The notes under the pieces were generated by a model, which made no database searches, was not told the DNA's origin, and saw only the letters and a list, made by a program, of their open reading frames with translations. A program made the translations under genes and the position numbers. A stretch of 44,119 nt of DNA, from the IMG/VR virus record IMGVR_UViG_3300045988_175650, positions 1 to 44,119 of that record; one strand, 5' to 3'. The first letter of the stretch is position 1. The number at the start of each line of letters is the position of its first letter. Below, one piece after another: positions 1 to 44,119 of this stretch. The stretch comes from a virus.

Positions 1-47
1 CCTTGACATGGTGGGGGTCGTTGGTTCGAGTCCAATCGTGCCTACCA
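1..47 (+). tRNA. 3' portion of a tRNA gene (variable region, T-arm, acceptor 3' strand, discriminator A, CCA); the 5' part lies outside the window
   Basis: T-stem GTTGG (20-24), T-loop TTCGAGT (25-31), CCAAT (32-36), 7-nt acceptor strand CGTGCCT (37-43), A44, CCA (45-47). The roughly 19 nt before the T-arm suggest a long variable arm (class II tRNA such as Leu/Ser/Tyr), but the anticodon is not in the window, so identity is undetermined. Confidence 0.7.
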
Positions 48-55
48 GATTTTAT
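1..55 (+). repeat. attL core (55-bp exact direct repeat, identical to 44065-44119)
   Basis: ccttgacatggtgggggtcgttggttcgagtccaatcgtgcctaccagattttat occurs identically at both ends of the window. Confidence 0.95.
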
Positions 56-62
56 ATATTTA

Positions 63-92
63 AGCCCTGTTTATTCAGGGCTTTTTCTTTTT
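63..92 (+). terminator. Rho-independent terminator just downstream of the tRNA 3' end, carried on the phage side of attL
   Basis: AGCCCTG (63-69), loop tttatt, CAGGGCT (76-82), followed by TTTTTCTTTTT. Confidence 0.7.
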
Positions 93-157
93 CTGCGTAC
101 ACACGCCGCCCTTCCCTTCTCTCTAAAAAGTGGCAGTTTTCCCGCTTTTGCGGAAAA

Positions 158-190
158 ATACGCCGTAAATTTACGCCAAATTTACGCCTG
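158..190 (+). promoter_or_regulatory. Three direct TACGCC-containing repeats; candidate arm-type integrase binding sites (P arm) overlapping the int upstream region
   Basis: aTACGCCgtaaa / tTTACGCCAAA / tTTACGCCtga, with TACGCC at 159-164, 172-177 and 183-188. The same ATTACGCCAAA unit occurs twice next to attR (44005-44026). Confidence 0.6.
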
Positions 191-200
191 AGAGCTGCCA

Positions 201-1199
201 ATGAAATTGCCAAAACCACGGAAACGCGGAGATGCCTGGCGCATCGAAATCATGTTTGAAGGGCGGCGATATTCTGCCACACGCGACACCGCGCGTGAAT
301 GTGAGCGGTGGGCGGCAGAGAGGCTGTTGTCGCTCAAGGCCGGGCAGAAAGTTGGGCGGAAATCGTCCATAACGTTCCGTGAGTTGTTCCGCCTCTATAT
401 TGACCGCGTTGGCAGCAAGTCGCCGAGTGCGCGCCAGATTGGCGAGCAATGGCGCGCCTTCGACGGCAAGTTCCGCCAGCTTGGCGAAATGCAGATTCAC
501 CAGATTACGCCTCAGCATTTGACCGACTGGCGCAACCGGCGTTTGACGGAGGTTTCTGCAGGAACGGTGCTGAAGGAAATCAGCCTGTTTTCTTCGGTTT
601 TCAGTTTTGCGAAGAAGGAGTTGTTCGCGCTTGATGAAAACCCGTGGTTCGCCATTTCCAAACCGACACAGCCTAAACCACGACTGCGACGCATCAGTAC
701 GGATGAACTGGCATCGCTCATGGCAGCCGCAAGGTATGAGGAAGGGATGCGCCCTAAATACACGCGGCATTTTGTCGCGTTGATGGTGTTGTTCGCTATC
801 GAAACAGCAATGCGCGAGGGTGAGATTTTAGCGATGCGGCGCTCAGATGTGTTTGGAAATTATGTGCATGTGCCACGGTCAAAGAATGGCCATGCCCGCG
901 ATGTTCCTTTATCAAGCGCAGCACGGGCGATCCTTGATTTGTTGCCCGAAGGCGAGGTGTTTTTCCCGATTACTTTAGACGCTTTCAAGGCGTCCTGGCG
1001 CCGGATTAAGGCAAAGTCGGGCGTTGTTGATTTGCGCTTTCATGACACGCGCCACGAGGCGGCGTCGCGCATGGTACGCGATCGCAAGTTGCCGGTTCAT
1101 GTGTTGGCCAAAATCACCGGGCACCGGAAAATAGAGGTGTTGGTCAACACTTATTACAATCCGTCTGCTGATGAGATTGTAGATATGTTCAACGGCTAG
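201..1199 (+). CDS. int: Tyrosine recombinase / phage integrase (332 aa)
   Basis: Located directly inside attL. The C-terminal catalytic region shows AMREGEIL, HDTRHEAASR and GHRKIEVLVNTYY, the R...HxxR...H...Y pattern of tyrosine recombinases. Confidence 0.93.
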   Translation: MKLPKPRKRGDAWRIEIMFEGRRYSATRDTARECERWAAERLLSLKAGQKVGRKSSITFRELFRLYIDRVGSKSPSARQIGEQWRAFDGKFRQLGEMQIHQITPQHLTDWRNRRLTEVSAGTVLKEISLFSSVFSFAKKELFALDENPWFAISKPTQPKPRLRRISTDELASLMAAARYEEGMRPKYTRHFVALMVLFAIETAMREGEILAMRRSDVFGNYVHVPRSKNGHARDVPLSSAARAILDLLPEGEVFFPITLDAFKASWRRIKAKSGVVDLRFHDTRHEAASRMVRDRKLPVHVLAKITGHRKIEVLVNTYYNPSADEIVDMFNG

Positions 1200-1471
1200 C
1201 TTTCCCGTTTTCGACCGCGCTTGTGTACGGTGCGCATGATTTCTGCGGCGCGCCGAGGGTCGTAAAGCGCTTTACCCGTCGTCCCTTGGTTGATGTCTGC
1301 GAGTTTATCGCGGATGGTTTTGGTGGATACGCCGTAGTAAGCAGCGAGTTGTGCCGCTGTTGCCAGCGCGTCGTGCTGCTTGAGTTCGATAACGACACCT
1401 CCGGCGATTCGCTCCCCCAACATGACAGTTGGCGGTGTCTCGGCCTCCACCGTAATTATGTAGCGCTTCAT
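1196..1471 (-). CDS. Putative excisionase / small HTH DNA-binding protein (91 aa)
   Basis: Last gene of the early-left operon, convergent with int and overlapping it by 4 nt. HTH-like segment TAAQLAAYYGVSTKTIRDKLADI. Strong RBS GGGGGAGAA before the ATG. ATGA start/stop overlap with the upstream ORF. Confidence 0.5.
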   Translation of the reverse strand: MKRYIITVEAETPPTVMLGERIAGGVVIELKQHDALATAAQLAAYYGVSTKTIRDKLADINQGTTGKALYDPRRAAEIMRTVHKRGRKRES

Positions 1472-1701
1472 TTCTCCCCCAATAATGCCTTTGCGTGCTG
1501 CAGGGCATTTTCTCTTGTCCGATGTACCAACCCTTTTCCCAGCAGGGCGATGTCATGTTTACACCCGCACCATATTCCAGATAATGCGTAGGCATCGCTA
1601 CCTTTAACCGCCGGATAGTAGTAAGGAAAGTGTTCCGGCGGTGCAGTTCTTTCCGGAGCGGGGTAATGGATGATGCGGCGGATGATTTTGTGCTGTCTCA
1701 T
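1468..1701 (-). CDS. Hypothetical protein (77 aa from MRQHK)
   Basis: ORF in the early-left operon. The start at 1701 forms an ATGA overlap with the upstream small ORF. No recognisable motif. Confidence 0.5.
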   Translation of the reverse strand: MRQHKIIRRIIHYPAPERTAPPEHFPYYYPAVKGSDAYALSGIWCGCKHDIALLGKGLVHRTRENALQHAKALLGEK

Positions 1702-1862
1702 GGTTTTTCTCCTTTCTGCCCGTGCAAGGGGCAACCGCTGCTTATCCAGTAGCCGTGGTTCTCGCCGTCGCCCATGATTCCCCTGCCGTGGGCGTTATCC
1801 AGCACGGGGCATGTGCAGCCTTGTTTGATTGCAGCGTCGCTTCCGGGGTTGGGTGTGTTCAT
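1698..1862 (-). CDS. Small Cys/Gly/His-rich protein (54 aa; below the ORF-track cutoff)
   Basis: My own translation of the minus strand: MNTPNPGSDAAIKQGCTCPVLDNAHGRGIMGDGENHGYWISSGCPLHGQKGEKP. The stop overlaps the next start (ATGA), consistent with translational coupling. Confidence 0.4.
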   Translation of the reverse strand: MNTPNPGSDAAIKQGCTCPVLDNAHGRGIMGDGENHGYWISSGCPLHGQKGEKP

Positions 1863-2113
1863 GGTGTGCCTCTCATTTCATCGCAACCTGCATTTGCGGT
1901 TGCACGGTTTGGTTGTGCGTTGTTGTGCATGGTATTTTTCTTTTCATCGCTCATGTTTTGCTCCTGTAATTCGGTAGCCGCTTACGGCGGCAAGTCGGCG
2001 TCCTCACAAGCCGATACCTAACCTGCGGATGCGGCGGCGGTTGTTTCAAGCCGCAGACACTCGCCGCTTGTCTGCGTCCGCATTTGCCCCTGCGGTCGGG
2101 GGGTAGGTGTGAG

Positions 2114-2350
2114 TTATTCCCCTTCCAGCTGCTTTACGCCCTGCTTCAGGATTTCAAGCGTGCAGTCTTTGCAGACCACAGTTTTTTCCTGATATGGGAT
2201 TTGTAGCTCTACGTTGATTTGGTAGTCTTTCGTGCTGTCCATGAAATAGCCGAATGTTTTTCTGATGCCGCTAAATACCTCGCCGCGTTCTATTTCCTCC
2301 CCGCATCTGTCGCAGGTGTAGGTGTAGATTTCCGTTTTCTGGATGCCCAT
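2114..2350 (-). CDS. Small zinc-ribbon protein (78 aa from MGIQK)
   Basis: CDRC...(about 50 aa)...CKDC is a two-CxxC pattern. The start at 2350 forms an ATGA overlap with the stop of the upstream ORF. The longer 106-aa version carries an Arg-rich N-terminal extension that looks non-coding. Confidence 0.55.
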   Translation of the reverse strand: MGIQKTEIYTYTCDRCGEEIERGEVFSGIRKTFGYFMDSTKDYQINVELQIPYQEKTVVCKDCTLEILKQGVKQLEGE

Positions 2351-2619
2351 CAGTCTTCCCCTATCGGGTAATGGCGCAGGCTGTTTGTTGCGTCTTCGGC
2401 GCTGATGGGAGCGACTGCGCCGGCGAATGGACATTCGCTGTCAAGAAAGTCGCTCCCCCATATCATTGTGTCTTCGCTGTATTCCGGCTTGTCGGAATAG
2501 CTGTAAATCTCTCCGTCCGCGTCCGTCGCCACCCATTCATGGTCTGCGGGGATGCTGATATTCACGCCGAAGTATTCGACTTCCCGCAGGGGGCGCGGTT
2601 TGAAGTTTTTGAGTTTCAT
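2350..2619 (-). CDS. Hypothetical early protein (89 aa) with one WVATDADGEIYSYSDKPE-type motif
   Basis: ORF coupled by 4-nt overlaps on both sides. It shares a motif with the upstream 255-aa ORF. Confidence 0.6.
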   Translation of the reverse strand: MKLKNFKPRPLREVEYFGVNISIPADHEWVATDADGEIYSYSDKPEYSEDTMIWGSDFLDSECPFAGAVAPISAEDATNSLRHYPIGED

Positions 2620-3383
2620 TTCTGCACCTCACGCAGGCTGCCTTTCCAGTGCTTTGCTCCGGTCTTCGCACTGCGCCAAAACAGTTGTTCGTGCTTACTT
2701 CCGGTGTCCGGCATGGGTTGCCATGCTTCGTTGTCGCCGATGCGCCGTATCTCCGGTTGGTTCTCAAAGCACCACACCCAGCCGTCGGCATCCATCGCAA
2801 GGTATCGCACCCAGTCAGGGATAACGGCGTCGCCGCCGTAGTAGTTACGCACGACGCGGCTATCAGCAGCGAGTGAAGCGGGTTTCTCGGCTTTGATGCT
2901 TTTCGGCGGGGCTGCTAGTGGGATAAGCTCTTTCGCAAAAGCTTCCAGTAAGGCTTCTCCTACCACCACTTTAACGCCGGAATGTTTGACGAAGCCTTCC
3001 CACTCCTCTTGGGTAATCTCTTTGGCGCGGGGCATTGTTTCTACTATGTAGGTCGCCATTTCGCGCGGGTCGCTGGAAGGGAAATTAACCAGCACCACCA
3101 CGGTTATCCACATCTTCAGGTCAAGCATCCAGTCCTGCCCGTGTTCGTCCCCGCAGTAGGTCAGGGTGTTTTCCCAGTGCTCGCTGCTCTCAAAGGTAAC
3201 GGTTACACTTGTTTGCGAAGCGCTGCAATCTCTTGAGTACCAGCAGCGCTGTCCCAACGCAGGCTTATTTCTGTGCGCCCACAGCGAGCCGTCCTTGTCA
3301 GCGGCGATATATTTTTTGTCTTTCCCTACGCGCAAGACATGCCCGTAGAACAGCACTGTTTTATAAGGGGTGTTGAGTTTCAT
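2616..3383 (-). CDS. Hypothetical early protein (255 aa) with two copies of the (Y/W)xAxDxDGxxW...(K/N/Q)P motif
   Basis: YIAADKDGSLWAHRNKP near the N-terminus and YLAMDADGWVWCFENQPE near the C-terminus. RBS GAGAGGAAAC before the ATG at 3383. Confidence 0.65.
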   Translation of the reverse strand: MKLNTPYKTVLFYGHVLRVGKDKKYIAADKDGSLWAHRNKPALGQRCWYSRDCSASQTSVTVTFESSEHWENTLTYCGDEHGQDWMLDLKMWITVVVLVNFPSSDPREMATYIVETMPRAKEITQEEWEGFVKHSGVKVVVGEALLEAFAKELIPLAAPPKSIKAEKPASLAADSRVVRNYYGGDAVIPDWVRYLAMDADGWVWCFENQPEIRRIGDNEAWQPMPDTGSKHEQLFWRSAKTGAKHWKGSLREVQK

Positions 3384-3432
3384 AGTTTCCTCTCTTCAAC
3401 CGTGGTCATGATGACCACGGTTGGCTTTGTAT

Positions 3433-4254
3433 TTATCGCGCGTCGTATTCCCCCGCATATACGGGCATGGCGAGCGCGGCCTTGGCGCTTTCCATCATCT
3501 CTTCCGCCTTCGCGCGGCGGTCGGCATCACCGCCGATGTAGCGCAAACGCAGATAGAAGGCGTCGCCGTCCACAACAAGGGCAATGCGGAAGCGCGCGGT
3601 GATTGGTTTTTCCGTCCCCTGATAGAGCGGGTCAGTAATGCGCAGTTCGCTCACCATGCGCCCATCGGCTTTGAGCGCCGCCTGTTCGCTGATGGTGCGT
3701 TCGTGAGCAAAGTCTTCCTGGGTTTGCTTGATGCTCTTCGCCTTGCCCACGGTGAGCGAGGAGAGGATGGCGACCGCCTGGGCAGTGGTCATCACTTCGC
3801 CGTCTTTGTCGCAGGCGGTAATGTCTTCACCCCAGTCTTCGAGCAGGTCGGTGAGGTCGCGCTGTTTGAGCGGGTTGCCCGTTTTGTTCTGTATGGCAAG
3901 GAACAGCGGTGTGCCCTCGATGTCGTAGGTGGCGGTGTTTTTGGCATGACCTGCCCCGTCGTGATAGTCGAAGAGGATGCGGGCGCTCATTTTGTTGGGG
4001 TCAATGAAGCACGCTGCGCCTTCGCCTTGTCGTGCCTTGCCGTAGGCGATAAAGTCTCCCCAGTGCGTGGTGCGGTATTTGCCGCGCGGGTATTGGCGCT
4101 GCGGGCGCAGAGTTTCGAGGCTTTCAATCCGCCAGCCGTCGGGGACGGCGGCGGCGTAGGCTTCTTTTGCCACGGCAGTGTTAATGTGGGCGCAGATAGC
4201 TTCGCTTCGGGTGATGAGGGTGTTGATGTCTTGCTTGTCCATGTTGGTCTCCAT
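3433..4254 (-). CDS. DUF2303/YfdQ-like prophage protein (273 aa; the start may be the second ATG at 4242)
   Basis: Size, position next to the recombination module and overall sequence resemble the YfdQ/DUF2303 family, judged from memory only. GGAG lies 8 nt before the ATG at 4242. Confidence 0.5.
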   Translation of the reverse strand: METNMDKQDINTLITRSEAICAHINTAVAKEAYAAAVPDGWRIESLETLRPQRQYPRGKYRTTHWGDFIAYGKARQGEGAACFIDPNKMSARILFDYHDGAGHAKNTATYDIEGTPLFLAIQNKTGNPLKQRDLTDLLEDWGEDITACDKDGEVMTTAQAVAILSSLTVGKAKSIKQTQEDFAHERTISEQAALKADGRMVSELRITDPLYQGTEKPITARFRIALVVDGDAFYLRLRYIGGDADRRAKAEEMMESAKAALAMPVYAGEYDAR

Positions 4255-4580
4255 TATTGGTTAACGGCCATGCCGGGTAATTCCACGGCGGTGTCAGGGA
4301 TGATGGTCAGGTCGCCTTTGGCGCTGACATACATCAGCGTCTCGTCGGCGCTGGTTTCGGCTTTGTCGCCTTTTAGGGTTGGCATCTTGTACTTCGTGAT
4401 GCTTTCGACACTGAGCTGGTTCTGTGCGCCTTTGAGCGGTTTCAGTTTCAGCGTCAGGGTGACTTCGCCCGGCTTGGCGTTTTCCAGTACACGGCTGGCT
4501 GCCTCGCGCAGGATCAGACTAAGGGCGTCGGCAGTAGTGCCGGCATTGATGTCGTTGATGACGTCGGTGTAGTTTTTCAT
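4254..4580 (-). CDS. Hypothetical protein (108 aa)
   Basis: ORF in the operon. Its stop overlaps the next start (TAATG). Confidence 0.6.
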   Translation of the reverse strand: MKNYTDVINDINAGTTADALSLILREAASRVLENAKPGEVTLTLKLKPLKGAQNQLSVESITKYKMPTLKGDKAETSADETLMYVSAKGDLTIIPDTAVELPGMAVNQ

Positions 4581-4618
4581 GGTTTGCTCCGGTTGTGGAT
4601 GGGTGGGTTTTCGCGGTG

Positions 4619-5293
4619 TCAGAACGGAATCGTTGGATCGTCGTCGAAGTTGTCTTGCGCAGCAGGCTGGTTTCCGTCCGCCTGTCCGTAGGCGTAGCTT
4701 CCGGTTTGGCTGTAGCGCGCGCTCTTTTCGGCGTCCGTTTTGCTCTTTTGTGATTTGCGCAGCATCGCCTGCATCGCCTCTTCGATGTCGTGCGCTGGCA
4801 CGCCTGCGTTGTGTTCGCGGTAGCTTTTGCGCTCGTTGGTGTAGGCGGCGAAGAGTTCAATTTTTGGTTTCACTTCGTGGTTGTGGTAGCTCCAGGTTTC
4901 TACGAATAGGCCTACGAAGTTTTTGCCCAGTAATTCCTGCGCGTTGATGCAGGCGGTTTGTTCGGTGTTCTTCGTCTGCGCGTTGTATTTCGGCACAGTG
5001 ACGGATGTCGGGGTGAGTGTCTGCACGCCGCAGACGCCCATCAGGCTTTGCAGTAGTCGCCATGAGTATTCATTGGCGCTGCCGTCGCCTTTGAGGTACC
5101 AGATGGTGAAGTAGGCTTTTTGTCCGTCGCGGGTGTGGACGTCGAAGTCGATGCCTTGCGCGCCCGTCTTGGGCGAGGTGATAAATTCTGCGCGGTCGAT
5201 TTTGACTTGCTGCGCGGTGTTGCCGGGGATGTAGTTTGAGCTGGTGGTTTTTTCGGCTTCTTGTTGGTCGAAGCGGATGGTTTGGTAGTTCAT
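4619..5293 (-). CDS. Phage single-stranded DNA-binding protein (224 aa)
   Basis: The C-terminus ...QDNFDDDPTIPF is the acidic DDD-IPF-type tail characteristic of SSBs. It lies immediately downstream of a Sak4-like ATPase, the arrangement described for Sak4-associated SSBs. Confidence 0.65.
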   Translation of the reverse strand: MNYQTIRFDQQEAEKTTSSNYIPGNTAQQVKIDRAEFITSPKTGAQGIDFDVHTRDGQKAYFTIWYLKGDGSANEYSWRLLQSLMGVCGVQTLTPTSVTVPKYNAQTKNTEQTACINAQELLGKNFVGLFVETWSYHNHEVKPKIELFAAYTNERKSYREHNAGVPAHDIEEAMQAMLRKSQKSKTDAEKSARYSQTGSYAYGQADGNQPAAQDNFDDDPTIPF

Positions 5294-5961
5294 GCGGCAT
5301 CTCCTGTTTCTGAATGGATTTGTTCGGGTTGGCTTTCGGGTTCGGCTTCGTTGAGGCCATAGTAGATTTTTATGGCCTCATCGACTGCGGTGAGGTCGTT
5401 GTCGATGAGGGCATCGGCAAACATGCCTTCCGGGCTTTTGGTGGTGTCGTTGCCGTTGTTTTGGGTAACGAAGCGGTATTTGCCGTCGATGACTTGCGTG
5501 CGCAGCACGATGGTTACCATGCCTTCCGGGGTGATTTTGTCGTCCAGCATTTTGCCGATGGTCTTGATGCTGGTGCGTCCGCTCTCGTTTTCTTGGGTGT
5601 GCGAGAGGATGTACACGCGCTTGTCAGCAGGCAGGCTGGTCGCGGCGCTCAGGATGTCCCAGGCGTTGCGGCCGATGTCGTTGAATTTGTCGTAGCCTTT
5701 TTCGTGGCTGCGGCGCATGAATTCGTTTGCCATGATGTATTGGAAGTCGTCGATGACGATCACCGGGGATTTGATTTTCGGCAGGGTGCGGCATATCTGT
5801 TCGCTGTTGTCTGTTGTCATGCTTTTCAGTTTGCCGCCGCCACGGAAGGGGAGCGGTTTGCCGATGACGTTGATTAGCGCGGTTTGTTCCGGGTTGAGGT
5901 TGCGCAGGCTGTAGCTTTTTCCGCTGCCGGAATGTCCGAGGATGAAGGTAACGATTGCCAT
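5290..5961 (-). CDS. Sak4-like RecA-fold ATPase / single-strand annealing accessory protein (223 aa from MAIVTF)
   Basis: Walker A GHSGSGKS near the N-terminus and Walker B-like VIVIDDF. Size of about 220 aa. RBS AAGGAG before the ATG at 5961. The further-upstream Met in the track lacks an RBS and would overlap the stop of the preceding gene. Confidence 0.65.
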   Translation of the reverse strand: MAIVTFILGHSGSGKSYSLRNLNPEQTALINVIGKPLPFRGGGKLKSMTTDNSEQICRTLPKIKSPVIVIDDFQYIMANEFMRRSHEKGYDKFNDIGRNAWDILSAATSLPADKRVYILSHTQENESGRTSIKTIGKMLDDKITPEGMVTIVLRTQVIDGKYRFVTQNNGNDTTKSPEGMFADALIDNDLTAVDEAIKIYYGLNEAEPESQPEQIHSETGDAA

Positions 5962-5966
5962 GTGGT

Positions 5967-6827
5967 TTACTCCTTGTTGATGTTGATGCGCCATGTAATA
6001 GACGCGGGTTTGCGGTAGGCATCGAGGTCGATGTCTTTGAGCGCGGGGATGGCTTTGTAGTCCACCGTCCCCTTGCTTTCGATGCGTTTCAGGGTGATGC
6101 CACCAACGGCGAGGCTATCGCTCCCCGCTTCTTCCGCCAGGGCGATTAGCTGGTCTTTGACTGCCTGCTGCTGGCTTTGCAGCGCCTTGATTTGTGCGTC
6201 AAGGTCGCGGTATTCATTCGCCAAGATTTGCGGCACCTCGTCGGCGGTGGCTTCCAGGTCGTGGGCAAACTGCGCCCAGCCTGCGCGGATGCGCGCAAAC
6301 CAGTCGGCATTGGGGAAGACGTCGGCGATTGCCATGCGCCCCGGCGTGCCGTCCGATACGACAAACCAGCATTTTTCCGCGCCCGATACCATGAGCTGCT
6401 GTTGTACTTGCGCCATGTCGTGTTCGGCCAGTTCGCCACGGGCCGCCATGTCAAAGCGCTTGCGGCTGGCGTCGCTGTCGCGCAGTAGTTTGTGTTCGAT
6501 AATCAGCGTGCCTTCAAAGCTGATGCCGTCGAGGCTTGCTGCAATGCTGTCTTCGCCTTCGTACACGCAGGGAGTGATGGGCTGACCTGCCAGGTCTTCG
6601 AGGTGCGGCAGGATGGCTTTTTCTGCAGCGTGTCCGGCGGCGTACAGTTCGCGCTGGTAGTCGCTGGTTTTGGCGATGACGCCCTGCTTTTCCCGCAGCA
6701 GTTGCTCGCGGGTTTTGTAGGGGCTGATGCCCAGCATTGCGGCGGCGTCGGATGCGCCAAAGCGGCTCTGCCGCCACGCCTGCCAAACAGACGTGTTCTG
6801 TTCGAGGTGGACGGTGGTGCGGTTCAT
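5967..6827 (-). CDS. YqaJ-like viral recombinase exonuclease (PD-(D/E)XK family), 286 aa
   Basis: N-terminal W..R...FGASDAAAMLGISPYKT is typical of the YqaJ domain. ...LDGISFEGTLIIEHK fits a D...ExK-like active site. It sits in the recombination module. Confidence 0.7.
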   Translation of the reverse strand: MNRTTVHLEQNTSVWQAWRQSRFGASDAAAMLGISPYKTREQLLREKQGVIAKTSDYQRELYAAGHAAEKAILPHLEDLAGQPITPCVYEGEDSIAASLDGISFEGTLIIEHKLLRDSDASRKRFDMAARGELAEHDMAQVQQQLMVSGAEKCWFVVSDGTPGRMAIADVFPNADWFARIRAGWAQFAHDLEATADEVPQILANEYRDLDAQIKALQSQQQAVKDQLIALAEEAGSDSLAVGGITLKRIESKGTVDYKAIPALKDIDLDAYRKPASITWRININKE

Positions 6828-7129
6828 GCGGCTTTCCCTTCGTTGAGGTATTGCCGGACGGCGATGCCCAGCTCTCCTATGCTTCCTCCTTCAAGCAGCC
6901 TGTCCTGAAGCACGGGGTCGCTGTCTGTTGTGCAGAAGGTGCGGGCGTAGCAATGCAGCACGCCGTTATCCCGTTGGAAGATTTCGATGATCATTGATTC
7001 GTTGCCGAAACTGGCAGACAGGAAAACGTTGTCCTTCATGTAGCTGATGTTCAGGTAGTCGCAAGTTTTACCCAGCGGGATTGCAACCCGGTGTGCTTCT
7101 TTTGCCAAATCTGTGTTCATGATGTTCAT
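6824..7129 (-). CDS. Hypothetical protein (101 aa)
   Basis: ORF with 4-nt overlaps to both neighbours. Confidence 0.55.
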   Translation of the reverse strand: MNIMNTDLAKEAHRVAIPLGKTCDYLNISYMKDNVFLSASFGNESMIIEIFQRDNGVLHCYARTFCTTDSDPVLQDRLLEGGSIGELGIAVRQYLNEGKAA

Positions 7130-7317
7130 TTGTGGCTCTCCCAGTTTTTACAGGCGGTGATTTCGGTTTCGCTGAGGTCGTGGCGCGCGCATTGTTCTGC
7201 CACCCATTCCCGGTGCGCCGCTGTCCGGGTAACAGCGGGCGGGTTGTCCTCGCCGCCCGGTACGATGGCGACGACGGCCAGCAGGGCGACGGCAGCGATG
7301 GTTTCGAGGGTGTTCAT
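7126..7317 (-). CDS. Small protein with an N-terminal hydrophobic segment (63 aa)
   Basis: TIAAVALLAVVAIVPGG is a hydrophobic stretch. 4-nt overlaps to both neighbours. Confidence 0.5.
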   Translation of the reverse strand: MNTLETIAAVALLAVVAIVPGGEDNPPAVTRTAAHREWVAEQCARHDLSETEITACKNWESHK

Positions 7318-7697
7318 GCGGCCTCCCGATCTTCAGCGCGGGCAATCAGCCATTCGCTGTAGGCTTCGTCCGCTTCTTTTTGCAGGTCGCGGTAGGGGAT
7401 GTAGGCATCAAGCATGTCGGCAAGGATTCCCGCGTGGTCTTCTTCGTGGTACTCGCCGAAGTCTTCGCGGTCGAGTTCGCGGCCTTCGTCGTTCAGGATG
7501 ATGACGACGCTGCCATCAGCTTTGACGGTGAGGGTTTCGCTGGTCTCTTCCGTGTACTCGGCAGGCTCCCAGTAGGTCGCTTGTCGTAGCAGCTTTTGTC
7601 CGTACCAGCGGCAGACGGTGATTTCGCTTTCGCCGCCCCACCATTCAAAGGTGTCGTCCAGCCCGGCGGCGAGGGTCTTGAGGTTCAGGGTTGTCAT
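7314..7697 (-). CDS. Acidic hypothetical protein (127 aa), first gene of the early-left operon
   Basis: RBS ATGGAGCAACGAAG before the ATG at 7697. Highly acidic composition. First ORF downstream of the PL-like promoter. Confidence 0.65.
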   Translation of the reverse strand: MTTLNLKTLAAGLDDTFEWWGGESEITVCRWYGQKLLRQATYWEPAEYTEETSETLTVKADGSVVIILNDEGRELDREDFGEYHEEDHAGILADMLDAYIPYRDLQKEADEAYSEWLIARAEDREAA

Positions 7698-7732
7698 CTT
7701 CGTTGCTCCATCGTGTTCGTTTCGATGGGGGT

Positions 7733-7760
7733 ATTATAAACAAACTGTTTAATTATGCAA
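7733..7760 (-). promoter_or_regulatory. Early-left (PL-like) sigma70 promoter
   Basis: Minus strand reads TTGCAT (7760-7755), a 16-nt spacer, then TATAAT (7738-7733), about 35 nt upstream of the first early-left ATG. A TACAC-N5-GTGTA palindrome at 7768-7782 shares the TACAC(A) half-site with the cI/cro operators. Confidence 0.6.
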
Positions 7761-7835
7761 GTAAAAATACACGTTATGTGTAGGTATTCTTTCTAATCAT
7801 TGTTTCATATACACATTTTGTTTAATTGCAGGCGC

Positions 7836-7858
7836 AAAAAAACCGCCCGAAGGCGGAG
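7836..7858 (-). terminator. Rho-independent terminator ending the repressor-linked accessory operon
   Basis: Minus strand reads GCTCCGCC-TTCG-GGCGG followed by TTTTTTT. It lies 35 nt after the stop of the 7893-8570 gene. Confidence 0.8.
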
Positions 7859-7892
7859 CAGACACCAAACGCGTTAATGTATCACGCGCTGT

Positions 7893-8570
7893 TTACTTCC
7901 AAAGCCACTGGATAAGGCCTTTCTTCTTCCTCTTCCCTTGCGGTTCGGTGGATTCTCGGGGCGACGCATCCCCTTTCCATCGTATTTCTATGACCTTCCT
8001 GCCCGGTGGCACCTGGTCGCGTGTTCTAAGCCACATCAAGGTAGTGCGATCGCCTGGGAAAAATGGCGGATAGTGGCTGTCGTCAATACTGCCGATGTTG
8101 GCGTAGTAGGTCTGTTCGCCGTGGTCGCCCGCATCTGAAAATATGACAATCCCGTTTGGATTGCGGGAAATGGCGGCTTTAATTTCCCTGTTGCGTCTTT
8201 GCGCGCTGCACAAAAAACAGACATAGTGCAGCAGGATTTCCGCACGGTGACGTGCTTCCGGGATGCTGCGTTTGGTCACCTTGACATCAGCCGCCGCCCA
8301 ATCAAGCATGTATGGCATCTCGGGATAGGTACGGAACAAGGCAATATGCTTGTCCAGATTCGGCCACTGCCAAGCAGTCCGATTAAATATGGGTTCAAGC
8401 TGCTTGTACATCTTGGTAATGCCCTGGTTGAAAATCGGGCGCATATGCTGCTGTATATCACGCAGTTGTGCCTTGTCCATCACCAGTTGCCGCGCAACGA
8501 TTTCCCATGCGGCGTTGTAGTCGGCGACAAATTCTTTTTCATCAGGGTCAAATTCGAGCAAGCCTGTCAT
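7893..8570 (-). CDS. Uncharacterised 225-aa protein, paralogue A of the 29881-30666 product
   Basis: Roughly half of the aligned residues match the second copy by eye (FDPD..FVADY..AW.IVA.QL.MD; W.W.NLD..IA.FRT.P.MPYML.WAA; RAEIL.HYV.FLC.AQ; YPPFFPGDR; VP.GR). Low-GC gene, last in the cI operon. I recognise no family. Confidence 0.8.
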   Translation of the reverse strand: MTGLLEFDPDEKEFVADYNAAWEIVARQLVMDKAQLRDIQQHMRPIFNQGITKMYKQLEPIFNRTAWQWPNLDKHIALFRTYPEMPYMLDWAAADVKVTKRSIPEARHRAEILLHYVCFLCSAQRRNREIKAAISRNPNGIVIFSDAGDHGEQTYYANIGSIDDSHYPPFFPGDRTTLMWLRTRDQVPPGRKVIEIRWKGDASPRESTEPQGKRKKKGLIQWLWK

Positions 8571-8584
8571 GTTGTTTACTCCTG

Positions 8585-9169
8585 CTAAGGAAACACTTTT
8601 TCGTTCTTGCTTTTAATTCGGTAAGTCAGATATTCCACATGTTTTGCCATTTCCTTCATATTGAAGGCAATCATGGCAAGTTCTGTCTGCGATATTTTTT
8701 TAACATTTTCTGGAGAAGTAATAAATTTCCTCGCGGCATCCAAGTCGCTGCCAGGCGCAACAATAGATAGCATTTCGCGCAAACACGGTCGGACTTTCTC
8801 AGGGTCTGATTCCCAATAGACATCGTAGCTGGTGCGACAATCAGCTATCTCTTTATGTGACGACTCAATGACAGCTTGAGCCTTAAATATATTCATGTCC
8901 CCATCTTTTATATTCTTCCTCGGCACTATTGCTGGCTGTGATGGCTTGCTCCTATCTTCCTCAACCGCAGAATCTAGCTGACGCTGGGAATTATCCTGGA
9001 CACCGTGTTCCCTTGCTAATTGTGCTTCGGTTTTCCCCTGCGCTTCCAAGCACTCCGTGCGCAGTTTGTAAGTTTTCATTTTGGTGCAGTCGGCGTTTTC
9101 GAGGGTAACAATCTCCGCCAAAGCCGCGCCCACTATCAATAATAAAGCTGAACCTAATAATTTACGCAT
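8585..9169 (-). CDS. Secreted/periplasmic protein with signal peptide and four Cys (194 aa from MRKLLG)
   Basis: MRKLLGSALLLIVGAALA is a signal-peptide-like N-terminus. RBS AGGAG before the ATG at 9169. The longer track version would overlap the upstream gene. A sampled line in this gene is 37% G+C. Confidence 0.7.
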   Translation of the reverse strand: MRKLLGSALLLIVGAALAEIVTLENADCTKMKTYKLRTECLEAQGKTEAQLAREHGVQDNSQRQLDSAVEEDRSKPSQPAIVPRKNIKDGDMNIFKAQAVIESSHKEIADCRTSYDVYWESDPEKVRPCLREMLSIVAPGSDLDAARKFITSPENVKKISQTELAMIAFNMKEMAKHVEYLTYRIKSKNEKVFP

Positions 9170-9180
9170 AGCAATCTCCT

Positions 9181-9381
9181 CTATGGGGTTAATAGTGATG
9201 TTTGGAATACATGCGGGATATACCACGCTAATCCTATGGCGCTGAGGATCATAGTAATCCACGCCGCAAGCGTAAGCGGCCAATTTATGACGCTATCCCT
9301 GCCGCATCTCACGCAATCGTGATACCTAGATTGTGTCTTTGCCCCGCAATCCGGGCACCGTGAATAATTAAATATCAACAT
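9181..9381 (-). CDS. Small zinc-ribbon + single-TM membrane protein (66 aa from MLIFNY)
   Basis: CPDC...(11 aa)...CVRC, then the hydrophobic helix WPLTLAAWITMILSAIGLAWYI. RBS GGGAGAAAAT before the ATG at 9381, 18 nt after the repressor stop. Confidence 0.65.
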   Translation of the reverse strand: MLIFNYSRCPDCGAKTQSRYHDCVRCGRDSVINWPLTLAAWITMILSAIGLAWYIPHVFQTSLLTP

Positions 9382-9398
9382 ATTTTCTCCCTGATTGT

Positions 9399-10118
9399 TT
9401 AACCGCCCCGCCACACAACATGGCCGATGATTTGAAAGTCCGGTGCGCCCTCCCCTCCTTGATATTCGATGGGTTCATAGGCGGGATTGCGGCTGATGAT
9501 GCGCACGCCGTCCGGCGTGGCGCGCAACTCTTTGACTAACATGTGGCCGTTATAGGCAATAGCGTACACCTCACCATCTGACAACTCGGTATCCGTGGTG
9601 TCAATGATGATGGTGTCGTGGTTGTAGAGGTAGGGCTCCATGCTGTCGCCCCTGACGTACATCGCGCGCAAGTTCCTCGCTGTAAGACGCCGGGCCTTGA
9701 ACCACCCGTGGCGGAAATAGAGCGGGTCGTCCTCCGGGCGCACTATCCATTCTACCGTTGACCCTTTCCCCTCCGGCCCAGCAGCAAGACGCACGTCATA
9801 GATTTCAATTCGCTGGTGGGTGTCAGTTGGATGCACACCCTTCGGGAGTATCTGCACGGTTTGCTGGGGCGGAATAAAGCTCACGCGACTGTTGTCATTT
9901 TCCGTTGTTGTCATGCCTTGCCCCTCTACCCCTGTAAGGATGTAGTTCGCGTCAACGCCTAATCGAGCGCTTGCCAGCATCGCCCCCTGTTTTGAAATCC
10001 CTCTCGCCGCCCAGTTCGTGATGTTTTGTGGTGTAACGTCCAAAGCAGACGCGAGTTCTGCAGGCTGCATCTTTGTGGTGTCGAAAAGTCGCTGCATGGT
10101 TGGGTGTGTCTTTTTCAT
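9399..10118 (-). CDS. CI/LexA-type prophage repressor: N-terminal HTH + C-terminal S24 peptidase (239 aa from MKKTHP; alternative start at 10097)
   Basis: HTH segment MQPAELASALDVTPQNITNWAARGISKQG. S24 autocleavage domain with GDSMEP (Ser nucleophile) and a downstream Lys (MLVKEL). Divergent from the cro-like gene. The 369-aa track ORF runs across the operator region and antisense through cro, so it is trimmed. Confidence 0.88.
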   Translation of the reverse strand: MKKTHPTMQRLFDTTKMQPAELASALDVTPQNITNWAARGISKQGAMLASARLGVDANYILTGVEGQGMTTTENDNSRVSFIPPQQTVQILPKGVHPTDTHQRIEIYDVRLAAGPEGKGSTVEWIVRPEDDPLYFRHGWFKARRLTARNLRAMYVRGDSMEPYLYNHDTIIIDTTDTELSDGEVYAIAYNGHMLVKELRATPDGVRIISRNPAYEPIEYQGGEGAPDFQIIGHVVWRGG

Positions 10119-10274
10119 CTCGCTGCTCAGGTTAAACAACTTGTTGAAGTTACCGAATATTAAATCAGAAATAGCAAACGTTTTGTTACACAACATGGAT
10201 GAAACATAAATAAACGGATTGTTTTTAGTACACAATATGTTTATTATGTGTGTACTAAACGACCTGAGCATCAC
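10119..10274. promoter_or_regulatory. Immunity-region divergent promoter/operator segment
   Basis: Perfect 11-bp inverted repeat TTTAGTACACA (10224-10234) / TGTGTACTAAA (10249-10259), 14 bp apart. It brackets a candidate PR (TTGTTT 10219-10224, 17-nt spacer, TATTAT 10242-10247). A related half-site TTGTTACACAAC lies at 10183-10194. Confidence 0.7.
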
Positions 10275-10502
10275 ATGAAAGACAGAGAACTGATTGAAAG
10301 GCTGGGAGGGACGGCGGCTGTAGCGGTTTCTTTGGGTACCAGCTACCAGCGCGTCTACAACTGGACGACGCGAGGAATCCCCCCCGCCGTGAAGTTGGAG
10401 CACCCCGAACTGTTCTTGAGCGACGAGCCGCCGGTTCTGCCACGTCGCAAACGCGGCCGCGCCATGAAGCCCACCGAAGAAACACCGGAGCCCACCCCAT
10501 GA
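10275..10502 (+). CDS. Cro-like / YdaS-type small HTH regulator (75 aa from MKDRELI)
   Basis: Divergent from the repressor. MKDRELIERLGGTAAVAVSLGTSYQRVYNWTTRGIP is a typical Cro/YdaS-like HTH. Confidence 0.75.
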   Translation: MKDRELIERLGGTAAVAVSLGTSYQRVYNWTTRGIPPAVKLEHPELFLSDEPPVLPRRKRGRAMKPTEETPEPTP

Positions 10503-10506
10503 ACGC

Positions 10507-10530
10507 AAAAAAACCGCCCTTGCGGGCGGC
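10507..10530 (-). terminator. Rho-independent terminator oriented for the minus strand (downstream of the 10660-10977 gene)
   Basis: CCGCCC (10514-10519), loop ttgc, GGGCGG (10524-10529). On the minus strand it is followed by TTTTTTT. On the plus strand the hairpin is followed by ctatcgaaa, so it should be weak against PR read-through. Confidence 0.65.
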
Positions 10531-10659
10531 TATCGAAACGGGGAGCGGATGGGCCGCTGTCCCGAAAAGGTTAAAGGAGGAATTGAATTATGACTGACGA
10601 ACAAGAGAAATTCAAGCACCTACGCAGTTTTGCAGATGCGGTTCCGCCGCGCGGGCAAA

Positions 10660-10977
10660 TCAACGTATTGCTTGGGATAAGAACACCCCGAGCATCGTCC
10701 AGTTCATCACTAATGCGACGTAATCGCCGCGTATCACTTGGGATTTGAAGATGAAAAAACCTGTATTGACGACGACATTCACGGCAAAGACCGGGAAAAC
10801 CCATGCAGGGGCGGCGACCACGGCGATTACCAGGAGGAACAGAAGTAGTGTGTTGATTATCGTCTCTGCCTGCGCTTCCCTGCTGCTATTTTTGGTGAGC
10901 TGGTGGACGGCACCAGCCAACCCGATCAATGCCAGCACGATGGTGGCGACACCCGATGCGGCGCTTATATCCGGCAT
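10660..10977 (-). CDS. Polytopic small membrane protein (105 aa, 3-4 predicted TM helices), convergent moron inside the early-right operon
   Basis: Near-perfect RBS CAGGAGGTGATTT before the ATG at 10977. Hydrophobic stretches VATIVLALIGLAGAV, LLLFLLVIAVVAAPAWVFPVFAV and YVALVMNWTMLGVFL. Confidence 0.75.
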   Translation of the reverse strand: MPDISAASGVATIVLALIGLAGAVHQLTKNSSREAQAETIINTLLLFLLVIAVVAAPAWVFPVFAVNVVVNTGFFIFKSQVIRGDYVALVMNWTMLGVFLSQAIR

Positions 10978-11084
10978 AAATCACCTCCTGTTTCAGGTTC
11001 GGTTGATGCGCGCGACCACGCTGTGCGCATTGCTCACCGTGATTTTAAGCCAAGTCCACATTATGCGGCTAGAGGGCAGAAAAG

Positions 11085-11366
11085 ATGACTAGAAGCGAAC
11101 ACGCGCGCGTAACTGCCTGGATACGCGCCAAACACAAGGAGACGGGCAAATACCCGTCGCATGAAGAGATTTTGCTGCGGATGCTGCAAGAGGCGCAGGA
11201 AGTCACCTATTTGGACGCGGTGGAGTACGGCCTCGGCTCCACGTTCAGGAGCCGCCTAAGTGACCTGCGCAAGCTGCACAGCATCATCAGTTATGACAAG
11301 AGTGTGCCGACCCGTTACGGCACGAAGGCAACAGTTAAGGCGCACCGCCTGGGAGGTTTGTTGTGA
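11085..11366 (+). CDS. HTH_39-like winged-helix DNA-binding protein (93 aa)
   Basis: TYLDAVEYGLGSTFRSRLSDLRKLHSIISYDKSVPTRYGTKATVKAHRL matches my recollection of the HTH_39 pattern (T..eA...G..rL.aRI.dLr..G..I......n..G.....Y.L). Confidence 0.5.
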   Translation: MTRSEHARVTAWIRAKHKETGKYPSHEEILLRMLQEAQEVTYLDAVEYGLGSTFRSRLSDLRKLHSIISYDKSVPTRYGTKATVKAHRLGGLL

Positions 11367-11653
11367 GCATGATGTTGATGGTGCAGGCGCTGAAAGCCAA
11401 GGGAGGCGGCATGAGCTGGCTGTATGACGAGGCACCGCCGCGTGGGAGGTTTGTCGCGCTGCGTAAGGACGGGCGCGAGGCGGAGGTGTTTTTTCGCAAG
11501 CCGCTGGGTGCGGTGATGGATGCCGACTGCAATGAACGCCTGCCCGCATGGGCGACCGATGCCGCGCTGGTGGCGTGGTTTGTGGATGCAGGGTTTGCCT
11601 TCTGGTTGCCCCTGCCGGATGGGTTGAAATTGTTTTATGAGGGGCAGGCATGA
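11363..11653 (+). CDS. Hypothetical protein (96 aa; GTG at 11363 or ATG at 11369)
   Basis: ORF with start/stop overlaps on both sides. No confident motif. Confidence 0.5.
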   Translation: MSMMLMVQALKAKGGGMSWLYDEAPPRGRFVALRKDGREAEVFFRKPLGAVMDADCNERLPAWATDAALVAWFVDAGFAFWLPLPDGLKLFYEGQA

Positions 11654-12642
11654 GGCTCACCATTTATTTCAATCAGGCGCGCATGATTGAGTGGGGGTTA
11701 AACCCCAATCATGCTGCGCTGGTATGCGCACTCAATCAGGCGCACACATGGGCGGAAGCATCCGTCATTGACGGCAAGATGTTTTTTTGGGTGAGTCGCA
11801 AGCGGGTCATGGATGAGCTGCCCGGCTTTTTTACCAAGTCGGACACGGTCTATCGCGCCTTCCGTCATCTCGCCGATAAGGGGCTGATTGAGTACATCAA
11901 GCAGGGCGACCGAGACATGATTCATCTGACCGAAAAATTCAAGAAATGGAACGTTGCGCCGCGCTCGGAAATAAATCCGAACCTCGGAAATGAACCCGAA
12001 CCTCGGAACGAAATCCGGAAAAGCTCGGAAATAAAACCGAATTACCTCGGAAATGAATCCGACATATTAGATACAACAGGATTAGATACATCAGGATTAG
12101 ATTTACCCCCTTCGGGGGTTAGCGCGCGCGCGACCGCCGACGACGACCAGCCGAAATTTTCCGACCCGCCACCGGAACCCTCACCCCCTGCCAAGTCGAA
12201 ACGGCAAAGCCGCGAGGAGGCGTTTGTCGCCTTCGTGGTTGAGCGTGGCGTGGACGAGGAGACGGCGCGCTGCTGGTGGCAGTACCGCGATGGCAAGCCG
12301 ATGACCAGCAAGGCGTGGGAGCGGCATTGCGCGCAGGCCGAGGCGGCAGGGATTACCCCGCAGGCAGCGGCGGATTACACCGCCGGGCGGGAATGGCGCG
12401 CGTTTTACGCCGATGGGTACTTGCGCGAGATGGCCGACACCGAGCTGGCGAGACGGCAAAGCGCGCCGATACCGCAAGGCCGCGTGTTTGACCAGCAGGG
12501 CAACCCGCAGGGGATGACATCGGGGATGCCCGCGAGGTTTGGCAATGTGCCACCGATGCCTGCCGGGCGGACGAGCAAGATGAGCCAAGGCTTGGCAGCG
12601 TTGGAGGAAATGAAAGCGAAAATTGACCGGGGGGAGATTTGA
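11650..12642 (+). CDS. Replication initiator, lambda O-like (330 aa) with internal origin iterons
   Basis: N-terminal winged-helix-like region. The coding sequence contains five tandem iterons of about 18 bp followed by an AT-richer repeat block, as in lambda O/ori. It occupies the position after the cro/cII-like genes. Confidence 0.65.
   Translation: MRLTIYFNQARMIEWGLNPNHAALVCALNQAHTWAEASVIDGKMFFWVSRKRVMDELPGFFTKSDTVYRAFRHLADKGLIEYIKQGDRDMIHLTEKFKKWNVAPRSEINPNLGNEPEPRNEIRKSSEIKPNYLGNESDILDTTGLDTSGLDLPPSGVSARATADDDQPKFSDPPPEPSPPAKSKRQSREEAFVAFVVERGVDEETARCWWQYRDGKPMTSKAWERHCAQAEAAGITPQAAADYTAGREWRAFYADGYLREMADTELARRQSAPIPQGRVFDQQGNPQGMTSGMPARFGNVPPMPAGRTSKMSQGLAALEEMKAKIDRGEI
11964..12063 (+). 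repeat. Five tandem ~18-bp iterons (CTCGGAAAT[A/G]AA[T/C/A]CCGAA), putative phage origin
   Basis: Copies at 11964-11981, 11983-12000, 12002-12020, 12024-12041 and 12046-12063, followed by three ATTAGAT(A/T) motifs (two as GGATTAGAT) at 12064-12110. Confidence 0.8.
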
Positions 12643-12643
12643 G

Positions 12644-13072
12644 ATGCAAACGAACATGGCGCAAAGCGTGAAGCGCGAAATCATGCTGGGCTTGCAGAAG
12701 CTGGCGACGTTGCAGCTGGAAAACGCACCTGCGGCGGAGAACCTCACCGACACGGCGCAGGTGTGGATGGAAGTGATTGGCTACGACAAAGCCTTTGGCG
12801 ACGATGCTGCACTGCGTTTCCGCGAGGCTTTTATGCAGCTGGCGCGGATGGTCAAGCGCTGGCCGTCACCCGCCCACCTGCTGGAAATCCTGCCCCCGCC
12901 GCCACCACCGCCCGCCCTGCCGGAACCGCCGAAGCGGGCAGAAACCCCGGAAGAACGCGCCGAAGAAGAGGCATTTTGGGCAAACATCAATGCGGGTTTG
13001 CGCGGGGAGGGCGCCAATCTGGACGCGCTGGCCGCTGGCAAGCGGATGTTTGGTAAAGGAGGTGAGGCATGA
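12644..13072 (+). CDS. Hypothetical replication-module protein (142 aa from MQTNMAQ), with a poly-Pro stretch
   Basis: ATG at 12644 lies 2 nt after the initiator stop and is preceded by GGGGGAG. Contains PPPPPPPALPEPP. Function unknown; it sits in the slot where helicase loaders occur in lambdoids. Confidence 0.55.
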   Translation: MQTNMAQSVKREIMLGLQKLATLQLENAPAAENLTDTAQVWMEVIGYDKAFGDDAALRFREAFMQLARMVKRWPSPAHLLEILPPPPPPPALPEPPKRAETPEERAEEEAFWANINAGLRGEGANLDALAAGKRMFGKGGEA

Positions 13073-13320
13073 TGCAGGGCTACCGCAATTTACCGGGGCG
13101 CTATGACGTGATCGCGGACAAGGAGGAACGCCGCGCGCTGTGGGACGGTCTTTTTCACGACGGCTTCCCGCCGCAAACGCTGGACGATGCGCGGCAGGTG
13201 CTGGTGTGGTTCCAGCTTTGGCGACGCGGGCAGGCTTTGTTGCCGATGATTGAACCGAAGATTATCAGCTGGGCAATGGACAGGGCGCTGGCCGCGTTGG
13301 ACGAAGGAGGCGAGGCATGA
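13069..13320 (+). CDS. Hypothetical protein (83 aa)
   Basis: ATGA overlaps on both sides. Confidence 0.55.
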   Translation: MMQGYRNLPGRYDVIADKEERRALWDGLFHDGFPPQTLDDARQVLVWFQLWRRGQALLPMIEPKIISWAMDRALAALDEGGEA

Positions 13321-13808
13321 CCGGCGCGATGTTGCGGAGTATCCGCAAAGCCTACCGGCTGGATGTGGCGCAGATTGCCAACGCGGCAGGGCTGGCGGTG
13401 CAGACGGTACGCATGACGGAGCTCACCGGCAAGTCGTATGTCTGCGGCCGTCAAGACCGGGACGCGCGCCGCCGTGCGCAGGTCTGGCGTGCGTATCTCA
13501 AGGCGCTGCGGGTGCTGCGGGTAGGGCGCAAGCCGGTCATCCAAGCGGCGCCAAAGCCCGCCCGGAGCGGCGTGCTGAAGCCGTCGCCGGATGCGGTGCT
13601 GGTAGAGCGCGACGGCGTGCGGGAGTGGGTCAAGGTGGTCGAGTACGCCGACGGCCGCAAGTATGGCTTTGTGTGGCGTGATGGCGACTGGTACCGCACC
13701 GCGTGGGTCGAGGAGCGCTTTTTGGGGCGCAAGGTCACGCCACGTTTTGCCGAGGGCGACGAGGCATACCCGGATGCCGGGCTGGCGAGGTGGCGCAATG
13801 GCTATTGA
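13317..13808 (+). CDS. Hypothetical protein with N-terminal XRE-like HTH (163 aa)
   Basis: LRSIRKAYRLDVAQIANAAGLAVQTVRMTE is HTH-like. ATGA overlap with the upstream ORF. Confidence 0.5.
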   Translation: MTGAMLRSIRKAYRLDVAQIANAAGLAVQTVRMTELTGKSYVCGRQDRDARRRAQVWRAYLKALRVLRVGRKPVIQAAPKPARSGVLKPSPDAVLVERDGVREWVKVVEYADGRKYGFVWRDGDWYRTAWVEERFLGRKVTPRFAEGDEAYPDAGLARWRNGY

Positions 13809-13816
13809 GGTGCGGC

Positions 13817-14056
13817 ATGGTTAAGTCAGTCAGCGACGGCTACGACGCCTGGTACATCGACCAGGTGCTTAACATCTGCCTCGCCCGCTGGCTCAATCCG
13901 GCCATCGTCCCGCAAATGTGCCGGGCGCTGGAGTCGCAATGCGAGCGCAAGCGCGATCGGCAGGTGCTGATGATGCTGCGCAAGAGCAAGCAGCCGGCAG
14001 CGCAGATTGACGAGATTTTCCGATTTATCGAGCGGCTTTTACGGAGGGAGAAATGA
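13817..14056 (+). CDS. Hypothetical protein (79 aa from MVKSVSD)
   Basis: RBS GAGGTG before the ATG at 13817. 4-nt overlap with ninB. Confidence 0.5.
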   Translation: MVKSVSDGYDAWYIDQVLNICLARWLNPAIVPQMCRALESQCERKRDRQVLMMLRKSKQPAAQIDEIFRFIERLLRREK

Positions 14057-14517
14057 ACGGACAGCAGTTTCGGCTGGTGAATGAGCAGGTGCGCGGTAAC
14101 GCGATGCGCGCCGTGCAGGCGGCGGCTATTGATGGCGATGCAATCCTGGTGGTGCGCATTGAGCCGGAGGAGAAGAAACGGACGCTGCGGCAGAACAAGT
14201 ATTTGTGGGGCGTGGTGTACAAAACCATCGTGGATAACGACCCCGGCTTTTTCTGCTGTGATGCGGTGGACAGTCTGCGCAAGACCGCGCGGCTATCGGC
14301 GGCGGAAGTGGTGCATGAATTCTGCAAGGCGCGCTTCCTGCCGTCGGCGGACTTGCCCGGTTTGCAGATTACCGTCGCGCCCTCGACCGCCAAGCTGCCA
14401 CGCAAGGAGTTTCAGGACTATGTCGAATCTATCCGGCGCTGGGCAGCGGATGAATTGCAGGTGTTTGTGCCTGATCCGACGGTGTGCGGCTATGACGATT
14501 TGGGGTGGCTGCGATGA
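14053..14517 (+). CDS. ninB: NinB-like recombination protein (154 aa)
   Basis: FRLVNEQVRGNAMRAVQAAAIDGDAILVVRIEPEEKKRTLRQNKYLWGVV parallels lambda NinB IRSPAHQQNAIHAVQQIL..PIVVTIQERNRSLDQNRKLWACL. Confidence 0.7.
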   Translation: MNGQQFRLVNEQVRGNAMRAVQAAAIDGDAILVVRIEPEEKKRTLRQNKYLWGVVYKTIVDNDPGFFCCDAVDSLRKTARLSAAEVVHEFCKARFLPSADLPGLQITVAPSTAKLPRKEFQDYVESIRRWAADELQVFVPDPTVCGYDDLGWLR

Positions 14518-15185
14518 CTAAATCATCAGTTTTGCGCTGCGGTGACTGTCTCGAATTGTTGGCGGAGATTCCGGACGGCAGCATTGACCTGCTGGTAACC
14601 GACCCGCCCTATTGTATCGGCACAACCAGTAACGGCACGAAAGGTAGCTGGTCGGACAACAATTTAATCCGCCCGTTCTTTACCGTGTTTTTCCGCGAGG
14701 TGGCACGGGTGCTCAAAGACGGCGCGGCGTTTTACATCAACACCGACTGGCGCACTTACCCCTTTCTCTTTCCGCTGATTGCGGAAAGGTTGACGGTGCG
14801 CAACTGCATTGTCTGGGATTACGAGTGGATCAAGGCCGGGGCGTTCTATCGTTTTCGGCACGAGTGGATCGTGTTCGGCACCAAAGGCGAAAGCGCGCGG
14901 GCTTTCCCGGCAAGCGAGGCGGACGTGTGGCGCATTAAGACCGCGAGCTTCGACAAAGACAAGCAGCATCAGGCGCAGAAACCGCTAGCACTGGTGGAGA
15001 AGATGATTTTGAACAGCAGCAGGCCGGGTGACGTGGTGCTGGATGCCTTCGCGGGCAGCGGCACGACGGCAGTAGCCTGCAAGAAAACAGGGCGGCGGTT
15101 TATTGGTTTCGAAATCGACCCGGCAACGTTTGCCGTGGCATGCGCACGGATTGGGCGCGAAACGCGGCAGGAATACATGTTTTGA
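14514..15185 (+). CDS. Orphan DNA methyltransferase, N6-adenine/N4-cytosine (N6_N4_Mtase type), 223 aa
   Basis: Catalytic motif IV LVTDPPY precedes the AdoMet-binding motif I VLDAFAGSGTTAVAC, the beta-class order. No adjacent restriction gene. ATGA overlap with ninB. Confidence 0.85.
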   Translation: MTKSSVLRCGDCLELLAEIPDGSIDLLVTDPPYCIGTTSNGTKGSWSDNNLIRPFFTVFFREVARVLKDGAAFYINTDWRTYPFLFPLIAERLTVRNCIVWDYEWIKAGAFYRFRHEWIVFGTKGESARAFPASEADVWRIKTASFDKDKQHQAQKPLALVEKMILNSSRPGDVVLDAFAGSGTTAVACKKTGRRFIGFEIDPATFAVACARIGRETRQEYMF

Positions 15186-15195
15186 GGGGGCAATC

Positions 15196-15507
15196 ATGAC
15201 GAAATCTGAACGGGAATACCTGAACCGCCTTGCCGCGCTGGGCTGCATTGTCTGCCGCAATGCGGGACTCTACGGCGTCGCGGCAGAAATCCACCACATC
15301 CGCGACGGGCAGGGCATGGGGCAACGCGCCAGCCATTACGACACCTTGCCGCTGTGCGCGAAGCACCACCGCACGGGCGGCTATGGCGTCGCCTTCCATG
15401 CGGGCAAACGCGCGTGGGAAGCAAGATACGGCACAGAGCGGGACTTGATGGCACAGGCACAAGCGCTGCTGGCGAAAGAGCGGGCACGCACTGTGGGGGC
15501 CGCATGA
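15196..15507 (+). CDS. Ref-like (P1 recombination enhancement function family) HNH-type nuclease, 103 aa
   Basis: LGCIVCR...AEIHHIRDGQGMGQRASHYDTLPLCAKHHRTG...FHAG matches the C..C...HH...PLC..HH pattern of Ref/RecA-dependent nuclease family proteins. Confidence 0.65.
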   Translation: MTKSEREYLNRLAALGCIVCRNAGLYGVAAEIHHIRDGQGMGQRASHYDTLPLCAKHHRTGGYGVAFHAGKRAWEARYGTERDLMAQAQALLAKERARTVGAA

Positions 15508-15857
15508 GCGATTTCACTGTCCGTTTGCCCTTCCCTCCGTCGCTCAACCACTACTGGCGGCACGGCAGCAAAGGCACTTATATCAGCGCGGAGGGCAAAG
15601 CCTACCGCGCCGCTGTGCTGCGTCTTTTGCGCTCGCCGGTGGTGCTGTTCCCGCGTGAACGCCTCGCCGTCACGCTGACGCTGCACGCCAACAGCCGCCG
15701 TCCCTACGATGTGGACAACCGCGCCAAAGCGTGCCTTGACGCCCTCGAAAAAGCGGGCGTCTATGGCAACGACGGGCAAATCGACCGCCTCTTTGTCCTG
15801 CGCGGCGAGGTACGCGACACAGCCGCCTGCGAGGTGCGTATTGAGGTGATTGGATGA
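15504..15857 (+). CDS. rusA: RusA-family Holliday-junction resolvase (117 aa)
   Basis: LPFPPSLNHYWRH..., YDVDNRAKACLDALEKAGVYGNDGQIDRL is the typical RusA acidic catalytic region. ATGA overlaps on both sides. Confidence 0.8.
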   Translation: MSDFTVRLPFPPSLNHYWRHGSKGTYISAEGKAYRAAVLRLLRSPVVLFPRERLAVTLTLHANSRRPYDVDNRAKACLDALEKAGVYGNDGQIDRLFVLRGEVRDTAACEVRIEVIG

Positions 15858-16195
15858 GCATTGAGTATCACATGCTCCGTTGGCGCCGGTGGAATTTGCT
15901 GCGCAACGGCACGCCGCAGGGTGCGCGTTGCAATCTGGGCAAGTTGGCGCAGTCCACGCCGGACGCCGATGATGTCGCGCCGCTGTCCGACGATGAGGCG
16001 GAGGCAGTAAATCAGGCGCTCTCTGCGCTCAAGGCGAGGTATCCCGATGCGCACCGGGCGATTGTGGCGCGGTATGTTGAGGGCGCGTATGACTCGCGCG
16101 GGGTGGCACGTCGCTGTGGTATCAGCCAGACGGCGGCAAAGGTGTTCCTGCGCGAGGGGTATGCGTTTTTGGATGGGGCGGTGGCGCGCGGGTAA
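15854..16195 (+). CDS. Q-like late-gene antiterminator (Phage_antitermQ-type), 113 aa
   Basis: MLRWRRW... (compare LERWGAW), ...LSDDEAEAVNQALSALKARYPDAHRAIVARYVEG...VARRCGISQTAAKVFLREGYAFLDG fits the remembered family pattern. It is the last gene of the nin-like region. Confidence 0.6.
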   Translation: MSIEYHMLRWRRWNLLRNGTPQGARCNLGKLAQSTPDADDVAPLSDDEAEAVNQALSALKARYPDAHRAIVARYVEGAYDSRGVARRCGISQTAAKVFLREGYAFLDGAVARG

Positions 16196-16213
16196 AAAAG
16201 TTTGTCAAGGGGC

Positions 16214-16241
16214 TTGTTTTGTATCGTGGCTACGATACAAT
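16214..16241 (+). promoter_or_regulatory. Candidate moron promoter overlapped by a perfect 9-bp inverted repeat (operator)
   Basis: TTGTTT (16214-16219), 16-nt spacer, TACAAT (16236-16241). Inverted repeat TTGTATCGT-ggct-ACGATACAA spans 16219-16240. Confidence 0.5.
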
Positions 16242-16272
16242 GTGCGCCATCAAGTCAAATACAGGAGCATTT

Positions 16273-16965
16273 ATGGAAACTTTTACCTTTGATGTCAAAA
16301 CCCCTCGTGGTGTTGCTGTTAGCATCGAAATTGAGATGGACAGCAAAGGGTGGCGGCCTACCTATTGTAATGTTGATGGGATGGGGCGCCTTCCGGTCAT
16401 TGCTCACAACATTTGCAGTGGGAAAACCCTGCATAAGTCCGGTTTTCCTCTCCCCGACGACGAAAGCACCTACTATAGTGTGTATAAGCTAAACGATAAT
16501 GGCAGCACGTGTAACGTGATAATTGCCCCTGAAAGCTCCCATAAAATGGGAGATGAGATTCATGCTTTGCGCGCCGCTCGCAAAGAACAATGGAAACAGG
16601 AGTGGTTAAAAGAACAGGAGGCTGAAGCTCAAAAACTTGAAGCGAAAGTCCCCGGCCTCGCTGCCTTGCAAGCCGCTTACGAAGCGGAAACCGCCTACCG
16701 TGAGGCATTCAGGGTCGCGATGGAGGACGAGAGCCGCGATGGTGTCGCGATGCCTGCACAACCCGAAACGGATGTTGCCGCGCTAGAAGCCGAGTTTCCG
16801 CGCGCTGCTCTCTACATCAAAGCAGAGGAGTACAGTATGGCCGCCGATGACCGCAAGGCAACGGCGGGCAACAGGGCAAAAAAACTTCTCGCAGAGGGTG
16901 CCAGTGAGAAAGATGCTGCAGCAATCCTTGAGAACTGGCTGCCAGAATCTGCTATATGGAACTGA
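16273..16965 (+). CDS. Uncharacterised moron protein (230 aa from METFTF): low-GC N-terminal domain plus Ala/Glu-rich helical C-terminal half
   Basis: RBS AGGAGC before the ATG at 16273. The N-terminal part is AT-richer than the phage backbone (sampled line 48% G+C). No recognisable motif. Confidence 0.65.
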   Translation: METFTFDVKTPRGVAVSIEIEMDSKGWRPTYCNVDGMGRLPVIAHNICSGKTLHKSGFPLPDDESTYYSVYKLNDNGSTCNVIIAPESSHKMGDEIHALRAARKEQWKQEWLKEQEAEAQKLEAKVPGLAALQAAYEAETAYREAFRVAMEDESRDGVAMPAQPETDVAALEAEFPRAALYIKAEEYSMAADDRKATAGNRAKKLLAEGASEKDAAAILENWLPESAIWN

Positions 16966-16970
16966 AGCCG

Positions 16971-17153
16971 ATGAGCGATAAACCAAAACGACGTAAAACA
17001 CCTGCTTGGCAGCAGGCGCAATACAATTATGAAAAGAGGCGTGTCATCAAGCGCGTTTCTTTCAATATTGAAAAAGAAGCGGACCTTCTTGCAAAAGCAG
17101 AGAGAATGGATGACTTTTCGGGGTGGGTAAAAGCGCGGTTGCAAGAAGTGTAA
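16971..17153 (+). CDS. Small ribbon-helix-helix (CopG/Arc-like) DNA-binding protein (60 aa; alternative start at 16956)
   Basis: Basic N-terminus, then KRVSFNIEKEADLLAKAERMDDFSGWVKARLQEV, a beta-strand-helix-helix pattern typical of RHH proteins. Confidence 0.55.
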   Translation: MSDKPKRRKTPAWQQAQYNYEKRRVIKRVSFNIEKEADLLAKAERMDDFSGWVKARLQEV

Positions 17154-17157
17154 CAGC

Positions 17158-17186
17158 TTGACAGCCGGGCGCCCGGAAAGTATACT
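17158..17186 (+). promoter_or_regulatory. Late promoter (PR'-like), near-consensus sigma70
   Basis: TTGACA (17158-17163), 17-nt spacer containing the palindrome CCGGGCGCCCGG, then TATACT (17181-17186). It lies upstream of the lysis and structural genes. Confidence 0.7.
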
Positions 17187-17274
17187 ATCTATATTAGGTT
17201 GGAATTATTGTAATTCCTTCCTGATATTCGCCCTTCGGGGCGCGAATTGAAACAAAACTACCATATTACAAACA

Positions 17275-17302
17275 GCCCGCCTTGCGCGGGCTTTTTGTTG
17301 TT
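17275..17302 (+). terminator. Rho-independent terminator 1 in the late leader (tR'-like)
   Basis: GCCCGC-cttgc-GCGGGC followed by TTTTTGTTGTT. Confidence 0.8.
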
Positions 17303-17329
17303 CCCGCTCTGCGCAAGCATCGGACTTCC

Positions 17330-17351
17330 GCCCGCTCACGCGGGCTTTTTT
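17330..17351 (+). terminator. Rho-independent terminator 2 in the late leader
   Basis: GCCCGC-tcac-GCGGGC followed by TTTTTT. It lies immediately before the endolysin RBS. Confidence 0.8.
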
Positions 17352-17367
17352 ATTGCCCGGAGGCAAG

Positions 17368-18225
17368 ATGAACGCTGATTTTCAAACCGCGCTGCGGCTG
17401 CTCGCCAAGCATGAGGGCGGCTGGAGCGACCGCGACCGTGATGCCGACCCCGGCGGCAAGACGATGTACGGTATCACCCAGGATACCTACAACGATTGGT
17501 GCGCGCAGAAGGGCAAGCCGCACGGCGAGGTGCGCAATATCGCCTACACCGAGGCCGCCGCCATCTACCGCGCCAACTATGCCAATCCGATCCGCTATGA
17601 AGACCTGCCGCCCGGCATCGGCTACGCGGTGTTCGACCTCGCGGTGAACGCGGGCGTATCCAAAGCGGTGCGGCTGTTGCAAGAGGTGCTGGGCATCCGC
17701 CAGGACGGCATCGTTGGCAGTCAGACGCTGGCAGCGGTGCGCGCCGCCAATCTGCCCGACCTCATCAAGCGTTATTGTGCCGCCCGCCGCAAGTGGCAGC
17801 TGCGCCTCAAGAACGCCAAGCATAATCCCGGCTGGGTAACGCGCATCAACGATGTGGAGCGCGACGCGCTGCGCATGGCGGGCGAGGCCGACAAGGCACG
17901 CCGTCCGGGGCAGTCGGTCAATGATGCGCGCAAGGCCGCGGTTGCCGCGCGTGGTGATGTGGTTACCGAGCCACCGCTTGACCATGTGCCGGATGACGGC
18001 CGCGGCGCCAAAGCCTATGGCCGCGCTCGCGCCCCTGTCAGCGAGTATGTTGCCCCGGCCACCGGTGCGGCGGCGCTGATTGGTGCCGCGGCCGACACGG
18101 CAGCGAGTGCGGGCGATTTGCACGACAATCTCGCCCGTTTCCTGCCGCCGTGGTTATGGTTTGTGGTGCTGGCTGGCGTCATCGGTTATCTCTGCTGGCG
18201 GGTGTTCCGTGCTCGCCAAGATTAA
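17368..18225 (+). CDS. Endolysin: GH108 muramidase + PG_binding_3 domain with an unusual C-terminal linker and TM helix (285 aa)
   Basis: LLAKHEGGWSD...DPGGKTMYGIT is the GH108 signature. AVFDLAVNAGVSKAVRLLQEVLGIRQDGIVGSQTLAAV is the PG_binding_3 pattern. The C-terminus LARFLPPWLWFVVLAGVIGYLCWRVFRARQD is a hydrophobic helix followed by basic residues. Confidence 0.8.
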   Translation: MNADFQTALRLLAKHEGGWSDRDRDADPGGKTMYGITQDTYNDWCAQKGKPHGEVRNIAYTEAAAIYRANYANPIRYEDLPPGIGYAVFDLAVNAGVSKAVRLLQEVLGIRQDGIVGSQTLAAVRAANLPDLIKRYCAARRKWQLRLKNAKHNPGWVTRINDVERDALRMAGEADKARRPGQSVNDARKAAVAARGDVVTEPPLDHVPDDGRGAKAYGRARAPVSEYVAPATGAAALIGAAADTAASAGDLHDNLARFLPPWLWFVVLAGVIGYLCWRVFRARQD

Positions 18226-18475
18226 GGCATGGGCGCTGTATGCGCTCGCCGCTGCTGTCGCCGTGTTGGCGGTCGCGCTCAATGTGCTGCGCGCCAGGAA
18301 TGCCCGTCTCAACGCAGAGCTGGAGCGGCGCGAGCGCTCACGTTTGCAGGCCATCGCCGACGGTCTCAAGGCACGGGCGGAGCGCGCCAATCAGGCGGCG
18401 TCGCAATCCAAGCGGGTGCGCGAGGAAGCCGAGAAGGCTATCCGGGAGGGGAGACGTGATTATTTCGAGAAGTAA
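18209..18475 (+). CDS. i-spanin-like protein (N-terminal TM + coiled coil; about 88 aa, GTG start inferred)
   Basis: VLAKIKAWALYALAAAVAVLAVALNVL, then the charged helical region RARNARLNAELERRERSRLQ.... The o-spanin-like ORF overlaps its 3' end. The start codon is uncertain. Confidence 0.5.
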   Translation: MLAKIKAWALYALAAAVAVLAVALNVLRARNARLNAELERRERSRLQAIADGLKARAERANQAASQSKRVREEAEKAIREGRRDYFEK

Positions 18476-18704
18476 GACGGTGGCTTTGGCCGCCGTTTTT
18501 GTTTTTGGCGCGGCGGGCTGTGCGCGGCAGGTGGAGTTTGTACCTTTGCCGCCTCCGCCCTGTCCGCCGATGCCAACCCTGCCGCTCATCAAAGGTGTGG
18601 ATTTGGCGACGTTGTCGGACGACGCCTACCGGGATTTGGTTGAGCGCGAGTTGAGGTTGAAGGAACACATTGGCCAGTTGCGGAGTTTGTGTGATGGAAA
18701 CTGA
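18456..18704 (+). CDS. o-spanin-like outer-membrane lipoprotein (82 aa, GTG start)
   Basis: RBS GGGAGGGGA before the GTG. Signal plus lipobox ALAAVFVFGAAG|C. Pro-rich mature part PLPPPPCPPMPTLP. The overlapped arrangement with the preceding ORF is typical of Rz/Rz1. Confidence 0.6.
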   Translation: MIISRSKTVALAAVFVFGAAGCARQVEFVPLPPPPCPPMPTLPLIKGVDLATLSDDAYRDLVERELRLKEHIGQLRSLCDGN

Positions 18705-19005
18705 AGGCAAGAAAGCGCTGTTTGATTGGCGCATCAGCATGGGCAATGTGTTGGTGGTTGTGGGCATGCTGGTCAGCGGTTTTTTGTATTTCGCCGATAT
18801 TGACAAGACCAATGCTCTGCAGGATGTGCAGATTGCGGCGGAGCAGCAGGCGCGCAAGGAGGCGATTCTTGCGGAGCAGCAGGCACGGCGTGAGGCGTTG
18901 CAGGATTTGCGTATCCGTATTGATGCCGACCGCGCCGAGATGCGGGCGCAGTTTGAAAAGATTAACGACAAGCTCGATGCGCTCGTCAAATCGCGGGGGC
19001 AGTAA
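18694..19005 (+). CDS. Membrane-anchored coiled-coil protein (103 aa); holin candidate or second Rz-like protein
   Basis: One TM helix (MGNVLVVVGMLVSGFLYF) followed by a Gln/Ala/Arg/Glu-rich helix with the internal duplication AAEQQARKEAILAEQQARREAL. Confidence 0.55.
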   Translation: METEGKKALFDWRISMGNVLVVVGMLVSGFLYFADIDKTNALQDVQIAAEQQARKEAILAEQQARREALQDLRIRIDADRAEMRAQFEKINDKLDALVKSRGQ

Positions 19006-19496
19006 TGGCGCGTCTGTCAGCGGAGCAATGGACGATGGCGCGTGCGGATTATGAAATCCGTGGGATGTCGGTTACAGAGGTTGCCAAGAAGTACGGGTGC
19101 GCCAAGTCGGCCGTGTCAATGCGCGCTAAGTCCGAAGGCTGGCAGGCGGGCAAAACTGAACAGGCGGTTACAGATAAGGTAAACGCAATCATGCAGTTGG
19201 CGAGAGTTGAACAGGAAACTGAACTCAAACTGAACGCTACTGAACGCGCGGTGTTTGATACCGTTGTTATGGACGATGTAGCTTTCCGCGCACAGAACGA
19301 TGCTGACCTGGAGGCAGTGTGTCGGCACATGATGACGTTGCTTCCTGGGTTGGATAAACCTGCGGATGTTAAAGCAGCGGCGGAGACGTTACGCATTGCG
19401 CGTGAGAGCCGTTTGGGCAAGACGCCCGACACCGCAATCCAAATCAACAACAACGCCCCGGCGCGTATTGAGCGGGTGATTGTCGATGCGCATTGA
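19005..19496 (+). CDS. Terminase small subunit (163 aa)
   Basis: N-terminal HTH (MSVTEVAKKYGCAKSAVSMRAKSEGW). It lies immediately upstream of and overlaps the terminase large subunit. Confidence 0.7.
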   Translation: MARLSAEQWTMARADYEIRGMSVTEVAKKYGCAKSAVSMRAKSEGWQAGKTEQAVTDKVNAIMQLARVEQETELKLNATERAVFDTVVMDDVAFRAQNDADLEAVCRHMMTLLPGLDKPADVKAAAETLRIARESRLGKTPDTAIQINNNAPARIERVIVDAH

Positions 19497-20748
19497 CACC
19501 CCGCGCTGGGCGCTACCGTTATTGCAACCGGCACGCTACAAGGGCGCGCATGGTGGGCGGGGTGGCGGCAAGTCGCATTTTTTTGCCGAGGCGATTGTTG
19601 AGGCGCATTTGCTCGACCCAAACAGCAAGACGGTGTGCATCCGCGAGATTCAAAAATCGCTGCGGCACAGCGTGAAGGCGCTCATCGAAGCGAAGATTGA
19701 GAAGCTCGGCGTGCTGTCGCATTTTGACATCCAGCGCGACCTCATCCTCAACCGCCACGGTGGTGGACTGATTATCTTCCAGGGGATGCAAGACCACACC
19801 GCCGACAGTATCAAGTCGCTGGAGGATTTTGACCGCGCCTGGATTGAGGAGGCGCAGACGATTTCGGCGCGCTCGCTGCGTCTGCTGCGTCCGACCATCC
19901 GCAAGGCTGGGAGCGAGATTTGGGCAAGCTGGAATCCCGAAAACGAGACCGACCCGATTGACCAGCTGCTGCGCGGCGCAGGCAAACAGCCAGGCAGCAT
20001 CGTGGTTGAGGTCAATCTGCACGACAACCCCTTTGCCAGCAAGGAGACGTGGGACGAGTACGACAACGACCGCGAACGTGCCAAACGACGGCAGGAGGCG
20101 GGCGACAAGAATGCCTGGGCGGATTTTGAGCACGTCTGGCATGGCAAGTATGCCGTGTTGTCAGCGGCGCAGGTGCTGGCTGGCTGTTATCGCATCGAGG
20201 CGTTTGAGCCGCAGACACGCTGGGACGGCCCCTATTTTGGGGTGGACTGGGGATTTGCGTCAGATCCGACGGTGATGGTTAAGTGCTGGATAGACGGGCG
20301 GACGCTCTATGTTGAGCAAGAGGCGTGGGGTGAGCATGTGGAGACGGTGGACGTGCCCGCGCTGTTTGACCGCATCGCGGGGGCGCGGCAACACGTCATC
20401 CGTGCTGACAGCGCCAGGCCAGAGATGATCAGCCACCTGCGCAACCACGGCTATCCGGGGATGCGGGCAGCAGATAAATGGCCGGGGAGCGTCGAGGACG
20501 GCATCGGTTGGCTGCGCGGCATGGAGATTGTGATTCACCCAGACTGTAAGCACGCGCAAGAAGAAGCGCGCTTGTGGAGCTACAAGACCGACCGGCTGAC
20601 CGGCGACGTACTGCCCAAGCTGGAAGACCGGAATAACCACGTGATCGACGCAATCAGGTATAGCGTATCGCCACACATCCGTCGAGGCGGGGCGGGCGTG
20701 AGCAGCGTGGTGGCATCCGCCCGCCGACGCATGGGCAACAGATTATGA
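19486..20748 (+). CDS. Terminase large subunit (PBSX/Terminase_3-like), 420 aa
   Basis: N-terminal ...YKGAHGGRGGGKSHFFA is a Walker A motif as in PBSX-family TerL. Its size and its position before the portal gene fit. Confidence 0.85.
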   Translation: MRIDTPRWALPLLQPARYKGAHGGRGGGKSHFFAEAIVEAHLLDPNSKTVCIREIQKSLRHSVKALIEAKIEKLGVLSHFDIQRDLILNRHGGGLIIFQGMQDHTADSIKSLEDFDRAWIEEAQTISARSLRLLRPTIRKAGSEIWASWNPENETDPIDQLLRGAGKQPGSIVVEVNLHDNPFASKETWDEYDNDRERAKRRQEAGDKNAWADFEHVWHGKYAVLSAAQVLAGCYRIEAFEPQTRWDGPYFGVDWGFASDPTVMVKCWIDGRTLYVEQEAWGEHVETVDVPALFDRIAGARQHVIRADSARPEMISHLRNHGYPGMRAADKWPGSVEDGIGWLRGMEIVIHPDCKHAQEEARLWSYKTDRLTGDVLPKLEDRNNHVIDAIRYSVSPHIRRGGAGVSSVVASARRRMGNRL

Positions 20749-22196
20749 GGACAACGATGTTTTGGGGATTATTCAGCAAGGGTAAGCAACCGCAGGGCAA
20801 GGTGCGCGTCAATCCGGTTAAGGCGGGCGCGCAGTTTGTTGTGCCGACCTACTCGCTCTCGGCGAGTGATGTGGACGAGGTGCTCAAACGCGCCAACCTG
20901 ACCCGTACTGACCTGCTCAAACTGCTCTACGATGACGAGATTTATGGCTGCATCTCCCGCCGTACTGCTGCGGTGATGGGCAATGCTTGGCACATTGAGG
21001 GTGATAACACCGACTGGCTCTACTCGGCGGTGTCTGCCGTGTACGAGGATGCGGTGCGTATCATGATGCAGGCGCTCTGGATCGGTTCCAGCATTGGCGA
21101 GCTCATCTGGCAGGACGGCGAGCAAAAGACTATCCGCGCCGTCGTGCCGCGCGTCATCGAGCAATTCAAGAGCGACGCCGATGGTAATCTGGTTTGGAAA
21201 TCGCCGAACGGTGGCGAGGTTGCGGTCATCCCGGAAAAAGTGCTGCGCGGTGCGGTCAACGTCAACAAAACCAACCCTTACGGCGATGCGTTACTTTCGC
21301 GCGTCTATTGGGCGTGGTTCGCGAAAAATTACGCCGAGCAGTTCTGGAACAAGTTTGCCGAGCGCCATGCCTCACCGATTACCGTTATCAAAAGCGCGGT
21401 CAATACCGCCAACCGGGACGAGGCGCAGCGGGATTTGGCGGCATTGGCAGCGGCCGGTTCGCAGGCGATGGCCGATGGTGTCGTCGCTATGAGTGACCAG
21501 GACAGCATCGAGTTTGTCGAGGCCAACAACGACGGCGCGGCGCATGAAAAATACACCCGCCACCAAATCCAGCGCATCCAGAAGACATTACTGGGGCGGG
21601 TGCTGACCTCCGAACTGGAGACCGGCTCACGCGCGGCGCAGGAGACGGACGACGGTTTTACACAGTCTATCGCCGATGCCGACCTGACCTTTGTTGAGCG
21701 CGGAATCAACCACATCGTCGCTTGCCTGCTCACCGTCAACGGCATGGACGCCGAGGGCGTCTATTTCGTCTATGAGCGGGCGCAGGCGATTGACAAAGGG
21801 CGCTGGGAGCGCGATGTGGCGCTGCTCAATACCGGCAAGGTAGAGCTGACCGAGCAATACTACCTCGACAACTACGGCTTCGAGCCGCAGCATTTCCGGG
21901 TGGTGGCGGCTGCGCCAGCCACGCCAAAGCTCTCCCTCTCGCTCTCACAACTGACGCCGGGGGCGCAAGAGGTGGAGGACGGTATTACCGCCGCGCTCAA
22001 GGACGCCCCGGAAATGCTCGGCGTGGAAGCGGTGCTTGCCGTCGCCCGCGAGGCACACGATGAGGCAGACCTGGTGCGGCGGCTGGCGCTGCTCTACGAC
22101 GACCACGACGACAGCCAGTACACCGACTGGCTGGCGGGCGCGTTGGCGTTGGCAGCGGCGCAGGGCTACGTCCATGCCGACAAGGGGCGCTACTGA
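20745..22196 (+). CDS. Portal protein, Mu gp29-like (DUF935), 483 aa
   Basis: It lies between TerL and the MuF-like gene. The N-terminal LLKLLYDDEIYGCISRRTAAVMGNAWHIEG resembles the DUF935 portal family as I remember it. Confidence 0.7.
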   Translation: MRTTMFWGLFSKGKQPQGKVRVNPVKAGAQFVVPTYSLSASDVDEVLKRANLTRTDLLKLLYDDEIYGCISRRTAAVMGNAWHIEGDNTDWLYSAVSAVYEDAVRIMMQALWIGSSIGELIWQDGEQKTIRAVVPRVIEQFKSDADGNLVWKSPNGGEVAVIPEKVLRGAVNVNKTNPYGDALLSRVYWAWFAKNYAEQFWNKFAERHASPITVIKSAVNTANRDEAQRDLAALAAAGSQAMADGVVAMSDQDSIEFVEANNDGAAHEKYTRHQIQRIQKTLLGRVLTSELETGSRAAQETDDGFTQSIADADLTFVERGINHIVACLLTVNGMDAEGVYFVYERAQAIDKGRWERDVALLNTGKVELTEQYYLDNYGFEPQHFRVVAAAPATPKLSLSLSQLTPGAQEVEDGITAALKDAPEMLGVEAVLAVAREAHDEADLVRRLALLYDDHDDSQYTDWLAGALALAAAQGYVHADKGRY

Positions 22197-23737
22197 TGGC
22201 GCACTATCCCTCTGCTGCTGACTACCTGCGCGCCCGTGGTGTGGAGCCGGCGGCAGACTTTTATGCGCGTTTGGAGCATCTGCGGTACGAGGCGTGGACA
22301 CTCGCCAAAATCAGCGACGTCGAACAAATCGAGCAGGTTAAGCAGAGCCTGGTCAAAGCATTGGCAGAGGGCAAGAGCTTCCGCGAATGGCAACAGGCGC
22401 TGACCCCGGAAATGCTCGCCCTGCCGAAACACTATCAGGAGACGGTATTCCGCACGGCGATGCTGTCATCGTACAACGGCGCCAAATGGACACACTTCCG
22501 CGCGCACGCCGAGCGCCGCCCCATCCTGCGTTACATCGCCATCAACGACCAGCGCACCCGCCCGGCGCATCATGCCCTGCATGGGCTGATGATGCCGGTC
22601 GGTGATGAGCGTTGGGCAAACCTTGCGCCCCCGCTTGGTTTCAACTGCCGCTGTAGCCTGGTCAGCCTCTCCGACAAACAGGCAAAGGCGCTTGGCTACA
22701 ACGGTGCGCCGGAAAAATTGCCGACGTGGGAAGATGGCCACGGCGTCAGCCATACCGCTACGGCTGATAAAGGTTGGAGCAGCCCCGAGCGCCGCGACCT
22801 TACCGAGTATCTGCGCCAAAAAGAAGCGAAGGCTGGATTGGGCAAAGCTGCATATACGGAGCCGTCGCCACCATTCCCGACGCCGGAAAACTGGCGAGAT
22901 GTTGCCAAAATGGGCGAAGAAATATGGGGCAGGCACTCAGACTTATTGGATAGCGTCAATTTTGATTGGCTACAAGATATATTGCCGCACCAGATGGATA
23001 ACGCCCTCCCAGAGAAACGGGATGAGTTTTTGAATGCGCTATTGGCAGTCATGAAGCGCGAAGGTGTAGAGACCGGCGCACAAGCCAAGGCTGAAGGTGA
23101 TGCGGTTAAGAAATTCAATGAAATAATCGGGAGGTATCCTGCTTCATGGGTTAACAAGGCGAATAGTACGGGGACGGTGTATATCCGCAATTTGACCGAC
23201 CGTGGATACCACTTGTTTATAGACGATAGAATGTCTTTAGTGGTGAAAAACAAAAGATGGCTGAATTCTCAAGGGTTGCGTGTATTCTCCAAGTTCGCCG
23301 AACAATTGCAAGCTGGCGACAGTTTGCTTTATTTGAACGAAATGACGGGCAAAGAGGTGGCGTACAACGCGGCCAGAATAAGCGTTCATGAATATGGACA
23401 CCGGCTGCAAAGAACAGTTTCCGGACTGGATGATTATTTCAAACAGTTCTGGCTTGACCGGACTGCGGGGGAAAAAACAAAACCCTTGGCAGATTTCGCA
23501 AAGGATAAAAGCACGTCACATTATTCCCGTACTGAAGTTGGACGTGAGGATAGCTTTGTGGATGGTTATATTGGGCGCAATTATGGAGACGATGACAATC
23601 CACAGCCACGAGAAGTGTTGACGATGACATTCCAGGCGTTGCTTGGTGGGGACGCTCACCTGTTGAAAAAAATGCTGGACAATGACCGTGAAATGATATA
23701 CTTGGGCATAGGATTATTGACGAGGTTCACCCCGTGA
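22196..23737 (+). CDS. MuF-like minor head protein (SPP1 gp7 / Mu gp30 family) fused to a low-GC C-terminal domain with an HExxH motif (513 aa)
   Basis: MuF core: YIAINDQRTRPAHHALHGLMMPVGDERW...PPLGFNCRCSLVS. The C-terminal ~300 aa are AT-richer (sampled line 40% G+C) and contain VHEYGHRLQ (HEYGH at 23387-23401). Confidence 0.8.
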   Translation: MAHYPSAADYLRARGVEPAADFYARLEHLRYEAWTLAKISDVEQIEQVKQSLVKALAEGKSFREWQQALTPEMLALPKHYQETVFRTAMLSSYNGAKWTHFRAHAERRPILRYIAINDQRTRPAHHALHGLMMPVGDERWANLAPPLGFNCRCSLVSLSDKQAKALGYNGAPEKLPTWEDGHGVSHTATADKGWSSPERRDLTEYLRQKEAKAGLGKAAYTEPSPPFPTPENWRDVAKMGEEIWGRHSDLLDSVNFDWLQDILPHQMDNALPEKRDEFLNALLAVMKREGVETGAQAKAEGDAVKKFNEIIGRYPASWVNKANSTGTVYIRNLTDRGYHLFIDDRMSLVVKNKRWLNSQGLRVFSKFAEQLQAGDSLLYLNEMTGKEVAYNAARISVHEYGHRLQRTVSGLDDYFKQFWLDRTAGEKTKPLADFAKDKSTSHYSRTEVGREDSFVDGYIGRNYGDDDNPQPREVLTMTFQALLGGDAHLLKKMLDNDREMIYLGIGLLTRFTP

Positions 23738-30938: not shown

Positions 30939-31838
30939 ATGACGAACACTATTCAAACCGTAGAATTCCACGGACAAACCCTTATCACCATCTCTCACGA
31001 CGGCAAGCACTATGTCGCCATGCGCCCCATTTGCGAGAATATCGGCTTGAACTGGCGCGGACAAAATGAACGCATTGTCCGCCATGAAGTGCTAAATGCA
31101 GTTGCGCGTGTCATGCGCTCAACTGGCAATGATGGCAAAGAATACAGCATGTTGTGCCTGCCGCTGGAATACCTGAACGGATGGCTGTTCGGGGTGGACG
31201 TTACCCGCCTGAAGAACCCGGGAGCGCGCACTGCCCTCATCCGCTACCAGCGCGAATGCTTCAAAGTGCTGTACGACTACTGGCACAACGGCAAGGCAGA
31301 AAACCCCCGCCGCACCACCCCGGATGAACGTGCCGGACTGCGCCAGGCGGTAACGATGCTCACCACCAAACGCGGGCTGATGCACGATGAAGCCTACCGC
31401 CTCATTCACCAGCGTTTCAACGTCTCCCACATTGAAGAAATCCCGGCGGAACAGTTGCCGCAGGCGATTGAGTACATCCACCGTCTGGCGCTGGAAGGTG
31501 AACTCTTGCCGCCACCGGAAGACAAGGATGCCGACTATATCCGCAGTCATCAAGTGGCGGCAATCGGCCTGATGCACGTCGGGCGGCTGCGCTTTGAGGA
31601 GCAGAAAAAAGCACTCTTGCGCCTGCGCGACCTCACGGCACAGGCGCATGAAAGGCTGAAAGCGACGCTTGCCGAAACCCGCGCCACCCTCGACCTGACC
31701 AACGACATTTTGTACGGCAGCGGTGCGATTTGGGACGGACTACATGAATCTCTGTTCCATTTGATGTTGCCCGACGAAGTGATGGACGAAGGCAGAAGCC
31801 GCGCGCAAAAGCACTACAAGCCGCGTATCTTGGCATAA
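30939..31838 (+). CDS. Antirepressor, P22 Ant N-terminal-domain type (299 aa)
   Basis: TVEFHGQTLITISHDGKHYVAMRPICENIGLNWRGQNERI... matches the P22_AR_N pattern. RBS AGGTGA before the ATG at 30939. The 393-aa track version extends through the non-coding leader. Confidence 0.7.
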   Translation: MTNTIQTVEFHGQTLITISHDGKHYVAMRPICENIGLNWRGQNERIVRHEVLNAVARVMRSTGNDGKEYSMLCLPLEYLNGWLFGVDVTRLKNPGARTALIRYQRECFKVLYDYWHNGKAENPRRTTPDERAGLRQAVTMLTTKRGLMHDEAYRLIHQRFNVSHIEEIPAEQLPQAIEYIHRLALEGELLPPPEDKDADYIRSHQVAAIGLMHVGRLRFEEQKKALLRLRDLTAQAHERLKATLAETRATLDLTNDILYGSGAIWDGLHESLFHLMLPDEVMDEGRSRAQKHYKPRILA

Positions 31839-31852
31839 CCGAATTTTTAAGC

Positions 31853-31878
31853 AGCCCCCGACCTCGGGGGCTTTTTTA
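31853..31878 (+). terminator. Rho-independent terminator after ant, immediately before the tape measure RBS
   Basis: AGCCCCCG-acct-CGGGGGCT followed by TTTTTT. Confidence 0.75.
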
Positions 31879-31889
31879 TTGGAGAAAAC

Positions 31890-34800
31890 ATGGCCACTGA
31901 ACTGAACGTTGCCCTACAAATTGACGCACGGGCGAACATTGATGCGCTGCAAAAGACTATCGACGAACTCAAGGCGGCGGGAAGCAACACCGAAGACCTT
32001 GAGCGCCAGTTGCAGGCACTCACCGCTGAGCTGAACCGGTTGGGACAGGAGGCACAGGCAAACGGGCTGGAGTCGGTCAGCGAAGATGCGCAAAAACTGC
32101 GTGACCAGCTCAATGCCACCAGCGCCGAGGCGGAGAAGCTGCGCAAAATCACCGAAGCCAAAATCACGCTTGGGCTTGCAGGGGATGAGGAAGTTAAAAA
32201 ACGCATCGAGAAAGTTGCAGCCGCCTATCAGCTGTTGCAGGAGCAGGGCGATCTAACGCAGGAAGAACTGACGCGGGCGGCAGAACTCTACAGCGAACAG
32301 CTTGCCGACCTTGAGCGCCAACTGGGCAGCGTCAGCCATGAACTATCCGCTTTGGAAGGTGCGCGCGTTACCATCGGACTTGATGCTGACAACCGCGCGC
32401 GCCAGGAAATCACCCAACTCGACCACGCCCTGGAGCAGCTGCGCGCCAGCGGAACACTGACAGAAGAAGAACTTGCGCGTGCCACACAACTGCATGCCGA
32501 GCGCGTTGGTGAACTGCGCGAACAACTGGGAGAGGTGGGCGAGACCGCCGAAGAATCGGCGGAACGATTCAGCGACATGGCGCAAGGCCTTGCCGAAGTC
32601 GTAGCTGCTGGTGGCGGTCTTGCCGGAGTTGTAGCCGAAGCTGTGCAGTTTGAAGCGGCGATGGCGAGCGTTAAAAAAGCCGTGGACGCCACGCCGGAGG
32701 CGATGGCGCACCTCTCCTCACAGGTGAAAGAGCTGGCGATTGAGCTCGGCATGGTGCCGGAGGCGGTGGCTGAGATTACTGCCGCAGGCGGTCGTTTGGG
32801 CGTCGCCTTTGAAGACCTGCCGGAATTTACGCGGCTGGCCGGGCAAATGGCGGTGGCGTTTGACATGACGGCGGAGGCGGCAGGCGACAGCGCGGCAAAA
32901 CTCGCCAACGTCTTCCAAATCCCGCTCAGCGAAGTGCGCGCGCTGGGTGATGCCATCAATACCCTCGGCAACAACACCGCCGCGCGCGAAGGCGAAATCG
33001 TCGAAGCGCTGACCCGCATCGGCGGTAGCGCTCGCCAGTTCGGGCTTGCCACCGAACAAACGGCTGCGCTGACTGCCTCATTCATCGCGCTGGGCAAAAG
33101 CCCGGAAACCGCCGCAACCGCCATCAACTCACTACTCAACCGTCTGCAAACCGGCGGGCAGGGTGTGAGTGGATTTGCCGAGGGGTTGGACGACCTCGGC
33201 CTCTCGGCTAACCGCTTGGCCGACAACATCCGCGCCAACCCGCAGGCGGCATTGCGCGAGTTTTTGGGTAGCCTTGAAAAACTCGACAACCAGCAGCGCG
33301 CCATCACCCTGACCAAACTTTTCGGCGCGGAATATGCGGATGATATCTCGCTCATGGTCGGCGCACTCGCCGAGTATGACCGTCAACTCGGCCTTGTTGG
33401 CGACAAGACCAGGACGGCGGGCGCGATGCAAAGCGAGTTTGCCGCGCAAATGGACACCACCGAGAAAAAACTGGAGCAGGCACAGATCGCCATTGGCAAC
33501 CTAGCGAAAGAGCTGGGCAGCCAGCTGTTGCCGGTGGTTGCCAGCGGCGCACAGGGCTTTGCCGGTATGGCCGGGTCGGTGCTGGAATTTGCCGCCACCC
33601 ACCCGCAGATTACCCGCTTTGTAACGCTGCTCGCCGCCGCCAAGGCTGCCTCCGTCGCCTACTCCGGCGCGCTGCGCGTCCTCGGCGTGGAGGGAACGAC
33701 CGCCACCGGTGCGCTCACCGCAGGCTACACCCGCGTTACCACCGCACTCGCCGCCTACCGCGCGCAGATTGCCGCCGCCAGCGCTGCATCCGCCGGGATG
33801 AGCGTGGCGATGCGGGCGCAGGCAGTGGCCGCCGCCGCCACCGGTACCGCGCTGCGTGGCGCGGTCGGCGCGATGAGCGCGCTGGTACGCGCCAACCCGC
33901 TTGCCACCGTCATCACCGCTGGCGCCGCCGCCTTTGCGCTGATGAGCGGCAAAGTGGACGAGACCACGGCGCGCATCCGCGACATGGAGCAGGCGGTCAA
34001 GGACGCCGACAAACAATACCGCGAGCTCAAAACCGCCGCTGCTGGCGGCATCCCGCTGGACGTGGGCAAGGCCGAACAATCGCTCGCCGCCGTCTCGGAC
34101 GCTGCCGACAAAAGCCGCGATGCCCTGCTGCAAATCCAGCAACAAGGAAAAGGGGCATGGGGCGATCTGGGCGAATCCGTCAAAGACGTGTTGCCGCTTG
34201 TTGATAGTCAGAGCGAAAAACTTGCCAAAGTTACCGCCGAGCTGGAGCGGCAGACGGCGCGCGAGCGCGAACTAAAAGACGCCATCGCAAAGCGCCGTGC
34301 TGAAATCGAATCCGACAAAGCGATAGAAGAACTCAACAAGCAGAATAAGGCGGCACAGGATGCAGCCAACCAGATTGGTGCCGCCGTCCGTACCACACTG
34401 GACAGTCTTGCCAAACTCAGCCAAGGGGCGGCACGACTCACCCGTGAGCAAGTTGATGCGGTCGGTGAATCGCTAAAAACCCTGACCTCTCCCGCCGCCT
34501 TTAGCGAAGCGGAAACGTACATCCATCAGCTGCGCGACCAATTCAAAATCACGCACGAGGAGGAGGCGTCGCTGTTGGCCGGTGTCGCCAAGCAAGCACA
34601 AGAATTGGGCATTATTACCACACAGGCCGCTGATGGTACTCAATCCGCGGTCAAGCGCACGCGCGACGAAGTAGCGGCTTTGGCCGATGCCTACAAGGCA
34701 CTGGGTGCTGACGTGCCTGCCGCCTATCGGCAGATGAGTGGCGGCGAAAAAGAGGTTACCGACGCGCTGAAAAAAATCACCACACAGACACAAGTATCTG

Positions 34801-36557
34801 CCACAGAAATGCAGGGACTGTTGCAAAACGCCTTTGCGAAAATCGATACCAGCGAGGGTGTGGCGGCAGTACAGCAAATCTATCAAGAGTGGCGCAAAAC
34901 CGCGAAGCTGACTGAAGACAAAGCTCTGGCGATGAACCAGACTATCGCGCAAGGTGTTGCCGGAGTAGGAACCGGACTCAATGCCGCGTTAAAAACACTC
35001 AATCTCTCAGCGCAAGAATACGCCAGCGGCATCAGCGACAAGGCAGGCAAGGCGATAGAGGCCTTTGCGGTGGTCGCCAAAGACGCCGGAGAAGACACCG
35101 ACAAACTGGCACGGGCGTGGGCGGCGATGAGCGGTGCGGCCAACAGCAGCGCGCAAGAAGTGAGGGCGGCAGAAGCGGCCTTGCGGCAAAGCGTCGGCGG
35201 CGACGCAGCCAAGGCGGACGCTATCAAAAAAATCGCCGACGCCTACAAAGACACCGGCGATGCCGCCGCCAAAGCCCTCGCCGCACTCAACATCAGCAGC
35301 GCCGACCTCGCCCGTGGCCTCTCCACCGGCGTCTCCGAAATGCTTGCCAACTGGCAGACCGGCATGGCCAGCTTGAAAACGAACGGCGAGCTGACGGCGC
35401 AGGCGGTGCAGACCGCCTTTACAAGCAGCCTGTCGAAGCTGTCAAGCGCAGCGGATTTCAAAGCGCTGCACGACGAGATGCAGCGCACCGGCACACTCTC
35501 CCGCCTCACAGCCGAGCAAATGCAAATCTTGCGCGCCGGGATGCAGGGCGGGGCGGAGGCGGCAAATGCGATGCGTAGCGCCTTGGAGCAGCATGGGCAG
35601 GCGACGCAGGCGCTCGCCGACGCCTCCGGCAAAGTCAAAGAAGCGAAAGAAGCCGAAACACAGGCGGTGCGTGATAACGCTGTGGCGCACAAAGACGCGT
35701 CCGAGGCCGAAGCCGCCGGGGCAGAAAAAAGCGCCGAAGCCACCGAGAAAAAGAAAAAGGCGATGATGACCATCTACGACGCCAGCAAGCTCAATGCCGA
35801 GGCCATCGGGTTGGTCGATGACGCCATCAACAGCATGGTGACGAGCATGGGGCATATGGACGCCGACGACTACCTGCGCAAGGTTGAGGCGATGTCGCGT
35901 GTTGGCCAGCAGTATGTCGCCGACGTGCAGCGCGCCGAGGAGGCGACCGAGCGCCTCAACCAGCGCACCAGCGACGGCACCGTCTCCATGCACGATATCG
36001 CAGAGGCAACGCACGCCGCCAGCTCCAACATCGCCGCGCTGGACAGTACCACCTTGCGCAACCTCAACGCCAGCATCGACGCGGCGCGCAAGAAACTCGA
36101 AGACCTGCAACAGCAGGCCAAAGACACCGCCGCCGATCTTGATGCCGAACTGGCGCAGCTCAAGGGCGACGACACGAAAACCGCGAAGCTGGAGCAGCAG
36201 CGCAAGCTGCGCGAGCTGGAGGGCAAACTGCAAGAGGCGCGAATCCGTGGCAACGCCGAAGAAATCGCCCAGTACGAGCGTGCCCTCGAACTCCAGCGGC
36301 AAATCGGCGCCGAGAAGGCGCGGCAGGCGGCGGACAAGAAAGCCGAGGCGGCAGCGCGCGCGCAGGAATCGCGCAGCCGCGGTAACGCCACACCGCGCAG
36401 CACGACGGCCAGCAGCGCCACCAGTCACGGCGCAGGCGACATCAGCCCGCAGCAGGTGGTGGACGTTTGGGACGACCGCATTGCCGCCGCCGAGAGACGC
36501 GGCGCACAGAATTTTGCCAACGAACTCTACAACGCCGCCAAACGGAGCCCGCGATGA
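31890..36557 (+). CDS. Tail tape measure protein (1555 aa)
   Basis: Very long Ala/Glu/Gln-rich coiled-coil ORF with central hydrophobic segments, located between the tail tube and distal tail genes. Confidence 0.85.
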   Translation: MATELNVALQIDARANIDALQKTIDELKAAGSNTEDLERQLQALTAELNRLGQEAQANGLESVSEDAQKLRDQLNATSAEAEKLRKITEAKITLGLAGDEEVKKRIEKVAAAYQLLQEQGDLTQEELTRAAELYSEQLADLERQLGSVSHELSALEGARVTIGLDADNRARQEITQLDHALEQLRASGTLTEEELARATQLHAERVGELREQLGEVGETAEESAERFSDMAQGLAEVVAAGGGLAGVVAEAVQFEAAMASVKKAVDATPEAMAHLSSQVKELAIELGMVPEAVAEITAAGGRLGVAFEDLPEFTRLAGQMAVAFDMTAEAAGDSAAKLANVFQIPLSEVRALGDAINTLGNNTAAREGEIVEALTRIGGSARQFGLATEQTAALTASFIALGKSPETAATAINSLLNRLQTGGQGVSGFAEGLDDLGLSANRLADNIRANPQAALREFLGSLEKLDNQQRAITLTKLFGAEYADDISLMVGALAEYDRQLGLVGDKTRTAGAMQSEFAAQMDTTEKKLEQAQIAIGNLAKELGSQLLPVVASGAQGFAGMAGSVLEFAATHPQITRFVTLLAAAKAASVAYSGALRVLGVEGTTATGALTAGYTRVTTALAAYRAQIAAASAASAGMSVAMRAQAVAAAATGTALRGAVGAMSALVRANPLATVITAGAAAFALMSGKVDETTARIRDMEQAVKDADKQYRELKTAAAGGIPLDVGKAEQSLAAVSDAADKSRDALLQIQQQGKGAWGDLGESVKDVLPLVDSQSEKLAKVTAELERQTARERELKDAIAKRRAEIESDKAIEELNKQNKAAQDAANQIGAAVRTTLDSLAKLSQGAARLTREQVDAVGESLKTLTSPAAFSEAETYIHQLRDQFKITHEEEASLLAGVAKQAQELGIITTQAADGTQSAVKRTRDEVAALADAYKALGADVPAAYRQMSGGEKEVTDALKKITTQTQVSATEMQGLLQNAFAKIDTSEGVAAVQQIYQEWRKTAKLTEDKALAMNQTIAQGVAGVGTGLNAALKTLNLSAQEYASGISDKAGKAIEAFAVVAKDAGEDTDKLARAWAAMSGAANSSAQEVRAAEAALRQSVGGDAAKADAIKKIADAYKDTGDAAAKALAALNISSADLARGLSTGVSEMLANWQTGMASLKTNGELTAQAVQTAFTSSLSKLSSAADFKALHDEMQRTGTLSRLTAEQMQILRAGMQGGAEAANAMRSALEQHGQATQALADASGKVKEAKEAETQAVRDNAVAHKDASEAEAAGAEKSAEATEKKKKAMMTIYDASKLNAEAIGLVDDAINSMVTSMGHMDADDYLRKVEAMSRVGQQYVADVQRAEEATERLNQRTSDGTVSMHDIAEATHAASSNIAALDSTTLRNLNASIDAARKKLEDLQQQAKDTAADLDAELAQLKGDDTKTAKLEQQRKLRELEGKLQEARIRGNAEEIAQYERALELQRQIGAEKARQAADKKAEAAARAQESRSRGNATPRSTTASSATSHGAGDISPQQVVDVWDDRIAAAERRGAQNFANELYNAAKRSPR

Positions 36558-36955
36558 CACCTTGGACACTCACCCGCAAAGACAACAACGCCACCCTCGA
36601 ACTGCCGGCCGACATGCGCTGGCGTGACGAGTTTGACTGGCAAGCGCTGGCGCAGTCGTCCGTGCAATACAGCCTCGGCGGCAGCGCCATCATCCAGCAG
36701 GGCACGATGCTCGCCGGGCGTCCGGTGACGCTCGCGGGCGAGTGGATATGGCTTGACCGCGCGACGCTCACCACCCTTGCCGCCTGGGCAGACGTGCCGG
36801 AGCTGGAAATGACCCTCGCCCACCCCGACGGGCGGCAGCTCAACGTCTGCTTTGCCCGCCCGGCGTTATCCGATTGCGCGCCGGTCGCCTACCGCGCCCC
36901 CGAAGACGGCACGGCGCAGTACGAGGCACCGACTATCCACCTGATGACCATCTAA
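36554..36955 (+). CDS. Minor/distal tail protein (133 aa)
   Basis: ATGA overlap with the tape measure stop. Assigned by position only. Confidence 0.5.
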   Translation: MTPWTLTRKDNNATLELPADMRWRDEFDWQALAQSSVQYSLGGSAIIQQGTMLAGRPVTLAGEWIWLDRATLTTLAAWADVPELEMTLAHPDGRQLNVCFARPALSDCAPVAYRAPEDGTAQYEAPTIHLMTI

Positions 36956-36974
36956 TGCAACCCGGTAACAAATC

Positions 36975-39900
36975 ATGACCCAACGCAAAACCCTCCTCAC
37001 CCGCCAAGACCTCAAAATCTACGCCACCGAGCGCCTGACCGATGCCCCCGACGGCGGCGGCCTGATGACCGCGCAAGAGCTCACCGGGGCGCCGGGCGAG
37101 CTGATGCCGACACCATCGGACGTTGACCGCACCCAGGGAAGATTTAACGCGCGCTCGGTACACGCGGGCGTGCGCCGCCCGGATGCCACCCCGCTCTGGG
37201 GCGCGCACGTCATCATCAGCAAGCCGCCCAAGGCCGCGAACGTGTCGTATCTCCTCTACCGTGGCGTCAAGTACGGCGAGTCGCGCGCCGACATCGTCAA
37301 GCGCATCGCCGCCTATGCGGTGGCCACCATCGAGTCGCGCATGACGCTGCTCTCGGTGCAGTCGCTGGGCTCGCGCATCATCCAGGCCTATCAGCGTCCC
37401 GGCGAGCCGCTGCCGCTCATCGGCGACGTCTATTGCCTGCGGCAGGACAAGCGCGGCTACCCGCAGCAGGAGCAGTACATCAAGGTTATCCGCGTCAGCA
37501 GCGAGGACAGGACGTTTACCGACGCGACGACCGGCAAGGATTTTATCCGCACCGTGGTCAAGATGGAGATATCCACCGCACTCACCGCCGATTTTATCGG
37601 CGTGGATTACCCGTCCATCTCCTACGCCGACCCGGTGTGCAAGCTGCGCGAGACCCACATTGCCGACGGCGCGCAGTATTACGGCGTCAAGCCGCTGGCG
37701 GAGGCCATCCGCAAGGGCGTCATGACACTCAAAGTCCCAAGTCTAATGGAAAAACTCGTCCCCACCTCGCAGGTGGAGACCTCGCACACCGACCTCACCG
37801 CCGCCGGACAACAGCAGCTCATCTTTGACGCCGCCAAAGGCGAGAGCAGCCTCACCGCCGCCGGTGCGCTCAACGGCAACAGCATCCTCTACGCGGGCAA
37901 CGCCATCACCCCCGGCAGCGTGCGCCTCGTCGTCGGTGCCATCGAGATCCGCGACCGCGGCGGCGATCTGGTTATCAATGACCGCGCCGTCGGCACCGTC
38001 GATTACGCCCACGGTGAGCTGCGCTTTGCCGAGACGGTATCCAGCGGCGGCTGGTGGACGCTGTATTTTCGGGCGGCGGCAGAATTTTTGCAGGTGGCGG
38101 ATACGGCATCCATCCCGGTTACGGTCAACAACCGCGGCTACAACTACAGCATGACTATCATCCCGTCGCCCGCCCCCGGCAGTCTGGTCGTCTCCTACCG
38201 TGCGCAGGGGCGCTGGTACGATCTGCGCGATGATGGTTCAGGCGCCCTGCGCGGCGGCAGCGCCGGACACGGCAGCGGCACGCTCAACTACCGCAGCGGC
38301 ACGGTCAGCATTACCTGCGGCGAGCAGCCGGATGTGGCGAGCGAGGTCATGTTTGCCTGGGGCTCGCAGGCGACGGTGCATAACCGCGCCGACAGCACGC
38401 CAACGGCGACGATGCTCATCCAGCTGGAGGCAGGCGTCGCACCCAACAGCGTCAAGCTCAGCTGGACGGACAACGGCGCCGCCAAGAGCGCGCAGGACGA
38501 CGGCGCGGGCAATATCACTGGCGCCTGGACGGGCACGGTCGATTACCGCACGGGGGCGATAACGCTCTCCAGCTACCCCGGCGGCGAGCAGCGCCTTGAC
38601 GTCAAGGTGGACTACTCGGTCGGCCAGCCGCAGCAGGCCGAGTGGAAGGCGCCAAGCCGAGACGGTAGCGGCTACGTCAACCTCACCCTCGGTCAGACAC
38701 AAATCAAACCGCGCTCGGTCGAGCTGGTGTACAACGTCCTCATCGAGGACTACGACCGCAAGGTACAGCAGGGCGAGGCGTACACGCGCCAGGTTGACCC
38801 CTACGTGACCGTGCGCGACGACGGCGCGGGCAATCTTAAGGACGCGGTCGGAGTCAGCCACGGCAGCATCAACTACGCTACCGGCGTCATCAAGCTCAAG
38901 CCGGACGGCATCGTCAAAATCCCCAAACCCATCTACCGCAAGGAACCGATGGGCGAGGAGATTGTCTCCACGCAGGGGACGACGCAGACGGTCAAACCGC
39001 TCTACCGCCTCATCCTTGAGGGCTATGAGTACGTCCCTGCGCTGGCGTCCGCGCCGATAGACGACAGTTTCAAGGTGGCCGTCACCTACCGCGGACAACA
39101 AACCGAGGACGCACGGACAAAACAGGCAACCTCCGGCGTGCTGCGCATTGACCTGCTGCCGACACTCGCTGAGCAAATCGTCCCCGGCAGCGTGCGTTTT
39201 GCCATCGGCGGCGAGGTGTACTTTGACCGCCGCGGCGAGCTCTACTGGCGGCTGGACAGCAGCACTGGCGCCGCCAGCCGTGTCGGCAGCATCGACTACC
39301 AGAGCGGCATTGCCACCGTCGAGCAGGCGCCCGCCGGTACCCTCACCCTGCAAGCGCTGGCGGGAACCGTATCGGCCAACCCGGTCGATGCTGCGGTGTG
39401 GCGCATCCCCTCCGCGCCGGTCAGCCCCGGCTCCGTGCAGATTACCGCCACCCCGCTCACCGGCGGGCAAATCAACGTGCGCGCCGACGCCGGAGGCAAC
39501 ATCAGCGGCAATGGCATCGAGGGCAGCGTTGACTACGAGAGCGGCGTGGTGCGGCTGCGCTTTGGCAAGCTGGTTGCGGCAGCGGGCAACGAGTCGGCCT
39601 ACTGGTACAACCCGGATGCGGTCGATGCCCAGGGCAAAATCTGGCAACCGCTGCCGGTCTATGCCGACAGCATCCGTTACAACGCCGTCTCCTACACCTA
39701 CCTGCCGCTGGATACCGGCACCATCGGCATCGACCCGGTGCGCCTGCCGTCGGATGGCCGTGTGCCCATCTACCGGCGCGGCGACATGATTGTCATCGGC
39801 CACCGCCTCACGGAGGACATCGGCAGCGCGCATACCGCCGGACAGACGGTACAACTCTCGCGCGGCGATCTGGACAGCATCTGCCTGCACGACGCCAAGG

Positions 39901-40601
39901 GTGTACCCATCGAGGCCAAGTGGTACGACTACGACCTTGTGCGCGGCACCATCACCTGGGCAACCCCGCTCGACCTCTCCGCCTACACCCTCCCCATCAC
40001 TGCCGGGCACGCGCGCGAGGAGGAGAACCGCCTCATCGCGGTGGACATCGACGGCACCCTGACCCTGCAATTTGCCACCGGCCGCGACTACCCGGCGGAT
40101 GAGACCTACATCTCCTCCGCCCTCATTGGCGGCGACCTGCAAGTCAGGGCGACGGCACCCTTCGGCCAAAAATCCTGGACGCGGGTGTGGTCGGACGAGC
40201 GCATCGGCGACGACATCAGCGCGCGCCTCAACGTCAAGGACTACCCCATCCAGCTTGCCGACGACGGCGCGACCACCGACCGCTGGGCGATTGTCTGGCG
40301 CGACGGCACCCAGTTTGACCTCTACTCGGAGGCACTCGGCCTCGTCACTCGTACCGATGCCCTGCAAGACCTCGCACCCATCAACCCCGCCAGCGGCAAA
40401 CCCTACTTTACTTTGCCCAAGGGCGCGTTCGGCATCGCGGGCGGCGCGTCGGGCTGGCAGGCGGGCGAGGTGGTCAGATTTAACACCTTTGGCACCCACC
40501 TCGGCGTGTGGGTGTTGCGTGCCATCCAGCCCTCAGCGCAACGCCAGACCGAGGACGACGGTTTTACGATGTGCCTACGCGGCAATACCACCGAGATTTA
40601 A
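36975..40601 (+). CDS. Large distal tail / host-recognition protein (1208 aa) with six repeated G-[ST]-[VIL]-[DN]-Y-x-[STH]-G modules
   Basis: Largest post-tape-measure ORF. Repeats: GTVDYAHGEL, GTLNYRSGTV, GTVDYRTGAI, GSINYATGVI, GSIDYQSGIA, GSVDYESGVV. Confidence 0.6.
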   Translation: MTQRKTLLTRQDLKIYATERLTDAPDGGGLMTAQELTGAPGELMPTPSDVDRTQGRFNARSVHAGVRRPDATPLWGAHVIISKPPKAANVSYLLYRGVKYGESRADIVKRIAAYAVATIESRMTLLSVQSLGSRIIQAYQRPGEPLPLIGDVYCLRQDKRGYPQQEQYIKVIRVSSEDRTFTDATTGKDFIRTVVKMEISTALTADFIGVDYPSISYADPVCKLRETHIADGAQYYGVKPLAEAIRKGVMTLKVPSLMEKLVPTSQVETSHTDLTAAGQQQLIFDAAKGESSLTAAGALNGNSILYAGNAITPGSVRLVVGAIEIRDRGGDLVINDRAVGTVDYAHGELRFAETVSSGGWWTLYFRAAAEFLQVADTASIPVTVNNRGYNYSMTIIPSPAPGSLVVSYRAQGRWYDLRDDGSGALRGGSAGHGSGTLNYRSGTVSITCGEQPDVASEVMFAWGSQATVHNRADSTPTATMLIQLEAGVAPNSVKLSWTDNGAAKSAQDDGAGNITGAWTGTVDYRTGAITLSSYPGGEQRLDVKVDYSVGQPQQAEWKAPSRDGSGYVNLTLGQTQIKPRSVELVYNVLIEDYDRKVQQGEAYTRQVDPYVTVRDDGAGNLKDAVGVSHGSINYATGVIKLKPDGIVKIPKPIYRKEPMGEEIVSTQGTTQTVKPLYRLILEGYEYVPALASAPIDDSFKVAVTYRGQQTEDARTKQATSGVLRIDLLPTLAEQIVPGSVRFAIGGEVYFDRRGELYWRLDSSTGAASRVGSIDYQSGIATVEQAPAGTLTLQALAGTVSANPVDAAVWRIPSAPVSPGSVQITATPLTGGQINVRADAGGNISGNGIEGSVDYESGVVRLRFGKLVAAAGNESAYWYNPDAVDAQGKIWQPLPVYADSIRYNAVSYTYLPLDTGTIGIDPVRLPSDGRVPIYRRGDMIVIGHRLTEDIGSAHTAGQTVQLSRGDLDSICLHDAKGVPIEAKWYDYDLVRGTITWATPLDLSAYTLPITAGHAREEENRLIAVDIDGTLTLQFATGRDYPADETYISSALIGGDLQVRATAPFGQKSWTRVWSDERIGDDISARLNVKDYPIQLADDGATTDRWAIVWRDGTQFDLYSEALGLVTRTDALQDLAPINPASGKPYFTLPKGAFGIAGGASGWQAGEVVRFNTFGTHLGVWVLRAIQPSAQRQTEDDGFTMCLRGNTTEI

Positions 40602-40610
40602 GGAGATTTT

Positions 40611-41549
40611 ATGAGCTTTTTGAACCCCACCCCAGTCCCGGTGCGCCTCTACAGTCACACCGACTCCGAAGCACCACAACTGCCCGCCAATGACTGGACA
40701 GGCGCCCTCAAGACCATCCTCAAGGCCTGTCTGGTTACCGGCTACGGCGGCAAGCCGGGCGCGGGCTGGACGCTGCGCGAGGAGAGCGACAACAAGGCCA
40801 TCTTCCGGGCGGGCGACCCGGCGACCTCGCCGGTAGAGCTGGAGGTAGATAGCGGCAACATCACCATTACCACGTTTGACCTGCACTGGCAGGGCGTCAA
40901 GCAGGGCATCGTCTCCAACTGGGCAATGGGACAACTTAACCGCTACACCGGCGTCGCCGGTTGGTATCTGGTGGCGAGCGCCCGCGGCTTTGTCTTGTTG
41001 CCATTGGCGCGTATCGGCAACAGCCCCCTTGTCGCCGGACTGGCGTATTTTGGTCAGCCGTGCAGCAACCTCATTGACCCCGGTCAGCAGGATTTTCTGT
41101 TGTGGTGCGCCAAGAGTAACAACACCAACTACCTCTCTGATGTCCCGTCCGCGCTCTACAACGGCAACAACGTCGCCTGGACATCCGGCAGTCTGCGTCT
41201 CACGGGCAAGATTGGCGACGGGCGCAACGCCTCGGTGCGCAGTGCGGCAGCATCTAGGGGCGCCTTGCGCCTGCCAGCCAACAATGACTTTGGCGCCATC
41301 CTCTACAGCGAGATATACCTGCACCGCGCTGCCAGCTACGGCAGCAACAACTATGCGGTCAGCGGCCGCTTGCCGGGGCTGCTCGTTGCCTCACACCGTA
41401 CCGTCAGCGACCAGACAGGGGACATCGTGCAGGTGGCGGGCAGCCCGCACCGCTGGCTGTTGACGCAACAGGACATCCAAATCAACAACAGTGCCGATGG
41501 GACGCCCGGTCTGGCTGTCCTGGTCAATATCGACGAGTGGGTGTACTGA
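40611..41549 (+). CDS. Tail protein (312 aa), function unknown
   Basis: RBS AAGGAG. It sits in the tail-tip cluster. Confidence 0.55.
   Translation: MSFLNPTPVPVRLYSHTDSEAPQLPANDWTGALKTILKACLVTGYGGKPGAGWTLREESDNKAIFRAGDPATSPVELEVDSGNITITTFDLHWQGVKQGIVSNWAMGQLNRYTGVAGWYLVASARGFVLLPLARIGNSPLVAGLAYFGQPCSNLIDPGQQDFLLWCAKSNNTNYLSDVPSALYNGNNVAWTSGSLRLTGKIGDGRNASVRSAAASRGALRLPANNDFGAILYSEIYLHRAASYGSNNYAVSGRLPGLLVASHRTVSDQTGDIVQVAGSPHRWLLTQQDIQINNSADGTPGLAVLVNIDEWVY

Positions 41550-44119: not shown

What the first reader, a model, noticed from the sequence alone, without database searches (positions are those of the whole stretch)
7893..9414. Repressor-linked low-GC three-gene operon in the rexAB-equivalent slot: candidate undescribed exclusion/defence module
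Three tightly packed minus-strand genes lie directly downstream of the S24-type repressor, with an 18-nt gap. There is no intervening terminator, and the set ends at a strong terminator (7836-7858). The genes are a 66-aa zinc-ribbon + TM protein (CPDC..CVRC), a 194-aa secreted protein with a signal peptide and four Cys, and a 225-aa cytoplasmic protein with no motif I recognise. The block is clearly AT-richer than the phage backbone (sampled 60-nt lines 37-47% G+C versus about 72% at 12241), which suggests separate acquisition. In lambda, the genes co-transcribed with cI from PRM (rexAB) are expressed in the lysogen and act against other phages. This position, and the duplication of part of the module elsewhere in the same prophage (29428-30666), make it the best candidate for a novel system in the window.
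Basis: partly seen in the sequence, partly recalled or inferred. Interest (0 to 1): 0.85.

Follow-up and report, generated by a model that had tools for sequence, protein, structure and literature searches.

The report
Uncharacterised membrane-linked genes beside phage repressor
Three small genes sit directly behind the repressor of an oral-microbiome phage, and two of them form a conserved pair (an exported protein and a membrane-associated protein of an uncharacterised family) that probably protects the lysogen from other phages, although nothing has been tested.

Summary
Three minus-strand genes (66, 194 and 225 aa) follow the S24 repressor with gaps of 11-17 nt and end at a strong terminator. 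They lie between two clusters of one 15-bp operator palindrome, which is the position of lambda rexAB.

It is not one three-gene system. The 194+225 pair is adjacent in 23/23 related loci. The 66-aa zinc-ribbon membrane gene is absent or replaced in 4.

The 225-aa protein belongs to a rare family: 13 representative clusters in 1.84 billion proteins. It is catalogued only as phrog_14940, "unknown function". It has no Pfam, NCBIfam or PADLOC match and no significant fold match in the PDB.

Relatives are fused to transmembrane helices (twice with a zinc ribbon), end in basic-aromatic tails, or carry a SAP insert. They recur beside exported-protein genes, repressors, antirepressors and Mu-like lysis genes. 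A 38%-identical paralogue with a SAP insert lies at 29881-30666, beside the antirepressor gene.

Best reading (about 0.4): lysogen-expressed accessory cassettes acting at the inner membrane against superinfecting phage. Function is inferred from position and architecture only. Real, and of moderate interest.

The parts
9399..10130 (-). CI-type repressor with an S24 autopeptidase domain. The start is uncertain: gene callers on identical contigs extend it to 265 aa (about 10196).
   Evidence: Pfam Peptidase_S24 2e-19, Phage_CI_repr 0.0096; phrog_4 'transcriptional repressor' 6.7e-36.
9181..9381 (-). 66-aa protein with an N-terminal zinc ribbon (CPDC..CVRC) and one C-terminal transmembrane segment. 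A facultative cassette.
   Evidence: Sequence and SD. Hydropathy peak at residues 31-59. Only weak zinc-ribbon Pfam matches. Present in 16 related loci and absent in 4. 36%-identical paralogue in L012/L013. Only one database cluster.
8585..9169 (-). 194-aa exported protein: signal peptide (…AALA|E), a Cys-bracketed N-terminal motif (DCTKMKTYKLRTEC), a disordered linker, and a C-terminal helical bundle containing the second Cys pair.
   Evidence: AF2 model pLDDT 67, with 76-87 over residues 90-190. No significant PDB fold match (best E 1.5). Directly upstream of the 225-aa gene in 23/23 loci. pN/pS 0.1-0.17.
7893..8570 (-). 225-aa cytoplasmic protein of the phrog_14940 family. Invariant W67, W69, F79, P86, H115, E152, PP..GDR (168-175). 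C-terminal basic-aromatic tail KRKKKGLIQWLWK.
   Evidence: family. (AF2 pLDDT 76.6, pTM 0.73). (no significant fold match other than its own 89%-identical BFVD relative). (tail). (pN/pS about 0.2).
7833..7861 (-). Intrinsic terminator that closes the repressor-module transcription unit.
   Evidence: 6-bp G+C-rich stem followed by TTTTTTT. Shares a 16-nt identical stretch with the terminator at 10504-10531.
7733..7824 (.). OL-like operator cluster: three copies of the palindrome TAMACA-N3-TGTKTA at 7737, 7768 and 7810. It overlaps a leftward PL-like promoter (TTGCAT 7760-7755, 16 nt, TATAAT 7738-7733).
   Evidence: 5 matches in the window, all in the two clusters; 0.04 expected. The promoter was read. 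Its -35 has only 3/6 matches, so the scan did not list it.
10133..10243 (.). OR-like operator cluster: two copies of the same palindrome, lying between the repressor and cro-like genes.
10248..10502 (+). Cro-like gene, divergent from the repressor.
   Evidence: Pfam P22_Cro 5.7e-4 and YdaS_toxin 1.3e-5, both below gathering; position.
29428..29877 (+). 149-aa protein with an N-terminal zinc ribbon (CPYC..CEHC), a Pro/Ala-rich linker and a broad C-terminal hydrophobic region consistent with two transmembrane segments. Upstream partner of the paralogue.
   Evidence: The stop lies 3 nt before the GTG start of the next gene. 79-93% homologues sit upstream of the paralogue in L017, L018 and L043-45. 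No sequence similarity to the 66-aa protein.
29881..30666 (+). 261-aa paralogue of the 225-aa protein. It carries an inserted SAP domain (residues 108-136) and has no C-terminal tail.
   Evidence: 38% identity, E=9e-61. Pfam SAP 3.5e-7, 30.1 bits against a cut-off of 23.9. G+C 0.444. pN/pS 0.11-0.2.
30678..30700 (+). Terminator-like hairpin closing the second cassette.
30936..31838 (+). Antirepressor (P22_AR_N) gene, the constant downstream neighbour of the paralogue.
   Evidence: Pfam P22_AR_N 1e-37. Downstream of the 261-aa gene in 8/8 related loci.

Best explanation
The block is the accessory (moron) part of the immunity-region transcription unit of a lambdoid temperate phage from the human oral microbiome. 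It is read from the repressor's maintenance promoter and stops at its own terminator just before PL.

It holds two separable cassettes:
1. A 66-aa tail-anchored zinc-ribbon membrane protein.
2. A conserved pair: a 194-aa exported, disulfide-stapled helical protein and a 225-aa cytoplasmic protein of an uncharacterised family (phrog_14940).

I infer that the family domain works at the cytoplasmic face of the inner membrane. In different members it would be held there by fused transmembrane helices, by a basic-aromatic C-terminal tail (as here), or by a co-translated small membrane partner (as in the second copy).

The most likely job is protection of the lysogen against superinfecting phage at the envelope or DNA-entry step. 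The exported protein would act in the periplasm and the 225-aa protein at the inner face. In SAP-bearing members such as the 261-aa paralogue, the protein may contact incoming DNA.

Shown: gene order, operator-bounded position, adjacency statistics, family rarity, domain architectures, purifying selection.
Inferred: co-transcription, membrane localisation, exclusion function.
For: Position:
- The block lies between operator clusters, 17 nt behind the repressor, with a terminator at 7861-7843. This matches lambda cI-rexAB and BTP1 cI-bstA.
- The cI-N interval is a documented hotspot for such genes (PMC8585504).
- Relatives carry other cassettes in the same slot: HATPase-like + DUF4325, MqsR/MqsA, Bro-N.

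Pairing:
- A 194-type gene is directly upstream of the 225-aa gene in 23/23 loci, behind three repressor types.
- In distant lineages an exported-protein gene also abuts the family gene: a 197-aa signal-peptide protein (L014-16), a lipoprotein (L019/L054 and L053), and a DUF4124 secreted protein (L021).

Membrane link:
- N-terminal transmembrane fusions in P0009, P0010, L022, L030 and L051/52.
- A TM-TM-zinc-ribbon-domain fusion in L021/L023, directly behind a Phage_CI_repr repressor (E=1.7e-15).
- The 149-aa zinc-ribbon membrane gene ends 3 nt before the 261-aa gene.
- The tail KRKKKGLIQWLWK has net charge +6 and a hydrophobic moment comparable with the MinD membrane-targeting sequence.

Antirepressor neighbourhood:
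- P22_AR_N, Bro-N, ORF6N or Rha genes adjoin family genes in the window, L026, L028, L030, L051 and L032-35. L056 has a similar divergent neighbour, judged by sequence resemblance only.
- This resembles P22 sieA, which lies next to mnt (that arc and ant adjoin mnt there is from my own knowledge).

Real genes: pN/pS 0.1-0.2.
Against: - There is no expression, localisation or phenotype data.
- No similarity to any known exclusion or defence protein.
- The 225-aa protein has no transmembrane segment, and its tail is only suggestive.
- Nothing physically links the periplasmic 194-aa protein to the cytoplasmic 225-aa protein in loci that lack the zinc-ribbon membrane gene (L002).
- The signal-peptide/Cys-motif N-terminus of the 194-aa protein also heads proteins with other C-terminal domains that have no family gene next to them.
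- In Mu-like phages the family gene sits between Mor and the lysis cassette (L025, L027, L048). That position implies lytic-cycle expression.
- In one case the family gene lies in a chromosomal dnaX-ybaB-recR operon (L057).
- The invariant H, E, D and R residues hint at an enzymatic or ligand-binding site that the model does not explain.
Confidence: 0.4

Rival explanations
1. A Rex-like abortive-infection system. The cytoplasmic family protein senses an infection cue, such as a phage DNA or DNA-protein intermediate (through SAP in some members). It then activates or assembles small membrane proteins (the zinc-ribbon TM proteins or the fused TM helices) that depolarise the membrane and kill the infected cell.
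For: - Same slot as rexAB.
- A cytoplasmic protein plus a membrane protein, as with RexA/RexB. [quoted passage not shown]
- One- or two-helix TM fusions resemble membrane-disrupting effectors of other abortive systems (own knowledge).
Against: - No match to the PADLOC models.
- No significant PDB fold match; the RexA crystal structure published in 2024 should be in that library, though I did not check its entry, and it was not among the hits.
- The membrane gene is dispensable for the 194+225 pair (L002, L009, L010).
- An exported soluble partner has no role in a Rex-type scheme.
Confidence: 0.15
2. A function in the phage's own lytic cycle at the membrane, for example tethering phage DNA or replication to the membrane, or tuning holin/lysis timing. 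On this view the position behind the repressor is incidental.
For: - In Mu-like loci the family gene lies between Mor and the lysis cassette: Amidase_2 endolysin in L027; holin-like multi-TM genes in L048 (and, more distantly, L025).
- SAP insert plus membrane anchors.
- Foldseek gives a run of weak hits to MuF-type head proteins; the best has prob 0.97 and TM 0.44.
Against: - In the window neither copy is in the replication or lysis module.
- The repressor-adjacent copy is oriented and spaced for lysogenic expression.
- The genes are absent from many otherwise syntenic relatives, so they are not essential.
- Profile comparison with the window's own MuF protein is negative.
Confidence: 0.15
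3. Lysogenic-conversion cargo unrelated to phage-phage conflict. The exported 194-aa protein would be a host-fitness or host-interaction factor in the oral niche, and the 225-aa protein its cytoplasmic helper, regulator or immunity partner.
For: - Low G+C and a moron-like cassette.
- An exported protein with a modular N-terminus shared among proteins with different C-terminal domains. This pattern is typical of diversifying secreted effectors.
- Human oral metagenome origin.
Against: - The family gene occurs without any exported partner in many lineages, and with TM fusions.
- It is associated with repressors and antirepressors rather than with secretion or virulence genes.
Confidence: 0.15
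4. Non-functional ORFs, or remnants carried along by recombination in a mosaic hotspot.
For: - Very narrow distribution.
- The 66-aa ORF shows no excess of synonymous change.
Against: - pN/pS is 0.1-0.2 for the 194, 225, 261 and 149-aa genes.
- Motifs are invariant across relatives at 21-29% identity.
- Confident AF2 core.
- Shine-Dalgarno sites and tight spacing.
Confidence: 0.03

Closest known systems
Lambda RexA/RexB (cI-rexA-rexB, immunity-region exclusion system)
   Same: - Lies downstream of and co-oriented with the repressor, inside the operator-bounded immunity region.
- Closed by a terminator before PL.
- Combines a cytoplasmic protein with a membrane protein.
- A DNA-binding module is present in some family members (SAP), as RexA binds DNA.
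   Different: - No sequence or fold similarity to RexA or RexB.
- The membrane component is a 66-aa single-pass zinc-ribbon protein, not a multi-pass one, and it is dispensable.
- There is an additional exported protein.
- A second paralogous copy sits in the late region.
P22 SieA (inner-membrane superinfection exclusion protein next to mnt)
   Same: - The paralogous cassette at 29428-30666 sits in the late operon directly beside the antirepressor gene, as sieA sits beside mnt (PMC10883804; that arc and ant adjoin mnt there is from my own knowledge).
- Distant family members with TM anchors also flank Bro-N/RHH or Rha genes.
- The proposed site of action is the inner membrane.
   Different: - SieA is a 162-164-aa protein with three TM helices and a FxRYPxEAxxFNK motif.
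- The proteins here have a soluble domain of about 200 aa with a WxW…PPFFPGDR signature, and no homology to SieA was seen.
BstA (prophage abortive-infection protein downstream of cI in BTP1)
   Same: Same genomic logic: the gene lies downstream of the prophage repressor and presumably shares its promoter (PMC8585504).
   Different: BstA has a KilA-N-like domain and needs no partner. No KilA-N or other Pfam match was found here.
phrog_14940 (PHROGs family, unknown function)
   Same: All 13 family members tested match it (best E=2.1e-142; the 225-aa protein at 6.1e-7).
   Different: The PHROG carries no annotation. No homologue was found by tblastn in 50,697 GenBank phage records, using six family queries.
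T4 Imm/Sp and Gram-positive Ltp/Sie2009 exclusion proteins
   Same: Envelope-located, phage-encoded proteins that block DNA entry, including an exported component (own knowledge; review PMC11436027 listed).
   Different: No homology was tested or seen. Those systems have no cytoplasmic domain protein comparable to the 225-aa family.

Membership tests
Lambda RexAB | RexA homologue (sequence or fold) | tested here: not met
   No PADLOC hit at E<=1. No PDB sequence hit. Foldseek against the PDB (entries to April 2026) gave no match with E<=0.001; the 2024 RexA structure should be in that library but I did not check its entry.
Lambda RexAB | RexB-type multi-pass membrane protein | tested here: not met
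   The only membrane protein in the block has one hydrophobic segment in 66 aa. No PADLOC hit.
Lambda RexAB | Located downstream of cI inside the immunity region and co-transcribed with it | tested here: met
   Position between operator clusters, a 17-nt gap and a terminator at the end. Co-transcription itself is inferred, not shown.
Lambda RexAB | Excludes superinfecting phage by membrane depolarisation | not testable with these tools
   Needs infection assays.
P22 SieA | About 160-aa inner-membrane protein with three TM helices and the FxRYPxEAxxFNK motif | tested here: not met
   None of the five proteins has this architecture or motif. Features taken from PMC10883804.
P22 SieA | Lies beside the antirepressor (immI-type) genes in the late operon | tested here: met
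   The 261-aa paralogue is followed by a P22_AR_N gene in the window and in 8/8 relatives. This is a positional resemblance only.
BstA | KilA-N-like N-terminal domain | tested here: not met
   No Pfam or PADLOC match.
Phage_Mu_F / MuF head protein domain | Match to PF04233, or profile similarity to a bona fide MuF protein | tested here: not met
   No Pfam hit for any of the 13 members. hhalign against the window's own MuF protein gives probability 0.5%. Only weak Foldseek hits to BFVD MuF proteins (best E=0.045, TM 0.44/0.31).
SAP domain (PF02037) | Score above the Pfam gathering threshold | tested here: met
   Met for the 261-aa paralogue only: 30.1 bits against 23.9, residues 108-136. The 225-aa protein lacks the insert.
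phrog_14940 | Significant match to the PHROG profile | tested here: met
   13/13 members match: 6.1e-7 for the 225-aa protein, best 2.1e-142.
Known defence systems in PADLOC-DB 2.0 (including Kiwa and Zorya) | Any component model hit | tested here: not met
   No hits for the three proteins, the repressor, the paralogue or its partner. L021 and the L009/L010 neighbours gave only chance-level hits with E>=0.004.

The most novel reading that the evidence does not exclude
The phrog_14940 domain is the cytoplasmic effector of a previously unrecognised class of envelope-coupled anti-phage systems. An exported protein or a small membrane protein would report or obstruct phage penetration. The domain is held at the inner face of the membrane and uses an invariant H/E/D-R site, with a SAP DNA-binding insert in some members. 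It would act on incoming DNA at the point of entry. One phage would carry two diverged copies, one beside the repressor and one beside the antirepressor, to cover different targets.
Probability: 0.2. Interest if true: 0.75.

Novelty: new variant of a known kind. Interest (0 to 1): 0.5.

Why it matters
The interval behind prophage repressors has already yielded rexAB and bstA. This window adds a conserved two-gene pair built on a protein family with no annotated function, no significant fold match to a solved structure, and no homologue found in GenBank phage records.

The family's comparative pattern is unusually informative for an unknown. It includes membrane tethering by three different routes, recurrent exported partners, optional SAP inserts, and recurrent placement beside repressors and antirepressors.

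If the pair does exclude phages, it would define a new protein family for prophage-mediated protection in oral and environmental Proteobacteria. It would also give a compact, clonable test object of about 1.3 kb.

If it does not, the Mu-like contexts point to an unrecognised membrane-linked step in phage development.

Tried and rejected
- Pfam, PHROGs, NCBIfam and PADLOC scans of all three proteins, the paralogue and its partner: nothing except phrog_14940, the SAP domain, and sub-threshold zinc-ribbon matches.
- PDB sequence profile search: nothing.
- AF2 model of the 225-aa protein (pLDDT 76.6):
  - Against the PDB: no match with E<=0.001; the top hits were P450s with TM<0.3.
  - Against BFVD: only its own 89%-identical relative, plus a run of weak MuF-type hits.
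  - I followed up the MuF lead by profile comparison with the window's own MuF protein and rejected it.
- AF2 model of the 194-aa protein (pLDDT 67) against the PDB: only generic helical bundles.
- blastn of the region and tblastn with six family members against 50,697 GenBank phage records: no match.
- Homology searches gave 4 clusters for the 225-aa protein, 16 for the 194-aa protein and 1 for the 66-aa protein.
- Host identification: Neisseriaceae DUS and Pasteurellaceae USS motifs are absent, and there are no tRNA genes. The host remains unknown.
- The idea that the zinc-ribbon gene is an obligatory third component was rejected on presence/absence data.
- The idea that the two zinc-ribbon proteins are homologous was rejected.
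- Literature searches for phrog_14940, and for SAP domains in membrane-linked prophage defence, found nothing.
Full report
**1. What is in the sequence**

On the minus strand, the S24-type repressor gene ends at 9399. It matches Pfam Peptidase_S24 at 2e-19 and phrog_4 'transcriptional repressor' at 7e-36. Three genes follow it:
- 9381-9181: 66 aa.
- 9169-8585: 194 aa.
- 8570-7893: 225 aa.

The gaps are 17, 11 and 14 nt, and each gene has a Shine-Dalgarno-like sequence. A G+C-rich hairpin followed by seven T (7861-7843) closes the set.

A 15-bp palindrome, TAMACA-N3-TGTKTA, occurs five times in the 44-kb window. All five copies fall in two clusters, at 7737-7824 and 10133-10243, against 0.04 expected by chance. 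The right cluster lies between the repressor and a divergent cro-like gene. The left cluster overlaps a leftward TTGCAT-16-TATAAT promoter-like site, which I read.

The three genes therefore lie inside an operator-bounded immunity region. The order is OR-repressor-cargo-terminator-OL/PL, which is the arrangement of lambda cI-rexA-rexB. Co-transcription with the repressor follows from spacing and the lack of a convincing internal terminator. It has not been shown.

G+C is 0.47, 0.44 and 0.52 for the three genes against 0.59 for the window. The block is one of only three low-GC patches. The others are the paralogue at about 29.7-31.1 kb and the 3' part of a MuF gene.

The window appears to be a whole temperate phage genome. 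The 225-aa protein is encoded with exactly this sequence on 12 contigs from five metagenome samples, one of them labelled a human oral metagenome, and in that contig integrase and tail-fibre genes are adjacent. The host was not identified.

**2. The three proteins**

- *66 aa.* It has CPDC..CVRC followed by one hydrophobic segment. Gene callers miss it on identical contigs. The 5.8-billion-protein collection holds a single cluster of it.
- *194 aa.* It has a signal-peptide-like N-terminus ending ALA|E and four invariant Cys. The AF2 model (pLDDT 67) shows a small Cys-bracketed N-terminal helical element, a disordered linker (residues 56-88) and a well-predicted C-terminal helical bundle. It has no meaningful PDB neighbour.
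- *225 aa.* It has no hydrophobic segment. It ends in KRKKKGLIQWLWK, a polybasic-aromatic tail whose charge and hydrophobic moment resemble known membrane-targeting sequences (crude calculation; inference). Its AF2 model is reasonably confident (pLDDT 76.6, pTM 0.73). It matches nothing in the PDB. In BFVD it matches only its own 89%-identical relative, plus weak MuF-type hits. A profile comparison with the window's own MuF protein did not confirm those hits.

None of the three matches PADLOC, Pfam (above threshold) or NCBIfam.

Nei-Gojobori comparisons with orthologues give pN/pS of about 0.2 for the 225-aa gene and 0.1-0.17 for the 194-aa gene, so these are real genes. The 66-aa gene has too few changes to judge. 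A 36%-identical paralogue that keeps both Cys pairs and the membrane segment exists in L012/L013.

**3. It is not one three-gene system**

I examined 24 related loci that carry a close orthologue of the 225-aa gene.
- A 194-type gene lies directly upstream in all 23 loci where the sequence is available.
- This holds behind three different repressors: the window type, a 68-70% variant, and an HTH_3-type repressor in L002.
- The 66-aa gene is present in 16 loci and absent in 4. In L002 nothing replaces it. In L009 and L010 the same repressor is followed by an HATPase-like gene plus DUF4325 (STAS-like) genes, and then by 194+225.
- Other relatives carry MqsR/MqsA plus a second zinc-ribbon gene, or a Bro-N gene, in the same interval.

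The interval is thus a cassette hotspot, as described for the cI-N region of lambdoid phages (PMC8585504). The conserved functional unit is the 194+225 pair.

One caveat applies. The signal peptide and first Cys motif of the 194-aa protein also head proteins with unrelated C-terminal domains that have no 225-type neighbour. That N-terminal module is therefore shared by recombination and is not specific to the pair.

**4. The family of the 225-aa protein**

An exhaustive HMMER search of 1.84 billion representative proteins found 13 clusters at E<=0.001. All 13 aligned family members (seven of those clusters among them) match phrog_14940, 'unknown function'. tblastn with six members found nothing in 50,697 GenBank phage records.

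The alignment shows invariant W-x-W, F, P, H, E and PP..GDR (PPFFPGDRT in most members).

Across about 40 further loci from viral, genomic and metagenomic collections, the domain appears in these forms:
- Bare.
- With an inserted SAP or SAP-like segment. This includes the window's paralogue (Pfam SAP above threshold).
- With one or two N-terminal transmembrane helices (P0009, P0010, L022, L030, L051/52).
- As a TM-TM-zinc-ribbon-domain fusion (L021/L023).
- With short hydrophobic N-termini or basic-aromatic C-termini.

This is why I infer that the domain works at the cytoplasmic face of the membrane. It also explains why small zinc-ribbon membrane proteins recur next to it. That link holds at the level of architecture only, since the zinc ribbons are not detectably homologous to each other.

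**5. Neighbourhoods of the family**

Four associations recur.
- *(a) Directly behind a repressor.* The window lineage, and independently L021/L023, where a Phage_CI_repr gene (1.7e-15) is immediately followed by the fusion protein. In L021 a DUF4124 secreted protein comes next.
- *(b) Directly next to an exported-protein gene.* The window; a 197-aa signal-peptide protein in L014-16; lipoproteins in L019/L054 and L053.
- *(c) Next to antirepressor-type genes.* P22_AR_N in the window and L026, ORF6N in L028, Rha in L030, and Bro-N in L051 (there with a divergent RHH gene) and L032-35; L056 has a similar neighbour judged by resemblance only. This is the position P22 sieA occupies next to mnt.
- *(d) In Mu-like phages.* The gene lies between Mor and the lysis genes (L025, L027, L048).

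One member lies between ybaB and recR in a chromosomal operon (L057).

**6. The second copy in the window**

At 29428-29877 a 149-aa protein has a zinc ribbon, a Pro/Ala-rich linker and a broad hydrophobic region consistent with two TM segments. Its gene stops 3 nt before the GTG start of the 261-aa paralogue at 29881-30666. A terminator-like hairpin follows, and then the P22_AR_N antirepressor gene.

In relatives, the upstream partner of the paralogue is either this zinc-ribbon membrane protein (5 loci) or a 197-aa exported protein (3 loci). The antirepressor is downstream in 8/8. The interchange of a membrane partner and an exported partner in front of the same gene is the clearest hint that these partners serve related roles.

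**7. Interpretation**

*Shown:* organisation, position, conservation of the pair, rarity and lack of annotation of the family, diversity of membrane-tethering architectures, purifying selection.

*Inferred:* lysogenic expression, membrane localisation, function.

The best-supported reading (about 0.4) is lysogen-expressed protection acting at the envelope or inner membrane against superinfecting phage. It is analogous in logic to SieA, Imm/Sp or Ltp, with possible action on incoming DNA in SAP-bearing members.

A Rex-type abortive mechanism (0.15) fits the slot and the cytoplasmic-plus-membrane composition. It does not fit the dispensable membrane gene or the exported partner.

The Mu-like contexts keep open a lytic-cycle membrane function (0.15). 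A lysogenic-conversion role unrelated to phages (0.15) cannot be excluded.

The finding is real and the proteins are uncharacterised. However, the 'three-gene system' and the defence function go beyond the evidence. I score interest at 0.5.

Noticed in passing
window 22196-24123: The MuF-domain head protein (Pfam Phage_Mu_F, residues 47-155) has a C-terminal extension of about 310 aa that is low in G+C and has no Pfam match. A 129-aa ORF follows it. The layout resembles MuF-type polymorphic toxin/immunity pairs (own knowledge).
   Followed up: partly
window 10512-10977: A 105-aa multi-TM protein gene (10660-10977, minus strand) lies antisense within the early-right region and has its own strong terminator (10531-10512). 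It may be another independently expressed moron. No Pfam or PADLOC match.
   Followed up: partly
window 7833-7848 and 10504-10519: An identical 16-nt stretch, CGCAAAAAAACCGCCC, occurs in the two minus-strand terminators that bracket the immunity region, 2671 bp apart. These may be recombination joints for immunity-module exchange.
   Followed up: no
L009 1030-2290; L010 1106-3318; L036 1781-3951: In related phages the slot just behind the repressor holds an HATPase-like protein plus one or two DUF4325 (STAS-like) proteins and a small TM protein. This looks like an uncharacterised cassette in its own right. PADLOC gave only chance-level hits.
   Followed up: partly
L012 2816-4070; L013 653-1907: Downstream of the 225-aa gene, some relatives carry a second 66-aa zinc-ribbon membrane paralogue followed by an MqsR/MqsA toxin-antitoxin pair.
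   Followed up: partly
L057 4441-6025: A distant family member lies between ybaB and recR in a dnaX-ybaB-recR operon on a metagenome contig (Ga0193699_10002218). This is a non-phage context next to nucleoid and recombination genes.
   Followed up: partly
P0027, P0029, P0030, P0031; L032 4001-4822; L036 4001-4516: The signal peptide and Cys motif (ENADCTKMKTYKLRTEC) of the 194-aa protein are shared by exported proteins with at least two other C-terminal domains. P0029 carries the motif twice. These genes are usually preceded by a DUF4325 gene. The pattern suggests a modular family of exported phage proteins.
   Followed up: partly
window 30667-30935: About 270 nt of apparently non-coding sequence lies between the terminator of the 261-aa gene and the likely start of the antirepressor gene (ATG at 30936). 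It could hold the antirepressor's control elements.
   Followed up: no
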